A stretch of 64,000 bases of DNA from Candidatus Latescibacterota bacterium (GTDB taxonomy: Bacteria > Latescibacterota > UBA2968 > UBA8231): contig CBDCSU010000006.1 of assembly GCA_965221775.1 (NCBI GenBank), positions 1,120,001 through 1,184,000 of the forward strand. Direction: 5' to 3'. Position numbers and translations under genes: made by a program. A model generated the notes under the pieces. The model saw only the letters and a program-made list of their open reading frames with translations, was not told where the DNA came from and searched no databases. Below are positions 1-64,000 of the stretch, piece after piece. How positions within the stretch are numbered: position 1 is the first letter of the stretch; the number at the start of each line of letters is the position of its first letter.

Positions 1-552
1 AACGCCGCCATCCGTTCCTACAACACCGTGGCCGAAGCCAGCGAGGAGAGCTGGGACACCATCTGGGCGGTGAACGTCAAGGGCTACGCCTTCTGCGCCA
101 GGGCCGCGATCCCCTTCCTGCGCCGGAGCGGCAAGGGCAGCATCGTCAACATCGCCTCCAACAGCGCCGTGATCGCGAGCCGCAACGCGGTGCAGTACGA
201 CACCACCAAGGCGGCGGTCACGGGCCTGACCCGCGCCATGGCCCTGGACCATGCCGAAGATGGGATCCGGGTCAACGCCCTCTGCCCGGGACCGACCTTC
301 ACCCCCTTCCATGAGCGGCGAGCCGCCGCGGCCGGGATGACCCCCGGCTCGTTCAAGGAAGAGGTCGGACGCGCCACCATGCTCGGCCGGCCGGCCCGGC
401 CCGAGGAGATCGCCGCCTGCGTCCTGTTCCTCGCTTCCGACGACGCCTCCTTCGTCACCGGCACCTGCCTCTTCGCCGACGGCGGCGAGACCTCCATGGG
501 CAGCAACCGAGCACTGGGTTCCCCGGAGCGGGACCGCCGGGACGACGGCTGA
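1..552 (+). CDS. SDR-family NAD(P)-dependent oxidoreductase (5' truncated by window)
   Basis: Frame is open from base 1 (NAAIRSYNTVAEAS...). Contains the catalytic YxxxK (YDTTK), IVNIAS, IRVNALCPG and a C-terminal FLASDDASFVTG..ADGG typical of classical SDRs. Confidence 0.92.
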   Translation, partial: NAAIRSYNTVAEASEESWDTIWAVNVKGYAFCARAAIPFLRRSGKGSIVNIASNSAVIASRNAVQYDTTKAAVTGLTRAMALDHAEDGIRVNALCPGPTFTPFHERRAAAAGMTPGSFKEEVGRATMLGRPARPEEIAACVLFLASDDASFVTGTCLFADGGETSMGSNRALGSPERDRRDDG

Positions 553-648
553 TCCGGCCCAGAAACAGTGGCCGCCCAGGAGGAGGCTGGCGTCGAGGTC
601 GCCTACTCTGGAGAGGACGGTGCCGCAGGCGATGGTGGGCCCTCAGGT

Positions 649-678
649 GTTGACAGGGTTGTCAACGCTCGCTATCTC
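649..678 (+). promoter_or_regulatory. sigma70-like promoter with a palindromic operator over the -35 box, upstream of the HTH-MTase
   Basis: Perfect 7-4-7 inverted repeat GTTGACA-gggt-TGTCAAC (649-666) contains TTGACA (650-655). An imperfect -10, TATCTC, lies 17 bp downstream at 673-678. The GTG start follows at 687 with no SD. Confidence 0.6.
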
Positions 679-686
679 TGCTGACT

Positions 687-3164
687 GTGACTCTGGGCCC
701 TTACATACGAGAGCTTCGCCAGCGCAGCCGATTGAGCCTGCGACAGTTGGCGCGCCGGTCCGGTGTAGATGTTGCTCACCTGTCCAGAGTGGAGGCAGGA
801 GTCTCCCCGGCATCCGATCAACTCTTGAGGTCCCTCGAGAGGATTCTCTCCACGCCGGAGGGGGAACTGACACTTCTGGCGGGAAAGGCTCCTTCTGCCT
901 TGAGACGTCTGGCAGAACGAGATCCGCGCAAGGCGAGTCTGGCGGTCGCAGAAACGATTGGGGCTCTCGTCAGCGAACAGTCCGTGGAATACACCCCCGG
1001 CGCTCCGCCCTCCCGAAGGCTGATCGAGGACGGTTTCCCCTTCGATGCGGTGAGCGAAGTCGCCGAAATGGAGAGTTGGCGCAAAGAGATCAACCGGCCG
1101 ATATACCACATGCACAAGTGGTGGGCCCAACGTCTCGGGTCCGTTTTCCGCGCAGCCGTGATAGGCGGAGTGCTGCCCGCTGGAGCTGGCAGTGTCGATC
1201 TCCTGTACGCCCCGTTCAGGTTTCCCGGGATAACTGTGTACGACCCCTTCATGGGCAGCGGCACAACCATCGGCGAAGCACACAAGCTCGGATGCAAAGT
1301 CATCGGGCGCGACATCAATCCGGTCGCCGTGCGCACCGTCGGGGCAGCACTTGGGAAGGCCTCCAGGAACGGTGTCCTTGACTTGTACAATCAACTGGAG
1401 AGCATTGTCGGGCAGCGTATCCGCAATCTCTACAGGAGACCTGAACCCAGAGGGAGTTCCCACGAGGTTCTGTATTTCTTCTGGGTAAAGTACCTGGCGT
1501 GCCCAGGATGCGGCCACGACGTCGATCTCTTCTCGACCTACACCTTTGCAGGTCATGCATATCCGAAGAGGAACCCGAGGACCCATTCTCTCTGCCCGTA
1601 CTGCGGAGAAGTGAATGAGGGCAGTTACGACTCCAAATCGGTCTTGTGCCGCGCCTGTGGAAGAGGCATGGATCCAAGTCAGGGTCCGGTACACAGAGAC
1701 AAGGCAACCTGCCCGGCCTGCCATACCTCTTTCCGGATCGCCCCCACCGCGCGTCAGCAGGGTCACCCGCCCAAGCATCGTCTGTACGCGAAGCTCGTTC
1801 TCTCCGAAGATGGAGAAAAGCGCTATCTGCGAGCGGACGAGGCAGAAACGGATCACTACCGGGCGGCCCAAGGCGAGCTTGCCGACAGCGGGGAGGTCCC
1901 ATCGTTCGGCGAGATAGAGGCCGGATACAACACCAACCAAGTCCTCAACTACGGCTATTGCGAGTGGTCGCAGTTCTTCAATGACAGGCAGTTGCTGGCC
2001 CTGTGCACGCTGGCCCGGGGGATCATGTCACTGCCACAAGGCCCCGAGCGCGAAGTACTGGAGATCCTGTTCTCGGGGACATTGGAGTTCAACAACATGT
2101 TCGCGTCCTACAAGGGTGAGGGCACAGGCGCGGTCCGGCACATGTTCGCCCACCACGTCCTCAAACCAGAGCGCACGCCATTGGAAGCGAATGTATGGGG
2201 GACCTCCAGGAGTTCGGGCTCATTCTCGACCCTGTTCAAGTCCAGGGTATTGCGGGCTTTCGAGTACAAGGAGAATCCCTTCGAGGTCGCCGTAGAGGCT
2301 GGAGAGCCCCGCAGAAGGGGCCGCAAGGTCTTTGGAATCAGCCCTCCCATGGGCGGCAGGGTTCACAAGCGCTATCCGAGGAAGGGACTCCCGGACGGCG
2401 GCATCTACATCTCCTGTGGGGACTCCGCAAGGACCGACCTGCCCGATGGCAGCGTTGATCTGGTGGTCACGGATCCGCCCTTCTTCGACAATGTCCACTA
2501 CTCCGAACTCGCGGATTTCTTCCATGTGTGGCAACAAGCATACTTTCCCGGAAGCGGTCGAAGCAGGCAATTGACCACGCGCAGTGTCAAGGAAGTTCAG
2601 GACACTGACGCCGTAGAGTTTTGCACGAAACTTGCCGGGGTATTTTCGGAGTGCAACAGAGTTCTCAAGGACACCGGCCTCTTGATCTTCAGCTATCACC
2701 ATTCGCGGAATGACGGTTGGATGGCGGTCGCCGAGGCGGTAAAACGGGGTGGTTTCTCGATCGTCAGCGCACAGCCCGTGAAGGCCGAGATGGCTGTGGC
2801 GATGCCCAAGAATCAGGCCAGGAGTCCCATCAACATCGACGTCCTGCTGACGTGCAAGAAAGAGGCCTTCGACAACCGCAGCATCGTGGATGACCGGAGG
2901 GCCTTCAGACAGGCTATCGAGAGTTGCGAACTGAAAGTGAATCGATTCAATGCTTCCGGCAGGCTTCTGTCGTACAACGACATACGGGTCGTGCTCTTCA
3001 GTGAACTCATGGTTGCCCTGTCGTGCGGCCGTGGTCCGTCGGAACTCGCCACACGCCTCTCCGATCTACCAAGTCCGGACTCGGTCATCGAACGGATCTG
3101 GACCCGTCAAACGCAGGTGGAGAGCTCCACCGAAGAAGAAACCACACAGCTTGAGCTACTTTGA
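687..3164 (+). CDS. XRE-HTH-fused amino-DNA methyltransferase with Zn-ribbons (DUF1156/COG1743-like)
   Basis: N-terminal XRE HTH (LGPYIRELRQRSRLSLRQLARRSGVDVAHLSRVEAG), HKWWAQR, SAM motif DPFMGSGTT, four CxxC pairs, catalytic TDPPFFDNVHYSELADFF. Confidence 0.88.
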   Translation: MTLGPYIRELRQRSRLSLRQLARRSGVDVAHLSRVEAGVSPASDQLLRSLERILSTPEGELTLLAGKAPSALRRLAERDPRKASLAVAETIGALVSEQSVEYTPGAPPSRRLIEDGFPFDAVSEVAEMESWRKEINRPIYHMHKWWAQRLGSVFRAAVIGGVLPAGAGSVDLLYAPFRFPGITVYDPFMGSGTTIGEAHKLGCKVIGRDINPVAVRTVGAALGKASRNGVLDLYNQLESIVGQRIRNLYRRPEPRGSSHEVLYFFWVKYLACPGCGHDVDLFSTYTFAGHAYPKRNPRTHSLCPYCGEVNEGSYDSKSVLCRACGRGMDPSQGPVHRDKATCPACHTSFRIAPTARQQGHPPKHRLYAKLVLSEDGEKRYLRADEAETDHYRAAQGELADSGEVPSFGEIEAGYNTNQVLNYGYCEWSQFFNDRQLLALCTLARGIMSLPQGPEREVLEILFSGTLEFNNMFASYKGEGTGAVRHMFAHHVLKPERTPLEANVWGTSRSSGSFSTLFKSRVLRAFEYKENPFEVAVEAGEPRRRGRKVFGISPPMGGRVHKRYPRKGLPDGGIYISCGDSARTDLPDGSVDLVVTDPPFFDNVHYSELADFFHVWQQAYFPGSGRSRQLTTRSVKEVQDTDAVEFCTKLAGVFSECNRVLKDTGLLIFSYHHSRNDGWMAVAEAVKRGGFSIVSAQPVKAEMAVAMPKNQARSPINIDVLLTCKKEAFDNRSIVDDRRAFRQAIESCELKVNRFNASGRLLSYNDIRVVLFSELMVALSCGRGPSELATRLSDLPSPDSVIERIWTRQTQVESSTEEETTQLELL

Positions 3165-4046
3165 TGCTACCTGAAAGGGCAACACAAACCGACCCCGAGG
3201 CCGCGTCCTCTCGTCCCGTTCGGGAGTCGGGAAGGGATCGACCAGTAGTTCGCATTCCGGATCACCCGGAGTGTCTTGAGGGAATCGGTAGCAACTGAAG
3301 GCTTCTGCAAGGCCGGCCTTCGCCGTGCGCCTGATTTCGTACACCTTCCGGAGATCCTCGGTCTCGTATTCAAGCAAGGGGGATCGATGGATGAGGCTGA
3401 CGCAGCGATCCAGCTCGGGCGCCCCCAATGGGTTGGCGAAGATGAGCATCGGGCGTTGCCTGTCAGCTCCGTCACCATAGGTTCCCAACCCAATGGCCTT
3501 CTGTCGTTCCCCTACGATCCGCAGATAGAGTTCGAAGTCAGCGTTGAGCAGATCGCCGTCAGCCAAGGCCAGGGAAGTCAGCTTGGACGTGCCTTCACCG
3601 TCCCCATCCTCCAGACAGACAAACAGGTAGAAGCCCCGAATATCTACCGGCTGGTGGGCCGCGTCGTAGACCCTGACTTTCCCACACGGCGGAGTTGTGT
3701 TGTAATCGAGGCCCGACGGCCGGGCGACGGACCCTCCGCGTGTGCGCTCAAGCTTCTTTACCTCGATACCTACTATCGTGGATGAGTCGAGGATTTCCGC
3801 TTCGCCCGGCTTGCCCTTGAGGCGGCTCGGGCGATAGGCGACCATGTCGGGCGTTGTAAGCGGGCCGGGTGCTTCCACCACGGTCAACCCCGGTATGAGG
3901 GTTAGTACATCGCGGGCGATGAATCGATCCAGCGGATCATCCTGGCTATTGCCCTTGGGCGGCAACTCGAAGGATAGGGGGCTGCCATCGTGGCCAAAGA
4001 AGGCGCGACGGAGTGATCGAAATGCCTCAACGGCAATACAAGACAT
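3156..4046 (-). CDS. putative type II restriction endonuclease (PD-(D/E)xK fold)
   Basis: Start reassigned to ATG 4046 (MSCIAVEAF), which overlaps the upstream stop as TGATG. Has TTPDMV...GIEVKK and is convergent with the MTase, with a 9-nt overlap of the 3' ends. Confidence 0.65.
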   Translation of the reverse strand: MSCIAVEAFRSLRRAFFGHDGSPLSFELPPKGNSQDDPLDRFIARDVLTLIPGLTVVEAPGPLTTPDMVAYRPSRLKGKPGEAEILDSSTIVGIEVKKLERTRGGSVARPSGLDYNTTPPCGKVRVYDAAHQPVDIRGFYLFVCLEDGDGEGTSKLTSLALADGDLLNADFELYLRIVGERQKAIGLGTYGDGADRQRPMLIFANPLGAPELDRCVSLIHRSPLLEYETEDLRKVYEIRRTAKAGLAEAFSCYRFPQDTPGDPECELLVDPFPTPERDERTRPRGRFVLPFQVASK

Positions 4047-4243
4047 CAGTTGGCTTCCTGCCTCTTCCCGGGAGACACCGGATTGTGCTTCGGTCTCCGA
4101 GGCGGAAAGCTCACCAGCCTCTTCCCTTTCATGCTCTGGCGCCTCTGGACATCGTCGAATATGGCATCCCGATCGTGACCGAACTTCGCCGCGTACTCCT
4201 CCCGCAGCTTCCTCGTCTCCTCGACGATTGGATCTCGCTTCAC
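4046..4243 (-). CDS. small 65-aa helical protein (KRDPIVEETRKLREEYAAKFGHD type, usually found beside PIN-domain genes)
   Basis: GTG at 4243 preceded by SD GGAGGAG. Sequence resembles the common DPIVEEVRxIREEHAAKFxYD small proteins. Confidence 0.65.
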   Translation of the reverse strand: MKRDPIVEETRKLREEYAAKFGHDRDAIFDDVQRRQSMKGKRLVSFPPRRPKHNPVSPGKRQEAN

Positions 4244-4302
4244 CTCGCTCCTCCCTTGTCTTGAGTTTTTCGTTGATTTTCCGCTCAAGCAATCCTCCGC
4301 CG

Positions 4303-5274
4303 TCACTCCCGCGGCACCACCACGAAGCCCACCGAATCGGCGGACGCCGAGCCGAAGAGCCCCAGCCCTCCCTCCACCGAGAACAGGGGCCGTTCGAAGT
4401 TGTCCCCCGCCAGTCCGCCGGCATTCCCCCCCTGCTGCTGCTGGTCGGCGTTGGTGCGGGCGTAGTCGAACCAGTTCTGGTCCAGGGCGTAGACCTTCAC
4501 GATGGAGCGCCCGGTGTAGTAGACGGCGAACCACGGCCAGCGCACGACCCCCTCGGTGACCGCCAGGGGCGGCGACTCGTTCCTGCTCGGGTCCTCGTCG
4601 TCATCGTAGAACTCGTCCAGGTCCTCGTTGACCTTCTCCGGGCTCTCGTCCAGGGAGAAGATCCCCGCCTGGTAGCCCGCCGCCTCCGCCGCCTCCAGGT
4701 GGATCTCGAGCACCCCCTCCAGGTAGAGGAGCTGGTTCTCTGGCGCCTCGAAGACCCCGTCGCCGGCCTCGGCAAAGGACTTGAGGGTGCGCATGACCTC
4801 GCCGGTCTCCCAGTCGATGAGCACCGCCTGCCGCACCCGCAGCCGGTCCGGCGTGGTCGTGCGCCCCCACAGGCGCCGCCCCTCCACCTCGACCTCGAGC
4901 TGATACTCGGTCCGGGGCTCGACCCGGGGCGGGTCCGGGGGCGGCAGGTAGCGGCCGGGTTCCTCCGCATCGGCGGCGTACTCGAAGACCCGGTCCCCCT
5001 GGAGGATGCGGACCCGGGCGTCGGCCACGCCCGTCGCTCCGCGGTCGTAGGCGATGTCGGCAGCCAGGCTGCGCCGCACGTACAGCTCGGGCAGGGGCTG
5101 GTCGACCAGCAGCAGGGCGTCGACCACCAGGTCGCTGTCCTCCTCCACCGAGCCGAAGAGACTCCCCGGCTGGCGGTCGGCGGAGCATGCCGCCAGGCAC
5201 AGCAGGAGCAGAAGGCAGAGCCCGGTGAGCGGAATCAACCCGCCGAGCCGTGACGCGAAGGATTGGGGGGTCAT
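4303..5274 (-). CDS. DUF4249-like lipoprotein
   Basis: Signal peptide with lipobox LAAC, C-terminal VEGGLGLFGS motif, directly downstream of a TonB-dependent receptor. Confidence 0.75.
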   Translation of the reverse strand: MTPQSFASRLGGLIPLTGLCLLLLLCLAACSADRQPGSLFGSVEEDSDLVVDALLLVDQPLPELYVRRSLAADIAYDRGATGVADARVRILQGDRVFEYAADAEEPGRYLPPPDPPRVEPRTEYQLEVEVEGRRLWGRTTTPDRLRVRQAVLIDWETGEVMRTLKSFAEAGDGVFEAPENQLLYLEGVLEIHLEAAEAAGYQAGIFSLDESPEKVNEDLDEFYDDDEDPSRNESPPLAVTEGVVRWPWFAVYYTGRSIVKVYALDQNWFDYARTNADQQQQGGNAGGLAGDNFERPLFSVEGGLGLFGSASADSVGFVVVPRE

Positions 5275-5287
5275 CGGTCGACCTGCC

Positions 5288-7579
5288 TTAGAAGACGAAG
5301 TTGAGGCCCAGCGTAGGCACGACGGGCAGCTGCTGGATCACCTCCGCCCGGGTCTCGGCTTCGTCCGTGGAGTACTGGATGAACCATTCGTTGCGCCGGC
5401 TGTAGAGGTTGAAGACCTGCAGGAAGATCTCGGATTCGAGGCCCCAGAGCGTCAGGTCGCGGGTGACGCTGGCGTCGAGGCGGTGGTAGGGCAGCAGGCG
5501 GGCGCTGTTGCGCCGCGACGGCAGCACGTAGTCCTGGACCACGCCGGTGGTCGGCTCGCGCAGCGAGTAGCGCACCGAGGCCGGGGTGAAGGCCTGGCCC
5601 GTGGCGTACACGAGGTTGGAGCCCAGGCGCCACCTCCCGACTTGGTAGGAGACGACGAAGGAGAGGTCGTGGCGGCGGTCGTACTTGGGGGGGAAGGCGC
5701 GCCCCTGGTTCAGCTCTGCGAAGGTGCGCCGCGTCCAGCCCAGGGTGTAGCCCACCCAGCCGGTGAGAGGGCCCGAACGCCGTTGCAGGAACAGCTCGAG
5801 GCCGCGGGCCCAGCCGGTGCCGCCGCTGACGAAGATCTCCTCGGAGTTGCCGGCTTCGCTGTCGGCGGCCACGGCGGTGTCGAGGACCACGAGGTTCGCC
5901 AGGTCCGTGTAGTATCCCTCCACCGTGAACTGCCAGGTCCGCGACGGGTTCCACTCGGCGCCGGCCACTCCCTGCCAGGAGCGCCCCGGCTCGACGCTGT
6001 CGTCCAGGGGCACCCAGCTGTCGCCGCCGGTGAAGCCCTCGGTGGTGATCAGCTGCAGGTACTGGCGGTACATCCCCCCGGCGAACTTGACGCGCACCTT
6101 CTCGGTGAGGGCCCGGCTGAGGGAGAGGCGCGGGGTGAAGTGCAGGCGGCTGCCTTCGCTGAACCAGGCGGCCCGCCCCCCGAGGCGCAGCCGCGTGACC
6201 GGGTCGGGCTCCCACTCGTCCTGCGCGTAGGCCGAGATCAGCACCGAGCCCTGGCGCAGGTCGTCCTGCTCCTCGCCGTTGAAGCTCTGGGCGAAGTGGA
6301 ACCTGTAGAGGGTGGCCAGGAAGCCGAGGGTGAGGGTGTGGTCCCGGTGGGCGAAGTAGTCGAGGTCGCCCTTGAGCGACAGGTCGCGGATGCTGTTGAC
6401 GACGGTGATGGGAGTGTTGAAGACGCTGAAGTCGAGGACGCTCCTGTAGTACGAGCCGGCCGCCATGAAGTGGCCGAAGAGATCGGGCGAGAACACCCGC
6501 GTCCAGCGCGCCGTCACGGCGCGGTTGCCCCAGCGCAGGTCGGCGAAGGACGCCTCCACCTCTTCCTGGTCCGTAGTCACCGTGTCGGCGCTGGACTCCC
6601 CTCCCTCTTCGTCACCGAAGAGGTCGATCCGCAGGTCGTCCTGGCCCATGTAGGTGCTCAGGGTGAAGGTGTCATCGCCGCGGCGCTGGTTGATCTTGCC
6701 GTTGAAGTCGTAGAAGTAGTAGCTGAGAGGGATGTCGACGTCGAAGGCGCGGACGGCGCCGAAGACGGGCTCCAGGTAGGTGCGGCGGCCGGCCGCCATC
6801 CACGAGCCGCCATCCACCGGCCCCTCGGCCAGCAGGCGGCTGGAGATGAGGCTGATGCCGCCGCGGCCGCTGAAGCGCTGCCGGTTGCCCTCGCGGTTGG
6901 CCACGTCGAGGACGGCCCCGAGGGTGCGCCCGTACTTCGCCGGGTAGGCCCCCTTGTAGAGCTGCACGTCCTTGATGGCGTCGGGGTTGAAGGTGGAGAA
7001 GAACCCGAAGAGGTGGGAGGGGTTGTAGAGAGGGATGTGGTCGAGGAGGATGGCCGTCTGGTCCGGACCGCCGCCGCGCACGTAGAGACCGCTGGTGAGG
7101 TCGGAGGCGGACTGGATGCCGGGCAGCAGCTGCAGGCTGCGCAGCAGGTCGGCCTCACCCATGGCCGGCATCTGCTGAAGGGGCTCCACCTGGAGCGCGA
7201 TGAAGCTGCTCTGGGTGGCCTGTTCCTCCTCCTCCTCGCGCTCGGCCTCGACGACGACCGCCTCCTCGCGGATCGGCTGCCAGGTCAGGGACCAGTCCCG
7301 GCGGATGTCGACCCCGGCCTCGAAGCGCAGCGTGTCCCGGAGGGTCTCGTATCCGATGTAGGAGGCGGTGACCACGTACTCGCCGTCCGGCACCTGCTTG
7401 ACGGCGTAGTAGCCGCTGCTGTTGCTGGTCGCCCCCATGCGGACCCCCTCCAGGACCACCGCCGCCAAGGGCAGGGCCTCGCCGTTGTCGGCGTCGGCCA
7501 CGAATCCGCTCAGGGTGCCCGCCCGGGCGGCGCCGGCGGCCAGCAGCCAGAGCGCGGGTATGCTTGCGATCGCTCTCAA
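5288..7579 (-). CDS. TonB-dependent receptor with N-terminal carboxypeptidase-regulatory-like domain
   Basis: Signal peptide, TLSGFVADADNGEALP, plug motif GEADLLRSLQLLPGIQ...GLYVRGGGPDQ, YHRLD, C-terminal Phe. Confidence 0.92.
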   Translation of the reverse strand: MRAIASIPALWLLAAGAARAGTLSGFVADADNGEALPLAAVVLEGVRMGATSNSSGYYAVKQVPDGEYVVTASYIGYETLRDTLRFEAGVDIRRDWSLTWQPIREEAVVVEAEREEEEEQATQSSFIALQVEPLQQMPAMGEADLLRSLQLLPGIQSASDLTSGLYVRGGGPDQTAILLDHIPLYNPSHLFGFFSTFNPDAIKDVQLYKGAYPAKYGRTLGAVLDVANREGNRQRFSGRGGISLISSRLLAEGPVDGGSWMAAGRRTYLEPVFGAVRAFDVDIPLSYYFYDFNGKINQRRGDDTFTLSTYMGQDDLRIDLFGDEEGGESSADTVTTDQEEVEASFADLRWGNRAVTARWTRVFSPDLFGHFMAAGSYYRSVLDFSVFNTPITVVNSIRDLSLKGDLDYFAHRDHTLTLGFLATLYRFHFAQSFNGEEQDDLRQGSVLISAYAQDEWEPDPVTRLRLGGRAAWFSEGSRLHFTPRLSLSRALTEKVRVKFAGGMYRQYLQLITTEGFTGGDSWVPLDDSVEPGRSWQGVAGAEWNPSRTWQFTVEGYYTDLANLVVLDTAVAADSEAGNSEEIFVSGGTGWARGLELFLQRRSGPLTGWVGYTLGWTRRTFAELNQGRAFPPKYDRRHDLSFVVSYQVGRWRLGSNLVYATGQAFTPASVRYSLREPTTGVVQDYVLPSRRNSARLLPYHRLDASVTRDLTLWGLESEIFLQVFNLYSRRNEWFIQYSTDEAETRAEVIQQLPVVPTLGLNFVF

Positions 7580-7639
7580 TCCATCTCCGGAAGCAGTGGC
7601 CCGGACAGGGCCAGGGGCGGTGGGTTCCTCCGCCGGGAC

Positions 7640-7960
7640 CTACTCGGAAGCCAGGGCTTCCTCGATCCAGGTGAAGCAGGCCACGGCCGCGGGCATGCCG
7701 ATGGTGCCGGCCGCCAGGGCCACCACCTGCTCCACCTCCTCCCGGGAGATGCCCATGTCCGCGGCCTTGCGGACCCCCGAGCGCACGGCGCCGGTGCGCA
7801 TGGCGCCCATGGCGATGCCGAGCTTGACCAGTCGGCAGGTGCGGGCGTCCAGGGGGCCCTCCTGGCCGGCCTCGCCGATCAGGTCCCAGGCCTTGCCCAG
7901 CTTGGGGTAGCGGCCGACGAAATCGCGGTAGGTCTTGGGAGGTCTGCTGGCGTTGGACAC
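7640..7960 (-). CDS. carboxymuconolactone decarboxylase (AhpD-like) family protein
   Basis: GPLDARTCRLVKLGIA...GISREEVEQVVALAAGTIGMP, typical 106-aa size. Confidence 0.8.
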   Translation of the reverse strand: MSNASRPPKTYRDFVGRYPKLGKAWDLIGEAGQEGPLDARTCRLVKLGIAMGAMRTGAVRSGVRKAADMGISREEVEQVVALAAGTIGMPAAVACFTWIEEALASE

Positions 7961-8056
7961 GGGATCATCCTCGTTCGGGGGGAACCCAACAAAGCACGGT
8001 CTCGGCTTGATTCCGGTCCAGGCCCGGAACCTCCCGGGCGGGCGGCCTTCGAGGCC

Positions 8057-9142
8057 CTACCGGGCGCCGATCTTCTCCAGGTACTCGACCTGCTTCCTGC
8101 GCTTCTGCTCGCGGCCCACGGCCAGCGCCGTGCGGCCGGCGCGGTCCCTGGCGTTCACCTCGACTCCGTAGTCGACGAGCATCTTCAGCATCTCTACGCG
8201 GCACCCGTAGCGCACGGCCGCGTGCAGGGCCGTCTCGCCGTCGGCGCTGCCGATGTCGTTGGGGTCGACCCCGTTCTCCAGGAACCAGCGCGCGCCGTGG
8301 AGGCTGCGGCCGTGCATGCAGCAGCCCAGGGGCGTGTAGCCGCCGTGATGCTCGGTCCCGCGCTGATCGTTGAGGTCGACGCCGCGCTCGACGAGCAGGT
8401 CGAGGACGTCCCAGGCCCGGTCCTGGGCGGCGTGGTTGAGGGTGTCGCCGTCCCGAATCTCCCCGCCGGCGTCGAGCAGGTAGCGGACCAGCTCCAGGTT
8501 CTTCGAGTGGATCGCCGGATCGACCCCGTCGTCGAGCGGCGCCCCTGCCTCGACCAGGGCCCGCGCCACGGCCACGTAGCTCCGCGGCCCGGCGCCGGAG
8601 CCTGCGGGCCGGGACTCGGCGCAGTAGCGCAGGGGCGTCCAGCCGTTGGCCTCGTCGGCGGCGGTGGCCAGGGCGGGGTCCTTCTTCAGCAGGGTCCCGA
8701 CCCGCCGCGTGTCGGCCATGACGCAGGCGTTGTAGATGTCGTTGGTGGTGCGCCCTTTCAGCAGCGGCACGAACTGGGCCTCGCCGCCGCGCACGGCCAG
8801 CGCCAGGGGCGTCAGCTGCCAGTGGGACCCGCGCCCGTCGGGGTCGGCGCCGTGCTCCAGCAGAAGCTCCGCCAGCTCCACGTGGCGGGGTCCGCGGGGC
8901 TCCGACTGCTTGTGCTCCACCGTGCGGTGCAGGGGCCGGTAGTGGTGGGCGGACTTCGACTTGATGTTCGGGTCGGCGCCGTGCTCCAGCAGCCAGGCCA
9001 CCACCTCCACCTGGGCCAGGTAGCAGGCGTCCATGATCGGCTGCCAGTCCCGCGCCAGGGGCGGGTCGGCCTCGACCATGGCCCTCACCTTCTTCAGGTC
9101 GCCGGCGGCGGCCGCCAGGGCCAGCTTTTTTGCGGGTCTCAT
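8057..9142 (-). CDS. ankyrin repeat protein
   Basis: Repeated xPL/xAL-H-A...LLEHGADPN units (GWTPLRYCA, GYTPLGCC, GETALHAAV, GRTALAVG). Confidence 0.92.
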   Translation of the reverse strand: MRPAKKLALAAAAGDLKKVRAMVEADPPLARDWQPIMDACYLAQVEVVAWLLEHGADPNIKSKSAHHYRPLHRTVEHKQSEPRGPRHVELAELLLEHGADPDGRGSHWQLTPLALAVRGGEAQFVPLLKGRTTNDIYNACVMADTRRVGTLLKKDPALATAADEANGWTPLRYCAESRPAGSGAGPRSYVAVARALVEAGAPLDDGVDPAIHSKNLELVRYLLDAGGEIRDGDTLNHAAQDRAWDVLDLLVERGVDLNDQRGTEHHGGYTPLGCCMHGRSLHGARWFLENGVDPNDIGSADGETALHAAVRYGCRVEMLKMLVDYGVEVNARDRAGRTALAVGREQKRRKQVEYLEKIGAR

Positions 9143-9378
9143 GTGTGCCGTTCCTCCATGCCTCCGTGAGCTTCAGCCACCGGGGCTCCTTCCCCCTCGC
9201 CGTCCAGGCCGGCGCCTAAGGTTGCCACCGACCCGCCGGCGTGCAACATTCCGGGCCCCATGACTCGCACCCTCGGCTGCCGGCCCACCACCCCGACCGG
9301 CCCCTGGACGGCCCGCCGCGGGGAGGTCGTTCTCCGCGGCGAGACCCCGCGGAATCCGTGCCGGCGGAGGTTTCTGCC

Positions 9379-10206
9379 GTGAGCGGCTGGCACCCCGTCG
9401 AGGCGGACGACGTCGAGGAGGCCCTGGGCGCCGGGCGGGATCCCCTGCGCCGCCTCGTGGAGGCCGACATCCCCGCCATCATCCTGCGGGGCGCCTATCC
9501 GGCGGCGGACTGCGCCGGCCTCGTGAGCCGCTTCATCGAGCGCGGCCTCATGCGGGACACGCGGCAGCCGGCGCCGCCCGACGCCCCGCTGCGCATCGAC
9601 ATCGGTACCAGCCTCGGCAACCTCGGCCAAGATCAGCCGGCCTTCTTCGCCCACGCCCGCGAGAGCCGCGAGCTGTTCACCACCCTCTTCGACGGCTTCC
9701 CCGATCCGGTGGACCGGCTCTACGGCGTCCTGCGGCGGCTGGCCGGCGACAAGCAGGTGGTCACCGCCCGCGAGCCGGACGGCCGCCTCTACGGTCCCGC
9801 CATCTTCCGCATCCACTACGACAGTCAGTTCTACGCCCCCCACATCGATCACGTGGTGCTGCGGGAGAAGCGCTTCAACTACGCCGTGAGCCGCTATCCG
9901 GTGCAGCTCGCCGGCGTGCTCTGCCTGCAGAACGCGGCCAGCTCCGCCACCACCCAGGCCATCCTGCACCACTGCCCGTGGTCGGAGGAGGTGCAGCCCC
10001 ACCTGGCGGCCAACACCTATCACGAGTACGCGCGGGGCCACGGCCTGGGGCACTGCCAGGTGGACCTGGAGCCGGGGGACCTCTACTTCTTCAACACCGG
10101 CCTCGTCCACGAGGTGCCCGCCGTCGTCGGCGACTCGCCCAGGATCGTGCTCGCCGTCTTCATCGGCTACGACCCCGGCCACCCGGAGGTCTTCGTCTGG
10201 TCGTGA
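9379..10206 (+). CDS. 2OG-Fe(II) oxygenase-like protein
   Basis: HxD (PHIDH), distal His and Arg (LEPGDLYFFNTGLVHEV...R). Start placed at GTG 9379 after GGAGG. Confidence 0.7.
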   Translation: MSGWHPVEADDVEEALGAGRDPLRRLVEADIPAIILRGAYPAADCAGLVSRFIERGLMRDTRQPAPPDAPLRIDIGTSLGNLGQDQPAFFAHARESRELFTTLFDGFPDPVDRLYGVLRRLAGDKQVVTAREPDGRLYGPAIFRIHYDSQFYAPHIDHVVLREKRFNYAVSRYPVQLAGVLCLQNAASSATTQAILHHCPWSEEVQPHLAANTYHEYARGHGLGHCQVDLEPGDLYFFNTGLVHEVPAVVGDSPRIVLAVFIGYDPGHPEVFVWS

Positions 10207-10213
10207 AGCCCTC

Positions 10214-10242
10214 TTGTCGCTCTCGCGGCCTCCCCCTATCTT
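10214..10242 (+). promoter_or_regulatory. probable sigma70 promoter of rpsU
   Basis: TTGTCG-17 bp-TATCTT, 47 nt upstream of the ATG. Confidence 0.5.
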
Positions 10243-10289
10243 CTTCCAACTCAACGAGTTTTCGAACCCTTCGAGGAGCCTCCCCCGTC

Positions 10290-10532
10290 ATGGTGAACTT
10301 CAGCGTCGAGCTCTCCGACGACGAGCCTTTCGAGCGCGCCCTGCGCCGCTTCACCTCCAAGACCAAGCGCACGGGCCTGATGCGCGACCTCAAGCGCAAG
10401 CGCTTCTACACGAAGCCGTCGGTGCAGAAGAAGCTCGACCTGCAGAAGAGCATCCGCCGCCGCAAGAAGGCGGAGCGCATCGCCCGGCTGGCCGAGATGG
10501 GTCTCGACCGCCGCGGCCGCAAGCGCCGCTAG
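10290..10532 (+). CDS. rpsU: 30S ribosomal protein S21
   Basis: EPFERALRRF...RFYTKPSV basic small protein. SD GAGGAG upstream of ATG 10290. Confidence 0.92.
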   Translation: MVNFSVELSDDEPFERALRRFTSKTKRTGLMRDLKRKRFYTKPSVQKKLDLQKSIRRRKKAERIARLAEMGLDRRGRKRR

Positions 10533-10563
10533 GCCAGCACAGCTTTCGAAGGATCCCTCGGAT

Positions 10564-10599
10564 CGCGGTGCCGGAGTCTCTCCCGGCACCGCGGTTTTT
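10564..10599 (+). terminator. intrinsic terminator after rpsU
   Basis: 11-bp stem CGCGGTGCCGG/CCGGCACCGCG, 8-nt loop, followed by GTTTTT. Confidence 0.85.
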
Positions 10600-10620
10600 C
10601 GTTCTGGGTCCGGGTGCCGC

Positions 10621-11730
10621 TCAGGGCCGGTGGAACTCGGCGGCCACTTCCTCCCCCGCCAGCAGCCATCGCCAGCCGCCGGCCAGGCGATTGCGCCCCG
10701 CCTCCTTCTCCGGGCCTTCCCGCACCAGCGAGCGGACCTCGCCCCGCGTCGCCACCAGCGCCGCGTCGATGCCCCGCGCCGAGGCGCGCTCCTTGACGCG
10801 CTCCGAAGCCGCCCGGGAGCGCATCTCCACTTCGCGGCCGTGGCGGATCCGGGGAGGCCCGGAAGGCCAGTCCCCCGGCTCCAGGTCGAGCCCGGCCCGC
10901 ACCGCCTGCAGGAGGGCCTCGCCGCGGGTGCGGAGGTGCCGCCGCAGGCTCCGGATCTCGCGCAGGTCCTCCATCTCCACCGGCTGACGCTGCGCCAGGA
11001 GCAGCAGCAGCTTGTCCGACGCCACCTGGCCCCGCGGCCGGTCGAGGTCCCGCGCCGCCTCCTCCCGCCAGGCCGCCAACTCGCGCAGCACCGCCAGTTG
11101 CCGGCGGTCGAGCTTGCCGTAGCCCTTGACCCGGCGGAAGGCCTCGCGCGGGTCCCGCTCCTCGTAGAGGGCCGAATCGTCGAGGCCGGCCATCTCCTCC
11201 TGCAGCCAGTCCTCGACGCCGGCGGCGCGAGCCCGGCGGAGAAGCTCCTCGCGGGCCTCCACGAGGTAGCGCACGTCGTCCTCGGCATAGCCGGTCTGCG
11301 TGGGGCTGAGGGGCCGGCGCAGCCAGTCGGTGCGCGTCTCCGTCTTCTCCAGCTCCACCCCGAAGAGCTCCCGGAGCAGGTCGCGCAGGGAGATGGTGTG
11401 GGCCAGGCCCGCGAAACCAGCGGCGATGCGGGTGTCGAAGATGGAGCGCGGCGAGGCGCCGGTGGCCATCCGCAGGACGGTCAGGTCCTGCAGCGCGTCG
11501 TGGAGGATCTTCACCGCGGGGCCGGAGAGCAGCTCGGCGAGAGGCTCGAGGCGTCCCTCGAGAGCGACGGCGTCCACGAGGTGGCAGGCATCGCGCGAGA
11601 AGCCGAGCTGGATGACGCCCAGGGCGGGGTAGAAGGTGCGCTCCCAGACCATCTCCACGTCGATGGCCGTGCGCCCGAGGGTGCGAGCCTCCCCGAGGCG
11701 CTCGGCCAGGCCCTGCTCGCTGTCGATCAA
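10621..11730 (-). CDS. rnd: ribonuclease D (DEDD exonuclease plus HRDC domain)
   Basis: AIDVEM..ERTFYP.LG.IQL, IFDTRIAA, TDWLRRPLS..Q..YAEDDV, WREEAARDLDRPRG. Start placed at TTG 11730 after SD AGGAGGAG. Confidence 0.9.
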   Translation of the reverse strand: MIDSEQGLAERLGEARTLGRTAIDVEMVWERTFYPALGVIQLGFSRDACHLVDAVALEGRLEPLAELLSGPAVKILHDALQDLTVLRMATGASPRSIFDTRIAAGFAGLAHTISLRDLLRELFGVELEKTETRTDWLRRPLSPTQTGYAEDDVRYLVEAREELLRRARAAGVEDWLQEEMAGLDDSALYEERDPREAFRRVKGYGKLDRRQLAVLRELAAWREEAARDLDRPRGQVASDKLLLLLAQRQPVEMEDLREIRSLRRHLRTRGEALLQAVRAGLDLEPGDWPSGPPRIRHGREVEMRSRAASERVKERASARGIDAALVATRGEVRSLVREGPEKEAGRNRLAGGWRWLLAGEEVAAEFHRP

Positions 11731-11819
11731 GAGTGGCTTCTCCTCCTGTTGGCCGGTTCCTCTTCGGAGCAAGAATAGCACCGATGGGTCAAGGAAAGCC
11801 ATCCGCCCATCCGGCGCGG

Positions 11820-11851
11820 CATCGGCGAGTCACTACATCGGCGAGTCACTA
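11820..11851. repeat. perfect tandem duplication of CATCGGCGAGTCACTA (16 bp x2)
   Basis: Read directly at 11820-11835 and 11836-11851. Confidence 0.9.
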
Positions 11852-11869
11852 CTTGTCTAGTTACGACTC

Positions 11870-11910
11870 GTCAAGTTCAGACTTGACAGGATGCCCGGGG
11901 GCCATACCTT
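11870..11910 (+). promoter_or_regulatory. sigma70 promoter with palindrome over -35, giving a probable leaderless transcript
   Basis: GTCAAGT-tcag-ACTTGAC inverted repeat (11870-11887), TTGACA at 11883-11888, 16-bp spacer, TACCTT at 11905-11910, ATG at 11917. Confidence 0.65.
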
Positions 11911-11916
11911 CGCGGC

Positions 11917-13296
11917 ATGTTCATCGGCCGCCAGGCGGAGTTGCAGGTGCTGGAGAGGGCCTACCGGTCCAGGCGCACCGAGTTCATCCCCGTCTACGGG
12001 CGCCGCCGGGTGGGCAAGAGCGAGCTCATCCTTCATTTCATCCGCCACAAGCCGGCTCTCTACTTCCTCGGCAAGAAGGCGCCCCCCCAATTCCAGATTC
12101 GCGCCTTCATGGAGACGGCCGCCCGGGCCTTGGGGCAGCCTCTTCTCGCATCCGTGTCGGCCGCTGACTGGGGGACGGCCCTCGGCACCGTTCTCAGCCA
12201 GAAGAGCGGCACCGCCAAGCTCGTGCTGGCCTTCGACGAGTTTCAGTGGACGGCCGAGGCGAGTCCCGAGCTTCCATCGATCCTGCAGGAGCAGCTGGAC
12301 AGGTCGTGGAAGAAGCGGGGCGATGTCCTGCTGATCCTCTGCGGCTCCTACATCGGGTTCATGGAGAGGGACGTCCTCGGCGAGGAGAGTCCCCTCTTCG
12401 GGCGGCGCACGGCGCAGATTCTCCTCAAGCCCTTCCCGTTCCGCGAGGCGGCCCTGTTCCATCCCGGCTGGTCCGCGGCCGACCGGGCGCAGGCGTATTT
12501 CGTCTGCGGCGGCGTTCCCCTCTACCTGCGCTTCTTCTCGCCGGCCGACTCCATCCGCGCCAACATCGAGAACAACCTCCTGGGCGAGTTCGCGCCGCTG
12601 TACCGCGAGCCCGACTTCCTCCTGCGCGAGGAGCTCCGGGAAGTCGCGAACTACCACGCCATCCTCGTCGCCCTCTCTTCGGGGTCACGCGCCTCCGCCG
12701 CCATCGCCCGGCAGACCGGCCTCCCCGAGAGGAACCTGCACTACTATCTGCAGCAGTTGACCGAGCTCGGGTACGTCTCCCGCCGCTATCCGGTGACGGG
12801 GCGCCGGCCCGTGGCCAGGAACGTGCGCTTCGCCCTCGACGATCCGCTGCTCCGGTTCTGGTTCCGCTTCGTCTACCCGCACCTCGGATTCATCGCCCAG
12901 ATGGGACCCCGGCGTTCGTTCCAGGAGTTGATCAAGCCCGATCTCGAGAGCTACTTCGGCGCCTGCTTCGAGCGCCTCTGCCGCGAGGCCCTCCCTCTCC
13001 TCTACGAGCGGGAGGGCGTGGGCGCCGCGTACGAGATCGGCGAATACTGGGACAAGCAGACACAGATCGACATCGTCGGCCTGCGGCAGGACAACCGCAC
13101 CGACATCGGAGAGTGCAAGTGGGGGGCCGTGCGCTCCCCGCGAGCCCTGGCCGACGAGCTGCAGAAGAAGATCGACTCGTACCCCAACCAGCGCGGAGCG
13201 ACGATCCAGGGACGGCTGTTCACGCGCCGAAAGCTGAAGAGGCGCACCGCGCCCGCGCCGGTGAGCTTCCACGCCCTGGAAGAGCTCTATGCGTGA
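11917..13296 (+). CDS. archaeal-type ATPase (ATPase_2) with wHTH and DUF234 / PD-(D/E)xK C-terminus
   Basis: MFIGRQAEL, Walker A GRRRVGKS, Walker B LAFDEFQ, GGVPLYL, DPLLRFWFRFV, QIDIVG...IGECKW. Confidence 0.88.
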   Translation: MFIGRQAELQVLERAYRSRRTEFIPVYGRRRVGKSELILHFIRHKPALYFLGKKAPPQFQIRAFMETAARALGQPLLASVSAADWGTALGTVLSQKSGTAKLVLAFDEFQWTAEASPELPSILQEQLDRSWKKRGDVLLILCGSYIGFMERDVLGEESPLFGRRTAQILLKPFPFREAALFHPGWSAADRAQAYFVCGGVPLYLRFFSPADSIRANIENNLLGEFAPLYREPDFLLREELREVANYHAILVALSSGSRASAAIARQTGLPERNLHYYLQQLTELGYVSRRYPVTGRRPVARNVRFALDDPLLRFWFRFVYPHLGFIAQMGPRRSFQELIKPDLESYFGACFERLCREALPLLYEREGVGAAYEIGEYWDKQTQIDIVGLRQDNRTDIGECKWGAVRSPRALADELQKKIDSYPNQRGATIQGRLFTRRKLKRRTAPAPVSFHALEELYA

Positions 13297-13334
13297 CCCG
13301 CGGCTCGAACCCTGAACCCCCGGAGAATTCCGCC

Positions 13335-14324
13335 ATGGAACCCCGACCCGACTGGCTCGCCCAGGTGCAGGAAGAGATCCTCGATCCGGAGCTGCCCATC
13401 GTCGACCCCCACCACCACTTCTGGGTGGAGAGCGGCTTCGGCCGCTACCTGCTCGACGACCTGTGGGCCGACACCGGCGCCGGGCACCGGGTGGAGCGCA
13501 CCGTCTTCCTGGAATGCCGCGCCGAGTACCTGCAGGAGGGGCCGCGGGCGCTGCGGCCCGTGGGCGAGACCCGCTTCGTCGCCGGCCTGGCCGCCGAGAC
13601 CGCCGCCGGCCCCGAGGGCGCGGCCCGGGTGGGGGCCATCGTCGGCCACGCCGACCTGCTGCGGGGCGCCGCCGCCGAGGAGGTCCTCCACGCCCACCTG
13701 GAGGCCAGCCCCCTCTTCCGGGGCATCCGCCACGCGGCCAGCTGGGACCGGGGGCTGAGCCGCTCCGAGCAGGGGGGCGGCCGCTACCTGGACCCCGCCT
13801 TCCGCGAGGGCTTCGCCAAACTCGGACCGCTCGGGTTGAGCTTCGACGCCTGGATCTACCACTCCCAGATCCCCGACCTGGAGGACTTGGCCCGCGCCTT
13901 CCCCGGCATCACCATCGTCCTCGACCATCTCGGCGGCCCCCTGGGGACCGGCCCCTACGAGGGCCGCCGCCAGGAGGTCTTCGAGGTCTGGCGCGGCCAC
14001 ATGGAGAGCCTGAGCCGCTGTCCCAACGTGAACGTCAAGGTCGGCGGCATCGCCATGCCGCTGAACGGCTTCGGCTGGCACGAGCGCGACCGGCCGCCGG
14101 GCTCGGAGGAGCTGGCCGAGGCCGACCGGCCCTGGTGCCTGCACGCCATCGACACCTTCGGCCCGGAGCGCTGCATGTTCGAGAGCAACTTCCCCGTGGA
14201 CAAGGTCTCGGTCTCCTACCCGGTGCTCTGGAACGCCTTCAAGCGCATCGCCGCCGGATTCTCCGCCGCCGACAAGGATGCCCTCTTCCGGGGGACCGCC
14301 TCGAGGGTCTACCGGCTCGATTAG
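13335..14324 (+). CDS. amidohydrolase family protein (Amidohydro_2)
   Basis: IVDPHHHFW, IVLDHLGGP, RCMFESNFPVD. ATG 13335 follows GGAG. Confidence 0.9.
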   Translation: MEPRPDWLAQVQEEILDPELPIVDPHHHFWVESGFGRYLLDDLWADTGAGHRVERTVFLECRAEYLQEGPRALRPVGETRFVAGLAAETAAGPEGAARVGAIVGHADLLRGAAAEEVLHAHLEASPLFRGIRHAASWDRGLSRSEQGGGRYLDPAFREGFAKLGPLGLSFDAWIYHSQIPDLEDLARAFPGITIVLDHLGGPLGTGPYEGRRQEVFEVWRGHMESLSRCPNVNVKVGGIAMPLNGFGWHERDRPPGSEELAEADRPWCLHAIDTFGPERCMFESNFPVDKVSVSYPVLWNAFKRIAAGFSAADKDALFRGTASRVYRLD

Positions 14325-14391
14325 CGCCTGCGGGTGCGGGTTCGCCCTCGACGGAGGGCACCGAGGCCGGGCTGGCCGGCTCGCCCGGAGA

Positions 14392-15528
14392 CTAGAACCG
14401 GTCCGGCCACCACATGTGGGCCACCCGCAGCGGGAAGAGTCCGCGAGCCACCTGCAGGGCCGCCCCGGAGCCGCGCAGCAGGCCCGCTGCCGCGGCGGCG
14501 TCGGCGCTTCGATACCCCAGTGCGAGCTGGAAGAGCACCGCCTGATCGGGGATCCGCAGACGGGGCGCGCCCGCGGGTGATCCCCCCACCTCCAGCCGCC
14601 CGTCGCGGCGCCGGCGCAGGGCCACGCCCCCCAGGTCCGTGTGCAGGGCGATCCCGTCCGAGCCGTCCGCCGGCCACCTGCGCTCCCACTCCGGCACCAT
14701 GGCCGAGGCGAACCGCGGCAGGTCGATGATGCGGCCCATGGGGCCGGCGTTGCGCGGGTACACGGTCTCGTCCCGGGCGCCGATTCCGCGGCAGTAGAGG
14801 GCGAAGGGGTGGTCCACCGGCACGCTGGCGGTGATCCGCTCGAGCCGCAGGGCGGCGGCCCTCCGCGCCATGAACCCGAGCACGGCGGCGTGCACCTCGG
14901 CGCCCCGTCCGGCGACCTCGGCGAGACGACAGCGGTCGGGCTTGTCGTCGTAGTCGGACTTGTCGTCGTAGAGGAAGTAGCCGAACAGGCGCCGGGGGGA
15001 TGCGGCCCGATGCACTACGCGGGCCACCCCTGCCACTCCGAATCCCGAGCCCATGGGGAACTCCCGCCACCCACGGCCGCGCACCACGGAGGCGGTGCGC
15101 CCGGCGTTGGCCGCCGCGTACAGCCGGCGCACCGCGGGCAGGTCCCCCGGGCCCATGGGCCGCGTCTTCAGCGGCGAGACGGCGCGCCGGGCGTCGGCCG
15201 CGGCCAGGGAGAGGCCGTGCTCCGGCATGCAGGTGGCGAATCCGACGCGGTGGTAGAAGTCCTCGATGCCGAAGAGGAGGGAGGTCTCATGGCCTTCGTC
15301 CGCCATCAACTGCAGCGACCGCTGCAGGACGCGGACCGCCAGGCCGCGGCGGCGATGGGCGGGGTCGGTGCCGACACCGGCGATCCCGCCGACGCGGACC
15401 ACGGCGGCGCCGATACGCATGCGCCGGTCCGTGATCCACAGCCGCGAGACCGACTTGCCGCGCTGGAGGATCTCCACCTTCCAGCCGGTCGCGCCGTCCC
15501 GCTCCACCCGGGGCTCGGCGTAGCTCAC
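14392..15528 (-). CDS. GNAT acetyltransferase (Eis-like)
   Basis: GGIAGVGTDPAHRRRGLA acetyl-CoA motif and FYHRVGF. Start GTG 15528. Confidence 0.85.
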   Translation of the reverse strand: MSYAEPRVERDGATGWKVEILQRGKSVSRLWITDRRMRIGAAVVRVGGIAGVGTDPAHRRRGLAVRVLQRSLQLMADEGHETSLLFGIEDFYHRVGFATCMPEHGLSLAAADARRAVSPLKTRPMGPGDLPAVRRLYAAANAGRTASVVRGRGWREFPMGSGFGVAGVARVVHRAASPRRLFGYFLYDDKSDYDDKPDRCRLAEVAGRGAEVHAAVLGFMARRAAALRLERITASVPVDHPFALYCRGIGARDETVYPRNAGPMGRIIDLPRFASAMVPEWERRWPADGSDGIALHTDLGGVALRRRRDGRLEVGGSPAGAPRLRIPDQAVLFQLALGYRSADAAAAAGLLRGSGAALQVARGLFPLRVAHMWWPDRF

Positions 15529-15536
15529 CCCCCGGG

Positions 15537-17063
15537 TCAAGGGGCGTACAGGCTGCGCGACTTGTACTGGAAGAAGATGGCGCGGCGGTCCTGCTCCCCC
15601 GTCCACGGGTAGGCGCCGTGGGTCTGGGCCGAGGCCAGGAAGAGCACGACGTCCCCCGCCTTGGCCTCCACGTGGCGCACCAGCCCCAGCTCCTCCTCGC
15701 AGGTGAGCACGCAATCGGGGGCCCGGTAGCGGGTCTTGTGGCTGCCGGGGATGCAGACGAAGCCGCCGTCGGCGGCGGTCACGTCGCGCAGCTGCCAGGC
15801 GACGTTGAGGAACTCGGCGTAGACGCGGCCGTTCTGCTGCCGGTAGTGGGCGCCCACCCGCGGCGGCCCCCCGCCGGCGTGCAGCAGGTGCCCGGAGGAC
15901 CCCTTGCCGAAGAGGAAGCTGGTGCACAGAGTGGCCTCGTAGCCGCTGCCCATCATCCAGTTGAGCCGCTGCACCAGGGCGGGGTCGGCGATCATGCGCT
16001 GGAAGGGCTCCCCGTGGGGGGCCGGCAGCTTCCAGGGATTGCCCAGGGACGACCGGTGGCCGCCGGTCCCGGCCAGCCGCTTCGAGTGCCCGGCCGCCGA
16101 ACCGCCCTTCCCCGGATTGGGGTTGGCATGGGCGTCGACCGCCTCGTTGGCGGCGGCCAGCCACTCGGCGTCCATCACCCCGGGCAGCACGAGGTGGCCG
16201 CACAGGTCCCAGTAGTAGAACTCCTTCTCGTCGATGCCGCAGTCCGCGTCGCGGGTGTAGATCGAGGGATGGTGGACGCCGCCCTCCTCCTCGAGCCAGG
16301 CGCGCTCGCCGTCGGACATGACCACCGGCGGCGGGTACGGCCGGTTCGGGTTGTGGACCACCGCCCGCTGCTCCGGAGTCAGGCTCGCCCGCCACTCCTC
16401 GTCGCCGTCGTCCTCGCCGCGGATCTCCGACCCGGCCGAGGGCCGCACGTTGGTGCTCACGTAGCCGCAGGAGAGCAGCCGCTGTGGTCCCCGCCCCCGC
16501 CAAGGCCGCAGGCCGGTCAGCAGCGACGCGGCGTGGATCATCAGGTCGCCGGCCCGCAGCGCCGGCTGTCTCACGAGGCCCATGTCGTCCGTGCCGTTCA
16601 CCAGGTCCCGCGGCGGCTCCACGGTGCTGGTGTGGCTGGCGGGCACGACCACCAGGCCGCCGTCGCCCTCGGCGGCGTCGGCCAAGGCCCAGACGACGCG
16701 CACGGCGCGGCTGAAGGACTCCTGCCGCTCGCCGTAGGCCCGCGACCAGTCGAGGGGCTCGCCGCCGCCGGTCAGGGCGGTGCCGGCCTCGGCGCCCGCC
16801 CCCAACAGGCGCGGGGACTCGTCGATGCGGAACTTGCCGCAGATCGGCTCCAGGTAGCTGGTGAGCACCGGGTGGTGGCGCAGGGCCAGCAGCGGCGCGC
16901 CGGCCGGCGCCGACCAGCGCAGCGGCCCCTCCACGGCCCCCAGTCGGTCCAGGGCCCGGTTGCAGGCGCTCAACTCCGCCGAGGTCAGCACCCCGCGCAG
17001 GATCAGGTATCCGCCCACCTCGAGCTGGTAGCGCTCTTCCTCCGTCAGCTTCCGTTCCTCCAT
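15537..17063 (-). CDS. tandem-domain phytanoyl-CoA dioxygenase (PhyH)-family protein
   Basis: Two PhyH-like repeats (GYLILRGVL / GHLVLPGVM; GGLVVVPASH / GGFVCIPGSHK; AGDL / AGDV...HG..PW). Confidence 0.85.
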   Translation of the reverse strand: MEERKLTEEERYQLEVGGYLILRGVLTSAELSACNRALDRLGAVEGPLRWSAPAGAPLLALRHHPVLTSYLEPICGKFRIDESPRLLGAGAEAGTALTGGGEPLDWSRAYGERQESFSRAVRVVWALADAAEGDGGLVVVPASHTSTVEPPRDLVNGTDDMGLVRQPALRAGDLMIHAASLLTGLRPWRGRGPQRLLSCGYVSTNVRPSAGSEIRGEDDGDEEWRASLTPEQRAVVHNPNRPYPPPVVMSDGERAWLEEEGGVHHPSIYTRDADCGIDEKEFYYWDLCGHLVLPGVMDAEWLAAANEAVDAHANPNPGKGGSAAGHSKRLAGTGGHRSSLGNPWKLPAPHGEPFQRMIADPALVQRLNWMMGSGYEATLCTSFLFGKGSSGHLLHAGGGPPRVGAHYRQQNGRVYAEFLNVAWQLRDVTAADGGFVCIPGSHKTRYRAPDCVLTCEEELGLVRHVEAKAGDVVLFLASAQTHGAYPWTGEQDRRAIFFQYKSRSLYAP

Positions 17064-17140
17064 CGGGTCCCTCCTCTCCTCAAGGGCGCCCTCCGCCTAC
17101 TCTGGCGGAGCCGCTTCCTGTACGCGAGACTTGGTAATCT

Positions 17141-17398
17141 ATGTCTGATTTCGACCTCGGACTCCAGCGCATCGCCGACGGCCAGGGCCTGCCCATCGCC
17201 CTGGCGGGCATGATCATCGTCTTCACGGCGCTCCTCCTCATCAGCCTCTTCATCACCGTGTTGCCCCGCATCCTGGCGGCGGTGGCCAGGCGGTTCCCGG
17301 AAACGGTGCACCACGCGCCCCGCCGGGTCGAGCCGCCGCCCGAGGATCTGGCCGCCGTCGCCGCCGCGGCCTGGGCCTACACCCGGACCCGGGCCTGA
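17141..17398 (+). CDS. oadG: Na+-translocating decarboxylase gamma subunit
   Basis: Single TM (GMIIVFTALLLISLFI) and LAAVAAAA tail, first gene of the oad cluster. Confidence 0.8.
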   Translation: MSDFDLGLQRIADGQGLPIALAGMIIVFTALLLISLFITVLPRILAAVARRFPETVHHAPRRVEPPPEDLAAVAAAAWAYTRTRA

Positions 17399-17408
17399 CG
17401 CCGGCGCC

Positions 17409-18536
17409 ATGAGCGTCCTCTTCGAGTTCCTCGGCACCACGGGGTTCGCCACCATGACCTGGGGCAACGTCCTCATGGTCGTGATCGGCCTGATCTTCAT
17501 CACCCTGGCCATCACCAAGGACTACGAGCCCCTGCTGCTGCTGCCGATCGGCTTCGGCGCCATCGTCGGCAACATCGCCGCGATCCCGAGCATGGCCGTC
17601 GGTGTCTACGACGAGGGCAGCGTTCTCTACTACCTCTACTTCGGCGTCAGCCACGGCGTCTACCCGCCGCTGATCTTCCTCGGCATCGGCGCCATGACCG
17701 ACTTCTCCACCATGCTCTCCAACCCGCGCCTGGTCATGCTCGGCGCCGCCGCCCAGGTGGGCATCTTCCTCACCCTCATCGGCGCCCTCTACCTGGGCTT
17801 CACCCCCGAGGAAGCCGGCGCCATCGGCATCATCGGCGGCGCCGACGGCCCCACGGCGATCTTCCTCTCCGCCAAGCTCGCGCCGCACCTGATCAGCGCC
17901 ATCGCCATCGCCGCCTACTCCTACATGGCCCTGGTGCCGGTCATCCAGCCGCCGGTCATGCGCCTGCTGACGACGCGCAAGGAGCGCCTCATCCGCATGC
18001 CGACGCCGCGCCAGGTGTCGCGCCGGGAGCGCATCGTCTTCCCCATCGCCGCCTTCCTCATCGCCGCCGTCATCGCCCCCGGCTCGCTGGCCCTGGTGGG
18101 CATGCTCATGTTCGGCAACCTCCTCAAGGAGAGCGGCGTCACCGAGCGCCTGGCGGAGACGGCGCGCCACGCCTTCGTGGACACCGTCACCATCCTGCTG
18201 GGGTTCTCGGTGGGGGCCAGCACCCAGGCCCAGGTCTTCCTCACGCCCCAGTCGGTGCTGATCTTCGGCCTCGGCGCCCTCTCCTTCGCCATGGCCACCG
18301 CCGGCGGCGTGCTCTTCGCCAAGTTCCTCAACCTGTTCACCCAGAACAAGATCAACCCCCTCGTCGGCGCCGCGGGCGTGTCGGCCGTTCCCGACTCGGC
18401 GCGCGTGGTGCAGATGCTGGGCCACCAGGAGGATCCCCACAACCACCTGCTGATGCACGCCATGGCCCCGAACGTGGCCGGCGTCATCGGCTCTGCCATC
18501 TGCGCCGGCATTTTGTGGTCGGTCATGGTGAAGTGA
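17409..18536 (+). CDS. oadB: Na+-translocating decarboxylase beta subunit
   Basis: YEPLLLLPIGFG, IGIIGGADGPT, GAAGVSAVP, HAMAPNVAGVIGS. Confidence 0.95.
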   Translation: MSVLFEFLGTTGFATMTWGNVLMVVIGLIFITLAITKDYEPLLLLPIGFGAIVGNIAAIPSMAVGVYDEGSVLYYLYFGVSHGVYPPLIFLGIGAMTDFSTMLSNPRLVMLGAAAQVGIFLTLIGALYLGFTPEEAGAIGIIGGADGPTAIFLSAKLAPHLISAIAIAAYSYMALVPVIQPPVMRLLTTRKERLIRMPTPRQVSRRERIVFPIAAFLIAAVIAPGSLALVGMLMFGNLLKESGVTERLAETARHAFVDTVTILLGFSVGASTQAQVFLTPQSVLIFGLGALSFAMATAGGVLFAKFLNLFTQNKINPLVGAAGVSAVPDSARVVQMLGHQEDPHNHLLMHAMAPNVAGVIGSAICAGILWSVMVK

Positions 18537-18537
18537 T

Positions 18538-20481
18538 ATGACGAAGAAGGTCAAGTTCATGTGCACCGCCTTCCGCGACGGCTTCCAGTCCGTGTACGGA
18601 GCGCGGGTGCTCACGCCCGATTTCCTCCCCGCCCTGGAGGCCGCCCGCGAGGCCGGCATCGACTACTTCGAGGCCGGCGGCGGGGCCCGCTTCCAGTCCC
18701 TCTACTTCTACTGCAACGAGGACGCCTTCGACATGATGGACGCCTTCCGCGAGACGGCGGGCCCGGAGGCGAACCTGCAGACCTTGTCGCGGGGCGTAAA
18801 CGTCGTCGGACTCGACTCGCAGCCGAGCGACATCATCAAGCTCCACGCCGACCTCTTCGCCCGCCACGGCATGACGACGATCCGCAACTTCGACGCCCTC
18901 AACGACGTGGACAATCTCGTCCACTCGGGGCGCTGCATCGTCGAGGCGGGTCTCAAGCACCAGGTCTGCGTCACCATGATGGCCCTGCCGCCGGGGTGCC
19001 GCGGCGCCCACGACCCGGCTTTCTACACCGAGACCCTGCGCAAGATCCTCGACGCCGAGATCCCCTTCGACTCGGTCTGCTTCAAGGACGCCTCCGGCAC
19101 GGCGGTGCCGGCCACCGTCTTCGAGACCATCGTGCAGGCCCGGCGCCTGCTGCCGGAGGGCACCTTCATCCACTTCCACACCCACGAGACCGCCGGCATC
19201 TCGGTGCAGGCCTACAACGCCGCCCTCGACGCCGGCGCGGACGCCATCGACCTGTCGCTGGCGCCGGTCTCGGGCGGCACCTGCCAGCCCGACGTGCTGG
19301 TCATGTGGCACGCCCTGCGCGCCACCGAGTACGACCTCGACATCGACGTCGACAAGGTCCGCGAGGCGGAAGAGGTCTTCAAGGAGTGCATGCGCGACTA
19401 CTACCTGCCGCCCGAGGCGGTGGCGGTGGAGCCCATGATCCCCTGGAGCCCCATGCCCGGAGGCGCGCTCACCGCCAACACCCAGATGCTGCGCGACAAC
19501 GGCATCATGGACCGCTACCCGGAGATGATCCGCGCCATGGGCGACGTCGTCGAGCGCGGCGGCTTCGGCACCTCGGTGACGCCGGTGTCGCAGTTCTATT
19601 TCCAGCAGGCCTTCAACAACGTCATGCTCGGCCCGTGGGAGCGCATCGCCGACGACTACGGGCGCATGGTCCTCGGGTACTTCGGCAAGACCCCGGTGCC
19701 GCCCGATCCCGAGGTCGTGGCCCGGGCCAGCGAGCAGCTCGGTCTGAAGCCGACCGACCGGCCTCCCCTGGAGCTGAACGACGCCGACCCGAAGAAGGGT
19801 GCCGGCCCGGCCCGCGAGCGCCTCAAGGCGGAGGGCCTGGAGACCACCGACGAGAGCATCTTCATCGCCGCCGCCTGCGGCGACAAGGGCATCGCCTTCC
19901 TCAAGGGCGAGGCCGAGCTGGGGGTCCGAAAGACCGGCGACGAGGTGCCCGCGAAACCGGCGCCCGCGCCACCGGCCCCGCAACCGACGACACCCGCTCC
20001 TGCTGAGCCGCCGCCGCCCGCACCCGTCCCCGAAGGTCCGGCGTCCTACTCGGTCAAGGTGGAGGGCCGCTCCTACACCGTCGTCGTCGAAGGCGACAAG
20101 GTGAGGGTTGGCGACAAGACCTACGACGTGAGCGCCGACGAAGGCGGCCAGCCCGCTGCCGCCGAGAGCGCCCCCGCGGCGCCGGCCGCCGCCCCGGCGG
20201 AGAGCGCGGCGCCTCCCGCCGCGCCCAGCGCCCCCGGCCCCGCAACCGAGGCCGCGGGCGGCACGGTGCCCGTGGAGTCGCACATGCCCGGCAAGGTGGT
20301 GCGCATCGTCGCCGAGCCGGGAACCGCCGTCAGCGACGGCGACGCGGTGATCATGATCGAGGCGATGAAGATGGAAGTGCCCGTGCCCTCCCCCGTGAGC
20401 GGCACCGTCGTCTCGGTGGCGGTCTCGGCGGGCGACCAGGTCGGCGAGTCGCAGGTGCTCGCGGCGGTGCGGCCGGACTGA
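18538..20481 (+). CDS. oadA: oxaloacetate decarboxylase alpha-like subunit (carboxyltransferase plus biotin carrier)
   Basis: FRDGFQS, GGGARF, FKDASG, HTH metal motif, Pro/Ala linker, EAMKM biotinylation site. Confidence 0.9.
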   Translation: MTKKVKFMCTAFRDGFQSVYGARVLTPDFLPALEAAREAGIDYFEAGGGARFQSLYFYCNEDAFDMMDAFRETAGPEANLQTLSRGVNVVGLDSQPSDIIKLHADLFARHGMTTIRNFDALNDVDNLVHSGRCIVEAGLKHQVCVTMMALPPGCRGAHDPAFYTETLRKILDAEIPFDSVCFKDASGTAVPATVFETIVQARRLLPEGTFIHFHTHETAGISVQAYNAALDAGADAIDLSLAPVSGGTCQPDVLVMWHALRATEYDLDIDVDKVREAEEVFKECMRDYYLPPEAVAVEPMIPWSPMPGGALTANTQMLRDNGIMDRYPEMIRAMGDVVERGGFGTSVTPVSQFYFQQAFNNVMLGPWERIADDYGRMVLGYFGKTPVPPDPEVVARASEQLGLKPTDRPPLELNDADPKKGAGPARERLKAEGLETTDESIFIAAACGDKGIAFLKGEAELGVRKTGDEVPAKPAPAPPAPQPTTPAPAEPPPPAPVPEGPASYSVKVEGRSYTVVVEGDKVRVGDKTYDVSADEGGQPAAAESAPAAPAAAPAESAAPPAAPSAPGPATEAAGGTVPVESHMPGKVVRIVAEPGTAVSDGDAVIMIEAMKMEVPVPSPVSGTVVSVAVSAGDQVGESQVLAAVRPD

Positions 20482-20534
20482 TCCACCCAACCCCTCCAGA
20501 ACAAGCCACAGTCACGAATGAGGGAAACCCCCCC

Positions 20535-21977
20535 GTGAATGCAAACGATTGGACCACCGTACCTGGCTGGGATGCGGCGAAGCACGAGTACGTCGAACTC
20601 GACTGCGAACGCTGGATCAGGGAAAACAAGATCCGTGAGGCTGGACGCGACAACGGGAGGCAGAACTTCCCGCCCTCGGAAGCGGTCCAACCTGACGAGA
20701 TGTACATGAAAATTCTGGCTTGGGTGAACCAGCGAGGCAAAGGGTGCTACGCGGCGGTCGGCGATTACCTCGTCCAGCAACGTGAGGCCCTCGAACGCGA
20801 AGTGAAGGAGGGAATGGCCCCCATCCGGAACCGGGTAGAAGGGATGAGGGACGAGGGCATCCAGGCCCTGACCGACCAGGCCACGGAGGATCACACAAAC
20901 CTGCAGCAGAAGAAGCACGAAGCCCGCGAGGCTTGGACGGCGTTGGAGAGAACAAAGGCAGAAGCAAACCTCAAACGGGTGGCGGAGTACGACGGAAGAG
21001 ACTCTTGGTACGGGTGGTTGATCGGGATCGTCATTGTGGAAGTGGTGTTCAACGCCGGGATGCTCGCGGCAGTGCACGAACACGGCCTGCTGGGCGCCGT
21101 AGGGACCATGGCTTTCATCGCAATCGTGAACGCTGTCTTCCTGGCCGGGATGATCGGTGAGGGATGGCGGCTCAAGAACTCGCACGATCTGTTACCAAAG
21201 TCCGCCGGCTGGCTCCTGATAGCCGTGGGGGCATCGGGAACGCTGGTCTTCAACCTCCTCGTGGGTCACTTCCGGGATAGCATGCAGGCGGTGACTGCAA
21301 GGGCCACCGCAAGTACCCTGAGCGAACTGTTGGCCGACGACACCTTTGAGAGGTTCGCAAACAACCCCTTCGGGCTTGAGGGAATGCTCTCAGGGCTCCT
21401 CGTAGCCATCGGGACCGGGTGCTGCTTCTTTGCCGCCACCAAGTGGCTGAAACGAGACGACGTCTATCCCGGGTATGGAGCGCGGCATCGTGCGGCAACC
21501 CAACACAACGGCGAATTCCTGCGGGAACTTGAGGCCCGCCGGGAGAAACTCAACAGCATCCACAAGGAGTACATCGAGAAGATCAGAGACCAACGGCTCC
21601 AAGTGGAAAACAGGACTGGGGTCGAAACACAGATCACCGAGACAGCCAAGTCGATCGTGGACCAATTCTCCATGCAACTTGGCCAGTACCAGCACCACTT
21701 GGATTTCATCCTCGCTGCGTACAGATCCGAGAACGAGAAAGCCCGCACCACGGCGCCTCCTGGATTCTTCGCTGAGCCATTCTCGATCGATCCCGAGATG
21801 CTGAAACCACCGTCTTTCAGGGGGGTCCGCACTCCCAATCCTCTGGATTCCAGTTGGGAGGGGTTTCAACAAGCCGAGAAGGCGATCCGCACAGCATACC
21901 AGGAGGCGCAGAAGGGCTACCCAACCCTGGAGGCGTGGATGGGAGACCGCACGGGGGAGCCCGAGAATGAACAGTGA
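20535..21977 (+). CDS. hypothetical 4-TM membrane protein with flanking coiled coils
   Basis: Four hydrophobic segments (with intramembrane E/N) between long helical regions, DDVYPGYG motif. Overlaps the next gene by 11 nt. Confidence 0.8.
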   Translation: MNANDWTTVPGWDAAKHEYVELDCERWIRENKIREAGRDNGRQNFPPSEAVQPDEMYMKILAWVNQRGKGCYAAVGDYLVQQREALEREVKEGMAPIRNRVEGMRDEGIQALTDQATEDHTNLQQKKHEAREAWTALERTKAEANLKRVAEYDGRDSWYGWLIGIVIVEVVFNAGMLAAVHEHGLLGAVGTMAFIAIVNAVFLAGMIGEGWRLKNSHDLLPKSAGWLLIAVGASGTLVFNLLVGHFRDSMQAVTARATASTLSELLADDTFERFANNPFGLEGMLSGLLVAIGTGCCFFAATKWLKRDDVYPGYGARHRAATQHNGEFLRELEARREKLNSIHKEYIEKIRDQRLQVENRTGVETQITETAKSIVDQFSMQLGQYQHHLDFILAAYRSENEKARTTAPPGFFAEPFSIDPEMLKPPSFRGVRTPNPLDSSWEGFQQAEKAIRTAYQEAQKGYPTLEAWMGDRTGEPENEQ

Positions 21978-22794
21978 GTCCCGCGGCCAGCGCCAAGCCA
22001 AGCACCGACGCCGAACGAGGCTTTTCGTCTTTATCGTTGTGCCTCTGGTGGCCTGCCTGTGGGTCTACCTCTCGACAAAAGAGGCCGAACCCCTCGACGA
22101 CCAAGGGTGCCCAAGAGAGACCGGCCCAACCCGCGAGGTGCTCTTGCTGGTCGACACCTCCGACCCCCTGACCGACAAGCACAAGGAAGAGCTGGGCCGG
22201 ATCCTGCGCGAGATGACGAGTCCGGCCTCAACCGGCCGCCACGACGAGATGGCCGTGAGAAAGGGCGAACGAGTGACGCTCTACGGGCTGGAGGGCGCCG
22301 AGATTCCACGGAAGCCCCTCGCCCAGATCTGCCACCCCGGGGGGAATCCCGAAGAGCGGGAGCGATTCAGCGAACTAACAAGAGGCTCGGTGATCACCCA
22401 ATGGCACTGGGAGAACTTCAAGAAGGTGATTGAGGGAATGTTCCCGAGGGATACGTCCGAGGCGCAGCCCTCGTCTCCAATCCTCGAAGCCCTCGCGGTC
22501 ATCACCCCCCGCCACTCACACAGCCGCCGCGCGGCCGAGGACGCAAGACCCACCCACCTGATCATCATATCCGACCTGCTCCAGAACACGCCGATTCTCT
22601 CTCATTACACGTCGTATCCGCCCCCTCAAGAGATACCGCGTGAACTGCGGACGGATCTCTCCCGTGTGGAGGTCAGCCTCTTCCGATTGGAGAGGCACAA
22701 GTACGAGATCTATCAGACGCCGGAACACTACTACTGGTGGACTGACTTGATCGAGGAGTTGGGAGGAAAGGTGGTATGGCAACAGGCACTGTAG
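21967..22794 (+). CDS. membrane-anchored vWA-like protein
   Basis: Basic N-terminus plus one TM, MIDAS-like LLLVDTSD, SPILEAL, LIIISDLLQN. Confidence 0.65.
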   Translation: MNSESRGQRQAKHRRRTRLFVFIVVPLVACLWVYLSTKEAEPLDDQGCPRETGPTREVLLLVDTSDPLTDKHKEELGRILREMTSPASTGRHDEMAVRKGERVTLYGLEGAEIPRKPLAQICHPGGNPEERERFSELTRGSVITQWHWENFKKVIEGMFPRDTSEAQPSSPILEALAVITPRHSHSRRAAEDARPTHLIIISDLLQNTPILSHYTSYPPPQEIPRELRTDLSRVEVSLFRLERHKYEIYQTPEHYYWWTDLIEELGGKVVWQQAL

Positions 22795-24203
22795 AAAAGG
22801 GCCGGCGCCGCCTGTTTCAAACAGAGAGAGCCTTCCAGCGGGCCTTTTGGGTCGGATTTCTCCTGATTCCGGTGGTGAAACTGGTCGCCCAAGGGGCGCC
22901 GATCATTGGCGGGTTCGTTGCGGCCGCACTCGGGATCCTCATCATGGGGTTCTACAGATCCGAGCAAACCCAGGTCCGTCCACCGCATGAACACCCTCGC
23001 CTGGGTGATGAGGTCTATTACCTCGGGTTGCTGTATACGCTCACCTCTCTCTGTGCGGCCCTCGTCACTCTGTTTCTACTGCAGGGGACAGAGCAGACCC
23101 TGGAGAGGCGCACCGACGAGATGATCGGCAGCTTCGGGATTGCGCTTCTCACAACCATGGCCGGGATCGTCCTGCGCATGGACCTGCAGGGCCACGCGCC
23201 CGAGGATCAAGACGTAGACGTCAGCCGCGACCTGGAGCGCTATGCTCGTGAGCTCCGCAGGCAACTCGAGAGCTCCGCCAACGCCTTCGCATCCCACGCC
23301 AACAAGACGATCCTGCAGGCAAAGACCACTCATGCCCACATGGATGAATTGATGCAGACCTTCCATCGGGGGCTGGAAGAGAAGGCGAAGGCCGAGCTGG
23401 CCCGCCTGCAGGCGCTCCACGAATCCGCCGCCGACAGCGCCGAGCAGGCACTCCGCCGGACAGAGGCCCAGCAGGAAGGGATCCACACCGCCCTGCAGGG
23501 CTTCCAGGCGCAAGTGACCGCCATGGACGAGAGCATCGAACGCATCCGAGTTGGAAGCGAGGCGACGGCCACGCACCTGGGTACGATCGGCGCACTGGCG
23601 GAGCAGAGCGTCAAGGTGGGGCACGACTGGGTAACCATCCAGCACCAGGCGAACGGGGCCATGGGCGAAATGCAGCAGACCACCCGGGAACTGGCCACGC
23701 TTGGCCACGAGGCACAACGCACGAGCGCCGAGCTGGCTGCTTTGCCCGATGGGCTCCGAACAGCCACGGCTGAGGTGGAGAAACTCACCGAGGCCACAAC
23801 CGCCAGCAAGGCGATGGCAGACCTGGAGGTCAACGCCACGGCGGTGGCCCGGAACCTCGCTGCCATTGCCGATGCCGGCCAGTTGCACCACGAGGCCATC
23901 GGCGCCGCCGTGGAGAAGCTCCAGGCCCTTGCGGAGACGGCAAGCCAGGACTTCGCGGCCCAAGGCCAGCTGAAGGAGGCGATCGTCCAACTCGCCGAGG
24001 TGGCGGCGACCGCGGCCAGTTACACGCAGAGTTTGAAAAGCACGTTGCGGGAGGTGCAGGGCATCAATTCAGAGCTGAAGAGCGTGCAAACTGCGCTGCG
24101 CGACGAAGGGACAGATCTCGCCACGCAGCTGCGGGCGGCCATCGCTGCGTTGGAGGAAGCAAGGCGTAGTGACAGCGCATGGAAGCGCTTTTTTGGAGGC
24201 TAG
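22776..24203 (+). CDS. MotA/TolQ/ExbB-like (ZorA-like) membrane protein with long C-terminal helical tail
   Basis: Four TMs including YYLGLLYTLTSL and FGIALLTTMAGIVLR (MotA/ExbB G..GT and AL.TT..G helices), then more than 300 aa of Ala/Gln/Glu-rich heptad sequence ending in AWKRFFGG. Confidence 0.7.
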   Translation: MATGTVEKGRRRLFQTERAFQRAFWVGFLLIPVVKLVAQGAPIIGGFVAAALGILIMGFYRSEQTQVRPPHEHPRLGDEVYYLGLLYTLTSLCAALVTLFLLQGTEQTLERRTDEMIGSFGIALLTTMAGIVLRMDLQGHAPEDQDVDVSRDLERYARELRRQLESSANAFASHANKTILQAKTTHAHMDELMQTFHRGLEEKAKAELARLQALHESAADSAEQALRRTEAQQEGIHTALQGFQAQVTAMDESIERIRVGSEATATHLGTIGALAEQSVKVGHDWVTIQHQANGAMGEMQQTTRELATLGHEAQRTSAELAALPDGLRTATAEVEKLTEATTASKAMADLEVNATAVARNLAAIADAGQLHHEAIGAAVEKLQALAETASQDFAAQGQLKEAIVQLAEVAATAASYTQSLKSTLREVQGINSELKSVQTALRDEGTDLATQLRAAIAALEEARRSDSAWKRFFGG

Positions 24204-24212
24204 CTCGACACC

Positions 24213-25631
24213 ATGGAGATGGAGGAAGGATATCGGCGAGGCGCAGTCCTGGGCCTGACGATTGCCGAGATATTCATCCTCCTGGTCTTCCTCATGCTGC
24301 TCGCTCTCATGGGGGTAAACCGCTACTGGGGCGGTAAGCTGGACCCTTGGAAGTCCATCATTGACCAGCACACCCCGGAGGAGGTCGGCGCGGCTCTGAA
24401 GCACCCGGACCAGCAGGGGCGTGAAATCGCAAGGCTTACCCGCCAGATTGAAGATCTGACAAGGCAGAAGGAACGGCTTCAGGAGCGAATCCGAACGCTG
24501 GAGGACAGAGAGGGGACAGCCGGAGAGTTGCTTGATGAGGCCGAAGAGGAGCTACGGGAGCTCGGTAACACACTGGCCGAGCAAGAACAAGCCCTCGCGC
24601 AGGCCAACGACAAGATTCGCATCATCGGCAAGGGAATCACCCCGCCCTGCTGGTACCAACGCGTCCAGGAGACCAACCCCATCACCCAGGCCAACTGGCG
24701 GGAGAAGCCGTACTACCTGTTCGACATCGCCCTCCGTGAGGACCACATGGAGGTTCAGAGGCTTCCGGTCCCGGAGGGATCTGCGGAGGACGACAACGGG
24801 CGCCCCTACGCCGCTGAAGCGAAGGACCTTCCGCTGGACGAAATCCCCTACGGGGAGCGGCTTACGGACGTTGAGATGCGCCGCGCCATGAGTCCGCTAT
24901 ACGAGAGAGCCAAGGCATCCCAAGTCAGGACCTATTCTTGCATTTTCTATGTACGCGTCTGGGACGAGACTCCCTCAGGCGCAAAAGACCGATGGAAACA
25001 GGCTCATGATGGAGTGCTGGAGCAACTCTTCGGTACGCATCAAGTCCGTGGAACATCATGGGAAGACCGGGGCCAGGAGCCCGTGAACGTTCGAGTGGAT
25101 CAGGGGGGCCGGGAGCCCGTGAACGTCGGAGGGAATCTGGATTTGCGGGACTTGGAGATCGCGCCGGAGACCAGGTGTTCCGAGTATGACAGGGAGCGGG
25201 ACTATCCTTATTCCCAGTCTCTCGAACGTCAAATTCTGCAAGAGTTGGGAGCGATCCGCTGCATGTACACTGACAGGGTCTTCGATTCTCTTCACGATAC
25301 GGAGATCGAGCACATCGTTGCGTTGAGCGAAGCCCATGATTCCGGCTTGTGCAGCGCGGATGCGGAGACCCGGCGAGAGTTCAGCAGCGACTTGCTGAAT
25401 CTGACATTGGCTGATCCCCAGGTGAACCGGCAGAAGGGCGACAAGGACCCTGGCGAGTGGCTTCCGCAGGTCAACCGTCTTTGGTACGCCCGCCGGGTCC
25501 TTGCAGTAAAGCGCAAGTATGGTCTGACAATCGACCGGAGGGAACAGGAAGCCTTGCAGGAAGTCCTGCTGAATCTCGAGACCGCTGCCAAGTCAGCTCC
25601 AGCAGGTTCTAGCGCGGACTCGCTGCAGTGA
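24213..25631 (+). CDS. MotB/ZorB-like single-TM protein fused to C-terminal HNH (DUF1524-like) nuclease
   Basis: N-terminal TM with acidic residue (LTIAEIFILLVFLMLL), coiled coil, PPCW..YLFD domain, then EIEHIVALSEAHDSG...NLTLA...VNRQKGDKD..EWLP. Confidence 0.7.
   Translation: MEMEEGYRRGAVLGLTIAEIFILLVFLMLLALMGVNRYWGGKLDPWKSIIDQHTPEEVGAALKHPDQQGREIARLTRQIEDLTRQKERLQERIRTLEDREGTAGELLDEAEEELRELGNTLAEQEQALAQANDKIRIIGKGITPPCWYQRVQETNPITQANWREKPYYLFDIALREDHMEVQRLPVPEGSAEDDNGRPYAAEAKDLPLDEIPYGERLTDVEMRRAMSPLYERAKASQVRTYSCIFYVRVWDETPSGAKDRWKQAHDGVLEQLFGTHQVRGTSWEDRGQEPVNVRVDQGGREPVNVGGNLDLRDLEIAPETRCSEYDRERDYPYSQSLERQILQELGAIRCMYTDRVFDSLHDTEIEHIVALSEAHDSGLCSADAETRREFSSDLLNLTLADPQVNRQKGDKDPGEWLPQVNRLWYARRVLAVKRKYGLTIDRREQEALQEVLLNLETAAKSAPAGSSADSLQ
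25071..25142 (+). repeat. 36-bp imperfect in-frame tandem duplication (GQEPVNVRVDQG / GREPVNVGGNLD)
   Basis: ggccaggagcccgtgaacgt at 25071 and ggccgggagcccgtgaacgt at 25107. Confidence 0.85.
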
Positions 25632-25692
25632 CACTCACCTGATGGGGCCGGGGCGCCGAGCCTCCCTGCCCCACCCGCACTCCGATCCCGCC

Positions 25693-26490
25693 ATGCCCGC
25701 TACCCGGTCAGACCCACCCCCACTGCCGGTGACAGTGGCCCGAATCAGTCGAGGCGGCAGCGTCCGACCCGTCTGGCAGAATGCGCTTGGAGGCACCACC
25801 TACGAGCTGACCGCCGGCGCCTCCCGGTCCTTTCTGAAGTGGGCACCCGCCGAGAGCCCCATCGACCTGTCCGAGGAGCGCCACCGCCTTGAATGGGCCG
25901 TACGCTATGCGAGCGTACCGATGGTGCTTGACCATGGCGCCGAGTTCGATGGGTCCTGGCTCCTCACACGAGGGTTGCCCGGCGAGAGTGCCGTCTCTTC
26001 CCGTTGGCTCAGTGATCCGCAAGCTGCTGTCCGAGCCATAGGCGCAGGGCTCCGCGCACTCCATGACGATCTCCCTGCCACCGAATGCCCGTTCAGCTGG
26101 TCGCTCATGGACCGCCGTAGTGACATTCACCGACGAGCACGTGCAGGACTCCTCGACCCCGACACGTGGCATGCGGACCATCGCGCCCTCACGATCGACC
26201 AGGCCCTGGCCCGCCTGCAGCGCAGTCCGCCCGAGGACGACCTCGTCGTGTGTCACGGCGATACCTGCGCTCCAAACACCATCATTGGTTCGCAGGGACA
26301 GTGCACTGGCCATGTAGACCTCGGCTCTCTGGGCGTGGCGGATCGTTGGGCAGACATCGCCATAGCGACATGGAGCACGACATGGAACTACGGCCACGGC
26401 TGGGAATCCACGCTTCTGGATGCATATGGCATGGACCCTGAGCCGAGCCGCATCGCCTACTACCGCCTGCTCTACGATCTCGGACCCTGA
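25693..26490 (+). CDS. aminoglycoside 3'-phosphotransferase family protein
   Basis: FLKW, E..RLEW, VCHGDTCAPN (Brenner motif), VDLGSLGVADRWADIA, YYRLLYDL. Start could be 25642 or 25693. Confidence 0.85.
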   Translation: MPATRSDPPPLPVTVARISRGGSVRPVWQNALGGTTYELTAGASRSFLKWAPAESPIDLSEERHRLEWAVRYASVPMVLDHGAEFDGSWLLTRGLPGESAVSSRWLSDPQAAVRAIGAGLRALHDDLPATECPFSWSLMDRRSDIHRRARAGLLDPDTWHADHRALTIDQALARLQRSPPEDDLVVCHGDTCAPNTIIGSQGQCTGHVDLGSLGVADRWADIAIATWSTTWNYGHGWESTLLDAYGMDPEPSRIAYYRLLYDLGP

Positions 26491-26512
26491 GGGCGAGGAT
26501 ATGTGAGAGCAT

Positions 26513-27004
26513 ATGATCGTTCGAATATCAGCCAAGCTCGGCAAGAAGATCGGTCTGAGCCCGGACAGGGTTCTTCCCGCCGACCCCAGTCCATTCGCCG
26601 ACTGGTCGGCCCACTTGTTCACGGCCGAGCGAACTCAATACATCCTGATCTCGAACACGGCATCCCTCTACTCCATGGTGATGTTTGGCAGAGGCATCAC
26701 CGATGATTGTCGCTTCCTGGATCGGATGACGAGCTACATGCGGGAATTCCTTCGAGCAGATCGCCACGGGTTCATCTTCGAGCGGTTGATCATGCCGCGG
26801 CTGGATCGGGTGAACTTTTCCAAGGCACTCAACCGATCCGTAATCGGTTCGATGAACGATCTCGTCTTCCAGGCTCAGCTTCATCTCATCGAAGGCGCCA
26901 TGCCGCCGGTTGATGTATCGTTTCGCTTGAATGAAGTGCCAATGTCGTATCTGGAGCATTTCACTCCACGAGCGTCCTTTCAGCACCTTGCTCCCGCTAC
27001 CTGA
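26513..27004 (+). CDS. DUF6933-like protein
   Basis: MIVRISAKLGKKI, WSAHLF, N..SLYS, NRSVIGSMND, LNEVPM pattern. Confidence 0.6.
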   Translation: MIVRISAKLGKKIGLSPDRVLPADPSPFADWSAHLFTAERTQYILISNTASLYSMVMFGRGITDDCRFLDRMTSYMREFLRADRHGFIFERLIMPRLDRVNFSKALNRSVIGSMNDLVFQAQLHLIEGAMPPVDVSFRLNEVPMSYLEHFTPRASFQHLAPAT

Positions 27005-27066
27005 GCTGGCCGGCCGCCAGCGGCTGGCTCGGCCGGCGAGGCAGGTGGGCCATCCCTCCTTTTTCC

Positions 27067-27096
27067 TTGACATTGTAAAGCGGCCAATGCTGTACT
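27067..27096 (+). promoter_or_regulatory. possible sigma70 promoter for the DUF5916 operon
   Basis: TTGACA-18 bp-TGTACT with TG at the extended -10 position. CATTG...CAATG inverted repeat in the spacer. Confidence 0.45.
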
Positions 27097-27166
27097 GAGA
27101 AAGCCGCTTCGCCCTCGGGAGACTCCTCCAATCTCCTCTCGGACGGGATAGGTCAGGAGGACCACC

Positions 27167-29629
27167 ATGCATCGATCTGCCGCGGCGCTGGCCTTCGCTC
27201 TCCTCCTAGCCGAGACGGGGGCCGATGAAGCCGGTGATGCGCGGATGCAGCACTGGATGGTCCACCCCCAGCGCACCGCCGTCGCGGTGCGCACGGACAC
27301 ACCGCCCCGCCTCGACGGCGTCGTCGACGACGAGGTCTGGCAGCGCGCCCCCCTGAACGAAGGCTTCACCCAGAGCGACCCGGACGACGGCGAGCCCGCG
27401 TCGCTGCGCACCACTTTCCAGGTGGCCTACGACGACGACGCTCTCTACATCGCCGCCGTCTGCTACGACGATCCCGACAGCGTCACCGTGGCCCTTGCGA
27501 GACGGGACGAATCGCGCGAGCGCGACTTCGTGGAGATCAACCTCGATCCCCACCACGACCACCAGACCGGCGTCTGGTTCAACGTCGGCCCCTCGGGCTG
27601 GATCGGGGACGGGATCATCTACAACGACGACGACTTCGACAACGGCTGGGACAGTGTGGCCGAGGCCGCCGCGGCGATGCGGCCGGACGGCTGGAGCGTG
27701 GAGCTGAAGATCCCCTACCACGCCCTGCGCTTCGGCGGTAACGAGACCTGGGGGATCAACGTCTACCGCAAGATCAGCCGCCGGGCCGAGTGGGCGGGAT
27801 GGAGCCACACGCCCCGGGGCGTCACCGGCTACGCCTCGCGCTTCGGCCACCTCGAGGGGATCGAGGGGATCGAGCCGCGGCGCAGTCTCGAGATCCTGCC
27901 CTTCACCTTGGGCCGCAGCATCCTGCCCGTGGGAGACGCCGGCGGCGGGCACGATCTGTCCTCCTCGGCCGGCGTCGACCTGCGCTACGGCCTGTCCTCC
28001 AACATCTCCCTCAATGCCACCGTCAACCCGGACTTCGGCCAGGTCGAGGGCGACCCGGCGGTGCTCAACCTGACCGTCTTCGAGACCTTCTACCGCGAGC
28101 GCCGGCCCTTCTTCCTGGAGGGCATCCAGATCTTCCAGTCCCCCCGCCCGAGCATCACCGGCGTCACCGGGCAGGCGCGCCTCTTCCACTCGCGGCGCAT
28201 CGGCCGGCCGCCCTCGCGGTTCCCCCTTCCCGCCGGCAGCCGGGAGCTGGAGCGTCCCGACCACACCACGATCCTCGGCGCCCTCAAGCTCTCGGGAAAG
28301 ACCGGGGGACGCACGGCCTTCGGTCTCCTCAACGCCGTCACCGGCCGCGAGGAGGTGCTCGTCGAGCAGGCCGACACGGTGCGCCGCCGCGTCGAGGTCG
28401 AGCCGGTCACCAACTACCTCGTCGGCCGCGTGCAGCAGGACCTGCTGACCAACTCCACCGCCGGCGCCGAGATCACGGCGGTCAACGGCCGCGGCTTCGA
28501 CCCGGCCTATGTCGGGGCCGGCGACCTGCACCTCAAGTGGCGGGACAACGCCTACCGGCTCTACACCCGTCTGGCCGTGAGCCGCGCCCGACAGGGGCCC
28601 GAGCGCGGCACCGGCTGGGAGGGTCTCCTCAACCTCGGAAAGTCGGGAGGCGCCTTCGGCGGCCAGGTCCACGTGGACGCGCGGTCCCCCGCCTTCCAGG
28701 TCAACGACCTGGGATGGATGAAGCCCCGCGACCGCATCCAGACGGGCCTGCGCCTCTATCACCAGAAGCTCCACCCGTACTGGTTCGCCCGCCGCTCCGG
28801 GTATGAGCTCGACTTCTTTGCCCGCTGGAACTACGCCCGCCAGCGGCTATACCGGGGGATGGCCCTCAACAACTGGCACCAGCTGCACAACTACTGGGGT
28901 TTCTGGACCCAAGTGATCCGCAACTTCGAGGGCTTTGACGAGGTGGTCACCCGCGGCGGACCGATCATGGTCGCACCGTCCGACAACAGGATCAGGCTGA
29001 GTGTGTGGAGCGATGACCGCAAGCTCGTCACCGGCCGGTTCGGGGGGAACCTCACATGGAGCCGGGGAGGCGACAACCTGCAATCGGGGGTCTGGGCGGG
29101 TCTCGAGTTGCGGCCCATGTCCCAACTCAGGGTGACGATCGACCCGGGCTACAGCTTCCAGCGCAACTTCGCCCAGTGGCTGCGGAACACGGACGACGAC
29201 GGCGACGGCGAGGACGACCGCTTCATCTTCGGCGAGCTCGAGAGCCGCGTCCTGGATATCAGCGTGCGCGGCGACTGGACCTTCACGCCCACCCTGAGCC
29301 TGCAGCTCTACGCCCAGCCCTTCGTGACCACCGGCGACTACGGCGCCATCAAGGAGCTGGCGCGCCCGCGGTCCTACGAGTTCCTCCCCTACGCCGGCTT
29401 CGAGGGGAACCCCGACTTCCACTTCCGCTCCTTCCACTCCAACCTGGTCCTGCGCTGGGAGTTCCGCCCCGGCAGCACCCTCTTCGTCGTCTGGCAGCAG
29501 AGCCGGGACCGCGGCTTCGGCGACACCCTCGACCCCCGGTTCCAACCCGCCGGGGACCTCGGCGGCGCCCTCCTCGACCCGGGGCACAGCATTCTGCTGA
29601 TCAAGGGCAACTGGTGGCTGGGGCTGTGA
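27167..29629 (+). CDS. CBM9-like plus DUF5916 outer-membrane protein
   Basis: PPRLDGVVDDEVW, VAYDDDALYIA, WSVELKIPY, NATVNPDFGQVE, ERRPFFLEG, aromatic C-terminal beta strand. Confidence 0.85.
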   Translation: MHRSAAALAFALLLAETGADEAGDARMQHWMVHPQRTAVAVRTDTPPRLDGVVDDEVWQRAPLNEGFTQSDPDDGEPASLRTTFQVAYDDDALYIAAVCYDDPDSVTVALARRDESRERDFVEINLDPHHDHQTGVWFNVGPSGWIGDGIIYNDDDFDNGWDSVAEAAAAMRPDGWSVELKIPYHALRFGGNETWGINVYRKISRRAEWAGWSHTPRGVTGYASRFGHLEGIEGIEPRRSLEILPFTLGRSILPVGDAGGGHDLSSSAGVDLRYGLSSNISLNATVNPDFGQVEGDPAVLNLTVFETFYRERRPFFLEGIQIFQSPRPSITGVTGQARLFHSRRIGRPPSRFPLPAGSRELERPDHTTILGALKLSGKTGGRTAFGLLNAVTGREEVLVEQADTVRRRVEVEPVTNYLVGRVQQDLLTNSTAGAEITAVNGRGFDPAYVGAGDLHLKWRDNAYRLYTRLAVSRARQGPERGTGWEGLLNLGKSGGAFGGQVHVDARSPAFQVNDLGWMKPRDRIQTGLRLYHQKLHPYWFARRSGYELDFFARWNYARQRLYRGMALNNWHQLHNYWGFWTQVIRNFEGFDEVVTRGGPIMVAPSDNRIRLSVWSDDRKLVTGRFGGNLTWSRGGDNLQSGVWAGLELRPMSQLRVTIDPGYSFQRNFAQWLRNTDDDGDGEDDRFIFGELESRVLDISVRGDWTFTPTLSLQLYAQPFVTTGDYGAIKELARPRSYEFLPYAGFEGNPDFHFRSFHSNLVLRWEFRPGSTLFVVWQQSRDRGFGDTLDPRFQPAGDLGGALLDPGHSILLIKGNWWLGL

Positions 29630-31080
29630 ACCTCATCCATCCCCACCGGCACAAGCAGCTCTTCCTGGACGACGGCGCCATCGAGGCCGTGTCCGGCCTC
29701 CAGCGGGTGCTGCACCGGCCCGAGCGCTGCGGACCCGTCCTGCGAACCAACCGCTCGCGGGACGAGAAGCACGTGCAGAGCGCCAGCGTGCCCCAGTGGA
29801 ATCCGGAAGAGTCTCTCTGGGAGTGGTGGTACAGGGGCTATCCTGCCTACGCCGAGGACGCCCTCTGCCTCTACGCCAAGTCGACGGACGGCCGGCACTG
29901 GGAACAGCCCGACCTCGGGCTGTACGAGTGGGACGGCTCCGCGGCCAACAACATCGCCTACCGGTCGCCGGAGCGCTCCCTGTATCACGTCATCCGCGAC
30001 GAGAGCGACGACGATCCCCGGCGCCGCTACAAGGCCTTCTTCAGCAACGACGACCACATGAACCGTTGTCCCGGTGTGTCACCCGACGGCTTTCAGTGGA
30101 CCTTCCCCGATGCGCCCCCCATCCCCAGTCAGGATACCTCCCAGCTCATCCGCGACGACCTCGGCCAACGCTACCTGGCCACGGTGAAGCACCGCACCGA
30201 GTGGGGCCGCTCGGCCTGGCTGACGACCAGCCCCGACTTCGTCCACTGGACCGACCCGGTGCTCATCCTCCACACCGACGAGATCGACCAGGAGAACCGA
30301 GAGCGCCGCATCCAGGAGGTCGTCGACGACCCGGCGTACCTCTCTCCGCCCGCCGTCGACGGCAGGGAGTACATCGCCCAGCTCTACATGTTGCCGGTCA
30401 TGACCTACGAGGGTCTGTACATCGGCTTCCCCCTTCTCTTCAATCCCTCCGGCGCCGATCCGGAGCATACCAATCACACCGGCCTCAACCAGGTGGAACT
30501 GGCCGTGTCGAGAGACGCCTGTCACTGGCACCGGGTGGCAGACCGCGCCGTCTTCGTCGGGGTGGAACCCTGGGAGGGCGGCGCCAACTTCGGCAATGCC
30601 CAGGTAGCCCTGTGCGGCCCCCCCATCGTGCGCGGGCCAGAGATCTGGATCTACTACAACGCCTATCGATTCCGCGGACACCGGGAGCTGTTCGCCGGTC
30701 TCGATCCCCGCATCTACAACGATGCCTTCTGGGAGGAGAGCGGGGCCATCTGTCTGGCCAGACTGCGGCTGGACGGCTTCGTCTCCCTCGACGCATCCGC
30801 CGAGGGCGAGCTGCTCACCGCTCCTTTCCTGTGGAGCGGTCAGAGACTGTACGTGAACGCCGATACCGGCGACGGCGAGATGGCCGCGGAGATGGTGGAC
30901 GCGGAGAGCCACGCCCCCTTGCCCGGCCGGTCGGCCGGTGAGTGCCGGCTGCTGCAAGGAGACCACCTGCGCGGAGCCGTCACGTGGGGGGAAGAGACGG
31001 AGGCTGGATCTGCCGGAATCCCCGTGCGCCTGCGCTTCCACCTGCGGAAGGCGCGGCTCTACGGCTTCTGGCTGGAGTGA
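29626..31080 (+). CDS. beta-propeller glycoside hydrolase-like hypothetical protein
   Basis: GTG overlaps the previous stop (GTGA). QLFLDD, Asp-box-like STDGRHW / SPDGFQW / SPDFVHW / SRDACHW, RLDGFVSLDA. Confidence 0.7.
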   Translation: MNLIHPHRHKQLFLDDGAIEAVSGLQRVLHRPERCGPVLRTNRSRDEKHVQSASVPQWNPEESLWEWWYRGYPAYAEDALCLYAKSTDGRHWEQPDLGLYEWDGSAANNIAYRSPERSLYHVIRDESDDDPRRRYKAFFSNDDHMNRCPGVSPDGFQWTFPDAPPIPSQDTSQLIRDDLGQRYLATVKHRTEWGRSAWLTTSPDFVHWTDPVLILHTDEIDQENRERRIQEVVDDPAYLSPPAVDGREYIAQLYMLPVMTYEGLYIGFPLLFNPSGADPEHTNHTGLNQVELAVSRDACHWHRVADRAVFVGVEPWEGGANFGNAQVALCGPPIVRGPEIWIYYNAYRFRGHRELFAGLDPRIYNDAFWEESGAICLARLRLDGFVSLDASAEGELLTAPFLWSGQRLYVNADTGDGEMAAEMVDAESHAPLPGRSAGECRLLQGDHLRGAVTWGEETEAGSAGIPVRLRFHLRKARLYGFWLE

Positions 31081-31084
31081 GGGA

Positions 31085-31627
31085 TCAGGCCGGGCGTTCC
31101 AGCAGGTGAGGACAGTGTTGCCGCGCCAGGTCCAGACGCTCGCCCAGCTCGGCCAGCCACAAGGTGCGGGCGCTGCACAGCTGGGCGATCTCCAGGTTCC
31201 GCGCCTTCTGCAGGAGGGTGCTGCTCAGATTGGCGCCGGACAGGTCCGTTCCGTCGAGGTCGGCCCCTACCAGTAGCGCGCTGCGCAAGTCCACGCCCCC
31301 CAGATCGGCCCCCCGCAGGTCCGCCCGGCTGAGATTCGTGCCGCGGCCGTCGGCGCCCGGCAGATCGGCGCGAGCCAGGACGGCCTCCGTCAGGTTGGCG
31401 CTGCTGATGTCGGCTTGCCGCAGATTCGCCCCGGTGAAGTCGGCGCCGTCGAGGATGGCCACCGAGAGCAGGGCTCCCGACAGGTCCATGCCGGTGCCGT
31501 CGAGGCCCTTCAGGTCGGCCGAGTAGAGGTCGGGCCGCACCCCGGGATTGTCCCGCCGCCACTGGTTCCAGACTTTCGTCCCCCTCTTGACGAGGGAGAC
31601 GTGCTCTTCCCGTGCCACGCGTCTCAA
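31085..31627 (-). CDS. pentapeptide repeat protein
   Basis: WNQWR...PDL followed by many A(D/N)LxX pentapeptides. Start may be GTG 31618. Confidence 0.92.
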   Translation of the reverse strand: MRRVAREEHVSLVKRGTKVWNQWRRDNPGVRPDLYSADLKGLDGTGMDLSGALLSVAILDGADFTGANLRQADISSANLTEAVLARADLPGADGRGTNLSRADLRGADLGGVDLRSALLVGADLDGTDLSGANLSSTLLQKARNLEIAQLCSARTLWLAELGERLDLARQHCPHLLERPA

Positions 31628-31653
31628 TATAGCCGGGAACTGGAGACCGCCCG

Positions 31654-34600
31654 ATGGCCAAGCTCGATCTGACCGATCCCACCGTCGTCGTGGTGCCCGA
31701 CGGCTGGCAGGAGATGCCCACGGCGCAACGGCTGGCCGACGCCTGCCGCGCCCCGCTCCTCCCTCACCGCGGCTTCGACGAGGCCCTGTTCCGCGACCAC
31801 CACGTCATCGCCTGCGGGCACATGGCGAACAACGCCGCCGTGACCCGGCTCTACAACGCCCGGCGCTGCTTCGCCGACACGCTGTTCCCCGGCGGCGACC
31901 ACTTTCTCCTGACCTCGGTCCGCGATCCCCTCGGCCACGGCCCCGGGGCCGTCGTCGCCGGCGCCAGCGGCGAGGCGGGGCGGGGCGCCGCCGTCGAAGA
32001 GTTGATCCGCATCGTCGAGGCGAGCGGTGGCCGCCTGGGCCGCGTCTCCGCCCGCCGCCTGACGGGAATCCCGGAGCCGCCGGACGAGTCGGAGATCGAG
32101 GAGCTGGTGCAGCGCGACCTGGATCTCTGGGACGCCGGCTGGGTGGCCTCGCCCTTCCGCGGCGGCCGCCTGCAGTCCTGGCTCTGGAACCACTACCTCA
32201 GCGGCCACGAGACCTGGGGCCGGCTGGCGGCGCCGGTCTTCGCCGGTTCCCTGCGGCCCTGGCGCGAGCAGCGCCTCCGCCATCCCGAGGAGTACCACGA
32301 CTTCTTCCATCTCGACCTGTTCATCCACCTGTGGGAGCTGGTGGAGGACGATCCGGTGTACGGGCCCGCCGAGCGGCAGGCGGTGGTGGAGATGTTCGTC
32401 GAGCTGCTGCGGCACCTGGCGGGCCTGTTCTATCTGCGGGAGCAGGTCAATCCCGACGGCCTGCCGCGGCAGAACCACGTGACCTTCATCGGCCTCAACC
32501 TGGCGGCGGGGCACGACTACCTCTCCCGCCGCCACGGCATCACCGAGTTCGCCGATGCGGCCCGGCGGGTGGAGCGCATCTTCGAGGGCCAGGCCTCCGG
32601 GTACAAGCCCAACGACGACGCCGGCGTCGGCTACGTGTGGCTCACCCCGCGCCACACCAACGACTACCTGCTCGCCCGCGGCGATTACCGGTTCGTCGAC
32701 GGGGGTCCCGTGGACGATCTCTGCCGGCTGGCGGCGGTCACCACCGACAACCTGCGCAGCGAGGTCGGGTACGGCGACAGCAGCGGTTTCTCCGCCTTCG
32801 AGCGCGGCGGCTGGCGTGATCAGCTCTGGCCGCTGCTGGCCTCCCTCTGGCGCACCCGGGATCCCGGGCACCTGTGGCTGCTCAACTGGCTCGGAGAGGG
32901 CAAGCGCCCGAACCTGAGCCACGGCATGGAGAGCTGGCGCGCCAGCGTCGAGGCCACGGAGGAGGGATTCACCCTCGAAGGAGTCGAGCCCAAGCTGCCC
33001 GGGGAGCTGCTGGGCGTCACGGCGCTGGACCTGCCCGAGGCCGCCCGGCGCTGGGTGGAGGCCTCGGTCCCCGAGGGATACCGCCCTGAGCCCGGCGGAC
33101 GCTACTTCGACAAGCTCTGCCTCCGTGCGGGCTTCGCGCCGGACGACGAGTACGCGCTGCTGGAGGGCGTTGGCACCTTCTGCCACGGCCACGAGGACAC
33201 GAACGCCATCCTGCGCCTGACCTGGGGGAACCGGGCCTGGCTCGCCGACGGCGACTACATCCGCGCGGCGCCGCGGTTCCACAACAGCGTCACCGTCCTG
33301 CGGGACGGCGCCGGCGTCCTGGATCCTCCCGGCGACGGCGTCGTCATCCCGCCACTGGCGCGCCTCACCGTGGAGCGCGACGGGGAGGACCTGGGAATCG
33401 TGCAGAGCGAGGCCGCCGGGTACAACGGCCTCGACTGGCGGCGCACCCTGGTCTGGCGCAAGGGGCGCTACCTCGCGGTGGTGGACGAGCTGCTCTGCCG
33501 GGAGCCGGGCGACTACCGCTGCCGCTGCCTGTGGCGCGTCCTGGGAGACGTGGACGGCGGCCCGGGGCGCTTGCGGCTGCGCCAGGGGGAGGCGGAGCTG
33601 TTCCTGCTGTGCGCCGACGAGTCCGCCGCCGAGATCGTGGAAGATCCCGGCGGCCCCTGGGGAGGCTATCCCCATCACCGCGGGCCCCTCCACGTGGTGC
33701 ACCGGAAGGTCCACCGCCGCCTCCAGGCAGGGGAGTCGTTCTTCTTCGTGCATCTCTTCACCCCGCACGGCAAGGTCGAGGTCGAGCCCCTGGCCGGAGG
33801 CGGGCTGCGCATCCGCGACGGCGCCGACGAGACCGCGGTCTCTCTCGAGGACGGCCGCCCCGTGGTGGAGACGCGCACAGTCCCCTCCACCGCGGCCTCC
33901 CCCCGGCCGGCCGGCCCGCCCGCGCCGCCGGCACCCGTCCTTCGGGAGTTCCGCGCCGCACCGCCCCTCTGGGAGCACCGCCTTGGCGGCGGCGGCGCCC
34001 CCGTTGCCGCCACCGGCTCCGGGGAAGCGGCCCACCTGCTCGCCGGCGGCGGCAACGGCGACGTGGTGAAGCTGGACGCCGGCAGCGGCGACGAGGCCTG
34101 GCGGGTGCGCCTGGAGTCGCCGGCCTCGGCGCTGCTGTGGGCGGACATCGACGGCGACGGGGCCCCGGAGGCCCTGGTCGGGTCCGCCGCGTCGGAGCTG
34201 ATCGTCCTCGACGGCGGCAGCGGCCGCGAGCGCTGGCGGCGGCCGCTGAAGAACCTCTACGGCTCGGTGTCGCCGGTGACGGCGCTGACCGTGGCCGACC
34301 TGGAGGGCGAGGGCGATCTCAGCCTCCTCGCCGGCACGGCGGGCTGGTTCGTCAACGTCTTCACCCCCGGGGGCGCGCCGAAGTGGGCCCGCTGGATCCG
34401 CTACCACGTCATCACCGCCCTCGAGGCGACCGACGCCGACGGCGACGGCCGCGCCGAGGTGATCGTGGGCACCACCTACTCGACGCCGCTCACCGTGCAC
34501 GACTACGACGGCGCCTTCCGCTGGTCCACCCTCGAGCAGGTCGGCTCCGAGGGCAACGCCACCACGCCTCGGCGGGGGATCCACCTGACGCGGATGCGGC

Positions 34601-35028
34601 TGGCGGACCTGAACGGCGACGGGATCCGCGAGATCGTGTACGGCACCGAGGACGGCTGGCTCTTCGCCGTCGAGCCGCGCGCCGGGGTGGAGCTCTGGCA
34701 GGCCAACATCGTCGGCGAGGTGGTGGCGCTGGAGGTGCTGCCCGGCGGCGTGGTAGCAGCCAGCGACTTCGGCGGCCTCTACAGCTTCGACCCCGACGGG
34801 ACCCTGCGCCGCCACTCCCATCCCTGCGAGTGGATCCGCGCGTCGACGCGGCTCGGGGACGACTTGGTGCTCGCCGCGGAGGGCGGCCGCCTGCTGAGGG
34901 TGAACGCGGACGGCGAACTGAGCGGCGAGCTGTGGACGGGAGGCGAGGTCCGGCGGATGACCGCCGCCGGCCGGCACCTGGTCTGCGTCCTCGACGACGG
35001 CCGGTTGGCCGCCCATACCTTCGGGTGA
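31654..35028 (+). CDS. large heparinase II/III-like protein with C-terminal PQQ-like/FG-GAP beta-propeller
   Basis: QNH, HGHEDTNAI and FHNSV lyase-type motifs, C-terminal ADIDGDG / ADGDG / ADLNGDG repeats and G.E.W propeller motifs. Confidence 0.65.
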   Translation: MAKLDLTDPTVVVVPDGWQEMPTAQRLADACRAPLLPHRGFDEALFRDHHVIACGHMANNAAVTRLYNARRCFADTLFPGGDHFLLTSVRDPLGHGPGAVVAGASGEAGRGAAVEELIRIVEASGGRLGRVSARRLTGIPEPPDESEIEELVQRDLDLWDAGWVASPFRGGRLQSWLWNHYLSGHETWGRLAAPVFAGSLRPWREQRLRHPEEYHDFFHLDLFIHLWELVEDDPVYGPAERQAVVEMFVELLRHLAGLFYLREQVNPDGLPRQNHVTFIGLNLAAGHDYLSRRHGITEFADAARRVERIFEGQASGYKPNDDAGVGYVWLTPRHTNDYLLARGDYRFVDGGPVDDLCRLAAVTTDNLRSEVGYGDSSGFSAFERGGWRDQLWPLLASLWRTRDPGHLWLLNWLGEGKRPNLSHGMESWRASVEATEEGFTLEGVEPKLPGELLGVTALDLPEAARRWVEASVPEGYRPEPGGRYFDKLCLRAGFAPDDEYALLEGVGTFCHGHEDTNAILRLTWGNRAWLADGDYIRAAPRFHNSVTVLRDGAGVLDPPGDGVVIPPLARLTVERDGEDLGIVQSEAAGYNGLDWRRTLVWRKGRYLAVVDELLCREPGDYRCRCLWRVLGDVDGGPGRLRLRQGEAELFLLCADESAAEIVEDPGGPWGGYPHHRGPLHVVHRKVHRRLQAGESFFFVHLFTPHGKVEVEPLAGGGLRIRDGADETAVSLEDGRPVVETRTVPSTAASPRPAGPPAPPAPVLREFRAAPPLWEHRLGGGGAPVAATGSGEAAHLLAGGGNGDVVKLDAGSGDEAWRVRLESPASALLWADIDGDGAPEALVGSAASELIVLDGGSGRERWRRPLKNLYGSVSPVTALTVADLEGEGDLSLLAGTAGWFVNVFTPGGAPKWARWIRYHVITALEATDADGDGRAEVIVGTTYSTPLTVHDYDGAFRWSTLEQVGSEGNATTPRRGIHLTRMRLADLNGDGIREIVYGTEDGWLFAVEPRAGVELWQANIVGEVVALEVLPGGVVAASDFGGLYSFDPDGTLRRHSHPCEWIRASTRLGDDLVLAAEGGRLLRVNADGELSGELWTGGEVRRMTAAGRHLVCVLDDGRLAAHTFG

Positions 35029-35097
35029 AGACGCCGGGAGCCACCTGATCTGCCTGCTCGACGACGGGCGCTTGGCCGCCCACTCCTTCGGCTGAAG
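34975..35097 (+). repeat. diverged direct duplication of the last 17 codons plus stop of the preceding gene
   Basis: 34975-35030 versus 35042-35097: 48 of 56 nt identical. Confidence 0.9.
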
Positions 35098-35123
35098 CCG
35101 GCGGCGGGCCCCGGGGCCCTTCC

Positions 35124-36833
35124 CTACCAGAGAACGACGAACAGCAGGTAGACGGCCACGGCGAGATAGGCGCCGGCCCACAGCCCCGGCCGGCGGTACC
35201 ACACCGGCCCGGCGGGCCCCACGCTGAAAGGGTACCGGGGCCGCACCGGCGCCCGGGCCAGGGTCCGGTGCAGCCAGGTCCCCTCGAGCCTTGCAAGGCG
35301 CCCGGCCATCGACTCTCTCAGCTCGGCCGGATCGTCGTCCGCCCGCGACCAGACCAGCCCCCGCAGCTCCTCCCTCGACAGCCGGCCCCGGCGGACATCG
35401 ATCCCCTTCGACACGACCCACATGCTGGCCGCGGGCAGCACCAGGTTCCACAGGTAGGCCCACCACAGGTCGGTGTACCACATCGGCAGCGGCCACCCGC
35501 GGGCCTCGCCGAGGATCGCCGAGGCGCCGTACGTCAGACCGACCGCCAGACCGACGATCCCCGTCTCCCGGTGCACCCTGGTGAAGACGCCCATGAGGAT
35601 CACCGTCATCAGCGGCACGGCGATGGCGCCGGCGAGGCGCAGGTAGAACAGCAGCATGCCCCCTTCGAGGAAGGGGACGTAGGCGAAGCCGAGGGCGAGG
35701 ATGAAGGGCACGGAGATGCGCCCCACCTTCGTGTAGTGAGCGTCGCTGCCCCGGCGCACCAGGAAGCGGGCGTAGATGTCGCGCACGAAGAGGGAGGAGA
35801 TGCCGATGCCGATGGAGTCGAAGGTCGAGTAGGCGGCGGCCACGAGTCCCGCCACGACGAGACCCACCAGACCGGCGGGCAGGTACTCGACGATCATGCG
35901 CGGATAGGCCTCGTCGACGACGTGCAGGCCCGGGAACTCGGCCCGCGCCATCGGTCCCAGGGTGACGTTGAAGAACAAGCAGACGGCGGTGGCCAGGCTG
36001 GCGACGACGACGGCCATCTTGAAGTCCCACTCCGAGCGCGCCCCGAGGAAGCGGATCGCCTCGTACTGGTTGATTAGGACGTACGTGGTGAGCACCACGA
36101 GGAAGCCGAAGACCACGAGAATGGGCGGCACGCCCTCGGGACCGTAGCCGCCCACGTGGAGCAGGCGGTCCGAGAGCCCGCTCTCCACCGCCTCCAGGCG
36201 CATGGCGACGCCGTCCCAGCCGCCCATGGCGGAGTAGACGAACCCCCACAGGACGAAGGAGGCGACGATCATGGTCAGGCTCTGCAGGGCGTCGGTGAGG
36301 ACCCCGGCGCGCAGGCCGCCGCGGACGAGGTAGAGGGCCGAGGTGGACGCCACCGCGGCGACGACGAGCCAGCAGGTCCCCGGCGACAGGCCGGCGACGA
36401 CGTTGAGGACGAGGAACATGGAGTAGTAGATGTTGCCCAGGACGTTGGTGCGGGACTGCACGTTGATGAGCACCGCCATGACCCGCGCCGCCGGCCCGAA
36501 GCGGAACTCCAGCCACTCGGCGTTGGTGAATACCCCGGAGCGGTACATGGGCACGATGACGAAGAAGCCCAGCACCATCCAGCCCACGGCGATGCCCAGC
36601 CACCACTGCGACAGCTGCGACAGCCCGAGGGTGTACGAGCCGCCCACGATACCCACGTAGTCGCCGCTGTCGACGGCGGTGCCGAAGGCGGAGAGGCCGA
36701 TCACCCACCAGGGCATCGACTTGGCCGCCAGGTACCAGTCGAAGCTCTCGCCCTTGTGACGGAAGCTGATCAGGCTGTAGAGGACGATGCCGCCGTTGAG
36801 GACGGCCACGACGGCCCAGTCGAGAGTGGTCAT
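35124..36833 (-). CDS. sodium:solute symporter family protein
   Basis: WYLAAKSMPWWVIGLS, EWLEFRFG, GGLRAGVLTDALQ, many TMs. Confidence 0.92.
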   Translation of the reverse strand: MTTLDWAVVAVLNGGIVLYSLISFRHKGESFDWYLAAKSMPWWVIGLSAFGTAVDSGDYVGIVGGSYTLGLSQLSQWWLGIAVGWMVLGFFVIVPMYRSGVFTNAEWLEFRFGPAARVMAVLINVQSRTNVLGNIYYSMFLVLNVVAGLSPGTCWLVVAAVASTSALYLVRGGLRAGVLTDALQSLTMIVASFVLWGFVYSAMGGWDGVAMRLEAVESGLSDRLLHVGGYGPEGVPPILVVFGFLVVLTTYVLINQYEAIRFLGARSEWDFKMAVVVASLATAVCLFFNVTLGPMARAEFPGLHVVDEAYPRMIVEYLPAGLVGLVVAGLVAAAYSTFDSIGIGISSLFVRDIYARFLVRRGSDAHYTKVGRISVPFILALGFAYVPFLEGGMLLFYLRLAGAIAVPLMTVILMGVFTRVHRETGIVGLAVGLTYGASAILGEARGWPLPMWYTDLWWAYLWNLVLPAASMWVVSKGIDVRRGRLSREELRGLVWSRADDDPAELRESMAGRLARLEGTWLHRTLARAPVRPRYPFSVGPAGPVWYRRPGLWAGAYLAVAVYLLFVVLW

Positions 36834-37041
36834 GCGGCTTCCTTCAGGGGGCCGGACGCCCGACCGCCCCGCGGCGGTGATCCCGCCGGGCCGCCCGACG
36901 GCGATGATCCAGCCGCGGGCGCCTCGGCGGGCCCCTCACGGCTCGCGGCGGATGTTGTCCCAGACCGGGAGGGCGGGATGGCGACGGTGACGCCGCCCGG
37001 GATGTTGTCCCCGGCATGCATGACCGGTACCCTTGGGGGCC

Positions 37042-38091
37042 ATGAGAGCCGCCGTCCTGACAGAGTTCGGCGCGCCTCTGCGGGTGCGGGAGCTGCCCCA
37101 GCCAGAGCCGACGCCCGAGTCCGCCGTGGTCCGCGTCGAGGCCTGCGGGATCTGCCGCAGCGACTGGCACGCCTGGCGCGGCGACTGGCCGTCGGTGGAA
37201 CCGCCCAGGGTGCTGGGCCACGAGCTCGGCGGTGTCGTGGAGGAGGTCGGCGCCGGGGTCCGCTCCTTCGGCGCCGGCGACCGCGTGACCCTGCCCTTCC
37301 ACATGGCCTGCGGCCACTGCGAGCACTGCTTCGGCGGCCGCTCCAACATCTGCAAGGCCAACGGCGTCATCGGCATCACCTTCGACGGCGGCTACGGCCG
37401 CTACGTGCGCGTGCCGGCGGCCGAGGCCAACCTCGTGCGCCTGCCCGAGGAGGTGGACTTCCTCAGCGCCGCGGCCCTCGGATGCCGCTACATGACCGCC
37501 TGGCACGGCCTCGTCGACCGCGCCCGGCTGGCCCCCGGCGAGTGGGTGGCGGTCTTCGGGGCCGGCGGCATCGGGCTCTCGGCGGTGCAGATCGCCTCCG
37601 CCCTGGGGGCCCGCGTGATCGCCGTGGACATCGACGAAGCCAAGCTCGCCCGCGCCCGCGAGGAAGGAGCCGTCGCCGGTGTCGACGCCCGTGGCTGCGA
37701 CGCCGCGGAAGCGGTGCGCGATCTCTGCGGCGGCGGCGCCGATCTCAGCCTCGACGCCCTCGGCTCGTCGAAGACCGCCCTCCCCGGTCTGGCCAGCCTG
37801 CGCAAGGGCGCCCGTCACCTGCAGATCGGCATGTCGACGCCGGAGGAGGAGGCGCAGGAGGGCCACATGGCCCTGCCCGTGGACGACATGATCCGCAACG
37901 AGATCAGCTTCGTCACCAGCCTTGGGTGTCCCACCACCGGCTACCCCGGCCTGCTGGCCCTGGTCGCCTCGGGCCGGCTCGAGCCGCGGCGGCTGGTCAG
38001 CTCCACGGTGAGCGTCGACGCGGCCGGCAGCGTGCTGGCGGAGATGACCGGCTTCGGCACGCTCGGCTTCACCGTCATCGACACCTGGTGA
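37042..38091 (+). CDS. Zn-dependent alcohol dehydrogenase family (MDR)
   Basis: CGICRSD, GHE, CGHCEHC...C structural Zn site, GAGGIG. Confidence 0.93.
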   Translation: MRAAVLTEFGAPLRVRELPQPEPTPESAVVRVEACGICRSDWHAWRGDWPSVEPPRVLGHELGGVVEEVGAGVRSFGAGDRVTLPFHMACGHCEHCFGGRSNICKANGVIGITFDGGYGRYVRVPAAEANLVRLPEEVDFLSAAALGCRYMTAWHGLVDRARLAPGEWVAVFGAGGIGLSAVQIASALGARVIAVDIDEAKLARAREEGAVAGVDARGCDAAEAVRDLCGGGADLSLDALGSSKTALPGLASLRKGARHLQIGMSTPEEEAQEGHMALPVDDMIRNEISFVTSLGCPTTGYPGLLALVASGRLEPRRLVSSTVSVDAAGSVLAEMTGFGTLGFTVIDTW

Positions 38092-38174
38092 TCCCCGGCC
38101 TCGGCTGATCCCTCCCGCGCCGGTCTCGCCATGCAAGGCAGGCTCCCCCCTGCGGCTGGCCCCTCCGGCGCGGC

Positions 38175-39299
38175 TCAACTCCGCACGAACTCCAGCAACC
38201 GCCGCACGTAGGCGTCGTTTCCGTAGCGGCCGAGGATCCGGCGCCGGGCGGCCCGGCCCGCCGCCTCGCGCTCGGCTTCGTGACGCAGCCACCAGGCGGC
38301 CTTGTCGCGCAGCTCCTCCACCGTCTCCCACGTGTCGATCTCGCGGCCGATGTCGAACTCCTCCTCCATCCCCTCCACGTAGTCGGTGAGCATGAAGCCG
38401 CCGGAGCCGGTGATCGCCGTGTCGCGCTGGTTCAGGTAGCCGCGGGAGCGGGGCGAGTTGTGCTGGTTGACGTTGATCTTCGCCGCCCGGTAGACCCCGG
38501 GCAGCTCGCGGTAGGTGCGGAACCCGCGGTAGCACGAGCGCGGGATGCCGGCGAAGGTGCCGAAGCCAAGACCGCCGTAGACGTGGGTGCGGCCGAGGGC
38601 CGCCACCGTGGCGACCACGTCCTGGCGCAGGACTCGCTGTTCGGGAAAGCCGATGGGATGGGTGATGCGCTCCACCGGGTCCGGCGAGGTCAGGTACGCC
38701 TCTCCGTCGCTGTCGCCGCGGGCATAGATGGAGAGGATGGTGACCGAGAAGTCGCACGCCTCGTGGGGGGCGGGTTCGGCCACGGCGTGGAGCTGGCGGG
38801 CCGGCGGCGGATAGAGGACGATGGCCCGGATCCCCCTCTCGCGGTAGACCTCGATGCTCTCCTTGCAGCAGGTGACGACGAACTCGAACTCGCGGGAGTA
38901 CTCGGGATGGCGGATCGCGTCCCAGGGGTCGTCCTGGGTGTGGGTCACCGTCTTCAGCCAGGGGAACCGCCGCCGCAGGGAGGCGATGAGCCCCGGGGGG
39001 CAGTCGTCCTTGCTGAACCACCACAGCAGCAGCTCCGGCCGGTGCTCCTCCACGAGCCCGGCCAGCCCCTCCTCGAAGGCGCCCGCATCGGCGTAGCGCA
39101 GGTCCCAGCGCTCCGGCGCCGGGATGCGGTCCGCCTCCTCCGCGGCGAGCAGGACATCCCGCTCCCGGTGGGCCTCGATGCATCCCCGGCTGGGCGCGTA
39201 GATCACCTGAAGGCCGGCGGCCTCGAACCCCTGGTGGATGCTCCACAGGGACTGCCCGGGGGCGAACCCCCCCACGAGCAGCACGCCTTCAGATCTCAT
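38175..39299 (-). CDS. glycosyltransferase (CgeB / Glyco_trans_1_2-like)
   Basis: DDP motif, YRAAKININ-like YRAAKINVNQH, NQR, GGFMLTD...F..G.E, C-terminal H..ERE..GRAAR. Start placed at ATG 39299. Confidence 0.8.
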   Translation of the reverse strand: MRSEGVLLVGGFAPGQSLWSIHQGFEAAGLQVIYAPSRGCIEAHRERDVLLAAEEADRIPAPERWDLRYADAGAFEEGLAGLVEEHRPELLLWWFSKDDCPPGLIASLRRRFPWLKTVTHTQDDPWDAIRHPEYSREFEFVVTCCKESIEVYRERGIRAIVLYPPPARQLHAVAEPAPHEACDFSVTILSIYARGDSDGEAYLTSPDPVERITHPIGFPEQRVLRQDVVATVAALGRTHVYGGLGFGTFAGIPRSCYRGFRTYRELPGVYRAAKINVNQHNSPRSRGYLNQRDTAITGSGGFMLTDYVEGMEEEFDIGREIDTWETVEELRDKAAWWLRHEAEREAAGRAARRRILGRYGNDAYVRRLLEFVRS

Positions 39300-39391
39300 C
39301 CAAGTATGGATGGGCTTCGCTTGGCCGCATCGACATATAGCCGGAGTCCATTGATGTCCGCTCACGCGCCGATAGATCAACTTCACTACGA

Positions 39392-40561
39392 CTACATGCC
39401 CGCGGGTCCCAACTGGATGTCGCGCGTGTGATACGCACGCAACGCTCGCTCACCATCAGCTTCGTAGTAGATGATGATAGAGTGCTGACGTGACTCGTCC
39501 GTGGCTGCCTCATACTCTGCAACCCACCGCTCGATGCGCGCCTGGGCGGAGTTGAAGTCCTTGCGACTGGCCCGCACGGTCTGCATCCTAGTGGCCAGCT
39601 CTCCTCGGAAGAGAGGACGCCAGCGGGGGAAGTACGACCACATTGACGTGGCCAAGTTTAGGTTCGCCTTCAGTCTCCTGTGGAAGACTCCGACTGGGTC
39701 GGCATGGAGAACCTGCCGGAAGTCCTCGACATAACGTTCGATCTTCTCCTGCAACCGTGAGTGGCGGAACTCGACGACATCGGGATCGTCCTGTAGCGCC
39801 AAGTACAACTGTAGGACGTCGGTCTGGATGTCGTACACACTTGCCAAGAAGAACCGATTGAGACCCGACACCACCGACTTGGCGTCGCCTTCCGAATGAA
39901 CCTCCCCGGCTATCAAGAGTCCGTACTTGGAGCGCAGCAGACTCACATCATGGCCGATCCTTGACAGCCTGTCCGGCATGTCGCTGGCAAACCGTCGACA
40001 GTGTTCGAACTCGGATCGTATTTCATCGATCTGTTCCGCCGCGGTCTCGAACCGGGCATAGTCTTCGGCGTCCAAAAGGCGACGTATGCGCTCTACCACC
40101 TCGGAAAGTCGGCCGAGAGTCCTCTGCGCCTTATCGAGGCGTGCGCACATGATCACCGACGAGACGGTCGTGAAGAGCATGACGGGTGCCATAACCGGGA
40201 TCAGGGCACCTTTGGCGGCAACGAACGGCGCATGCTTGACAATCTTGCCCCCCATGCCCTTGACTGCCGAAGTGAGCCCGCCACGGATGGTCATCAGCGT
40301 CTTGGGATCGGCGGTCGCCAAGAAGACGTTGCCGGCCTTAAGGGACGACGCAGCCAAACTCCCGGCCCCAAGCAACGGGAGCAGCGAGGCGCTGTCCATG
40401 ACTCCGCCGGATTCGAACGGTTGATCCGTGGACCATGATGCTCGCAAGGCTGCACTGGCATCTCGGCCGAGGTCGATAACGGCAATCGAGCGTCCCTCGT
40501 GCGTCAGTATCTGGCCAATGGGGTCGTGCGGTGTATCCTGTTGAAGACCGAGACTGTCCAT
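39392..40561 (-). CDS. hypothetical helical protein, lower GC
   Basis: Long ORF with SD AGAGGA before ATG 40561. Hydrophobic segment followed by a helical region. No family recognised. Confidence 0.7.
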   Translation of the reverse strand: MDSLGLQQDTPHDPIGQILTHEGRSIAVIDLGRDASAALRASWSTDQPFESGGVMDSASLLPLLGAGSLAASSLKAGNVFLATADPKTLMTIRGGLTSAVKGMGGKIVKHAPFVAAKGALIPVMAPVMLFTTVSSVIMCARLDKAQRTLGRLSEVVERIRRLLDAEDYARFETAAEQIDEIRSEFEHCRRFASDMPDRLSRIGHDVSLLRSKYGLLIAGEVHSEGDAKSVVSGLNRFFLASVYDIQTDVLQLYLALQDDPDVVEFRHSRLQEKIERYVEDFRQVLHADPVGVFHRRLKANLNLATSMWSYFPRWRPLFRGELATRMQTVRASRKDFNSAQARIERWVAEYEAATDESRQHSIIIYYEADGERALRAYHTRDIQLGPAGM

Positions 40562-40735
40562 GCGTCCTCTTGATGTTCTCCCCGAAACGAACCGTTCGCC
40601 TAGAGCCAAAGAGCACAATCATGTCCCGCTTGCCGTGCTCACGCAAATGGAGGTGCCCTCCGCGGGCTGGACAGTGTGGAATCCAATGAGGTACCGAATA
40701 CTGAGGCCCCCCCAGAATTGGCTATTGCCCATCCA

Positions 40736-41608
40736 CTATGAAGGCAACGAAACACACGCAACGTCCGCGGCCTTCTCCACGGCCAAGCGCGACTGCCGGC
40801 AGTACTCGGGATCGGTCTCGAAGCCGGCGAAGTCGATCCCCAGCTCGACGCAGGCCACCGCCGAGGCGCCGATGCCGAGGAAGGGGTCCATCACCCGGCA
40901 CACCCGCTCCAGGCCGTGGAGGCGCACGCACATGCGCGGGATCTTCACCGGGAAGGCCGCCGGGTGCGGCCGCTGCTGATCGCGGCTGCGGATGGTGCGG
41001 TAGGGGACGAACCAGGTGTTACCGCGGCAGCGGCGGTCTTCCTCGACGCTGTTCCAGCGCGCCACGTTCGACTTGTCCTGGTACTCGACGCCCACCGCCA
41101 GCCGGTCGATGGGGACGTCGCCTCTCTTGGTGAGGTGGAAGATGTACTCGTGGCAGTCGTTGACGTAGCGGCGGCTCTGGATCGGCTTGAAGTGGCCCAC
41201 GGAGACGTTGCCCTCGATGCCGGGGTAGCGGCCCACGTCCTCCTTCTCGATGGCGATCGACTTGACCCAGTGGAAGACGTTCTGCAGCTCGAAGTGCCGG
41301 CGCATCTCGAGGAGAACCTCGAAGGGGCCCCAGGGGTCGGAGGGCTTGCCGCCGATGTTGAGGAAGAGGGAGCCCGCGTCGCTCAGGACCTCGCCCACCG
41401 CCGCCGCCCACTCCCCCATCCAGCGCACGTACTCCCGGCGCGAGCCGGAGTCGTCGTAGCCGCGGTAGCGTGTGCCCAGGTTGTAGGGAGGCGAGGTGAC
41501 CACCACGTCGACGCTGCCGGCGCCGAGGCGCCGGCCCATGTTGGCGACACAGTCCTCACACCAGACGTCGACGGCGCGGCCGCCGGCCTCGACGTGGAAC
41601 CCCGCCAT
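40736..41608 (-). CDS. site-specific DNA methyltransferase (N4/N6, beta class)
   Basis: VVTSPPYN before HPAAFP and MDPFLGIG. ATG 41608 overlaps the ggt stop (TGATG). Confidence 0.9.
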   Translation of the reverse strand: MAGFHVEAGGRAVDVWCEDCVANMGRRLGAGSVDVVVTSPPYNLGTRYRGYDDSGSRREYVRWMGEWAAAVGEVLSDAGSLFLNIGGKPSDPWGPFEVLLEMRRHFELQNVFHWVKSIAIEKEDVGRYPGIEGNVSVGHFKPIQSRRYVNDCHEYIFHLTKRGDVPIDRLAVGVEYQDKSNVARWNSVEEDRRCRGNTWFVPYRTIRSRDQQRPHPAAFPVKIPRMCVRLHGLERVCRVMDPFLGIGASAVACVELGIDFAGFETDPEYCRQSRLAVEKAADVACVSLPS

Positions 41609-43242
41609 CAGCAGCCGAGGGCGTAGCCGTCCCGGCGCGGGTCGGCGCCCCCCATGAAGGCGCCGGAGTCGGGATCGACGTGGATGCCCTGGCCGCCGCC
41701 GACGCCGGGGGACCAGTCCCCGAGGTGGTGGATCTCGTGGCCGCGGCGCTCCAGCTCGGCGAGCACCTCCGCGGGCACCCGCGACTCGGCTTCGACCCGG
41801 TGCGTCCGTGTCGCCTTGAGGCGCGGCGCCTCGATGGCGGCCTGCACGTTCATGCCGTGGTCGAGGACGTTCATGATCATCTGCGGCGTCGTCTGCAGGA
41901 TGCCGTACGACCCCGGCGTGCCGATGAGCAGGCGCAGGCCGTCGGCGTCCCACACCTGCGCCGGCGAGACGCACATCTCGTTCTTCTTCGACGGCCCGAT
42001 GGCGTTGGGGCTGCCTTCGACGGCATCGAACCAGTTCATGAAGTTGTTCAGCGCCACCCCCGTGCCCGGCACGACCATGGCCGACCCGAAGCCGGAGCCC
42101 AGGCTCTGGGTGCAGGCCACGGCGTTGCCGTCGGCGTCGATCGTGTCGAAGTGGGTGGTGCACTCGGTCTTGGTCCAGGCTCTCGGATCTCCGGCGCCGA
42201 CCTCGCCTTCCTGGGGATCGGGCCGGAAGGTGTCGCCCATGTGGACGGCGGCCTGCGGCCCGATCCGGCGCCGGCGCTCGGCGGCGTAGCCCTCGGACAG
42301 CAGGCCGGCGGTGGGCGGATCGTCGATGGCGGTGTAGTGGATGCGGTCGGTGCAGGCCAGCTTCACCGCCTCGATGAAGGTGTGCAGCGTCTCCGCCGTG
42401 TTGTGGCCCATGGCGCCGATGTCGAAGCCCTCGAGGATCTTGAGGGTCTCCAGGTACTGCACGGCCTGGCAGGGCGGCGGCGGCGCGTAGATCGTCCAGT
42501 CGCGGTAGCCGACGCCCACGGGGTCGAGCCAGGCGGGCTCGTTGGCGGCCAGGTCCTCCTTGGTGAGCAGGCCTCCGCTCTCGGCCATGTGGGCGGCGAT
42601 GGCGTCGCCGATGGCGCCGCCGTAGAAGACGTCGGGACCCTCTGCCGCGACGGTGCGGAAGGTCTGCGCCAGGTCCTGCTGCACGAGGACGCCCCCCGGA
42701 CCGGGGCTGTGTCCGTCCACGAGGTAGGTCCTCGCCGACTCCGGGAACCGCCGCAGCCCCGAGGCGCACGACTCGAAGAACCAGTCGTTCTTGACGGTGA
42801 GGGGGAAGCCGCCCTCGGCCAGCTCGATGGCGGGAGCGAAGACCGCGGAAGCGTCCATGGAGCCGTAACGCCGCAGGGCCTCCATCCAGCCGGCGCAGGC
42901 GCCGGGGACGAGAGGGGACATGGGCCCGAGGGACTGCTGCTCGCGCTCGGTGTAGAGGGAGAGGTCGGCGGCGGCCGGCGTCAGGCCCACGTAGTCGCAG
43001 ACCTTGTGCTCGCCGTCGCGGGCCGAGTAGATGTGCATGTAGCCGACGCCGCCGATGCCGGACATGTACGGCTCGGCCACGTTGAGGGCGGCGGCGGTGG
43101 CCACGGCGGCGTCGATGGCGTTGCCCCCCTCCAGCAGGACGCGGACGCCCGCCAGGGAGGCCAGTGGATGGGCGGCGGCCACGAGACCGCGGCGTCCGGT
43201 TACAGTGGAGCGGTGGGAGAGTCCATGGGAGGGGAAAGCCAT
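41608..43242 (-). CDS. ggt: gamma-glutamyltransferase
   Basis: GGNAIDAAVA, EPYMSGIGG, TTH nucleophile, GTPG, GADPRRDG. Start placed at ATG 43242. Confidence 0.93.
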   Translation of the reverse strand: MAFPSHGLSHRSTVTGRRGLVAAAHPLASLAGVRVLLEGGNAIDAAVATAAALNVAEPYMSGIGGVGYMHIYSARDGEHKVCDYVGLTPAAADLSLYTEREQQSLGPMSPLVPGACAGWMEALRRYGSMDASAVFAPAIELAEGGFPLTVKNDWFFESCASGLRRFPESARTYLVDGHSPGPGGVLVQQDLAQTFRTVAAEGPDVFYGGAIGDAIAAHMAESGGLLTKEDLAANEPAWLDPVGVGYRDWTIYAPPPPCQAVQYLETLKILEGFDIGAMGHNTAETLHTFIEAVKLACTDRIHYTAIDDPPTAGLLSEGYAAERRRRIGPQAAVHMGDTFRPDPQEGEVGAGDPRAWTKTECTTHFDTIDADGNAVACTQSLGSGFGSAMVVPGTGVALNNFMNWFDAVEGSPNAIGPSKKNEMCVSPAQVWDADGLRLLIGTPGSYGILQTTPQMIMNVLDHGMNVQAAIEAPRLKATRTHRVEAESRVPAEVLAELERRGHEIHHLGDWSPGVGGGQGIHVDPDSGAFMGGADPRRDGYALGC

Positions 43243-43340
43243 TCGACAGTTTTCTCCGGCTCGGTTAGGTTTCCCGGGCCGTCGGGGCCCGGCGGCGTGA
43301 GAGGATAAGCAAGGACCACCCGAGGGAGCCAACACCGGAC

Positions 43341-44396
43341 ATGGACCGCACCGTCGACCTGCGCAGCGACACGATCACCCGTCCCACGGACGAGATGTGG
43401 GAAGCGATGCACCACGCCGACGTCGGCGACGACGTGTACGGCGAGGACCCCACCGTGCAGCGCCTCCAGGAGCTGGGGGCCGAGCTCATGGGGAAGGAGG
43501 CGGGGCTGTTCCTGCCCTCCGGCACCATGGCCAACACCGCCGCCCTGCTGGCCCACACCCGCTACGGCGACGAGATGGTCGTCGAGGAGCTGGCCCACCT
43601 CTACTGCTGGGAGGCGGGGGCCTACTCCAGCATCGCGGGGCTGGCGACGCGCCCGGTGCGCGGCGACCAGGGGATCTTCACGGCGGAGCAGTTCGAGGCC
43701 GTCCTGCGGCCGCCGAACCCCCACTTTCCCAAGACCAGCCTCCTGTGCCTGGAGAACACCCACAACAACGCCGCCGGCGCCGTGTGGAACCCCGAGGAGA
43801 CGGCCGAGGTGGCCCTCGCCGCCCGCGACCACGGCCTGCGCATCCACCTCGACGGGGCGCGCCTGTTCAACGCCGCCGTCGCCCTCGGCGTCGACGCCAA
43901 GGAGCTGACCGCCCACGTCGACTCGGTGACGTTCTGCGTCTCCAAGGGCCTGAGCGCGCCCGTGGGCTCGGTCCTGTGCGGATCCCGCGCCTTCATCGAA
44001 GAGGCCTACCGCGCCCGCAAGCGCCTCGGGGGCGCCATGCGCCAGGCCGGCATCATGGCCGCCGCCGGCATCGTCGCCCTCGAGACGATGGTCGACCGCC
44101 TCGCCGAGGACCACGAGACGGCGCGCGGCCTGGCCGAGGGCCTCAACGCCATCGAAGGCGTCACCGCGGTGCGGGCCCCGCGGCCGACGAACATCCTCAT
44201 GGTCGACGTGGGCGGCCTCGGCTGGTCGACGGCCGACCTCATCGACCGCTGGAAGGCGCTCGGCATCAAGTGCAATCCGCGCCCCCCCACCCGGGTGCGG
44301 CTGGTGACCAACCGCCACGTCACCCTCGACGACGTGGACTACGTCCTCGACACCACCCGCCAGATGCTGCGCAGCGAGGCCGTCGCCGTCCGGTGA
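43341..44396 (+). CDS. ltaE: low-specificity L-threonine aldolase
   Basis: [41 protein letters not shown] (PLP lysine). Confidence 0.93.
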
Positions 44397-46711
44397 CCGC
44401 CCGGGCGGCGCTTCTGGCGGCCGCTTTCGCCACCGCCTGCGACGGCTCTTCCGGGCCCTCCACCGGCGCCGCCAACCGGCTGGCCGGCGAGACCAGCCCC
44501 TACCTCCTGCTCCACGCCGGCAACCCCGTCGACTGGTACCCCTGGGGACCGGAGGCGCTGGCCCTCGCCCGGCGCGAGGACCGGCCGATCTTCCTCTCCG
44601 TGGGCTACTCCACCTGCTACTGGTGCCACGTCATGGAGCGCGAGGTGTTCTCCGACCCGGAGATCGCCGCCGTGATGAACGCGGGGTTCGTCAACATCAA
44701 GGTCGACCGCGAGGAGCGCCCCGACCTGGACGCGGTCTACATGACGGCGACGCAGATCCTGGCCCGGCACGGAGGCTGGCCCAACTCGGTCTTCCTCACC
44801 CCCGCGCTGGAGCCGTTCTTCGCCGGCACCTACTTCCCGCCGCGCGACCTCCCGGGGCGGCCCGGCTTCCCGCGGGTCCTGGAGGAGCTGCGCACCGCCT
44901 GGGACGAACGCCGGCCGGAGGTGGAGCAGGTGGCCTCGGAAGTGGCCGAGCGCATCCGCCGGGCCCAGGCGATGGCGGGGGAGCCGCGCGAGCCCGGGGC
45001 CGGCGTGGCGGCGGTGGCGGTGGAGCGGCTCAAGGCCCTCTACGACAGCGACAACGGCGGCTTCGGCGGAGCCCCCAAGTTCCCGCCCACCATGCGCCTG
45101 GAGCTGCTGCGGCAAGTCGACGCCGAGGAAGGGGACGCCGAGGCGGGGCGCATCCTCCGCCACTCCCTGGAGGCGATGGCCAGGGGCGGGATCCACGACC
45201 ACGTGGGCGGCGGCTTCCACCGCTACGCCACCGACGCCCGCTGGCGCGTGCCCCACTTCGAGAAGATGCTCTACAACCAGGCACAGATGCTGCGCCTCTA
45301 CGCCCGCGCCTACCGGTCCACCGGGGACGAGCGCTGGCGGCGGGTGGCCGAGGGGATCCTGCGCTACGTCCGCCGCGAGATGACCTCGGAGGACGGGGCC
45401 TACCTCTCGGCCCTGGACGCCGAGTCCGAGCACGTGGAGGGCAAGTACTACACGTGGACGGAGGAGGAGGTCCGCGAGGCCCTGGGGTCCGCGGCGGCCG
45501 ACACCCTGCTCGCCGTGTACGGCCTGGCCCCGGTGCCGGAGGGTGAAGGCGGCGCCCTCTACCAGCGCACCGACATCGATTCGGCGGCGGCAGCCCTCGG
45601 CGTCGGGGAGGCGGCGTTGCGCGCCTCCCTGGAGGCCTCGCTCCGGCGCCTGCACCAGGCCCGCCGGTCGCGCACCTATCCGCTGCTCGACGACAAGGTG
45701 ATCACCGCCTGGAACGGCATGATGATCGCCGCCGCCGCCGAGGCGGGAGCCGTCCTCGGCGACGAGGCCGCCATCGCCGAGGCCGAAGCGGCGGCCCGGT
45801 TCGTGCTGGAGCACCTGCGCGAGGGTGATGACCTGTACCGCGTCCATCGCGCCGGCTCCTCCCGCTACGAGGGATACCTGGAGGACCATGCCCACCTCGC
45901 CGACGGCCTGCTGGCCCTGCACCGGGCCGGCGGCCAGCCGCGGTGGCTGGCCGAGGCGCGGTCGGTGGCCGACGCCATGATCGAGCGCTTCCGCGACGCC
46001 GACGGCGGCGGCGGGTTCTTCTTCACCACCGGGGGGCGGGACCTGATCGCCCGCAGCAAGATCGCCTACGACGGCGCCCTGCCGTCGGCCAACGCCGTGG
46101 CCGCGCGGGTGCTTCTGGAGCTGGGGGAGGCGACCCGGCAGGAGCGTTACACGGAGGCGGCGGTGGAGTGCATGCGGGCCTTCGGCGGCAGCGTCGCCTC
46201 GGCGCCGGCGGGCCATGCGCACATGGTCACGGCCATGCGGGCCTGGCTGCGCTCCGGGGCCGCGGAACCCTCCCTCGCGGAGGTATCCGCCGCGCCGGCG
46301 GATTCCGTCGTCAAGGTGGCTTTCGCCCTCGACCGGGCACGGCTGGCCCCGGGGGAACCGGCCCTTCTCACGGTGAGTCTGGAAATCGCCGAGGGCTGGC
46401 ACGTCAACGCCAACCCGGCCGCGGCCGGTCTCGTGCCGACCACGGTGACGGTGAACCCCGGCAGCCTGGCCCTGCGCCAGGTCGACGTCGAGTACCCGCC
46501 CTCCCGGGCGCTGCCCTTCCCCTCCCTGGCCGAGACCCTGGAGGTCTGGGAAGGCCGGGTGGAGGTGGTGTCGCGGCTGGCGGCCGAGGAGGACGCACCG
46601 GCGGCCAACGGCGCCCTCCGCGCCGCCGTCCGCTACCAGGCCTGCGACGACGAGGTCTGCCTGCTTCCGGTGGAAGTGGTGGGCCGGGTCGCGGTGGCCA
46701 TAGGGGACTAG
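44393..46711 (+). CDS. thioredoxin-domain protein (DUF255/YyaL-like) lipoprotein with C-terminal DsbD-N-like domain
   Basis: GTG overlaps the ltaE stop. Lipobox [42 protein letters not shown]-terminal GWHVN...[12 protein letters not shown]. Confidence 0.88.
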
Positions 46712-46774
46712 GCCCGGGCTGCGGACCCCCCGGGTTCTCCCTACCTTACCGACCTTGAACGGAGCGGATACCCC

Positions 46775-48226
46775 ATGAAAACCCTGACCCGCTGTGCCAC
46801 CCTCTGCTGGCTCGCCGCCGCGCCCGCGTGGTCCGGCTCTCCCTTCCCCTTCGAGCACCTGGACCAGCTGACCGGGCACCTGCGCTCCGGCGGCCCTCCC
46901 ATCGACGGCATCCCGGCGGTGACCAACCCGGACTTCGCGCCGGCGTCCCGGATCGAGTACGTCCGCGACACGGACCTGGTCATCGGCGTCGTCCGCGGCG
47001 GCGAGGTGAAAGCCTATCCCGAGAACCTGGGCTGGTGGCACGAGATCATCAACGACCGGATCGGCGACGGATACATCTCCGTGACCTTGTGCCCGCTCAC
47101 CGGGACGCCCCAGGTCTTCGACGCCACCGCCGGGGACGGCAGCCAGATCGAGTTCGGCGTCTCGGGGCTGCTGATCAACTCCAACCTGGTGATGTACGAC
47201 CGCCGGGACGACACCACCCTCTACCCGCAGATGATCTACACCGGCATCAACGGCGACTACAAGGGCGAGCAGCTGGAGCTGCTGCCCGCCATCGAGACGA
47301 CCTTCGAGATGTGGAAGCGCATGTACCCCGACAGCGACGTGGCCCTCTGGGGCACCGGCCTCGACCGCTATTCCGCGACCCAGCAGAGCCGCTACTCCAA
47401 GCCGGCCCTCTTCGGCGACTATCCGTACGGCGACTACCGCACCAATCACAACTTCATCATCTTCCCCCCGACCACCCACACCCCGGACCTCTCCGTCTAC
47501 CTGTCGAAGGAGATCGTCCTGGGCATCTGCCTCGGAGACGAGCTGCGGGCCTATGCCTTCCGCGACATGGGGCCCGAGGCGGTGATCAACGACGACCTCG
47601 GCGGAGAGCCTCTCCTGGTGGTCTTTCACGAAGACTCCCAGACGGCCCTGCCCTACAGCCGTGAGATCGACGGACGGACCCTCACCTTCTACCAGGTCGA
47701 CCCCTCCGGCCCGCTGCCGGAGTTCCGCGACGCGGAGACGGGCACGACCTGGGATCTCCTCGGGCGCGCCGTCGCGGGTCCCCACGAGGGCCAACAGCTC
47801 ACGCAACTGCCGGCCTACAACTCCATGTGGTTCGCCTGGAGCACCTACTGGCCGGAGAGCACGGTCTGGCAGACCGGGGACGGGATCATCGACGAGCCGG
47901 AGGACACGGCGGTCCTGGAGCCCGAGGGCGAGGCCGTCCCCCGGAGCTTCGACCTGGGCCAGAACTACCCCAACCCCTTCAACCCGGGGACGCGCATCCG
48001 CTTCGCCCTGCCGGCTGACGGCGACGCCTCCCTCACGGTCTACAACGCCTTCGGCCAGCGGGTGCGCTCCCTGGCCGACGGCCGCCACCGCGCCGGCCGC
48101 TACGTGGTCGACTGGGACGGCACCGACGAGTCCGGCCGCGCCGTGGCCAGCGGCGTCTACCACTACCGCCTGGAGATGCCCGACCGCGGCCTGTCCGAGC
48201 AGCGGACGATGACCCTCGCCCGCTGA
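46775..48226 (+). CDS. DUF3179 domain protein with C-terminal FlgD-Ig / sorting-type domain
   Basis: Signal peptide, GGPPIDGIPA, HEIIND, CPLTG, FGVSGLL..SNLVMYDR, QNYPNPFNP...WDG. Confidence 0.85.
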   Translation: MKTLTRCATLCWLAAAPAWSGSPFPFEHLDQLTGHLRSGGPPIDGIPAVTNPDFAPASRIEYVRDTDLVIGVVRGGEVKAYPENLGWWHEIINDRIGDGYISVTLCPLTGTPQVFDATAGDGSQIEFGVSGLLINSNLVMYDRRDDTTLYPQMIYTGINGDYKGEQLELLPAIETTFEMWKRMYPDSDVALWGTGLDRYSATQQSRYSKPALFGDYPYGDYRTNHNFIIFPPTTHTPDLSVYLSKEIVLGICLGDELRAYAFRDMGPEAVINDDLGGEPLLVVFHEDSQTALPYSREIDGRTLTFYQVDPSGPLPEFRDAETGTTWDLLGRAVAGPHEGQQLTQLPAYNSMWFAWSTYWPESTVWQTGDGIIDEPEDTAVLEPEGEAVPRSFDLGQNYPNPFNPGTRIRFALPADGDASLTVYNAFGQRVRSLADGRHRAGRYVVDWDGTDESGRAVASGVYHYRLEMPDRGLSEQRTMTLAR

Positions 48227-48239
48227 GGATGCGCCCGCC

Positions 48240-50597
48240 ATGGTCTCCCTGATCCACCGGTACACCCGCTGGCTGCACGGCCGCTGGCCCGCCGGCACGG
48301 TGGAGAAGCTGCCGGAGGTCGACGCCCGCTACCGCAGCAACGTCCCCGGCCTCTACATCGTCGGGGACCTGACCGGCATCCCGCTGCTGAAGTTCTCTTC
48401 CAACAGCGGCGCCCTGGCCGTCGCCGACATCGTCGACGACGAGGACTTCCAGCGGCAGCGCCAGGCCGCCGGCGGCGAAGGGGTGCTCGACGTGGTCATC
48501 GTCGGCGCCGGCGTCTCCGGGATGGCCGCGGCCCTGGCCGCGCGCGAGGCCGGACTCGATTACGAGATCCTCGAGGCCACGGAGCCCTTCTCCACCGTGG
48601 TCAACTTCCCCAAGGGCAAGCCGATCTACACCTATCCGCGGGAGATGACGCCGGCGGGGGACCTGCAGTTCGCCGCCGAGGTCAAGGAGCCGCTGGTGGC
48701 CGAGCTGCGGGAGCAGACCCTCGAGCGCGGGATCGAGCCCCGCATCGCCCGCGTGGAGCGGGTCGAGCGGGCGGGCGGCCACTTCACGGTGGTCATCCCC
48801 GACGGCGAGGACCTGCAAGCCCTCCGGGTGGTCGTCGCCATCGGCCGCTCCGGGAACTTCCGCCAGCTCGGCGTGCCCGGCGAGGACCTCGACAAGGTCT
48901 CCAACCGGCTGCACGATCCCAAGGACTACGCCGGCCAGGACGTGCTCGTCGTCGGCGGCGGCGACAGCGCCATGGAGACGGCCATCGCCGTGGCCACCGC
49001 CGGCGGACGCGTGACCCTCTCCTACCGCCGGCCCGAGTTCTCGCGGCCCAAGCCGGAGAACCTGGAACGACTGGAGGCGCTCGCCGCCGACCCGATGGCG
49101 GACGTCTCGGTGGACACGCCCACCTCCGAACGCGTGACCACCTCGAGCGGCCCCTTCCTAGAGGAGGAGCGCCGTCCCGGATCGATCGACGTCAGGATGT
49201 CGTCCAAGGTCCTCGCCATCGAGGCGGGCGAGGTGGCGCTCGCCGACGCTGGCGGCGAAGAGGTGAAGCTGCCCAACGACGCGGTCTTCACCATGATCGG
49301 CCGCGAGGCGCCGCTGGAGTTCTTCCGGCGCTCGGGGGTGCGCATCCGCGGCGAGATGGGGCCCCGCGAGTGGACCGGCTTCGGCCTGTTCATGGCCTTC
49401 TGCATGTTCCTCTACAACTGGAAGGCCGGCGGCCCTCTGACCCGCTGGTTCCAGGAGTCCGGCTGGTTCCCCTTCAACGTGCCGTCCCTGCTGGCCGCCG
49501 CCGACGCCCACGCCGCCAGCCTCTGGGGGCTGATGGCCTTCAACCTGGGCAAGCCCGGCTTCTACTACAGTCTCGCCTACTGCGCCCTCGTGGTGATCTT
49601 CGGGTACCGTCGGGTGCGCCGGCGGCCGACCCCGTACGTCAAATGGCAGACCGGGAGCCTGGCCCTCTTCCAGGTGGTGCCCCTGTTCCTGCTGCCCTAC
49701 TTCGTCCTGCCCTGGATGGGCAACGCCGGCTGGTTCGACGCCGGCTTCGGGAAGAGCTTCGCCGACGCCTTCTTCCCGGAGGTCTCCTACGACCACGGCC
49801 GGGAGTACTGGCGCGCCTTCGGCTTCGTCCTCGCCTGGCCCCTCTTCGTGTGGAACGTCTTCACCCACCAGCCGCTGACCGCGTGGCTGGTGGTCAGCCT
49901 CGTGCAGACCTTCGTCATCATCCCGGCGATCATCTACTTCTGGGGCAAGGGCGCCTACTGCGGCTGGATCTGCTCCTGCGGGGCCTTGGCCGAAACCCTC
50001 GGTGACGCCCACCGGCAAAAGATGATGCACGGGGCCCGCTGGAACCGCTGGAACCTGCTCGGCCAGGCGATCCTGCTGATCTGCCTGCTGCTGCTGGCGA
50101 CCCGCGTCGTCGGCTGGGTCTGGCCCGAGAGTGGGATCGGCGTGCAGCTGCGGCAGGTCCACGAGGGCCTGCTCTACGGCTGGAGCTTCGGCGGCGTCCC
50201 CCTCAACTACAGCTACCTCGTCGACCTGATGCTGGCCGGCGTCGTCGGCTACGGCGCCTACTTCTGGTACAGCGGCCGCGTCTGGTGCCGCTTCGCCTGC
50301 CCCCTGGCGGCGCTGATGCACGTGTACGCGCGCTTCAGCCGTTTCCGCATCCTGGCGGACAAGAAGAAGTGCATCTCCTGCAACGTCTGCACCTCCGTCT
50401 GCCACCAGGGCATCGACATCATGAACTTCGCCAACAAGGGACTGCCCATGGCCGACCCCGAGTGCGTCCGCTGCTCGGCCTGCGTCGAGTCCTGCCCCAC
50501 CGGCGTGCTGGAGTTCGGCCAGGTCGACAAGAGCGGAGAGGTGATCAAGGTCGACAGGCTGGTCGCCTCGACGACCCGGCAGCGGGAGTCGAAGTGA
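48240..50597 (+). CDS. TrxB-like FAD/NAD(P) oxidoreductase fused to NapH/MauN-type membrane 4Fe-4S domain
   Basis: IVGAGVSG, VVGGGDSA, several TMs, YCGWICSCG, WCRFACP, CxxCxxCxxxC twice. Confidence 0.85.
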   Translation: MVSLIHRYTRWLHGRWPAGTVEKLPEVDARYRSNVPGLYIVGDLTGIPLLKFSSNSGALAVADIVDDEDFQRQRQAAGGEGVLDVVIVGAGVSGMAAALAAREAGLDYEILEATEPFSTVVNFPKGKPIYTYPREMTPAGDLQFAAEVKEPLVAELREQTLERGIEPRIARVERVERAGGHFTVVIPDGEDLQALRVVVAIGRSGNFRQLGVPGEDLDKVSNRLHDPKDYAGQDVLVVGGGDSAMETAIAVATAGGRVTLSYRRPEFSRPKPENLERLEALAADPMADVSVDTPTSERVTTSSGPFLEEERRPGSIDVRMSSKVLAIEAGEVALADAGGEEVKLPNDAVFTMIGREAPLEFFRRSGVRIRGEMGPREWTGFGLFMAFCMFLYNWKAGGPLTRWFQESGWFPFNVPSLLAAADAHAASLWGLMAFNLGKPGFYYSLAYCALVVIFGYRRVRRRPTPYVKWQTGSLALFQVVPLFLLPYFVLPWMGNAGWFDAGFGKSFADAFFPEVSYDHGREYWRAFGFVLAWPLFVWNVFTHQPLTAWLVVSLVQTFVIIPAIIYFWGKGAYCGWICSCGALAETLGDAHRQKMMHGARWNRWNLLGQAILLICLLLLATRVVGWVWPESGIGVQLRQVHEGLLYGWSFGGVPLNYSYLVDLMLAGVVGYGAYFWYSGRVWCRFACPLAALMHVYARFSRFRILADKKKCISCNVCTSVCHQGIDIMNFANKGLPMADPECVRCSACVESCPTGVLEFGQVDKSGEVIKVDRLVASTTRQRESK

Positions 50598-50689
50598 TTG
50601 CGTAGTCTTTCCGCCCGTTGGGCCGGCGAGCTGCCAGGCCGGTCCGGGCTGCTGACGAAACCACTTTTCAGAATCCCCGGAGGAACACC

Positions 50690-51460
50690 ATGTCATCCGC
50701 GAAGATCACCTTCCTCGGTCACGCCTCCTTCCGCTTCGAGTCGGGCGAGGGGACCGTGATCTACTTCGACGCCTGGCTCGACGACAACCCCACGGCCAAG
50801 CTGCGGCTCTCGCAGGTGCGCAAGGCGGACATCGTCATCGCCTCCCACGGACACAACGATCACGTGGGCGACTCCTTCGAGATCTGCAAGCGCACGCAGG
50901 CGAAGTTCGTCGGCTGCTACGAGATGTGCCTGGTGGCCGAGGCCCACGGCCTCGCGCTCGGCGACGCCGCCGTGCCCCTGAACCCGGGGGGCTCGACGAA
51001 GATCAAGGACGTGACCCTCACCATGACCCAGGCCCATCACTCGCTGTCCATGTCCCCCGAGCTGGCCAAGGGAGCCCCCTCCGGCGACGAGTACTTCCGC
51101 CCCGACGGGGCCGTGGCCGGCTTCGTCCTCTCCTTCGACGACGGGGTCACCATCTACGACTCGGCCGACACCTGCCTGTTCTCCGACATGCAACTCATCG
51201 GCCAGATGCACGGCCCCCAGGTGGCGATCCTGCCCGTGGGCGGCATGTTCACCATGGGCGTCCGCGAGGCCGCCCGCGCCGCCAGCCTGATCCGTCCCGA
51301 CGTGGTGATCCCCTGCCACTACGGCGAGACGATGGGGCAGCCCGCCGACATCGAGGAGCTTCGCCGGGGGGTCGAGTTCCTCTCCTCCGGCACCAAGGTC
51401 GCCGCCCTCGAGGTGGGACAGACCCTGAGCTACACGGCCTCCAGCTTCCGCGTCGCCTGA
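50690..51460 (+). CDS. metal-dependent hydrolase (MBL fold, UPF0173-like)
   Basis: LGHASF, SHGHNDH, LPVGG.FTMG, IPCHY. ATG follows GGAGG. Confidence 0.88.
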   Translation: MSSAKITFLGHASFRFESGEGTVIYFDAWLDDNPTAKLRLSQVRKADIVIASHGHNDHVGDSFEICKRTQAKFVGCYEMCLVAEAHGLALGDAAVPLNPGGSTKIKDVTLTMTQAHHSLSMSPELAKGAPSGDEYFRPDGAVAGFVLSFDDGVTIYDSADTCLFSDMQLIGQMHGPQVAILPVGGMFTMGVREAARAASLIRPDVVIPCHYGETMGQPADIEELRRGVEFLSSGTKVAALEVGQTLSYTASSFRVA

Positions 51461-51485
51461 GAGCGGACCCCACCCGACGCCGCCG

Positions 51486-51542
51486 TTGACAGAACCGGAC
51501 ACCGGCCCGCACATTCTCCGGGAACTGAACTGACCGGTCAGT
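51486..51542 (+). promoter_or_regulatory. promoter and TetR-type operator of the RND operon
   Basis: TTGACA at 51486-51491. Perfect 14-bp palindrome ACTGACCGGTCAGT at 51529-51542 upstream of the TetR gene. Confidence 0.75.
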
Positions 51543-51598
51543 CATCCATTGCCCCCGGGCAGGAGGCCCTTGGTCAGCAGCCCCCAGGTAGCAGCCCT

Positions 51599-52240
51599 TT
51601 GCCAAGTTCAAGCCCCAACCCCACGGACCTGGCCCCGGCCCAGGAGGAACGGCGCCGGGCGATCATCGAGGCCGCCGAGCGGCTCTTCGCGGAGGGCCGG
51701 TTCGACGAGGTCCTGATGGAGGACGTGGCCGCCCGGGCGGGGGTCGCCAAGGGGACGGTCTACCGCTACTTCGCGGACAAGGAGTCCCTCTACCTCACCG
51801 TCCTCACCGAGGGCTTCGAGGACCTGCAGCGGCAGCTCCGCGAGGTCTCCAGCCCCGACCCGGTGGTCCGGCTGGAGCACGCGGTGGGCGCCGTGGTCGG
51901 CTACATGAGCCGCAACCGGTTCCTCTTCCGGCTCATGTGGCGCGACGAGAGCGAGGCCGCCCGCCGGCGCGGGCACCGGCAGCGCTGGAAGGTGCAGCGG
52001 GCGAAGCTGGTCGACGCCGTCGCCGAGGTGCTGCGCTACGGAGAGGAACGGGGCGCCTTCGCCGTGCCCCACCTGCAGACGGACGCCCAGATCCTGCTTG
52101 GAATGATCCGGTCGTGCATCCGGTCCAACGAGCAGGGCCTCAGGCCCGACGAGATCGTATCCGAGGTCGTGCGCGTGTTCCTCCACGGCGTGCGCCGGCC
52201 GGAGGCGCGCGGAAACCCAGCCACAGGAGAAGGCACGTGA
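51599..52240 (+). CDS. TetR/AcrR family regulator
   Basis: IIEAAERLF..GRF...MEDVAARAGVAKGTVYRYFADKESL. Confidence 0.92.
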   Translation: MPSSSPNPTDLAPAQEERRRAIIEAAERLFAEGRFDEVLMEDVAARAGVAKGTVYRYFADKESLYLTVLTEGFEDLQRQLREVSSPDPVVRLEHAVGAVVGYMSRNRFLFRLMWRDESEAARRRGHRQRWKVQRAKLVDAVAEVLRYGEERGAFAVPHLQTDAQILLGMIRSCIRSNEQGLRPDEIVSEVVRVFLHGVRRPEARGNPATGEGT

Positions 52241-53550
52241 GAGGATCGATCACCGGAATCGCCGCGGCGGCCCTGCTCGCCGCCTGCGGCGGCAGTGAGC
52301 AAGAGGGGGGAGGAGGAGGCTGGCCAGGGCGGGGAGGCGGCCGGCCGGGCGGGGAGGCGGCGCTGCCGGTGCGCACCGAGGCCGTCGAGCGCGGCGAGAT
52401 CACCAGCTACGTCGAGACCCACGCCCGCCTCGAGGCCGAGCGCTGGGTGGAGGTCGTGTCGCGCGCCCAGGGGCTGGCCGAGGCGCTGCTCGCCGAGGAG
52501 GGCGACCAGGCCCGGGAGGGCCAGGTCCTGCTGCGCCTGGAGAAGGAGGAGGCCCGCCTGCGCGTGCGCCAGGCCCAGGTGGCCCTGGCCCAGGCGCGGT
52601 CCACCCTCGAGCGCACCGAGGCCCTCCACGGGCAGAACCTGGTGAGCCAGGAGGAGTTCGAGAGCGCCGGCAACCAGCTCGAGAACGCCGAGGTGGCCCT
52701 GCGGGAGGCGCAACTGGGCCTGGAGTACACCGACATCCGCGCCCCCATCGACGGCATCGTCATGCTGCGGCAGGTGGAGCAGGGAGACCTGGTGCGGGCC
52801 AACGAGGTCCTGTTCTCCATGGCCGACGTCGATCCCCTGCAGGCGCGCATCCAGGTGCCCGAGAAACGCATCGGCCAGATCCACACGGGCCAGCCGGCGC
52901 GGGTCATGATCGACGCCCTGGCGGATCGGGTCTTCCCCGCCAGCGTGCGCCGCATCAGCCCCGGCGTCGACCCGGCGAGCGGCACGATCAAGGTCACCCT
53001 GGACATCCCGCCCGCCGCCGGCGTCCTGCGCCCCGGCATGTTCGCCACCGTGCGCATCATCACGGAGGTCCACGAGCAGGCCCTGATCATCCCCAAGAAG
53101 GCCCTGGTCCTGGAGACGGACCAGGACGATGTCTTCGCCGTGCGCGACGGCCAGGCGAAACGGCTGCGCGTGGAGCTGGGATACGCCGACGGCGACCGCG
53201 TCGAGGTGCTCTCGGGCCTGGCCGACGACGACCGGGTGATCACCGTCGGCCACGAGGGGCTCAAGGACGGCGCCGTGGTGCGGGTCGTGGGCGAGGCGGG
53301 TGAAGTGGCCGCGGCGGGCGACTCCGCCGCGGCGGGCGGTCCTCCGGTTCCGCGGGCGGCGGCGGGACCCGGGCAGCGCCGGGCGCCGCCCGATTCGGCT
53401 GCCTTCGTCGCCCGCGCCATGGGCCGCGGACTGAGCGAGGAGCAGGCGGTGCAGCGCTACGCGAGCATGAAGGAGCGCTTCGCCGAAGCGCGGGGCGGAG
53501 ACCGGGGCAGCCGCGGCGAGGGCGGTAGAACCGGCGGGAGCGGCCGGTGA
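52237..53550 (+). CDS. RND periplasmic adaptor (MFP), lipoprotein
   Basis: GTG overlaps the TetR stop. Lipobox LAAC, IRAPIDG, LRPGMF, EVLSGL. Confidence 0.92.
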   Translation: MRGSITGIAAAALLAACGGSEQEGGGGGWPGRGGGRPGGEAALPVRTEAVERGEITSYVETHARLEAERWVEVVSRAQGLAEALLAEEGDQAREGQVLLRLEKEEARLRVRQAQVALAQARSTLERTEALHGQNLVSQEEFESAGNQLENAEVALREAQLGLEYTDIRAPIDGIVMLRQVEQGDLVRANEVLFSMADVDPLQARIQVPEKRIGQIHTGQPARVMIDALADRVFPASVRRISPGVDPASGTIKVTLDIPPAAGVLRPGMFATVRIITEVHEQALIIPKKALVLETDQDDVFAVRDGQAKRLRVELGYADGDRVEVLSGLADDDRVITVGHEGLKDGAVVRVVGEAGEVAAAGDSAAAGGPPVPRAAAGPGQRRAPPDSAAFVARAMGRGLSEEQAVQRYASMKERFAEARGGDRGSRGEGGRTGGSGR

Positions 53551-56500
53551 AGCTCGTCGAGTTCTCGACCACCCGGCGGGTGACGGTGGCCATGATCATG
53601 GTCGCCGTGGCCGCCTTCGGCATGGTGGGGTTCTCGCGGCTGTCGGTGAACCTGCTGCCCGACATCACCTATCCCACGATCACCATCCGCACCGGGTACC
53701 CGGGCACGGCCCCGGCCGAGGTCGAGCGCCTGATCTCGGAGCCGATCGAGGGGCTGGTGGGCGTGGTCAGCCGCGTCGTGCGCGTCAGCTCGGTCTCGCG
53801 GCCAGGGCTGTCCGACGTCATCGTCGAGTTCGAGTGGGGCACCGACATGGACTTCGCCTCCCTCGACCTGCGCGAGAAGCTCGACCTCGTCGACCTGCCG
53901 CAGGAGGCGGAGAGCCCGATCCTGCTGCGCTTCGACCCCTCCCTCGACCCGATCATGCGCATCGCCCTCCACGGCGGCAGCAGCCTCATGGAGCTGCGCC
54001 GCGTCGCCGAGGACCGGGTGCGCCTGGACCTGGAGAGCCTCGAGGGGGTGGCGGCGGTGCGCGTCGAGGGCGGCCTGGAGGAGGAGATCCAGGTCGAGCT
54101 GGAGACCCGGCGGCTGGCGAGCCTCGGCATCCCCATCAGCGTCGTGACCCAGCGCCTGGCGGCGGAGAACGTGAACCTCACCGGGGGTCTGCTGAAGGAC
54201 GGCGAGGCGGAGTTCCTGGTGCGCACCCTGAACGAGCTCACCGGACCCGCCGACATCGAGCAGGTCGTCGTCGCCCGGATCGAGGGGGCGCCGGTGAAGC
54301 TGGCCGACGTGGGGCGGGTCGTGCGCGGCCACCAGGAACGCGACGTGGTGACCCGCATCGACGGCCGGGAGGGCGTGGAGATCGCCGTCTTCAAGGAGGG
54401 CGACGCCAACACGGTGAGCGTCTCGGCGGCGGTGCGCGAGCGCCTGGGCGAGTTCCAGTCCCGCTTCGGCGACCTCCTCGGCGACGCCGAGGTGGAGATC
54501 GTCGTCGACCAGGCGCGGTTCATCTCCCAGTCGGTGGACGAGGTCCTGAAGACGGCCGTCATCGGCGGCCTGCTGGCGATCGTCATCCTCTTCCTCTTCC
54601 TGCGCCATCTCAAGAGCACGGCCATCATCAGCCTGTCGATCCCGATCTCGGTGGCGGCCACCTTCTTCCTCATGTACGCCACCGGCGTGAGCCTCAACAT
54701 CATGTCCCTCGGCGGCCTGGCCCTGGGGGTGGGCATGCTGGTGGACAGCTCCATCGTCGTCCTCGAGAACGTGCAGCGCTACCGCGAGCAGGGCCGTTCC
54801 CCCCTGGAAGCGGCGCGCCTCGGCGCCGGCGAGGTCGGCTCCGCGGTGATCGCCGCCACCCTGACGACGATCTGCGTCTTCGTGCCGATCGTCTTCGTCG
54901 AGGGCGTGGCCGGACAGCTGTTCCGCGACCAGGCGCTGACCGTGACCTACTCGCTGGTAGCCTCCCTCCTGGTGGCGCTGATGCTGATCCCCATGCTCGC
55001 CTCCCTCGCCCTGCGTCCGCTCACGGCCGAGGAAGAGGGCCGCGGCGACGGGGCGGTGGTCCGCGGACCGGCGGCCCTGCTGCGGGCCCTCGGGGCGCTG
55101 CTGCGGGGTCTGGGGCGCGGGCTGGCGGCGCTGCTCTCGCCGCTGTTCTGGCTCTTCGACCGCGGCTACGGCGCCGCCGCCGGGGCCTACCCCCGGGTCC
55201 TGGGCTGGTGCCTGGGCCGCCGCGCCATCGCCCTGGCGGCCTTCGCGGCCCTGTCGGCGGGCGTGCTCTTCCAGGCCCGCACCCTCGGGGTCGAGCTGAT
55301 CCCCGAGATGAGCCAGGGCGAGTTCCTCATCGACCTGGAGTGGCCCGCCGGCACGCCCCTGGAGCGCACCACGGAGCTGGTGACCCGCCTCGACAGGCAG
55401 GTGCGGGAGCTGCCCGGCGTCGCCACCGTCTTCAGCCAGATCGGCGCCAGCGGCCAGACCGGCGGCTTCGCCGACGAGAAGAAGGAGAATCTGGCGCAGC
55501 TCTTCGTGCGCCTGGAACCCGGGCAGGAGCGCTCGGAGGAGCGGATCATGGACCGGGCCCACACCCTGCTGGCTGGCGTGCCCGACCTCGACCACCGGTT
55601 CTCGCGGCCTTCGTACTTCTCCTTCCGCGCCCCCGTGGAGGTGGAGGTCACCGGCTACAACCTGGAGACGCTCGAGGGGATCGCCGCCGAGCTGGCCGCC
55701 GGCATGCGCGCCATCCCCGGCCTCGTGGACGTCAAGTCGAGCGCCGAGGGCGGCCAGCCGGAGATCCAGGTCGTCTTCCACCGCGAGCGCATCGCCGAGC
55801 TGGGCACCACCATCCAGGACGCCGGCGGCCTGCTGCGCAACCAGCTGCAGGGCCAGGTCTCCACCGAGCTGATCCGCAGGGACCGACACATCGACGTGCG
55901 GGTGCGGGCGGTGGAGGAGGAGCGCCGCTCCGTCGAGGACCTGCAGGCCCTCGTGGTCAGCCCGCCGAGCTACCCGGTGCCGGTCTCCCTGGAGTCGGTG
56001 GCCGAGGTCGATGTGGTCGAGGGACCGGCCGAGATCCGCCGCCTCGACCAGGAGCGGGTGGTGGTGATCACCGCCAACCTGGCGGGCCGCGACCTGGGCA
56101 GCGCGGTGGAGGAGATCGAGGCGCTGGCCGCCGGGATCGCCCGGCCCGAGGGCTTCGATGTCTCCATGGGCGGCCAGAACGAGGAGATGGTGCGCTCCTT
56201 CGACAGCATGAGGTTCGCCCTCCTCCTGGCGGTCTTCCTCGTCTACTTGGTCATGGCGTCGCAGTTCGAGTCGTTCCTGCACCCGCTGGTGATCATGTTC
56301 ACCATCCCCCTCGGCCTGGTGGGCAGCGCCCTGGCGCTGCTGGCGGTCGACGCGCGGGTGAGCGTCGTCGTCCTCATCGGGCTGATCATGCTGGCCGGCA
56401 TCGTGGTGAACAACGCCATCGTCCTGGTGGACTACGTCAACACCCTGCGGCGGCGGGACGGGCTGCCGCGGCTGGAAGCCGTCCTCGAGGCCGGACGGCT

Positions 56501-56696
56501 GCGTTTCCGGCCGATCCTGATGACCACCTCGACGACGGTGCTGGCCCTGCTGCCCATGGCCCTGGGCCTGGGGGAGGGCGCCGAGATCCGCGCCCCCATG
56601 GCGATCACCGTCATCGGCGGCCTGCTGCTGTCGACGGTGCTCACCCTGGTGGTCGTCCCCGTGGTCTACACCCTTCTGGACAGGTCCGCCTCATGA
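53547..56696 (+). CDS. RND efflux permease subunit 1
   Basis: LLPDI..P, GMLVDSSIVVLEN, GIVVNNAIVLVD, RFRPILMT. Confidence 0.95.
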   Translation: MKLVEFSTTRRVTVAMIMVAVAAFGMVGFSRLSVNLLPDITYPTITIRTGYPGTAPAEVERLISEPIEGLVGVVSRVVRVSSVSRPGLSDVIVEFEWGTDMDFASLDLREKLDLVDLPQEAESPILLRFDPSLDPIMRIALHGGSSLMELRRVAEDRVRLDLESLEGVAAVRVEGGLEEEIQVELETRRLASLGIPISVVTQRLAAENVNLTGGLLKDGEAEFLVRTLNELTGPADIEQVVVARIEGAPVKLADVGRVVRGHQERDVVTRIDGREGVEIAVFKEGDANTVSVSAAVRERLGEFQSRFGDLLGDAEVEIVVDQARFISQSVDEVLKTAVIGGLLAIVILFLFLRHLKSTAIISLSIPISVAATFFLMYATGVSLNIMSLGGLALGVGMLVDSSIVVLENVQRYREQGRSPLEAARLGAGEVGSAVIAATLTTICVFVPIVFVEGVAGQLFRDQALTVTYSLVASLLVALMLIPMLASLALRPLTAEEEGRGDGAVVRGPAALLRALGALLRGLGRGLAALLSPLFWLFDRGYGAAAGAYPRVLGWCLGRRAIALAAFAALSAGVLFQARTLGVELIPEMSQGEFLIDLEWPAGTPLERTTELVTRLDRQVRELPGVATVFSQIGASGQTGGFADEKKENLAQLFVRLEPGQERSEERIMDRAHTLLAGVPDLDHRFSRPSYFSFRAPVEVEVTGYNLETLEGIAAELAAGMRAIPGLVDVKSSAEGGQPEIQVVFHRERIAELGTTIQDAGGLLRNQLQGQVSTELIRRDRHIDVRVRAVEEERRSVEDLQALVVSPPSYPVPVSLESVAEVDVVEGPAEIRRLDQERVVVITANLAGRDLGSAVEEIEALAAGIARPEGFDVSMGGQNEEMVRSFDSMRFALLLAVFLVYLVMASQFESFLHPLVIMFTIPLGLVGSALALLAVDARVSVVVLIGLIMLAGIVVNNAIVLVDYVNTLRRRDGLPRLEAVLEAGRLRFRPILMTTSTTVLALLPMALGLGEGAEIRAPMAITVIGGLLLSTVLTLVVVPVVYTLLDRSAS

Positions 56697-59600
56697 GACT
56701 CGCGCGCTTCGCCGTCGAACGCCCGGTGACCCTGGCCATGATCACCCTGTCCACGGTCGTCCTCGGCGTCACCTGCTTCACCCGCATCCCCATGGAGGCC
56801 TACCCGACGATGACCTCCTCCTCGGTGAACGTGCGGGTCTCGTACCCGTCGTCCTCGCCGGAGGAGATCGAGCGGGAGATCACCATCCCCCTGGAGCAGT
56901 CCCTGGCCATGCTCGGCAACATCGAGCGCGTCAGCGCCACCTCCGGGGGCAGCTCGTCGAGCGTCCGGGTGGAGTTCAAGGCCGGCACCGACATGGACCT
57001 GGCGGTGATGGAGGTCCGCGACCGCGTCGACCAGGCGCGGGGGCTGCTGCCCTCCGACGTGGACCGCGTCTCCCTGTTCCGCTGGAACAACGAGTCCTAC
57101 CCCGTGCTCGAGGCCGACTTGGCGTGGAAGGGGGACGAGGACCGCCTCTTCGACATCGTCCGCGACGTGGTGGAGCCGCGGGTGCTGCGCATCGACGGCG
57201 TCGCCAACGTCGAGATCGACGGCCTCCAGGAGAAGCAGCTGATCATCGAGCTGGACCAGCAGCGCCTGCAGGCCCACGACGTCTCCCTGCCCTTCCTCGC
57301 CGGCCAGCTGCGGGCCGGCAACCTCGACGTCTCCCTCGGCCGCGTCGACCAGGCCGGGCGCCGCTACCTGGCCCGGGTCCGCGGCGAGTTCCAGGAGCCC
57401 GCCCAGATCGGGGACCTGCCCCTGGCCGGGCGCAACCTGCGCCTGAGCGACCTCGGCGAGGTGCGCTACGAGTACCCGGAGCGCAGGTCCTTCGAGCGCC
57501 TCAACGGCCGCGACGCCGTGGAGGTGGAGATCTACAAGGTCGCCGCCGACAACACTGTCGACGTGGCCCGCGAGGTGCGCGCCGTCCTCGAGGGCATCGT
57601 CGACGGCTACGGGGGCCTGCTCGACATCAACATCACCCGCGACCGGGCCGACCAGATCCTGGCGGAGCTGAACAAGCTCAAGGACACGGCCCTGCTGGGC
57701 AGCCTGCTGACGGTGGTCATCATCTTCCTCTTCCTGCGCAGCATCCGCAGCACCATCGCCATCGCCGTGGCGATCCCCGCCTCGGTCTGCTGCGTCTTCA
57801 CCGGCATCTACGTGGCCCGCGAGCTCTTCGAGTCGGCGATCACCCTCAACATGGTCTCCATGGTGGGGCTCATGCTCGCCGTGGGCATGCTCGTCGACCC
57901 GGCGGTGGTCACCCTCGAGTCGATCTTCCGGCGCCGAGAGGAGGAAGGCGCCGGCCCCGTGGAAGCGGCCGTCGGCGGCACCGGCGAGGTGGGCATGGCC
58001 GTCCTCGCCTCGGCCCTGACGACGATGTGCGTCTTCATCCCCTTCTTCTTCCTCGGCTCGGGATCGTCCCGCATCGTGCGCTTCATGGGCGACGCGGGGC
58101 TGACCATCTGCCTGGCGGTGGCCGTCTCCACGGTGGTCTCCCTGGCGGTCATCCCCCTGGCCGCCTCGCGGCTCTTCCGGCCGGGCGCCGAGCGCCACGA
58201 CCGGCGGCTGAAGGTCGCCATCGGGGCCCTCCTGCTCGCGGGCCTGAGCTGGAAGGTCGAGTCCATCGGCTGGGACGGCCTGGCCGCCTGGGGGCGCACC
58301 ACCGGCGCCCGGGTCCTGGAGACCACCCTCGGCATGCAGTGGTCCACGGCGGCCGTCCTCGGCGCCGTCCTGGTGCTGCTGGCCCTCCTCCTGCGCCACT
58401 TCCGGCGCCACGGCATGCGCGCCTCCTACGTGCGCCTGCTGGACTGGACCCTCGACCACCGGGCCGTAACCCTCGGGGTGGCGGTGGCGATGATGGGCGG
58501 CGGCGTGTGGATGTTCCTCAACATCGAGCAGCAGGGCATGCGCTGGCCCTCGGAGCGCCGCGTCGACATCACCGTCGAGACCGAGCGCAGCTTCAGCCTC
58601 GGGGAGGTGGACTCCCTCATGGCCGGCATCGAGCAGGACCTGCTGGCCCACGCCGAAGAGCTGGACCTGGAGACCCTGTCGACGCGGATCCGGCAGCGCA
58701 ACAGCAGGCTCCGGGCGCGGCTCGTCGACGCCGACGAGGGAAACCTGACGACGATGGAGGCACAGCAGGCGATTCGGCGCCGCCTGCCGGAGATGGCCGG
58801 CGTCGCCTACAAGATGGGCAGGACGCGCAGCTGGGCGGGCAACCTCCTCGGCGTCGAGGTGCAGCTGAAGGGGATCGATCCGGCGGTGCTGGAGGTGCTG
58901 GCCGAGGACGTGCAGGCGAGGCTCGCGCGGCTGCCCGGCGTCACCAGCGTCGACACCGACCTGCAGGAGGGGGAGGAGGAGATCCAGGTCTCCGTCGACC
59001 GCGAGCAGGCCCTCGGCTACGGCCTGTCGCCGCAGCGGGTGGCCTCCACCATCTCCACCGCCCTGGGGACGCGGCGCACGACCAGCTTCAAGGCGCCGGA
59101 GCGCGAGATCGGCGTCGTCCTGCAGCTGGAGGAGGACGACCGCGCCACCCTGGAGCAGCTGAAGAACACGGCCTTCGAGGGGCAGGACGGGACGCCGGTG
59201 CAGCTGGCCGCCCTGGCCGACTTCACCCACGCCGAGGCGCCGCGCAGCCTGCAGCGGGAGGACCGCCAGCAGACGCTCAACGTCTTCGCCAACACCACCA
59301 GCCGGCAGGCGGCGTACGCCCTCAACCCGCAGGTGCAGGCGATGATGGCCGAGATGACCCTGCCGCCGGGGTACTCGTGGCAGCTCGGGCGCGCCGCCCG
59401 CTGGGACTCGCAGGACACGGAGGGCAACCTCTTCACCCTGCTCTTCGCCGTGCTCCTCATCTACCTGATCATGGCCTCCCTCTTCGAGTCCCTGGTGCAC
59501 CCCTTCACCATCATGTTCGCCATCCCGTTCTCGCTCATCGGCGTCTCCGCCGCCCTGTGGGGCCTCGACGTCGCCTTCGACCCCAACGCCATGCTGGGAC

Positions 59601-59980
59601 TGCTGATCCTCTTCGGCATCGTCGTCAACAACGGCATCGTCCTCATCGATCACATCAACCAGTACCGCCGCGAGGGGATGACCCGGCGGGCGGCGATCCT
59701 GCGGGGCGGCCAGAACCGCATGCGGCCGATCCTGATGACGGCGGGCACGACGATCCTCAACCTGATGCCCCTCGTCCTGCCCATGGTCTACGGCACGGCC
59801 GAGGGCTTCGCCCGGCGCTGGGGGCCGATCGGCCTGGTGGTGGTCAGCGGGCTGGCCACGTCGACCTTGCTCACCCTGTTGCTGGCCCCGACCCTCTATT
59901 CCCTGCTCGACGACCTCAGCCTCTGGGCGCGCCGCGTGATGCGCGCCTCCAACCCCACCATGGAGCCACGGAATCCATGA
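56693..59980 (+). CDS. RND efflux permease subunit 2
   Basis: ATG overlaps the previous stop (ATGA). GMLVDPAVVTLE, GIVVNNGIVLID, RMRPILMT. Confidence 0.93.
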   Translation: MRLARFAVERPVTLAMITLSTVVLGVTCFTRIPMEAYPTMTSSSVNVRVSYPSSSPEEIEREITIPLEQSLAMLGNIERVSATSGGSSSSVRVEFKAGTDMDLAVMEVRDRVDQARGLLPSDVDRVSLFRWNNESYPVLEADLAWKGDEDRLFDIVRDVVEPRVLRIDGVANVEIDGLQEKQLIIELDQQRLQAHDVSLPFLAGQLRAGNLDVSLGRVDQAGRRYLARVRGEFQEPAQIGDLPLAGRNLRLSDLGEVRYEYPERRSFERLNGRDAVEVEIYKVAADNTVDVAREVRAVLEGIVDGYGGLLDINITRDRADQILAELNKLKDTALLGSLLTVVIIFLFLRSIRSTIAIAVAIPASVCCVFTGIYVARELFESAITLNMVSMVGLMLAVGMLVDPAVVTLESIFRRREEEGAGPVEAAVGGTGEVGMAVLASALTTMCVFIPFFFLGSGSSRIVRFMGDAGLTICLAVAVSTVVSLAVIPLAASRLFRPGAERHDRRLKVAIGALLLAGLSWKVESIGWDGLAAWGRTTGARVLETTLGMQWSTAAVLGAVLVLLALLLRHFRRHGMRASYVRLLDWTLDHRAVTLGVAVAMMGGGVWMFLNIEQQGMRWPSERRVDITVETERSFSLGEVDSLMAGIEQDLLAHAEELDLETLSTRIRQRNSRLRARLVDADEGNLTTMEAQQAIRRRLPEMAGVAYKMGRTRSWAGNLLGVEVQLKGIDPAVLEVLAEDVQARLARLPGVTSVDTDLQEGEEEIQVSVDREQALGYGLSPQRVASTISTALGTRRTTSFKAPEREIGVVLQLEEDDRATLEQLKNTAFEGQDGTPVQLAALADFTHAEAPRSLQREDRQQTLNVFANTTSRQAAYALNPQVQAMMAEMTLPPGYSWQLGRAARWDSQDTEGNLFTLLFAVLLIYLIMASLFESLVHPFTIMFAIPFSLIGVSAALWGLDVAFDPNAMLGLLILFGIVVNNGIVLIDHINQYRREGMTRRAAILRGGQNRMRPILMTAGTTILNLMPLVLPMVYGTAEGFARRWGPIGLVVVSGLATSTLLTLLLAPTLYSLLDDLSLWARRVMRASNPTMEPRNP

Positions 59981-61353
59981 ACCGAGTCGCACCCGGAGCC
60001 GCCGCCCTGCTCCTCGTCACGGCCACGGCCCTGCCCGCCGAGAGGCTGTCCCTCGACCAGTGCATCGACCTCGCCCTCGACGGCAACACCCAGGTCCTGC
60101 AGGCCGAGCAGCAGGTCCTGCGCTCCGCGGCCGATGTCGCCTCGGCGCGGGCCCAGCGCCTGCCCTCGCTGAGCACGACCCTGATGAACCTGGGGCGTTC
60201 GCGCACCGGCCCGTCCCTGCGCATCCAGGAGAACCCCACCGGCCAGATCGACCCGGAGACCGGGGAGCGGATCTTCGCCGAGGAGCGCACGCGCATCCCG
60301 GCCATCGACCGCAGTTCCTACGCCTTCAGCGCCGGCGTCAGCCACACCCTCTGGGACGGCGGCGCCCGCCGCTGGGGCCACCGCGGCGCCCGGGAGTCGC
60401 TGGCCGCCTCCGAGCTCGGCCTGCGCGCCGGGCGGGCGGACGTCGTCTACCAGGTGAAGCAGCGCTACTACGCCCTGCTGAAGGCCCAGGAGCTGGTGGA
60501 GGTGCAGCAGGAGTCCCTGAAGCTGGGCCTGAAGCGGCAGGAGGAAGCCGAAATCCGGCTGGAGGTGGGGGCCGGGACCCGCGTCGACCTGCTGCGCCTG
60601 CAGGTGGCGGCCGACAACGCCCGGGCCGACCTGATCAACGCCGAGCAGCAGGTGCAGCTGGCGCGGGCCTCGCTGAACCACGTCCTCGGCCGGGGACTGT
60701 CGGCGGCTTTGGAGACCGTCCCCCTGGCCGCGGAGCCGACCCTGCCCCCGGAGACCGCGGAGCCGGCGGCGATGGCCGAACGGGTGGAGCGGGCCAAGAG
60801 GCTGAACCCCGGTCTCGAGCAGGCGCGGCGGAACGAGTCGGCAGCCGAGATGAGCCTCAAGGCGCGGCGGGCGGCCTGGCATCCGCGGCTGTCGGGGAGC
60901 GTGAGCTACAGCCGCAACAACGAGGTCTTCGACCGGGTCTACGGGGATCTGGACCAGAACTACCGCCTCAACGGGGGGCTGAGCCTGACCTACCAGCTCT
61001 TCGACGGCGGCCTGCGCGGCGCCGACATCGACCGCGCCCGCTCGGGCCTGGAGTCGGCGCGCCTGGGCCTGGAGCAGCAGCTGCGCGACCTGGCCCTCTC
61101 GGTGGAGACGACCTACCTGGAGCTGGTGCGCCTGGGCCGCATCCTGCGGATCGCGCGGCGCACGGCGGAGCTGGCGGCCGAGGACCTGCACCTGGCGGAG
61201 GAGCGCTACCGGGTGGGCAAGGGCCGGCTCCTGGAGGTGCTCGACGCGCAGGTGGGCCTCACCTCGGCGCGCAACAACCGCGTCAACACGCGCTACGACC
61301 TGGCCCTGGCCGAGGCCGACCTGGAGAGGCTGACGGGCGAATCCGCGCCCTGA
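59977..61353 (+). CDS. TolC-family outer membrane factor
   Basis: ATGA overlap, signal peptide, LSLDQCIDLAL, two OEP repeats (LWDGG / LFDGG; RYRVGKGRLLEVLDAQ). Confidence 0.92.
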   Translation: MNRVAPGAAALLLVTATALPAERLSLDQCIDLALDGNTQVLQAEQQVLRSAADVASARAQRLPSLSTTLMNLGRSRTGPSLRIQENPTGQIDPETGERIFAEERTRIPAIDRSSYAFSAGVSHTLWDGGARRWGHRGARESLAASELGLRAGRADVVYQVKQRYYALLKAQELVEVQQESLKLGLKRQEEAEIRLEVGAGTRVDLLRLQVAADNARADLINAEQQVQLARASLNHVLGRGLSAALETVPLAAEPTLPPETAEPAAMAERVERAKRLNPGLEQARRNESAAEMSLKARRAAWHPRLSGSVSYSRNNEVFDRVYGDLDQNYRLNGGLSLTYQLFDGGLRGADIDRARSGLESARLGLEQQLRDLALSVETTYLELVRLGRILRIARRTAELAAEDLHLAEERYRVGKGRLLEVLDAQVGLTSARNNRVNTRYDLALAEADLERLTGESAP

Positions 61354-61482
61354 GCCTCCCGTGGTGCCGGAGGCCTCGGGGCGAGCCCCGCTCCGCCCCG
61401 GCGGCCCCCGGAGGCTCCGCAGGAGCTTCCGATGAAGTGTAGTAACCCCTGACAGGAAAGGGACTTACGCCAATCGTCACCT

Positions 61483-62805
61483 TTGCCAACAGGGGTTCCG
61501 AGGGTTAGATTGCCAGGTCCGCGCCGCCGTGAGGGCGCGACCCACCTGACCGAAAGCAGCCAAGTGGAGATCCTCGGGGGAGCACAGTTCGCCGTCGCCG
61601 GCGCCGGCGAGTCCCACGGACCGGCCATCACCACCATCGTCTTCGGGTGCCCGGCGGGCGTGTCCCTGTCGCGCGCCGGCATCCAGGCCTTTCTCGACCG
61701 GAGGCGCCCGGGCAGCAACAAGCTCGGCACCCCCCGCCGCGAGGGCGACAAGGTGGTCCTGCTCTCCGGCCTCTACGACGACGACCACGAGAGACTGCTC
61801 GGCGGCGCCGAGGTGGCCACCCGCGTCGGCGACGAGGAGGTCCGCGCCCCGGGGTACGAGGGCGGCACGACCACCGGCGAGCCGATCGCCGCCATCGTCC
61901 TGTCGGCGGCCAAGCGCTCCGCCGACTACGCGCAGTTCCTCGGCCCGGCGGGGGACGTGCGGCCGGGGCACACCGATCTGGTGAAGCACTACAAGTCCGG
62001 GGGCCACACGGACCCCCGCGGCGGCGGCCGCTCCAGCTACCGGTCGACGATCTCCGACGTCATCGGCGGCGCCGTGGCGAGGCGGTTCCTCGCCGAGCGC
62101 TTCGGCACCGCCTTCTTCAGCTCCATCTGCCAGGTGGGGGAGATCGAGAGCGGCGAGCGCCTGTCCGACACCGTCGGCGGCCGCCTCACCGGGGACGAGG
62201 CGGCGGCGCTGGAGGCGCGCCTCGAGGAGCCGGAGCTGCGCGCCATCGACGCCGGCTTCGCCGCCGAGGCGGCGCGGGTGATCGACGGGGCCCGCAAGGA
62301 GGGCGACTCGGTGGGCGCCGCCCTCGAGGTGGTCGCCGTCAACGTGCCCCCCCTCATCGGAGAGCCCCTGTACGACAGCCTCAAGCTGCGCCTCATGGGT
62401 TCCCTCGGCGGGCTGCACGCGGTGCAGTCCTGCGAGATGGGCTCCGGGCGCGACGTGGTGGAGCGGCGGGGCAGCGCCAACAACGATCCGATCCGGTCCG
62501 GGGGGTACCAGAGCAACCACCACGGCGGCCTCATCGGCGGGATCACCACCGGCAGCCCCCTGGTCTTCCGCGTCGGCTTCAAGCCCACGGCGACCATCGC
62601 CCGGCCCCAGGACTCGGTGCGCAAGAACCTGGAGGAGATCGCGTTCCGGCTGAACAAGGGGCGCCACGACCCGTGCGTGGGGGTGCGCGCCGGGGTCACC
62701 CTCGAGTCGCGGATGGCCATCGAGGTGGCCGATGCCGTCCTCGCCCACCAGGCGGGGCGGATCGACGCCGGCAACTTCCGCCTCTTCGACGGCCAGGGCT
62801 CGTGA
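61483..62805 (+). CDS. aroC: chorismate synthase
   Basis: GESHG, RRRPG, RPGHTD, RGGGRSS, FKPT, GRHDPCV. The true start may lie up to about 80 nt downstream. Confidence 0.92.
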   Translation: MPTGVPRVRLPGPRRREGATHLTESSQVEILGGAQFAVAGAGESHGPAITTIVFGCPAGVSLSRAGIQAFLDRRRPGSNKLGTPRREGDKVVLLSGLYDDDHERLLGGAEVATRVGDEEVRAPGYEGGTTTGEPIAAIVLSAAKRSADYAQFLGPAGDVRPGHTDLVKHYKSGGHTDPRGGGRSSYRSTISDVIGGAVARRFLAERFGTAFFSSICQVGEIESGERLSDTVGGRLTGDEAAALEARLEEPELRAIDAGFAAEAARVIDGARKEGDSVGAALEVVAVNVPPLIGEPLYDSLKLRLMGSLGGLHAVQSCEMGSGRDVVERRGSANNDPIRSGGYQSNHHGGLIGGITTGSPLVFRVGFKPTATIARPQDSVRKNLEEIAFRLNKGRHDPCVGVRAGVTLESRMAIEVADAVLAHQAGRIDAGNFRLFDGQGS

Positions 62806-64000
62806 GCACCTTCGAGTTCGCGGAGGTCGCCCGCCTCCCGGCCCCGGGCGACAACGTGGGCATCGCCACGCGGAGGCTCGAGGCCGGCACCCGGGTGGGC
62901 ACCCCCGAGGGAGAGATCACCCTCTCCCACACCCTCATGGAGGGCCACCGCTTCGCCGTGGCCTCGATCCCCCGGGGGCGGGAGCTGCTCTCCTGGGGCC
63001 TGCCCTTCGGCGCCGCCACCGGCGACATCGCTCCCGGCGACTACGTCTGCAACGCGGGGATGCTCGAGGCCCTGGGGGGCCGCCGCCTCGACTTCGAGCT
63101 GCCGGCGGAGGCCAACTTCGAGGACCGGATCACCCCCTACGTCCTCGACGAGGCCGCCTTCGAGCCCGCGGCGCCGCTGCCCCTGGACCCCGATCCACCC
63201 ACCTTCCGCGGCTTCGACCGGGGGCCCCGCGGGGCGGGGACGCGCAACTACGTCGTCGTCATGGGCACCAGCTCGCGCACCGCCGCCTTTGCGCGCCTGC
63301 TGGCGCAGCGTCTCTCGGGAGTGCCGGCGACGGGAGGCTTCGACGGCGTGGTGGCGGTGGCCCACACCGAGGGCGGCGGCGCCGGAAGTCCCAACAACCG
63401 GGATCTGCTGCTGCGCACCCTGGCCGGCTTCGCCGTGCATCCCAACGTGGGAGCCCTGCTGGCCGTCGACTACGGCACCGAGGCGGTGCCGAACCGACTG
63501 TTGGAGGGCTACCTGCGCACCGAGGGCCGTCCCATCGACGCGCTGCCGCACCGGTTCCTCTCCCTCGAAGGCGGGTTCGACCGCCATCTCGACGAGGGCG
63601 AACGCCTGGCCCGCGGCTGGGCCGAGAGCCTTTCGCAGCAGCGGCGGGTCGAGCTGCCGGCGTCGCGGCTGCGGCTGGCCCTGCAGTGCGGCGGCTCCGA
63701 CGCCTTCTCCGGCGTCTCCGGCAATCCCCTGGCGGCCTGGGCGGCGCGCGAGCTGGTCCGCGCCGGAGGGGCGGCGAACCTGGCCGAGACGGACGAGCTC
63801 ATCGGGGCCGAGCCGTACGTCCTCGACCGGGTGCGGGATGCGGCCACCGCCCGGCGCTTCCTGGAGATGGTGCGCCGGTTCAAGGAGCGCGTCGCCTGGC
63901 ACGGCGAGTCGGCCGAGGCCAATCCATCGGGCGGCAACAAGTACCGCGGCCTCTACAACATCGTCCTGAAGTCGATCGGCGCCGCCATGAAGCGCCATCC
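62802..64000 (+). CDS. UxaA-family (altronate/galactarate dehydratase-like) protein, 3' truncated
   Basis: Absent from the ORF track because it has no stop in the window. GTG overlaps the aroC stop. SAF-like DNVGIA...GHRFA, GTRNY, HPNVG, LQCGGSDAFSGVSGNP, GNKYRGLYNIVLKSIGA. Confidence 0.88.
   Translation, partial: MSTFEFAEVARLPAPGDNVGIATRRLEAGTRVGTPEGEITLSHTLMEGHRFAVASIPRGRELLSWGLPFGAATGDIAPGDYVCNAGMLEALGGRRLDFELPAEANFEDRITPYVLDEAAFEPAAPLPLDPDPPTFRGFDRGPRGAGTRNYVVVMGTSSRTAAFARLLAQRLSGVPATGGFDGVVAVAHTEGGGAGSPNNRDLLLRTLAGFAVHPNVGALLAVDYGTEAVPNRLLEGYLRTEGRPIDALPHRFLSLEGGFDRHLDEGERLARGWAESLSQQRRVELPASRLRLALQCGGSDAFSGVSGNPLAAWAARELVRAGGAANLAETDELIGAEPYVLDRVRDAATARRFLEMVRRFKERVAWHGESAEANPSGGNKYRGLYNIVLKSIGAAMKRH

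What the first reader, a model, noticed from the sequence alone, without database searches (positions are those of the whole stretch)
20535..25631. Candidate undescribed Zorya-like system: 4-TM protein + vWA + MotA/ZorA-like + MotB/ZorB-like-HNH
Seen: four co-directional genes (overlaps of 11 and 19 nt, then a 9-nt gap) in a lower-GC patch. Gene 3 has MotA/ExbB-type helices (FGIALLTTMAG) and a tail of more than 300 helical residues. Gene 4 has a MotB-like N-terminal TM with an acidic residue. Known: Zorya uses a ZorA (long cytoplasmic tail)/ZorB ion-driven motor to sense phage and recruit soluble effectors (ZorC/D, ZorE). Differences here: no OmpA-type peptidoglycan-binding motif in the B subunit, no zorC/D/E-like gene, two extra membrane partners, and a nuclease fused to the B subunit. 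Inference: an ion-motor envelope surveillance or defence system distinct from the Zorya types I know.
Basis: partly seen in the sequence, partly recalled or inferred. Interest (0 to 1): 0.9.

Follow-up and report, generated by a model that had tools for sequence, protein, structure and literature searches.

The report
Mobile stator-like module with periplasmic nuclease
Four membrane genes that travel together as one unit look like a distant cousin of the ion-driven Zorya/flagellar stator motor, and here its outward-facing subunit carries a DNA-cutting enzyme, which points to an undescribed machine that handles DNA in the cell envelope.

Summary
The four genes are real, at the stated coordinates, and form a 5.2-kb insertion that is missing from a same-genus genome.

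The same four genes, in the same order, occur in 31 of 33 assessable loci from Latescibacterota, Alpha- and Gammaproteobacteria, Binatia and five rhizobial/Tistrella plasmids.

- **Gene 3:** a remote ZorA/MotA-like subunit with four TM helices, two invariant pore threonines and a 340-residue heptad coiled-coil tail. The support is indirect.
- **Gene 4:** a ZorB/MotB-like subunit with an invariant TM glutamate. Plasmid relatives carry an OmpA-like head at the same position.
- **Nuclease:** the HNH (GmrSD_C) domain is not core. It faces the periplasm, because stand-alone homologues have signal peptides. Exported nucleases of two unrelated folds are fused or adjacent in 9 of 33 loci, with two independent fusions to gene 4.
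- **Gene 2:** the vWA label remains unverified.
- **Known systems:** no PADLOC system matches, and no paper was found.

This is an undescribed Zorya-like motor module whose nuclease chemistry is extracytoplasmic, not ZorE-like. A defence role is plausible but unproven. Interest is 0.72.

The parts
20482..25690 (+). The inserted unit: a 5.2-kb segment that holds exactly the four genes. It replaces a 91-bp spacer found between the oxaloacetate decarboxylase alpha gene and the APH-like gene in same-genus genome G166.
   Evidence: Flank homology (92-93% in the junction BLAST) stops at window 20481 and resumes at 25691. No terminal repeats were seen by eye, no integrase was identified, and the window has no tRNA.
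20535..21977 (+). Gene 1, 480 aa. It has a cytoplasmic helical N-domain (1-160), four TM helices (162-180, 185-203, 225-243, 281-299) and a cytoplasmic helical C-domain (300-480). Polar residues invariant across distant orthologues: E169, N173, N199, N240, H245, R247, D309, Y311, P312.
   Evidence: No Pfam or NCBIfam family. The PADLOC LeoBC hit (1.3e-7) is seen in only 1 of 13 orthologues, so it is not trusted.
21967..22794 (+). Gene 2, 275 aa. The N-terminus is basic (7 K+R in 18 aa), followed by one TM (19-37) and a ~220-aa periplasmic alpha/beta-type domain. Conserved features are a Cys pair (C48, C122) and the motifs LLxD-T-S-D-P, SSPILE and IIISDLLQN. It is possibly a degenerate vWA/Rossmann-like domain.
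   Evidence: The vWA assignment rests only on weak evidence. 460 homologues were found, and none of the 120 listed has a Pfam domain.
22776..24203 (+). Gene 3, 475 aa, the ZorA/MotA-like A subunit. It has four TM helices (23-41, 41-59, 84-102, 115-133). TM3 carries GLLYT with T88 and TM4 carries ALLTT with T127; both residues are invariant in 92 distant members. A 342-residue cytoplasmic coiled-coil tail follows.
23037..23156 (+). Codons of T88 (23037-23039) through T127 (23154-23156). This is the TM3-loop-TM4 hairpin that aligns with the ZorA/ExbB pore hairpin.
   Evidence: hhalign register (GLLYT aligns with GILGTF; ALLTT aligns with AFxTS). Invariant columns. ZorA Thr147/Ser184 contact ZorB Asp26 (PMC11946911, passages read). 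That T88 and T127 correspond to those two E. coli residues is my inference: the templates were ZorA-like genes of the same phylum.
24213..25631 (+). Gene 4, 472 aa, the ZorB/MotB-like B subunit fused to a nuclease. It comprises a TM (17-35) with Glu19, a coiled-coil stalk (~60-135), a conserved alpha/beta head (~140-295, PPCWY motif, Cys146/Cys243), a linker, and a His-Me finger nuclease (~313-460).
24267..24269 (+). Codon of Glu19. This is the membrane-embedded acidic residue, invariant in the 9 close orthologues and at least 90% conserved in 42 homologues. The more distant loci that were read also have Glu here. It sits where MotB/ExbD/ZorB have Asp.
24630..25097 (+). Conserved periplasmic head of gene 4 (residues 140-295). 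The AlphaFold2 model is confident here, with 10-residue block-mean pLDDT 73-98 (mostly 84-98). The strand/helix order is b-b-b-b-a-a-b-a-b. No significant match to solved structures.
   Evidence: The best Foldseek E-value is 0.07, and the weak rows are uS11, MreB and sugar kinases.
25149..25592 (+). GmrSD_C/DUF1524-type His-Me (HNH) nuclease domain. It has the E366-H367...N396...N405 motif and a conserved Cys pair (C322, C380). It corresponds to the mature part of secreted stand-alone nucleases.
   Evidence: PF07510; about 60% identity to PF07510+Excalibur proteins; signal peptides on homologues; motif invariant in 28 homologues; positions taken from the string search in that call.

Best explanation
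**Shown**
- Window 20482-25690 is a self-contained, horizontally moved four-gene membrane module.
- Gene 3 and gene 4 have the architecture of a ZorA/ZorB-type (MotA/MotB superfamily) ion-driven stator, and weak but consistent sequence signals of one.
- The A subunit has a TM3-TM4 hairpin with two invariant threonines and a long cytoplasmic coiled-coil tail.
- The B subunit has one TM helix with an invariant glutamate, a periplasmic coiled-coil stalk and an exchangeable periplasmic head. The head is a new alpha/beta domain here and a divergent OmpA-like domain in plasmid relatives.
- Gene 2 is an inner-membrane-anchored periplasmic domain. Gene 1 is a four-TM protein with large cytoplasmic helical domains.
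- In this window the B subunit ends in a His-Me finger nuclease that lies in the periplasm.

**Inferred**
- A5B2-like assembly.
- Proton flow through Glu19/T88/T127 turns or gates the complex when the periplasmic head (with gene 2) senses or binds an envelope cue.
- The tail and gene 1 pass the signal on the cytoplasmic side.
- The tethered or co-encoded exported nuclease cuts DNA in the periplasm.

The most likely role is envelope-level defence against incoming foreign DNA (phage, conjugative or transforming DNA). That makes it a Zorya-like system whose nuclease acts outside the cytoplasm.
For: **Unit and mobility**
- Gene order g1-g2-g3-g4 is kept in 31 of 33 assessable loci. L005 is cut by a contig end; L085 and L091 have only g1-g2.
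- Same-genus G166 has an empty site.
- The g3 N-domain is found in 10 of 168 genomes of the phylum and in 0 of 9 other genomes of the genus.
- The g2 profile is found in 14 of 401 sampled Alphaproteobacteria and on 5 plasmids. One of those copies is IS-flanked.

**Motor**
- T88 and T127 are invariant in 92 distant members.
- 4 of 92 members hit PF01618 (best 3.5e-4). In the one read in detail (P0289) the match lies on the hairpin, residues 67-127.
- 48 of 92 hit ZorA1 PDLC00601. P0285 matches ZorA1 PDLC00595 from the hairpin into the tail (77-325 to 148-391, E 1.1e-7).
- hhalign aligns the hairpin with local ZorA in the expected register (P 4.7e-4).
- The g4 TM resembles ZorB/ExbD TMs, with Glu in place of Asp.
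- Gene-4 relatives on 5 of 5 plasmids and in 2 genomes end in a domain that PGAP names 'OmpA family protein' in one record. It matches PF00691 below threshold (23.1 and 19.4 bits against 27.2).

**Nuclease outside the cytoplasm**
- The HNH part is about 60% identical to PF07510+Excalibur proteins.
- L002, L003, P0210 and P0216 have signal peptides by eye.
- Cys pairs are conserved.
- Exported nucleases are fused or adjacent in 9 of 33 loci: HNH in the window, L002 and L003; thermonuclease in L063, L064, L065, L067, L088 and L089.
- There are two independent fusions to gene 4, the window and L089.

**Defence hint**
- Among 97 flank ORFs from 10 genomes there are PADLOC hits at E <= 1e-8 to LeoA (3), LeoBC (2), mad3 (2), AriA (2), AbiLi (2), PDC-S01, CARF_ADA, HEC-01A/B, PDC-M25A, PDC-M07A and PDC-M72A.
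Against: - The window's own gene 3 has no PF01618 hit. Its only ZorA hit lies on the coiled-coil tail.
- Profile-profile support is weak: probability 32% against ZorA and 9.6% against MotA/ExbB. For the gene-4 TM the P values are 0.008 and 0.0016.
- Foldseek found no significant solved relative of the gene-3 TM model. TolQ, PomA, ExbB and ZorA chains appear only at E 0.17-1.1 with TM-scores 0.2-0.3.
- A Glu in place of the 'universally conserved' Asp (PMC11946911) is untested.
- Nucleases were detected in only 9 of 33 loci, so the core must work without one.
- The flanks are mostly housekeeping: PhyH, EutN, TatC, LytB and aminotransferases.
- The PADLOC flank hits have no control set. Three of the 10 loci are syntenic kin.
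- No phage record holds gene 2 (0 matches).
- From general knowledge, phage DNA is usually shielded while it crosses the periplasm, so a periplasmic nuclease is an odd anti-phage weapon.
- There are no expression or phenotype data.
Confidence: 0.5

Rival explanations
1. Nutritional or DNA-processing machine. The same motor energises capture and periplasmic breakdown of extracellular DNA, for nucleotides, phosphate or DNA uptake, rather than immunity. Gene 2 and the gene-4 head bind the substrate or an outer-membrane partner, as TonB/TolA-type transducers do.
For: - The recurrent partners are secreted nucleases of the thermonuclease and DUF1524+Excalibur kinds. From general knowledge, these are typical extracellular DNases.
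- The ExbB-ExbD-TonB-like layout includes an IM-anchored periplasmic protein. TolQ-like motors with IM-tethered vWA proteins have been proposed as force transducers (PMC12204202, passages read).
- The flanks are mostly metabolic.
Against: - No outer-membrane transporter or nucleoside/phosphate uptake gene is kept next to the module in the loci read.
- Distribution is patchy: 10 of 168 and 14 of 401 genomes. The copies on plasmids and the IS-flanked copy fit accessory or defence cargo.
- A 340-residue cytoplasmic tail has no obvious role in uptake.
Confidence: 0.2
2. Envelope-integrity or membrane-stress module. It would be a Tol/Psp/dynamin-like maintenance system with no DNA role, and the nucleases would be occasional passengers.
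For: - The core lacks any nuclease in 24 of 33 loci.
- Three dynamin-like genes directly follow gene 4 in L047.
- PspA genes occur in 2 flank ORFs.
- Gene 1 and the tail are long helical membrane-proximal proteins.
Against: - Two independent fusions of unrelated nucleases to the same end of gene 4, plus seven adjacencies, are hard to explain as chance.
- The module is absent from 9 of 9 other same-genus genomes, so it is not housekeeping.
- The LeoBC match of gene 1 is found in 1 of 13 orthologues only.
Confidence: 0.13
3. Not a motor. Genes 3 and 4 are unrelated coiled-coil membrane proteins, and their likeness to ZorA/ZorB is convergent (hydrophobic helices plus coiled coil).
For: - All direct statistics are weak.
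- Most ZorA matches lie on the low-complexity tail, and JetC and LmuB coiled coils match there too.
Against: - The matches that include TM helices are in the correct register and colinear.
- The two threonines and the TM acidic residue are invariant over a family of 1711 cluster representatives (E <= 0.001).
- The order is A then B, as in MotAB/ZorAB.
- OmpA-like heads sit on the B subunit in one clade.
Confidence: 0.12
4. A further subtype of Zorya proper, with the fused HNH acting like ZorE on phage DNA in the cytoplasm.
For: - ZorA-like tail and ZorA model hits.
- Type II Zorya uses the ZorE effector (named in PMC11946911). That ZorE is an HNH nuclease is recalled, not read.
Against: - No ZorB, ZorC, ZorD, ZorE, ZorF or ZorG model matches any of the four proteins at E <= 0.1.
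- The nuclease is PF07510, homologous to signal-peptide proteins. It sits at the periplasmic end of the B subunit.
- It is absent from most orthologues.
Confidence: 0.05

Closest known systems
Zorya ZorA5B2 (types I-III)
   Same: - The A subunit has a MotA-like TM hairpin with a Thr/Ser filter and a very long cytoplasmic helical tail.
- The B subunit has a single TM carrying the acidic residue, and a periplasmic head with disulfides.
- It is accessory and horizontally spread.
- The ZorAB facts come from PMC11946911 (passages read).
   Different: - Glu instead of Asp26.
- The head sits on a ~75-residue coiled-coil stalk instead of being fused directly to the TM.
- The head is a new alpha/beta domain here (OmpA-like only in the plasmid clade).
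- There is no ZorC/D/E/F/G. Two extra membrane proteins are present instead.
- Tail periodicity is 3.47 (heptad), against 3.53-3.65 in ZorA of the same phylum.
- The nuclease, when present, is periplasmic.
ExbB-ExbD-TonB / TolQ-TolR-TolA, and the TolQ-like motors with inner-membrane-tethered vWA proteins proposed in PMC12204202
   Same: A motor A and B pair, plus a third protein anchored in the inner membrane by one N-terminal helix with a periplasmic globular domain. The paper proposes vWA domains as new force transducers (passages read).
   Different: - The gene-2 TM has no conserved His/SHLS-type motif and no acidic residue.
- The gene-2 vWA fold is unproven.
- Those systems lack the long A-subunit tail, gene 1 and nucleases.
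MotA/MotB flagellar stator
   Same: Four-TM A subunit, B subunit encoded next to it, and an OmpA-like PG-binding head in the plasmid-clade B subunits.
   Different: - No PF01618 or PF00691 match above threshold.
- There is only a ~24-residue loop between TM2 and TM3, where (from recalled knowledge) MotA has its large torque-generating cytoplasmic domain.
- No flagellar context.
Secreted/periplasmic His-Me finger nucleases (DUF1524/GmrSD_C with Excalibur; Vvn-type E-H-N-N motif)
   Same: - The E-H-N-N catalytic motif. The motif table in PMC4619093 was read.
- The homologues have signal peptides.
- A conserved Cys pair.
   Different: Here the nuclease is covalently tethered to a stator B subunit. 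It lacks the GmrS (DUF262) partner domain of type IV restriction enzymes.

Membership tests
Zorya (PADLOC/DefenseFinder sense) | ZorA: MotA/ExbB-like TM domain plus long tail, recognised by ZorA models | tested here: inconclusive
   - The window protein hits ZorA1 at 7e-5, but only over the tail (153-461).
- 48 of 92 distant members hit ZorA1.
- Of the 10 members read in detail, 2 matched colinearly through the TM hairpin, e.g. P0285 at 1.1e-7.
Zorya (PADLOC/DefenseFinder sense) | ZorB: TM Asp plus OmpA-like PG-binding domain | tested here: not met
   - No ZorB model hit and no PF00691 hit for gene 4.
- Glu19 replaces the Asp.
- The head has a different fold.
Zorya (PADLOC/DefenseFinder sense) | Subtype effector genes ZorC/ZorD, ZorE or ZorF/ZorG | tested here: not met
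   None of the six proteins scanned (the four genes and two neighbours) hits these models at E <= 0.1.
MotA/TolQ/ExbB superfamily (PF01618) | Pfam match at gathering score | tested here: not met
   - No hit for the window protein.
- 4 of 92 distant members hit at E <= 0.01. The best is 20.8 bits, against a cut-off of 22.9.
MotA/TolQ/ExbB superfamily (PF01618) | Conserved polar Thr/Ser pair on the two pore-lining helices | tested here: met
   T88 and T127 are invariant in 92 members. They align to the GxLGT and TS/TT positions of ZorA-like proteins of the same phylum. Equivalence to ZorA Thr147/Ser184 is my inference.
MotA/TolQ/ExbB superfamily (PF01618) | 5:2 assembly around the B-subunit helices | not testable with these tools
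   Seven chains exceed the six-chain limit of the complex tool. The one job run gave no verdict (see Tried and rejected).
MotB/ExbD/TolR/ZorB-type B subunit | Single N-terminal TM with an invariant acidic residue near its cytoplasmic end, encoded directly after the A subunit | tested here: met
   - Glu19 sits in a (T/M)x(A/T)E motif in the g4 orthologues whose TM was read.
- A 9-nt gap separates it from gene 3.
- The residue is Glu, not Asp.
MotB/ExbD/TolR/ZorB-type B subunit | OmpA-like peptidoglycan-binding C-terminal domain (MotB/ZorB branch) | tested here: not met
   - Absent in the window.
- Relatives on 5 of 5 plasmids, plus L087 and L089, have a divergent OmpA-like domain. PGAP names one 'OmpA family protein'. 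PF00691 scores 23.1 and 19.4 bits, below the 27.2 cut-off.
von Willebrand factor A domain (PF00092/PF13519) for gene 2 | Profile match and a MIDAS DxSxS...T...D motif | tested here: inconclusive
   - No Pfam hit, and none in 120 homologues.
- hhalign gives P 0.002 over beta1-alpha1-beta2.
- The motif is D63-x-S/T65-D-P, not DxSxS.
GmrSD_C / DUF1524 His-Me finger nuclease (PF07510) | Pfam match above gathering score, and an E/D-H-N-N motif | tested here: met
   43.4 bits against a cut-off of 23. E366-H367, N396 and N405 are invariant in 28 homologues. The motif definition comes from PMC4619093.
Eleos LeoBC (for gene 1) | Family-wide match to the LeoBC model; dynamin GTPase domain | tested here: not met
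   Only the window protein matches, 1 of 13 orthologues. No GTPase domain is present.

The most novel reading that the evidence does not exclude
A new class of ion-driven 5:2 motor immunity works in the periplasm. A Glu-based ZorAB-like stator, helped by two further membrane proteins, detects DNA entry or envelope breach. It then deploys a tethered or co-secreted nuclease to destroy invading DNA before it reaches the cytoplasm. The sensor head (novel alpha/beta or OmpA-like) and the nuclease (His-Me or SNase) are swappable modules.
Probability: 0.3. Interest if true: 0.85.

Novelty: new variant of a known kind. Interest (0 to 1): 0.72.

Why it matters
- **A second stator-based accessory family.** As far as the papers I read show, Zorya is the only accessory or defence system built on a flagellar-stator-type motor. 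A second, widespread family would show that this motor has been recruited repeatedly. The gene-3 N-domain has 1711 cluster representatives at E <= 0.001.
- **Different partners.** This family has a different proton-carrying residue, a stalked exchangeable head, two new membrane partners and extracytoplasmic nucleases.
- **A testable idea.** It makes directly testable the idea that bacteria can attack foreign DNA in the periplasm with a PMF-powered machine.
- **Four unnamed families get an entry point.** All four protein families lack a Pfam family, and most records read call them 'hypothetical'. Single records mislabel them as 'methyl-accepting chemotaxis protein' or 'DMT family transporter'.

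Tried and rejected
**Complex prediction**
- Gene 3 (1-150) x4 with gene 4 (1-60) x2 gave 'no answer' (score 0.19, mark 0.32). This is no evidence either way.

**Structure searches**
- Foldseek of the gene-3 TM model and of the gene-4 periplasmic model against PDB gave nothing at E <= 0.001.
- I considered reading the gene-4 head as RNase H-like, from its strand order and the weak uS11, MreB and kinase rows. I left it as a lead only.
- PDB sequence searches with genes 3 and 4, with profiles of genes 1 and 2, and with two plasmid proteins gave nothing useful.

**Gene 1 and gene 2**
- The LeoBC link of gene 1 was rejected: 1 of 13 orthologues.
- The Atlas gave only unnamed clusters for genes 1 and 2.

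**Local features**
- The promoter/terminator scan was not above shuffles.
- The window has no tRNA.
- No repeats were seen by eye at the insertion junction; no repeat search was run.

**Expression**
- No RNA holder is listed for the cassette, and read laying was not run.

**Controls not run**
- Control regions were fetched for the flank analysis, but they could not be scanned. The PADLOC flank hits therefore have no background.

**Literature**
- Searches found no paper that describes this cassette.
- I read only passages of PMC12204202, PMC12505986, PMC11946911 and PMC4619093.
- Supplementary files were not opened, so the gene-neighbourhood tables of those papers could still mention it.

Full report
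**1. Observation**

One search lists four co-directional ORFs at 20535-21977, 21967-22794, 22776-24203 and 24213-25631. The overlaps are 11 and 19 nt, and a 9-nt gap follows.

GC falls to 0.60-0.65 between about 20.5 and 27 kb, against 0.68-0.75 on either side.

A hydropathy scan gives:
- four TM helices in gene 1 (162-299);
- one in gene 2 (19-37), preceded by 7 K+R in 18 residues;
- four in gene 3 (23-59, 84-102, 115-133);
- one in gene 4 (17-35).

Gene 3 carries FGIALLTTMAG. It is followed by 342 residues with 0.3% proline and a strong 3.47-residue hydrophobic periodicity (power 149; shuffles 48 +/- 10).

Gene 4 has Glu19 in its TM helix and a C-terminal GmrSD_C (PF07510) domain, at 43.4 bits against a cut-off of 23.

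Downstream lie an APH(3')-like gene and a DUF6933 gene. Upstream lies an oxaloacetate decarboxylase operon (OAD_beta).

**2. The four genes are one mobile unit**

- Nine genome loci found with the gene-3 profile all keep g1-g2-g3-g4. L005 is cut by a contig end.
- Six far more distant relatives in the same phylum (gene-3 N-domain E about 1e-16 to 1e-19) keep the same order, 6 of 6.
- Five alphaproteobacterial plasmids keep it, 5 of 5.
- Of 13 further loci from an even sample of 401 Alphaproteobacteria, 11 keep it. L085 and L091 have only g1-g2. Gene 4 of L092 and L093 was recognised by eye, not by my HMM.
- In all, 31 of 33 assessable loci keep the four genes.

The module is patchy. It occurs in 10 of 168 genomes of the phylum and in 0 of 9 other genomes of the genus.

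Same-genus genome G166 has the decarboxylase gene, a 91-bp spacer and then the APH-like gene. The window therefore carries a clean 5.2-kb insertion, 20482-25690. Other genomes of the genus hold 1.3-4.1 kb of different cargo at that site.

**3. Gene 3 as a ZorA/MotA-like subunit**

Direct searches fail:
- There is no PF01618 hit.
- The PADLOC ZorA1 hit (7e-5) lies only on the tail.

The N-terminal domain defines a large family: 1711 cluster representatives at E <= 0.001, and 469 at <= 1e-10.

Among 92 distant members:
- T88 and T127 are invariant;
- 4 hit PF01618, and in P0289, the one read in detail, the match lies on the TM hairpin (residues 67-127, 20.8 bits against 22.9);
- 48 hit ZorA1 PDLC00601.

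Most of the ZorA matches lie on the tail, where JetC and LmuB coiled coils also match. However, P0285 and P0357 match ZorA models colinearly from the hairpin into the tail.

hhalign places GLLYT opposite GILGTF, and ALLTT opposite AFxTS, of ZorA-like proteins from the same phylum (P 4.7e-4, probability 32%). In E. coli ZorA, Thr147 and Ser184 contact ZorB Asp26 (PMC11946911, passages read). That T88 and T127 correspond to them is my inference.

An AlphaFold2 model of residues 1-175 (pLDDT 79) is a four-helix membrane domain plus the start of the tail. Foldseek gives no significant match. TolQ, PomA, ExbB and ZorA chains appear only among the weak rows.

I rate homology to the MotA/ZorA superfamily as likely, about 0.75, but not proven.

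**4. Gene 4 as the B subunit**

- Its TM segment is nearly invariant (YRRGxVLGLTIAEIFILLVFLMLLAL).
- Glu19 is kept in the orthologues whose TM was read, including the most distant.
- ZorB and ExbD/TolR of the same phylum have Asp at the matching place. Profile comparison of so short a segment is weak (P 0.008 and 0.0016).

After the TM comes a ~75-residue coiled coil. Its length varies between orthologues.

Then comes a conserved head, residues 140-295. It has the PPCWY motif and invariant Cys146 and Cys243. It folds confidently into an alpha/beta domain with no significant solved relative.

The comparative result is the most telling. In the plasmid clade and in L087 and L089, the same gene has the same TM(AE) and stalk, but ends in a divergent OmpA-like domain. 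PGAP names one of them 'OmpA family protein'. PF00691 scores 23.1 and 19.4 bits, below the 27.2 cut-off. That is the architecture of MotB and ZorB.

**5. The nuclease is an add-on, and it is periplasmic**

- Only 6 of the first 88 listed gene-4 homologues carry PF07510. Most are 270-335 aa.
- The window's HNH part is about 60% identical to stand-alone PF07510+Excalibur proteins.
- L002, L003, P0210 and P0216 begin with signal peptides, followed by the same APE-RCSEY start as the fused domain.
- The E366-H367...N396...N405 motif is intact and invariant in 28 homologues. It is the E/D-H-N-N motif of GmrD, and E-H-N-N is the form in periplasmic Vvn (PMC4619093).

With the OmpA-like heads, the Cys pairs and an N-in orientation inferred by analogy with MotB and ZorB, this places the whole C-terminal part of gene 4 in the periplasm.

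Exported nucleases recur with the module:

| Type | Relation to gene 4 | Loci |
|---|---|---|
| HNH | fused | window |
| HNH | adjacent | L002, L003 |
| Thermonuclease | adjacent | L063, L064, L065, L067, L088 |
| Thermonuclease | fused behind the OmpA-like head | L089 |

This is 9 of 33 loci, by three home-made HMMs that would miss other nuclease families. Two independent fusions of unrelated nucleases to the same end of the same protein argue for a functional link.

**6. Genes 1 and 2**

Gene 2:
- It is N-in anchored, with a periplasmic domain carrying a conserved Cys pair.
- Its motifs are reminiscent of vWA beta1/MIDAS and beta4.

Gene 1:
- It has four TM helices with invariant polar residues and large cytoplasmic helical domains.
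- Its LeoBC hit is not shared by its orthologues.

**7. Context**

Immediate neighbours differ from locus to locus and are mostly metabolic.

Some neighbours are defence-like or mobile:
- AAA_21/AAA_15 ATPases;
- DUF5131;
- HTH proteins;
- IS elements on a plasmid;
- three dynamin-like genes after gene 4 in L047.

Among 97 flank ORFs from 10 genomes, PADLOC at E <= 1e-8 reports LeoA (3), LeoBC (2), mad3 (2), AriA (2), AbiLi (2), and single hits to PDC-S01, CARF_ADA, HEC-01A/B, PDC-M25A, PDC-M07A and PDC-M72A. No control could be run, and three of the loci are kin. This is a hint only.

**8. Mechanism and verdict**

The best reading is a ZorAB-like, probably proton-driven, stator module.
- Periplasmic side: the gene-4 head on a stalk, with gene 2.
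- Cytoplasmic side: the gene-3 tail, with gene 1.
- In some versions an exported nuclease does the DNA chemistry in the periplasm.

I favour envelope-level defence against incoming DNA. I put about 0.4 on defence specifically, and 0.5 on the statement as a whole. The rivals are DNA scavenging or uptake (0.2), an envelope-maintenance module (0.13), and 'not a motor' (0.12).

It is not a member of Zorya as defined. The ZorB features and the effector genes were tested and not met.

No PADLOC model and no paper found in four searches describes it.

I file it as a new variant of a known kind, with interest 0.72.

Noticed in passing
window 25642-26490: An APH(3')-like phosphotransferase. The Pfam APH match is 1.1e-24. 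The NCBIfam APH_3p score is 187.1 bits, below its cut-off of 205. The same-genus orthologue starts at the Met that corresponds to window 25690, so the annotated longer start is probably wrong.
   Followed up: partly
window 26513-27004: A DUF6933 protein (PF22016, 3.9e-31) with a weak match to the PADLOC candidate PDC-S63 (2.7e-4). It is conserved next to the hotspot in other genomes of the genus.
   Followed up: no
window 20482-26512, and G165, G160, G167, G166 (L049-L052): The site between the oxaloacetate decarboxylase alpha gene and DUF6933 is a variable hotspot within the genus. It holds 1.3, 2.9 or 4.1 kb of other cargo (likely GNAT-like acetyltransferases judged by eye, and large ORFs of 698 and 840 aa), or only the APH-like gene.
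   Followed up: partly
whole genome G000: There is no PF00691 (OmpA-like) match at E <= 0.001 in the window's own genome (96.8% complete). Four MotA/ExbB/TolQ genes are present. This is odd for a presumably diderm bacterium.
   Followed up: no
L047:1718-7457 (-): Three bacterial dynamin-like genes lie directly downstream of gene 4, co-directional with it. PDB hits are BDLP, IniA and 5owv. The PADLOC LeoA and LeoBC hits in the flank set probably come from these genes. This arrangement was seen in one locus only.
   Followed up: partly
L089:10341-11807 (+): This gene-4 orthologue reads TM(AE), coiled coil, OmpA-like domain and thermonuclease in a single ORF of 488 aa. It is a second, independent nuclease fusion.
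   Followed up: yes
L001:9638-11524 (+): This gene-4 orthologue (628 aa) carries a different, Cys-rich C-terminal extension of about 330 aa. It matches neither nuclease HMM. The precomputed Pfam for its cluster is PF27978.
   Followed up: no
window 23223-24200 against L014-L017: The gene-3 tail and its orthologues show heptad periodicity (3.47-3.56). ZorA tails of the same phylum peak at 3.53-3.65. This suggests a different supercoil handedness or bundle geometry.
   Followed up: partly
window 20535-25631: Six listed runs hold half or more of the cassette's sampled words. Two of them are labelled sponge metagenome (shares 0.80 and 0.66). No reads were laid, so no habitat claim is made.
   Followed up: no
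L063 (NZ_CP023066.1): Public annotation calls the gene-3 homologue a 'methyl-accepting chemotaxis protein' and the gene-1 homologue a 'DMT family transporter'. Both names are probably artefacts of coiled-coil and TM composition.
   Followed up: partly
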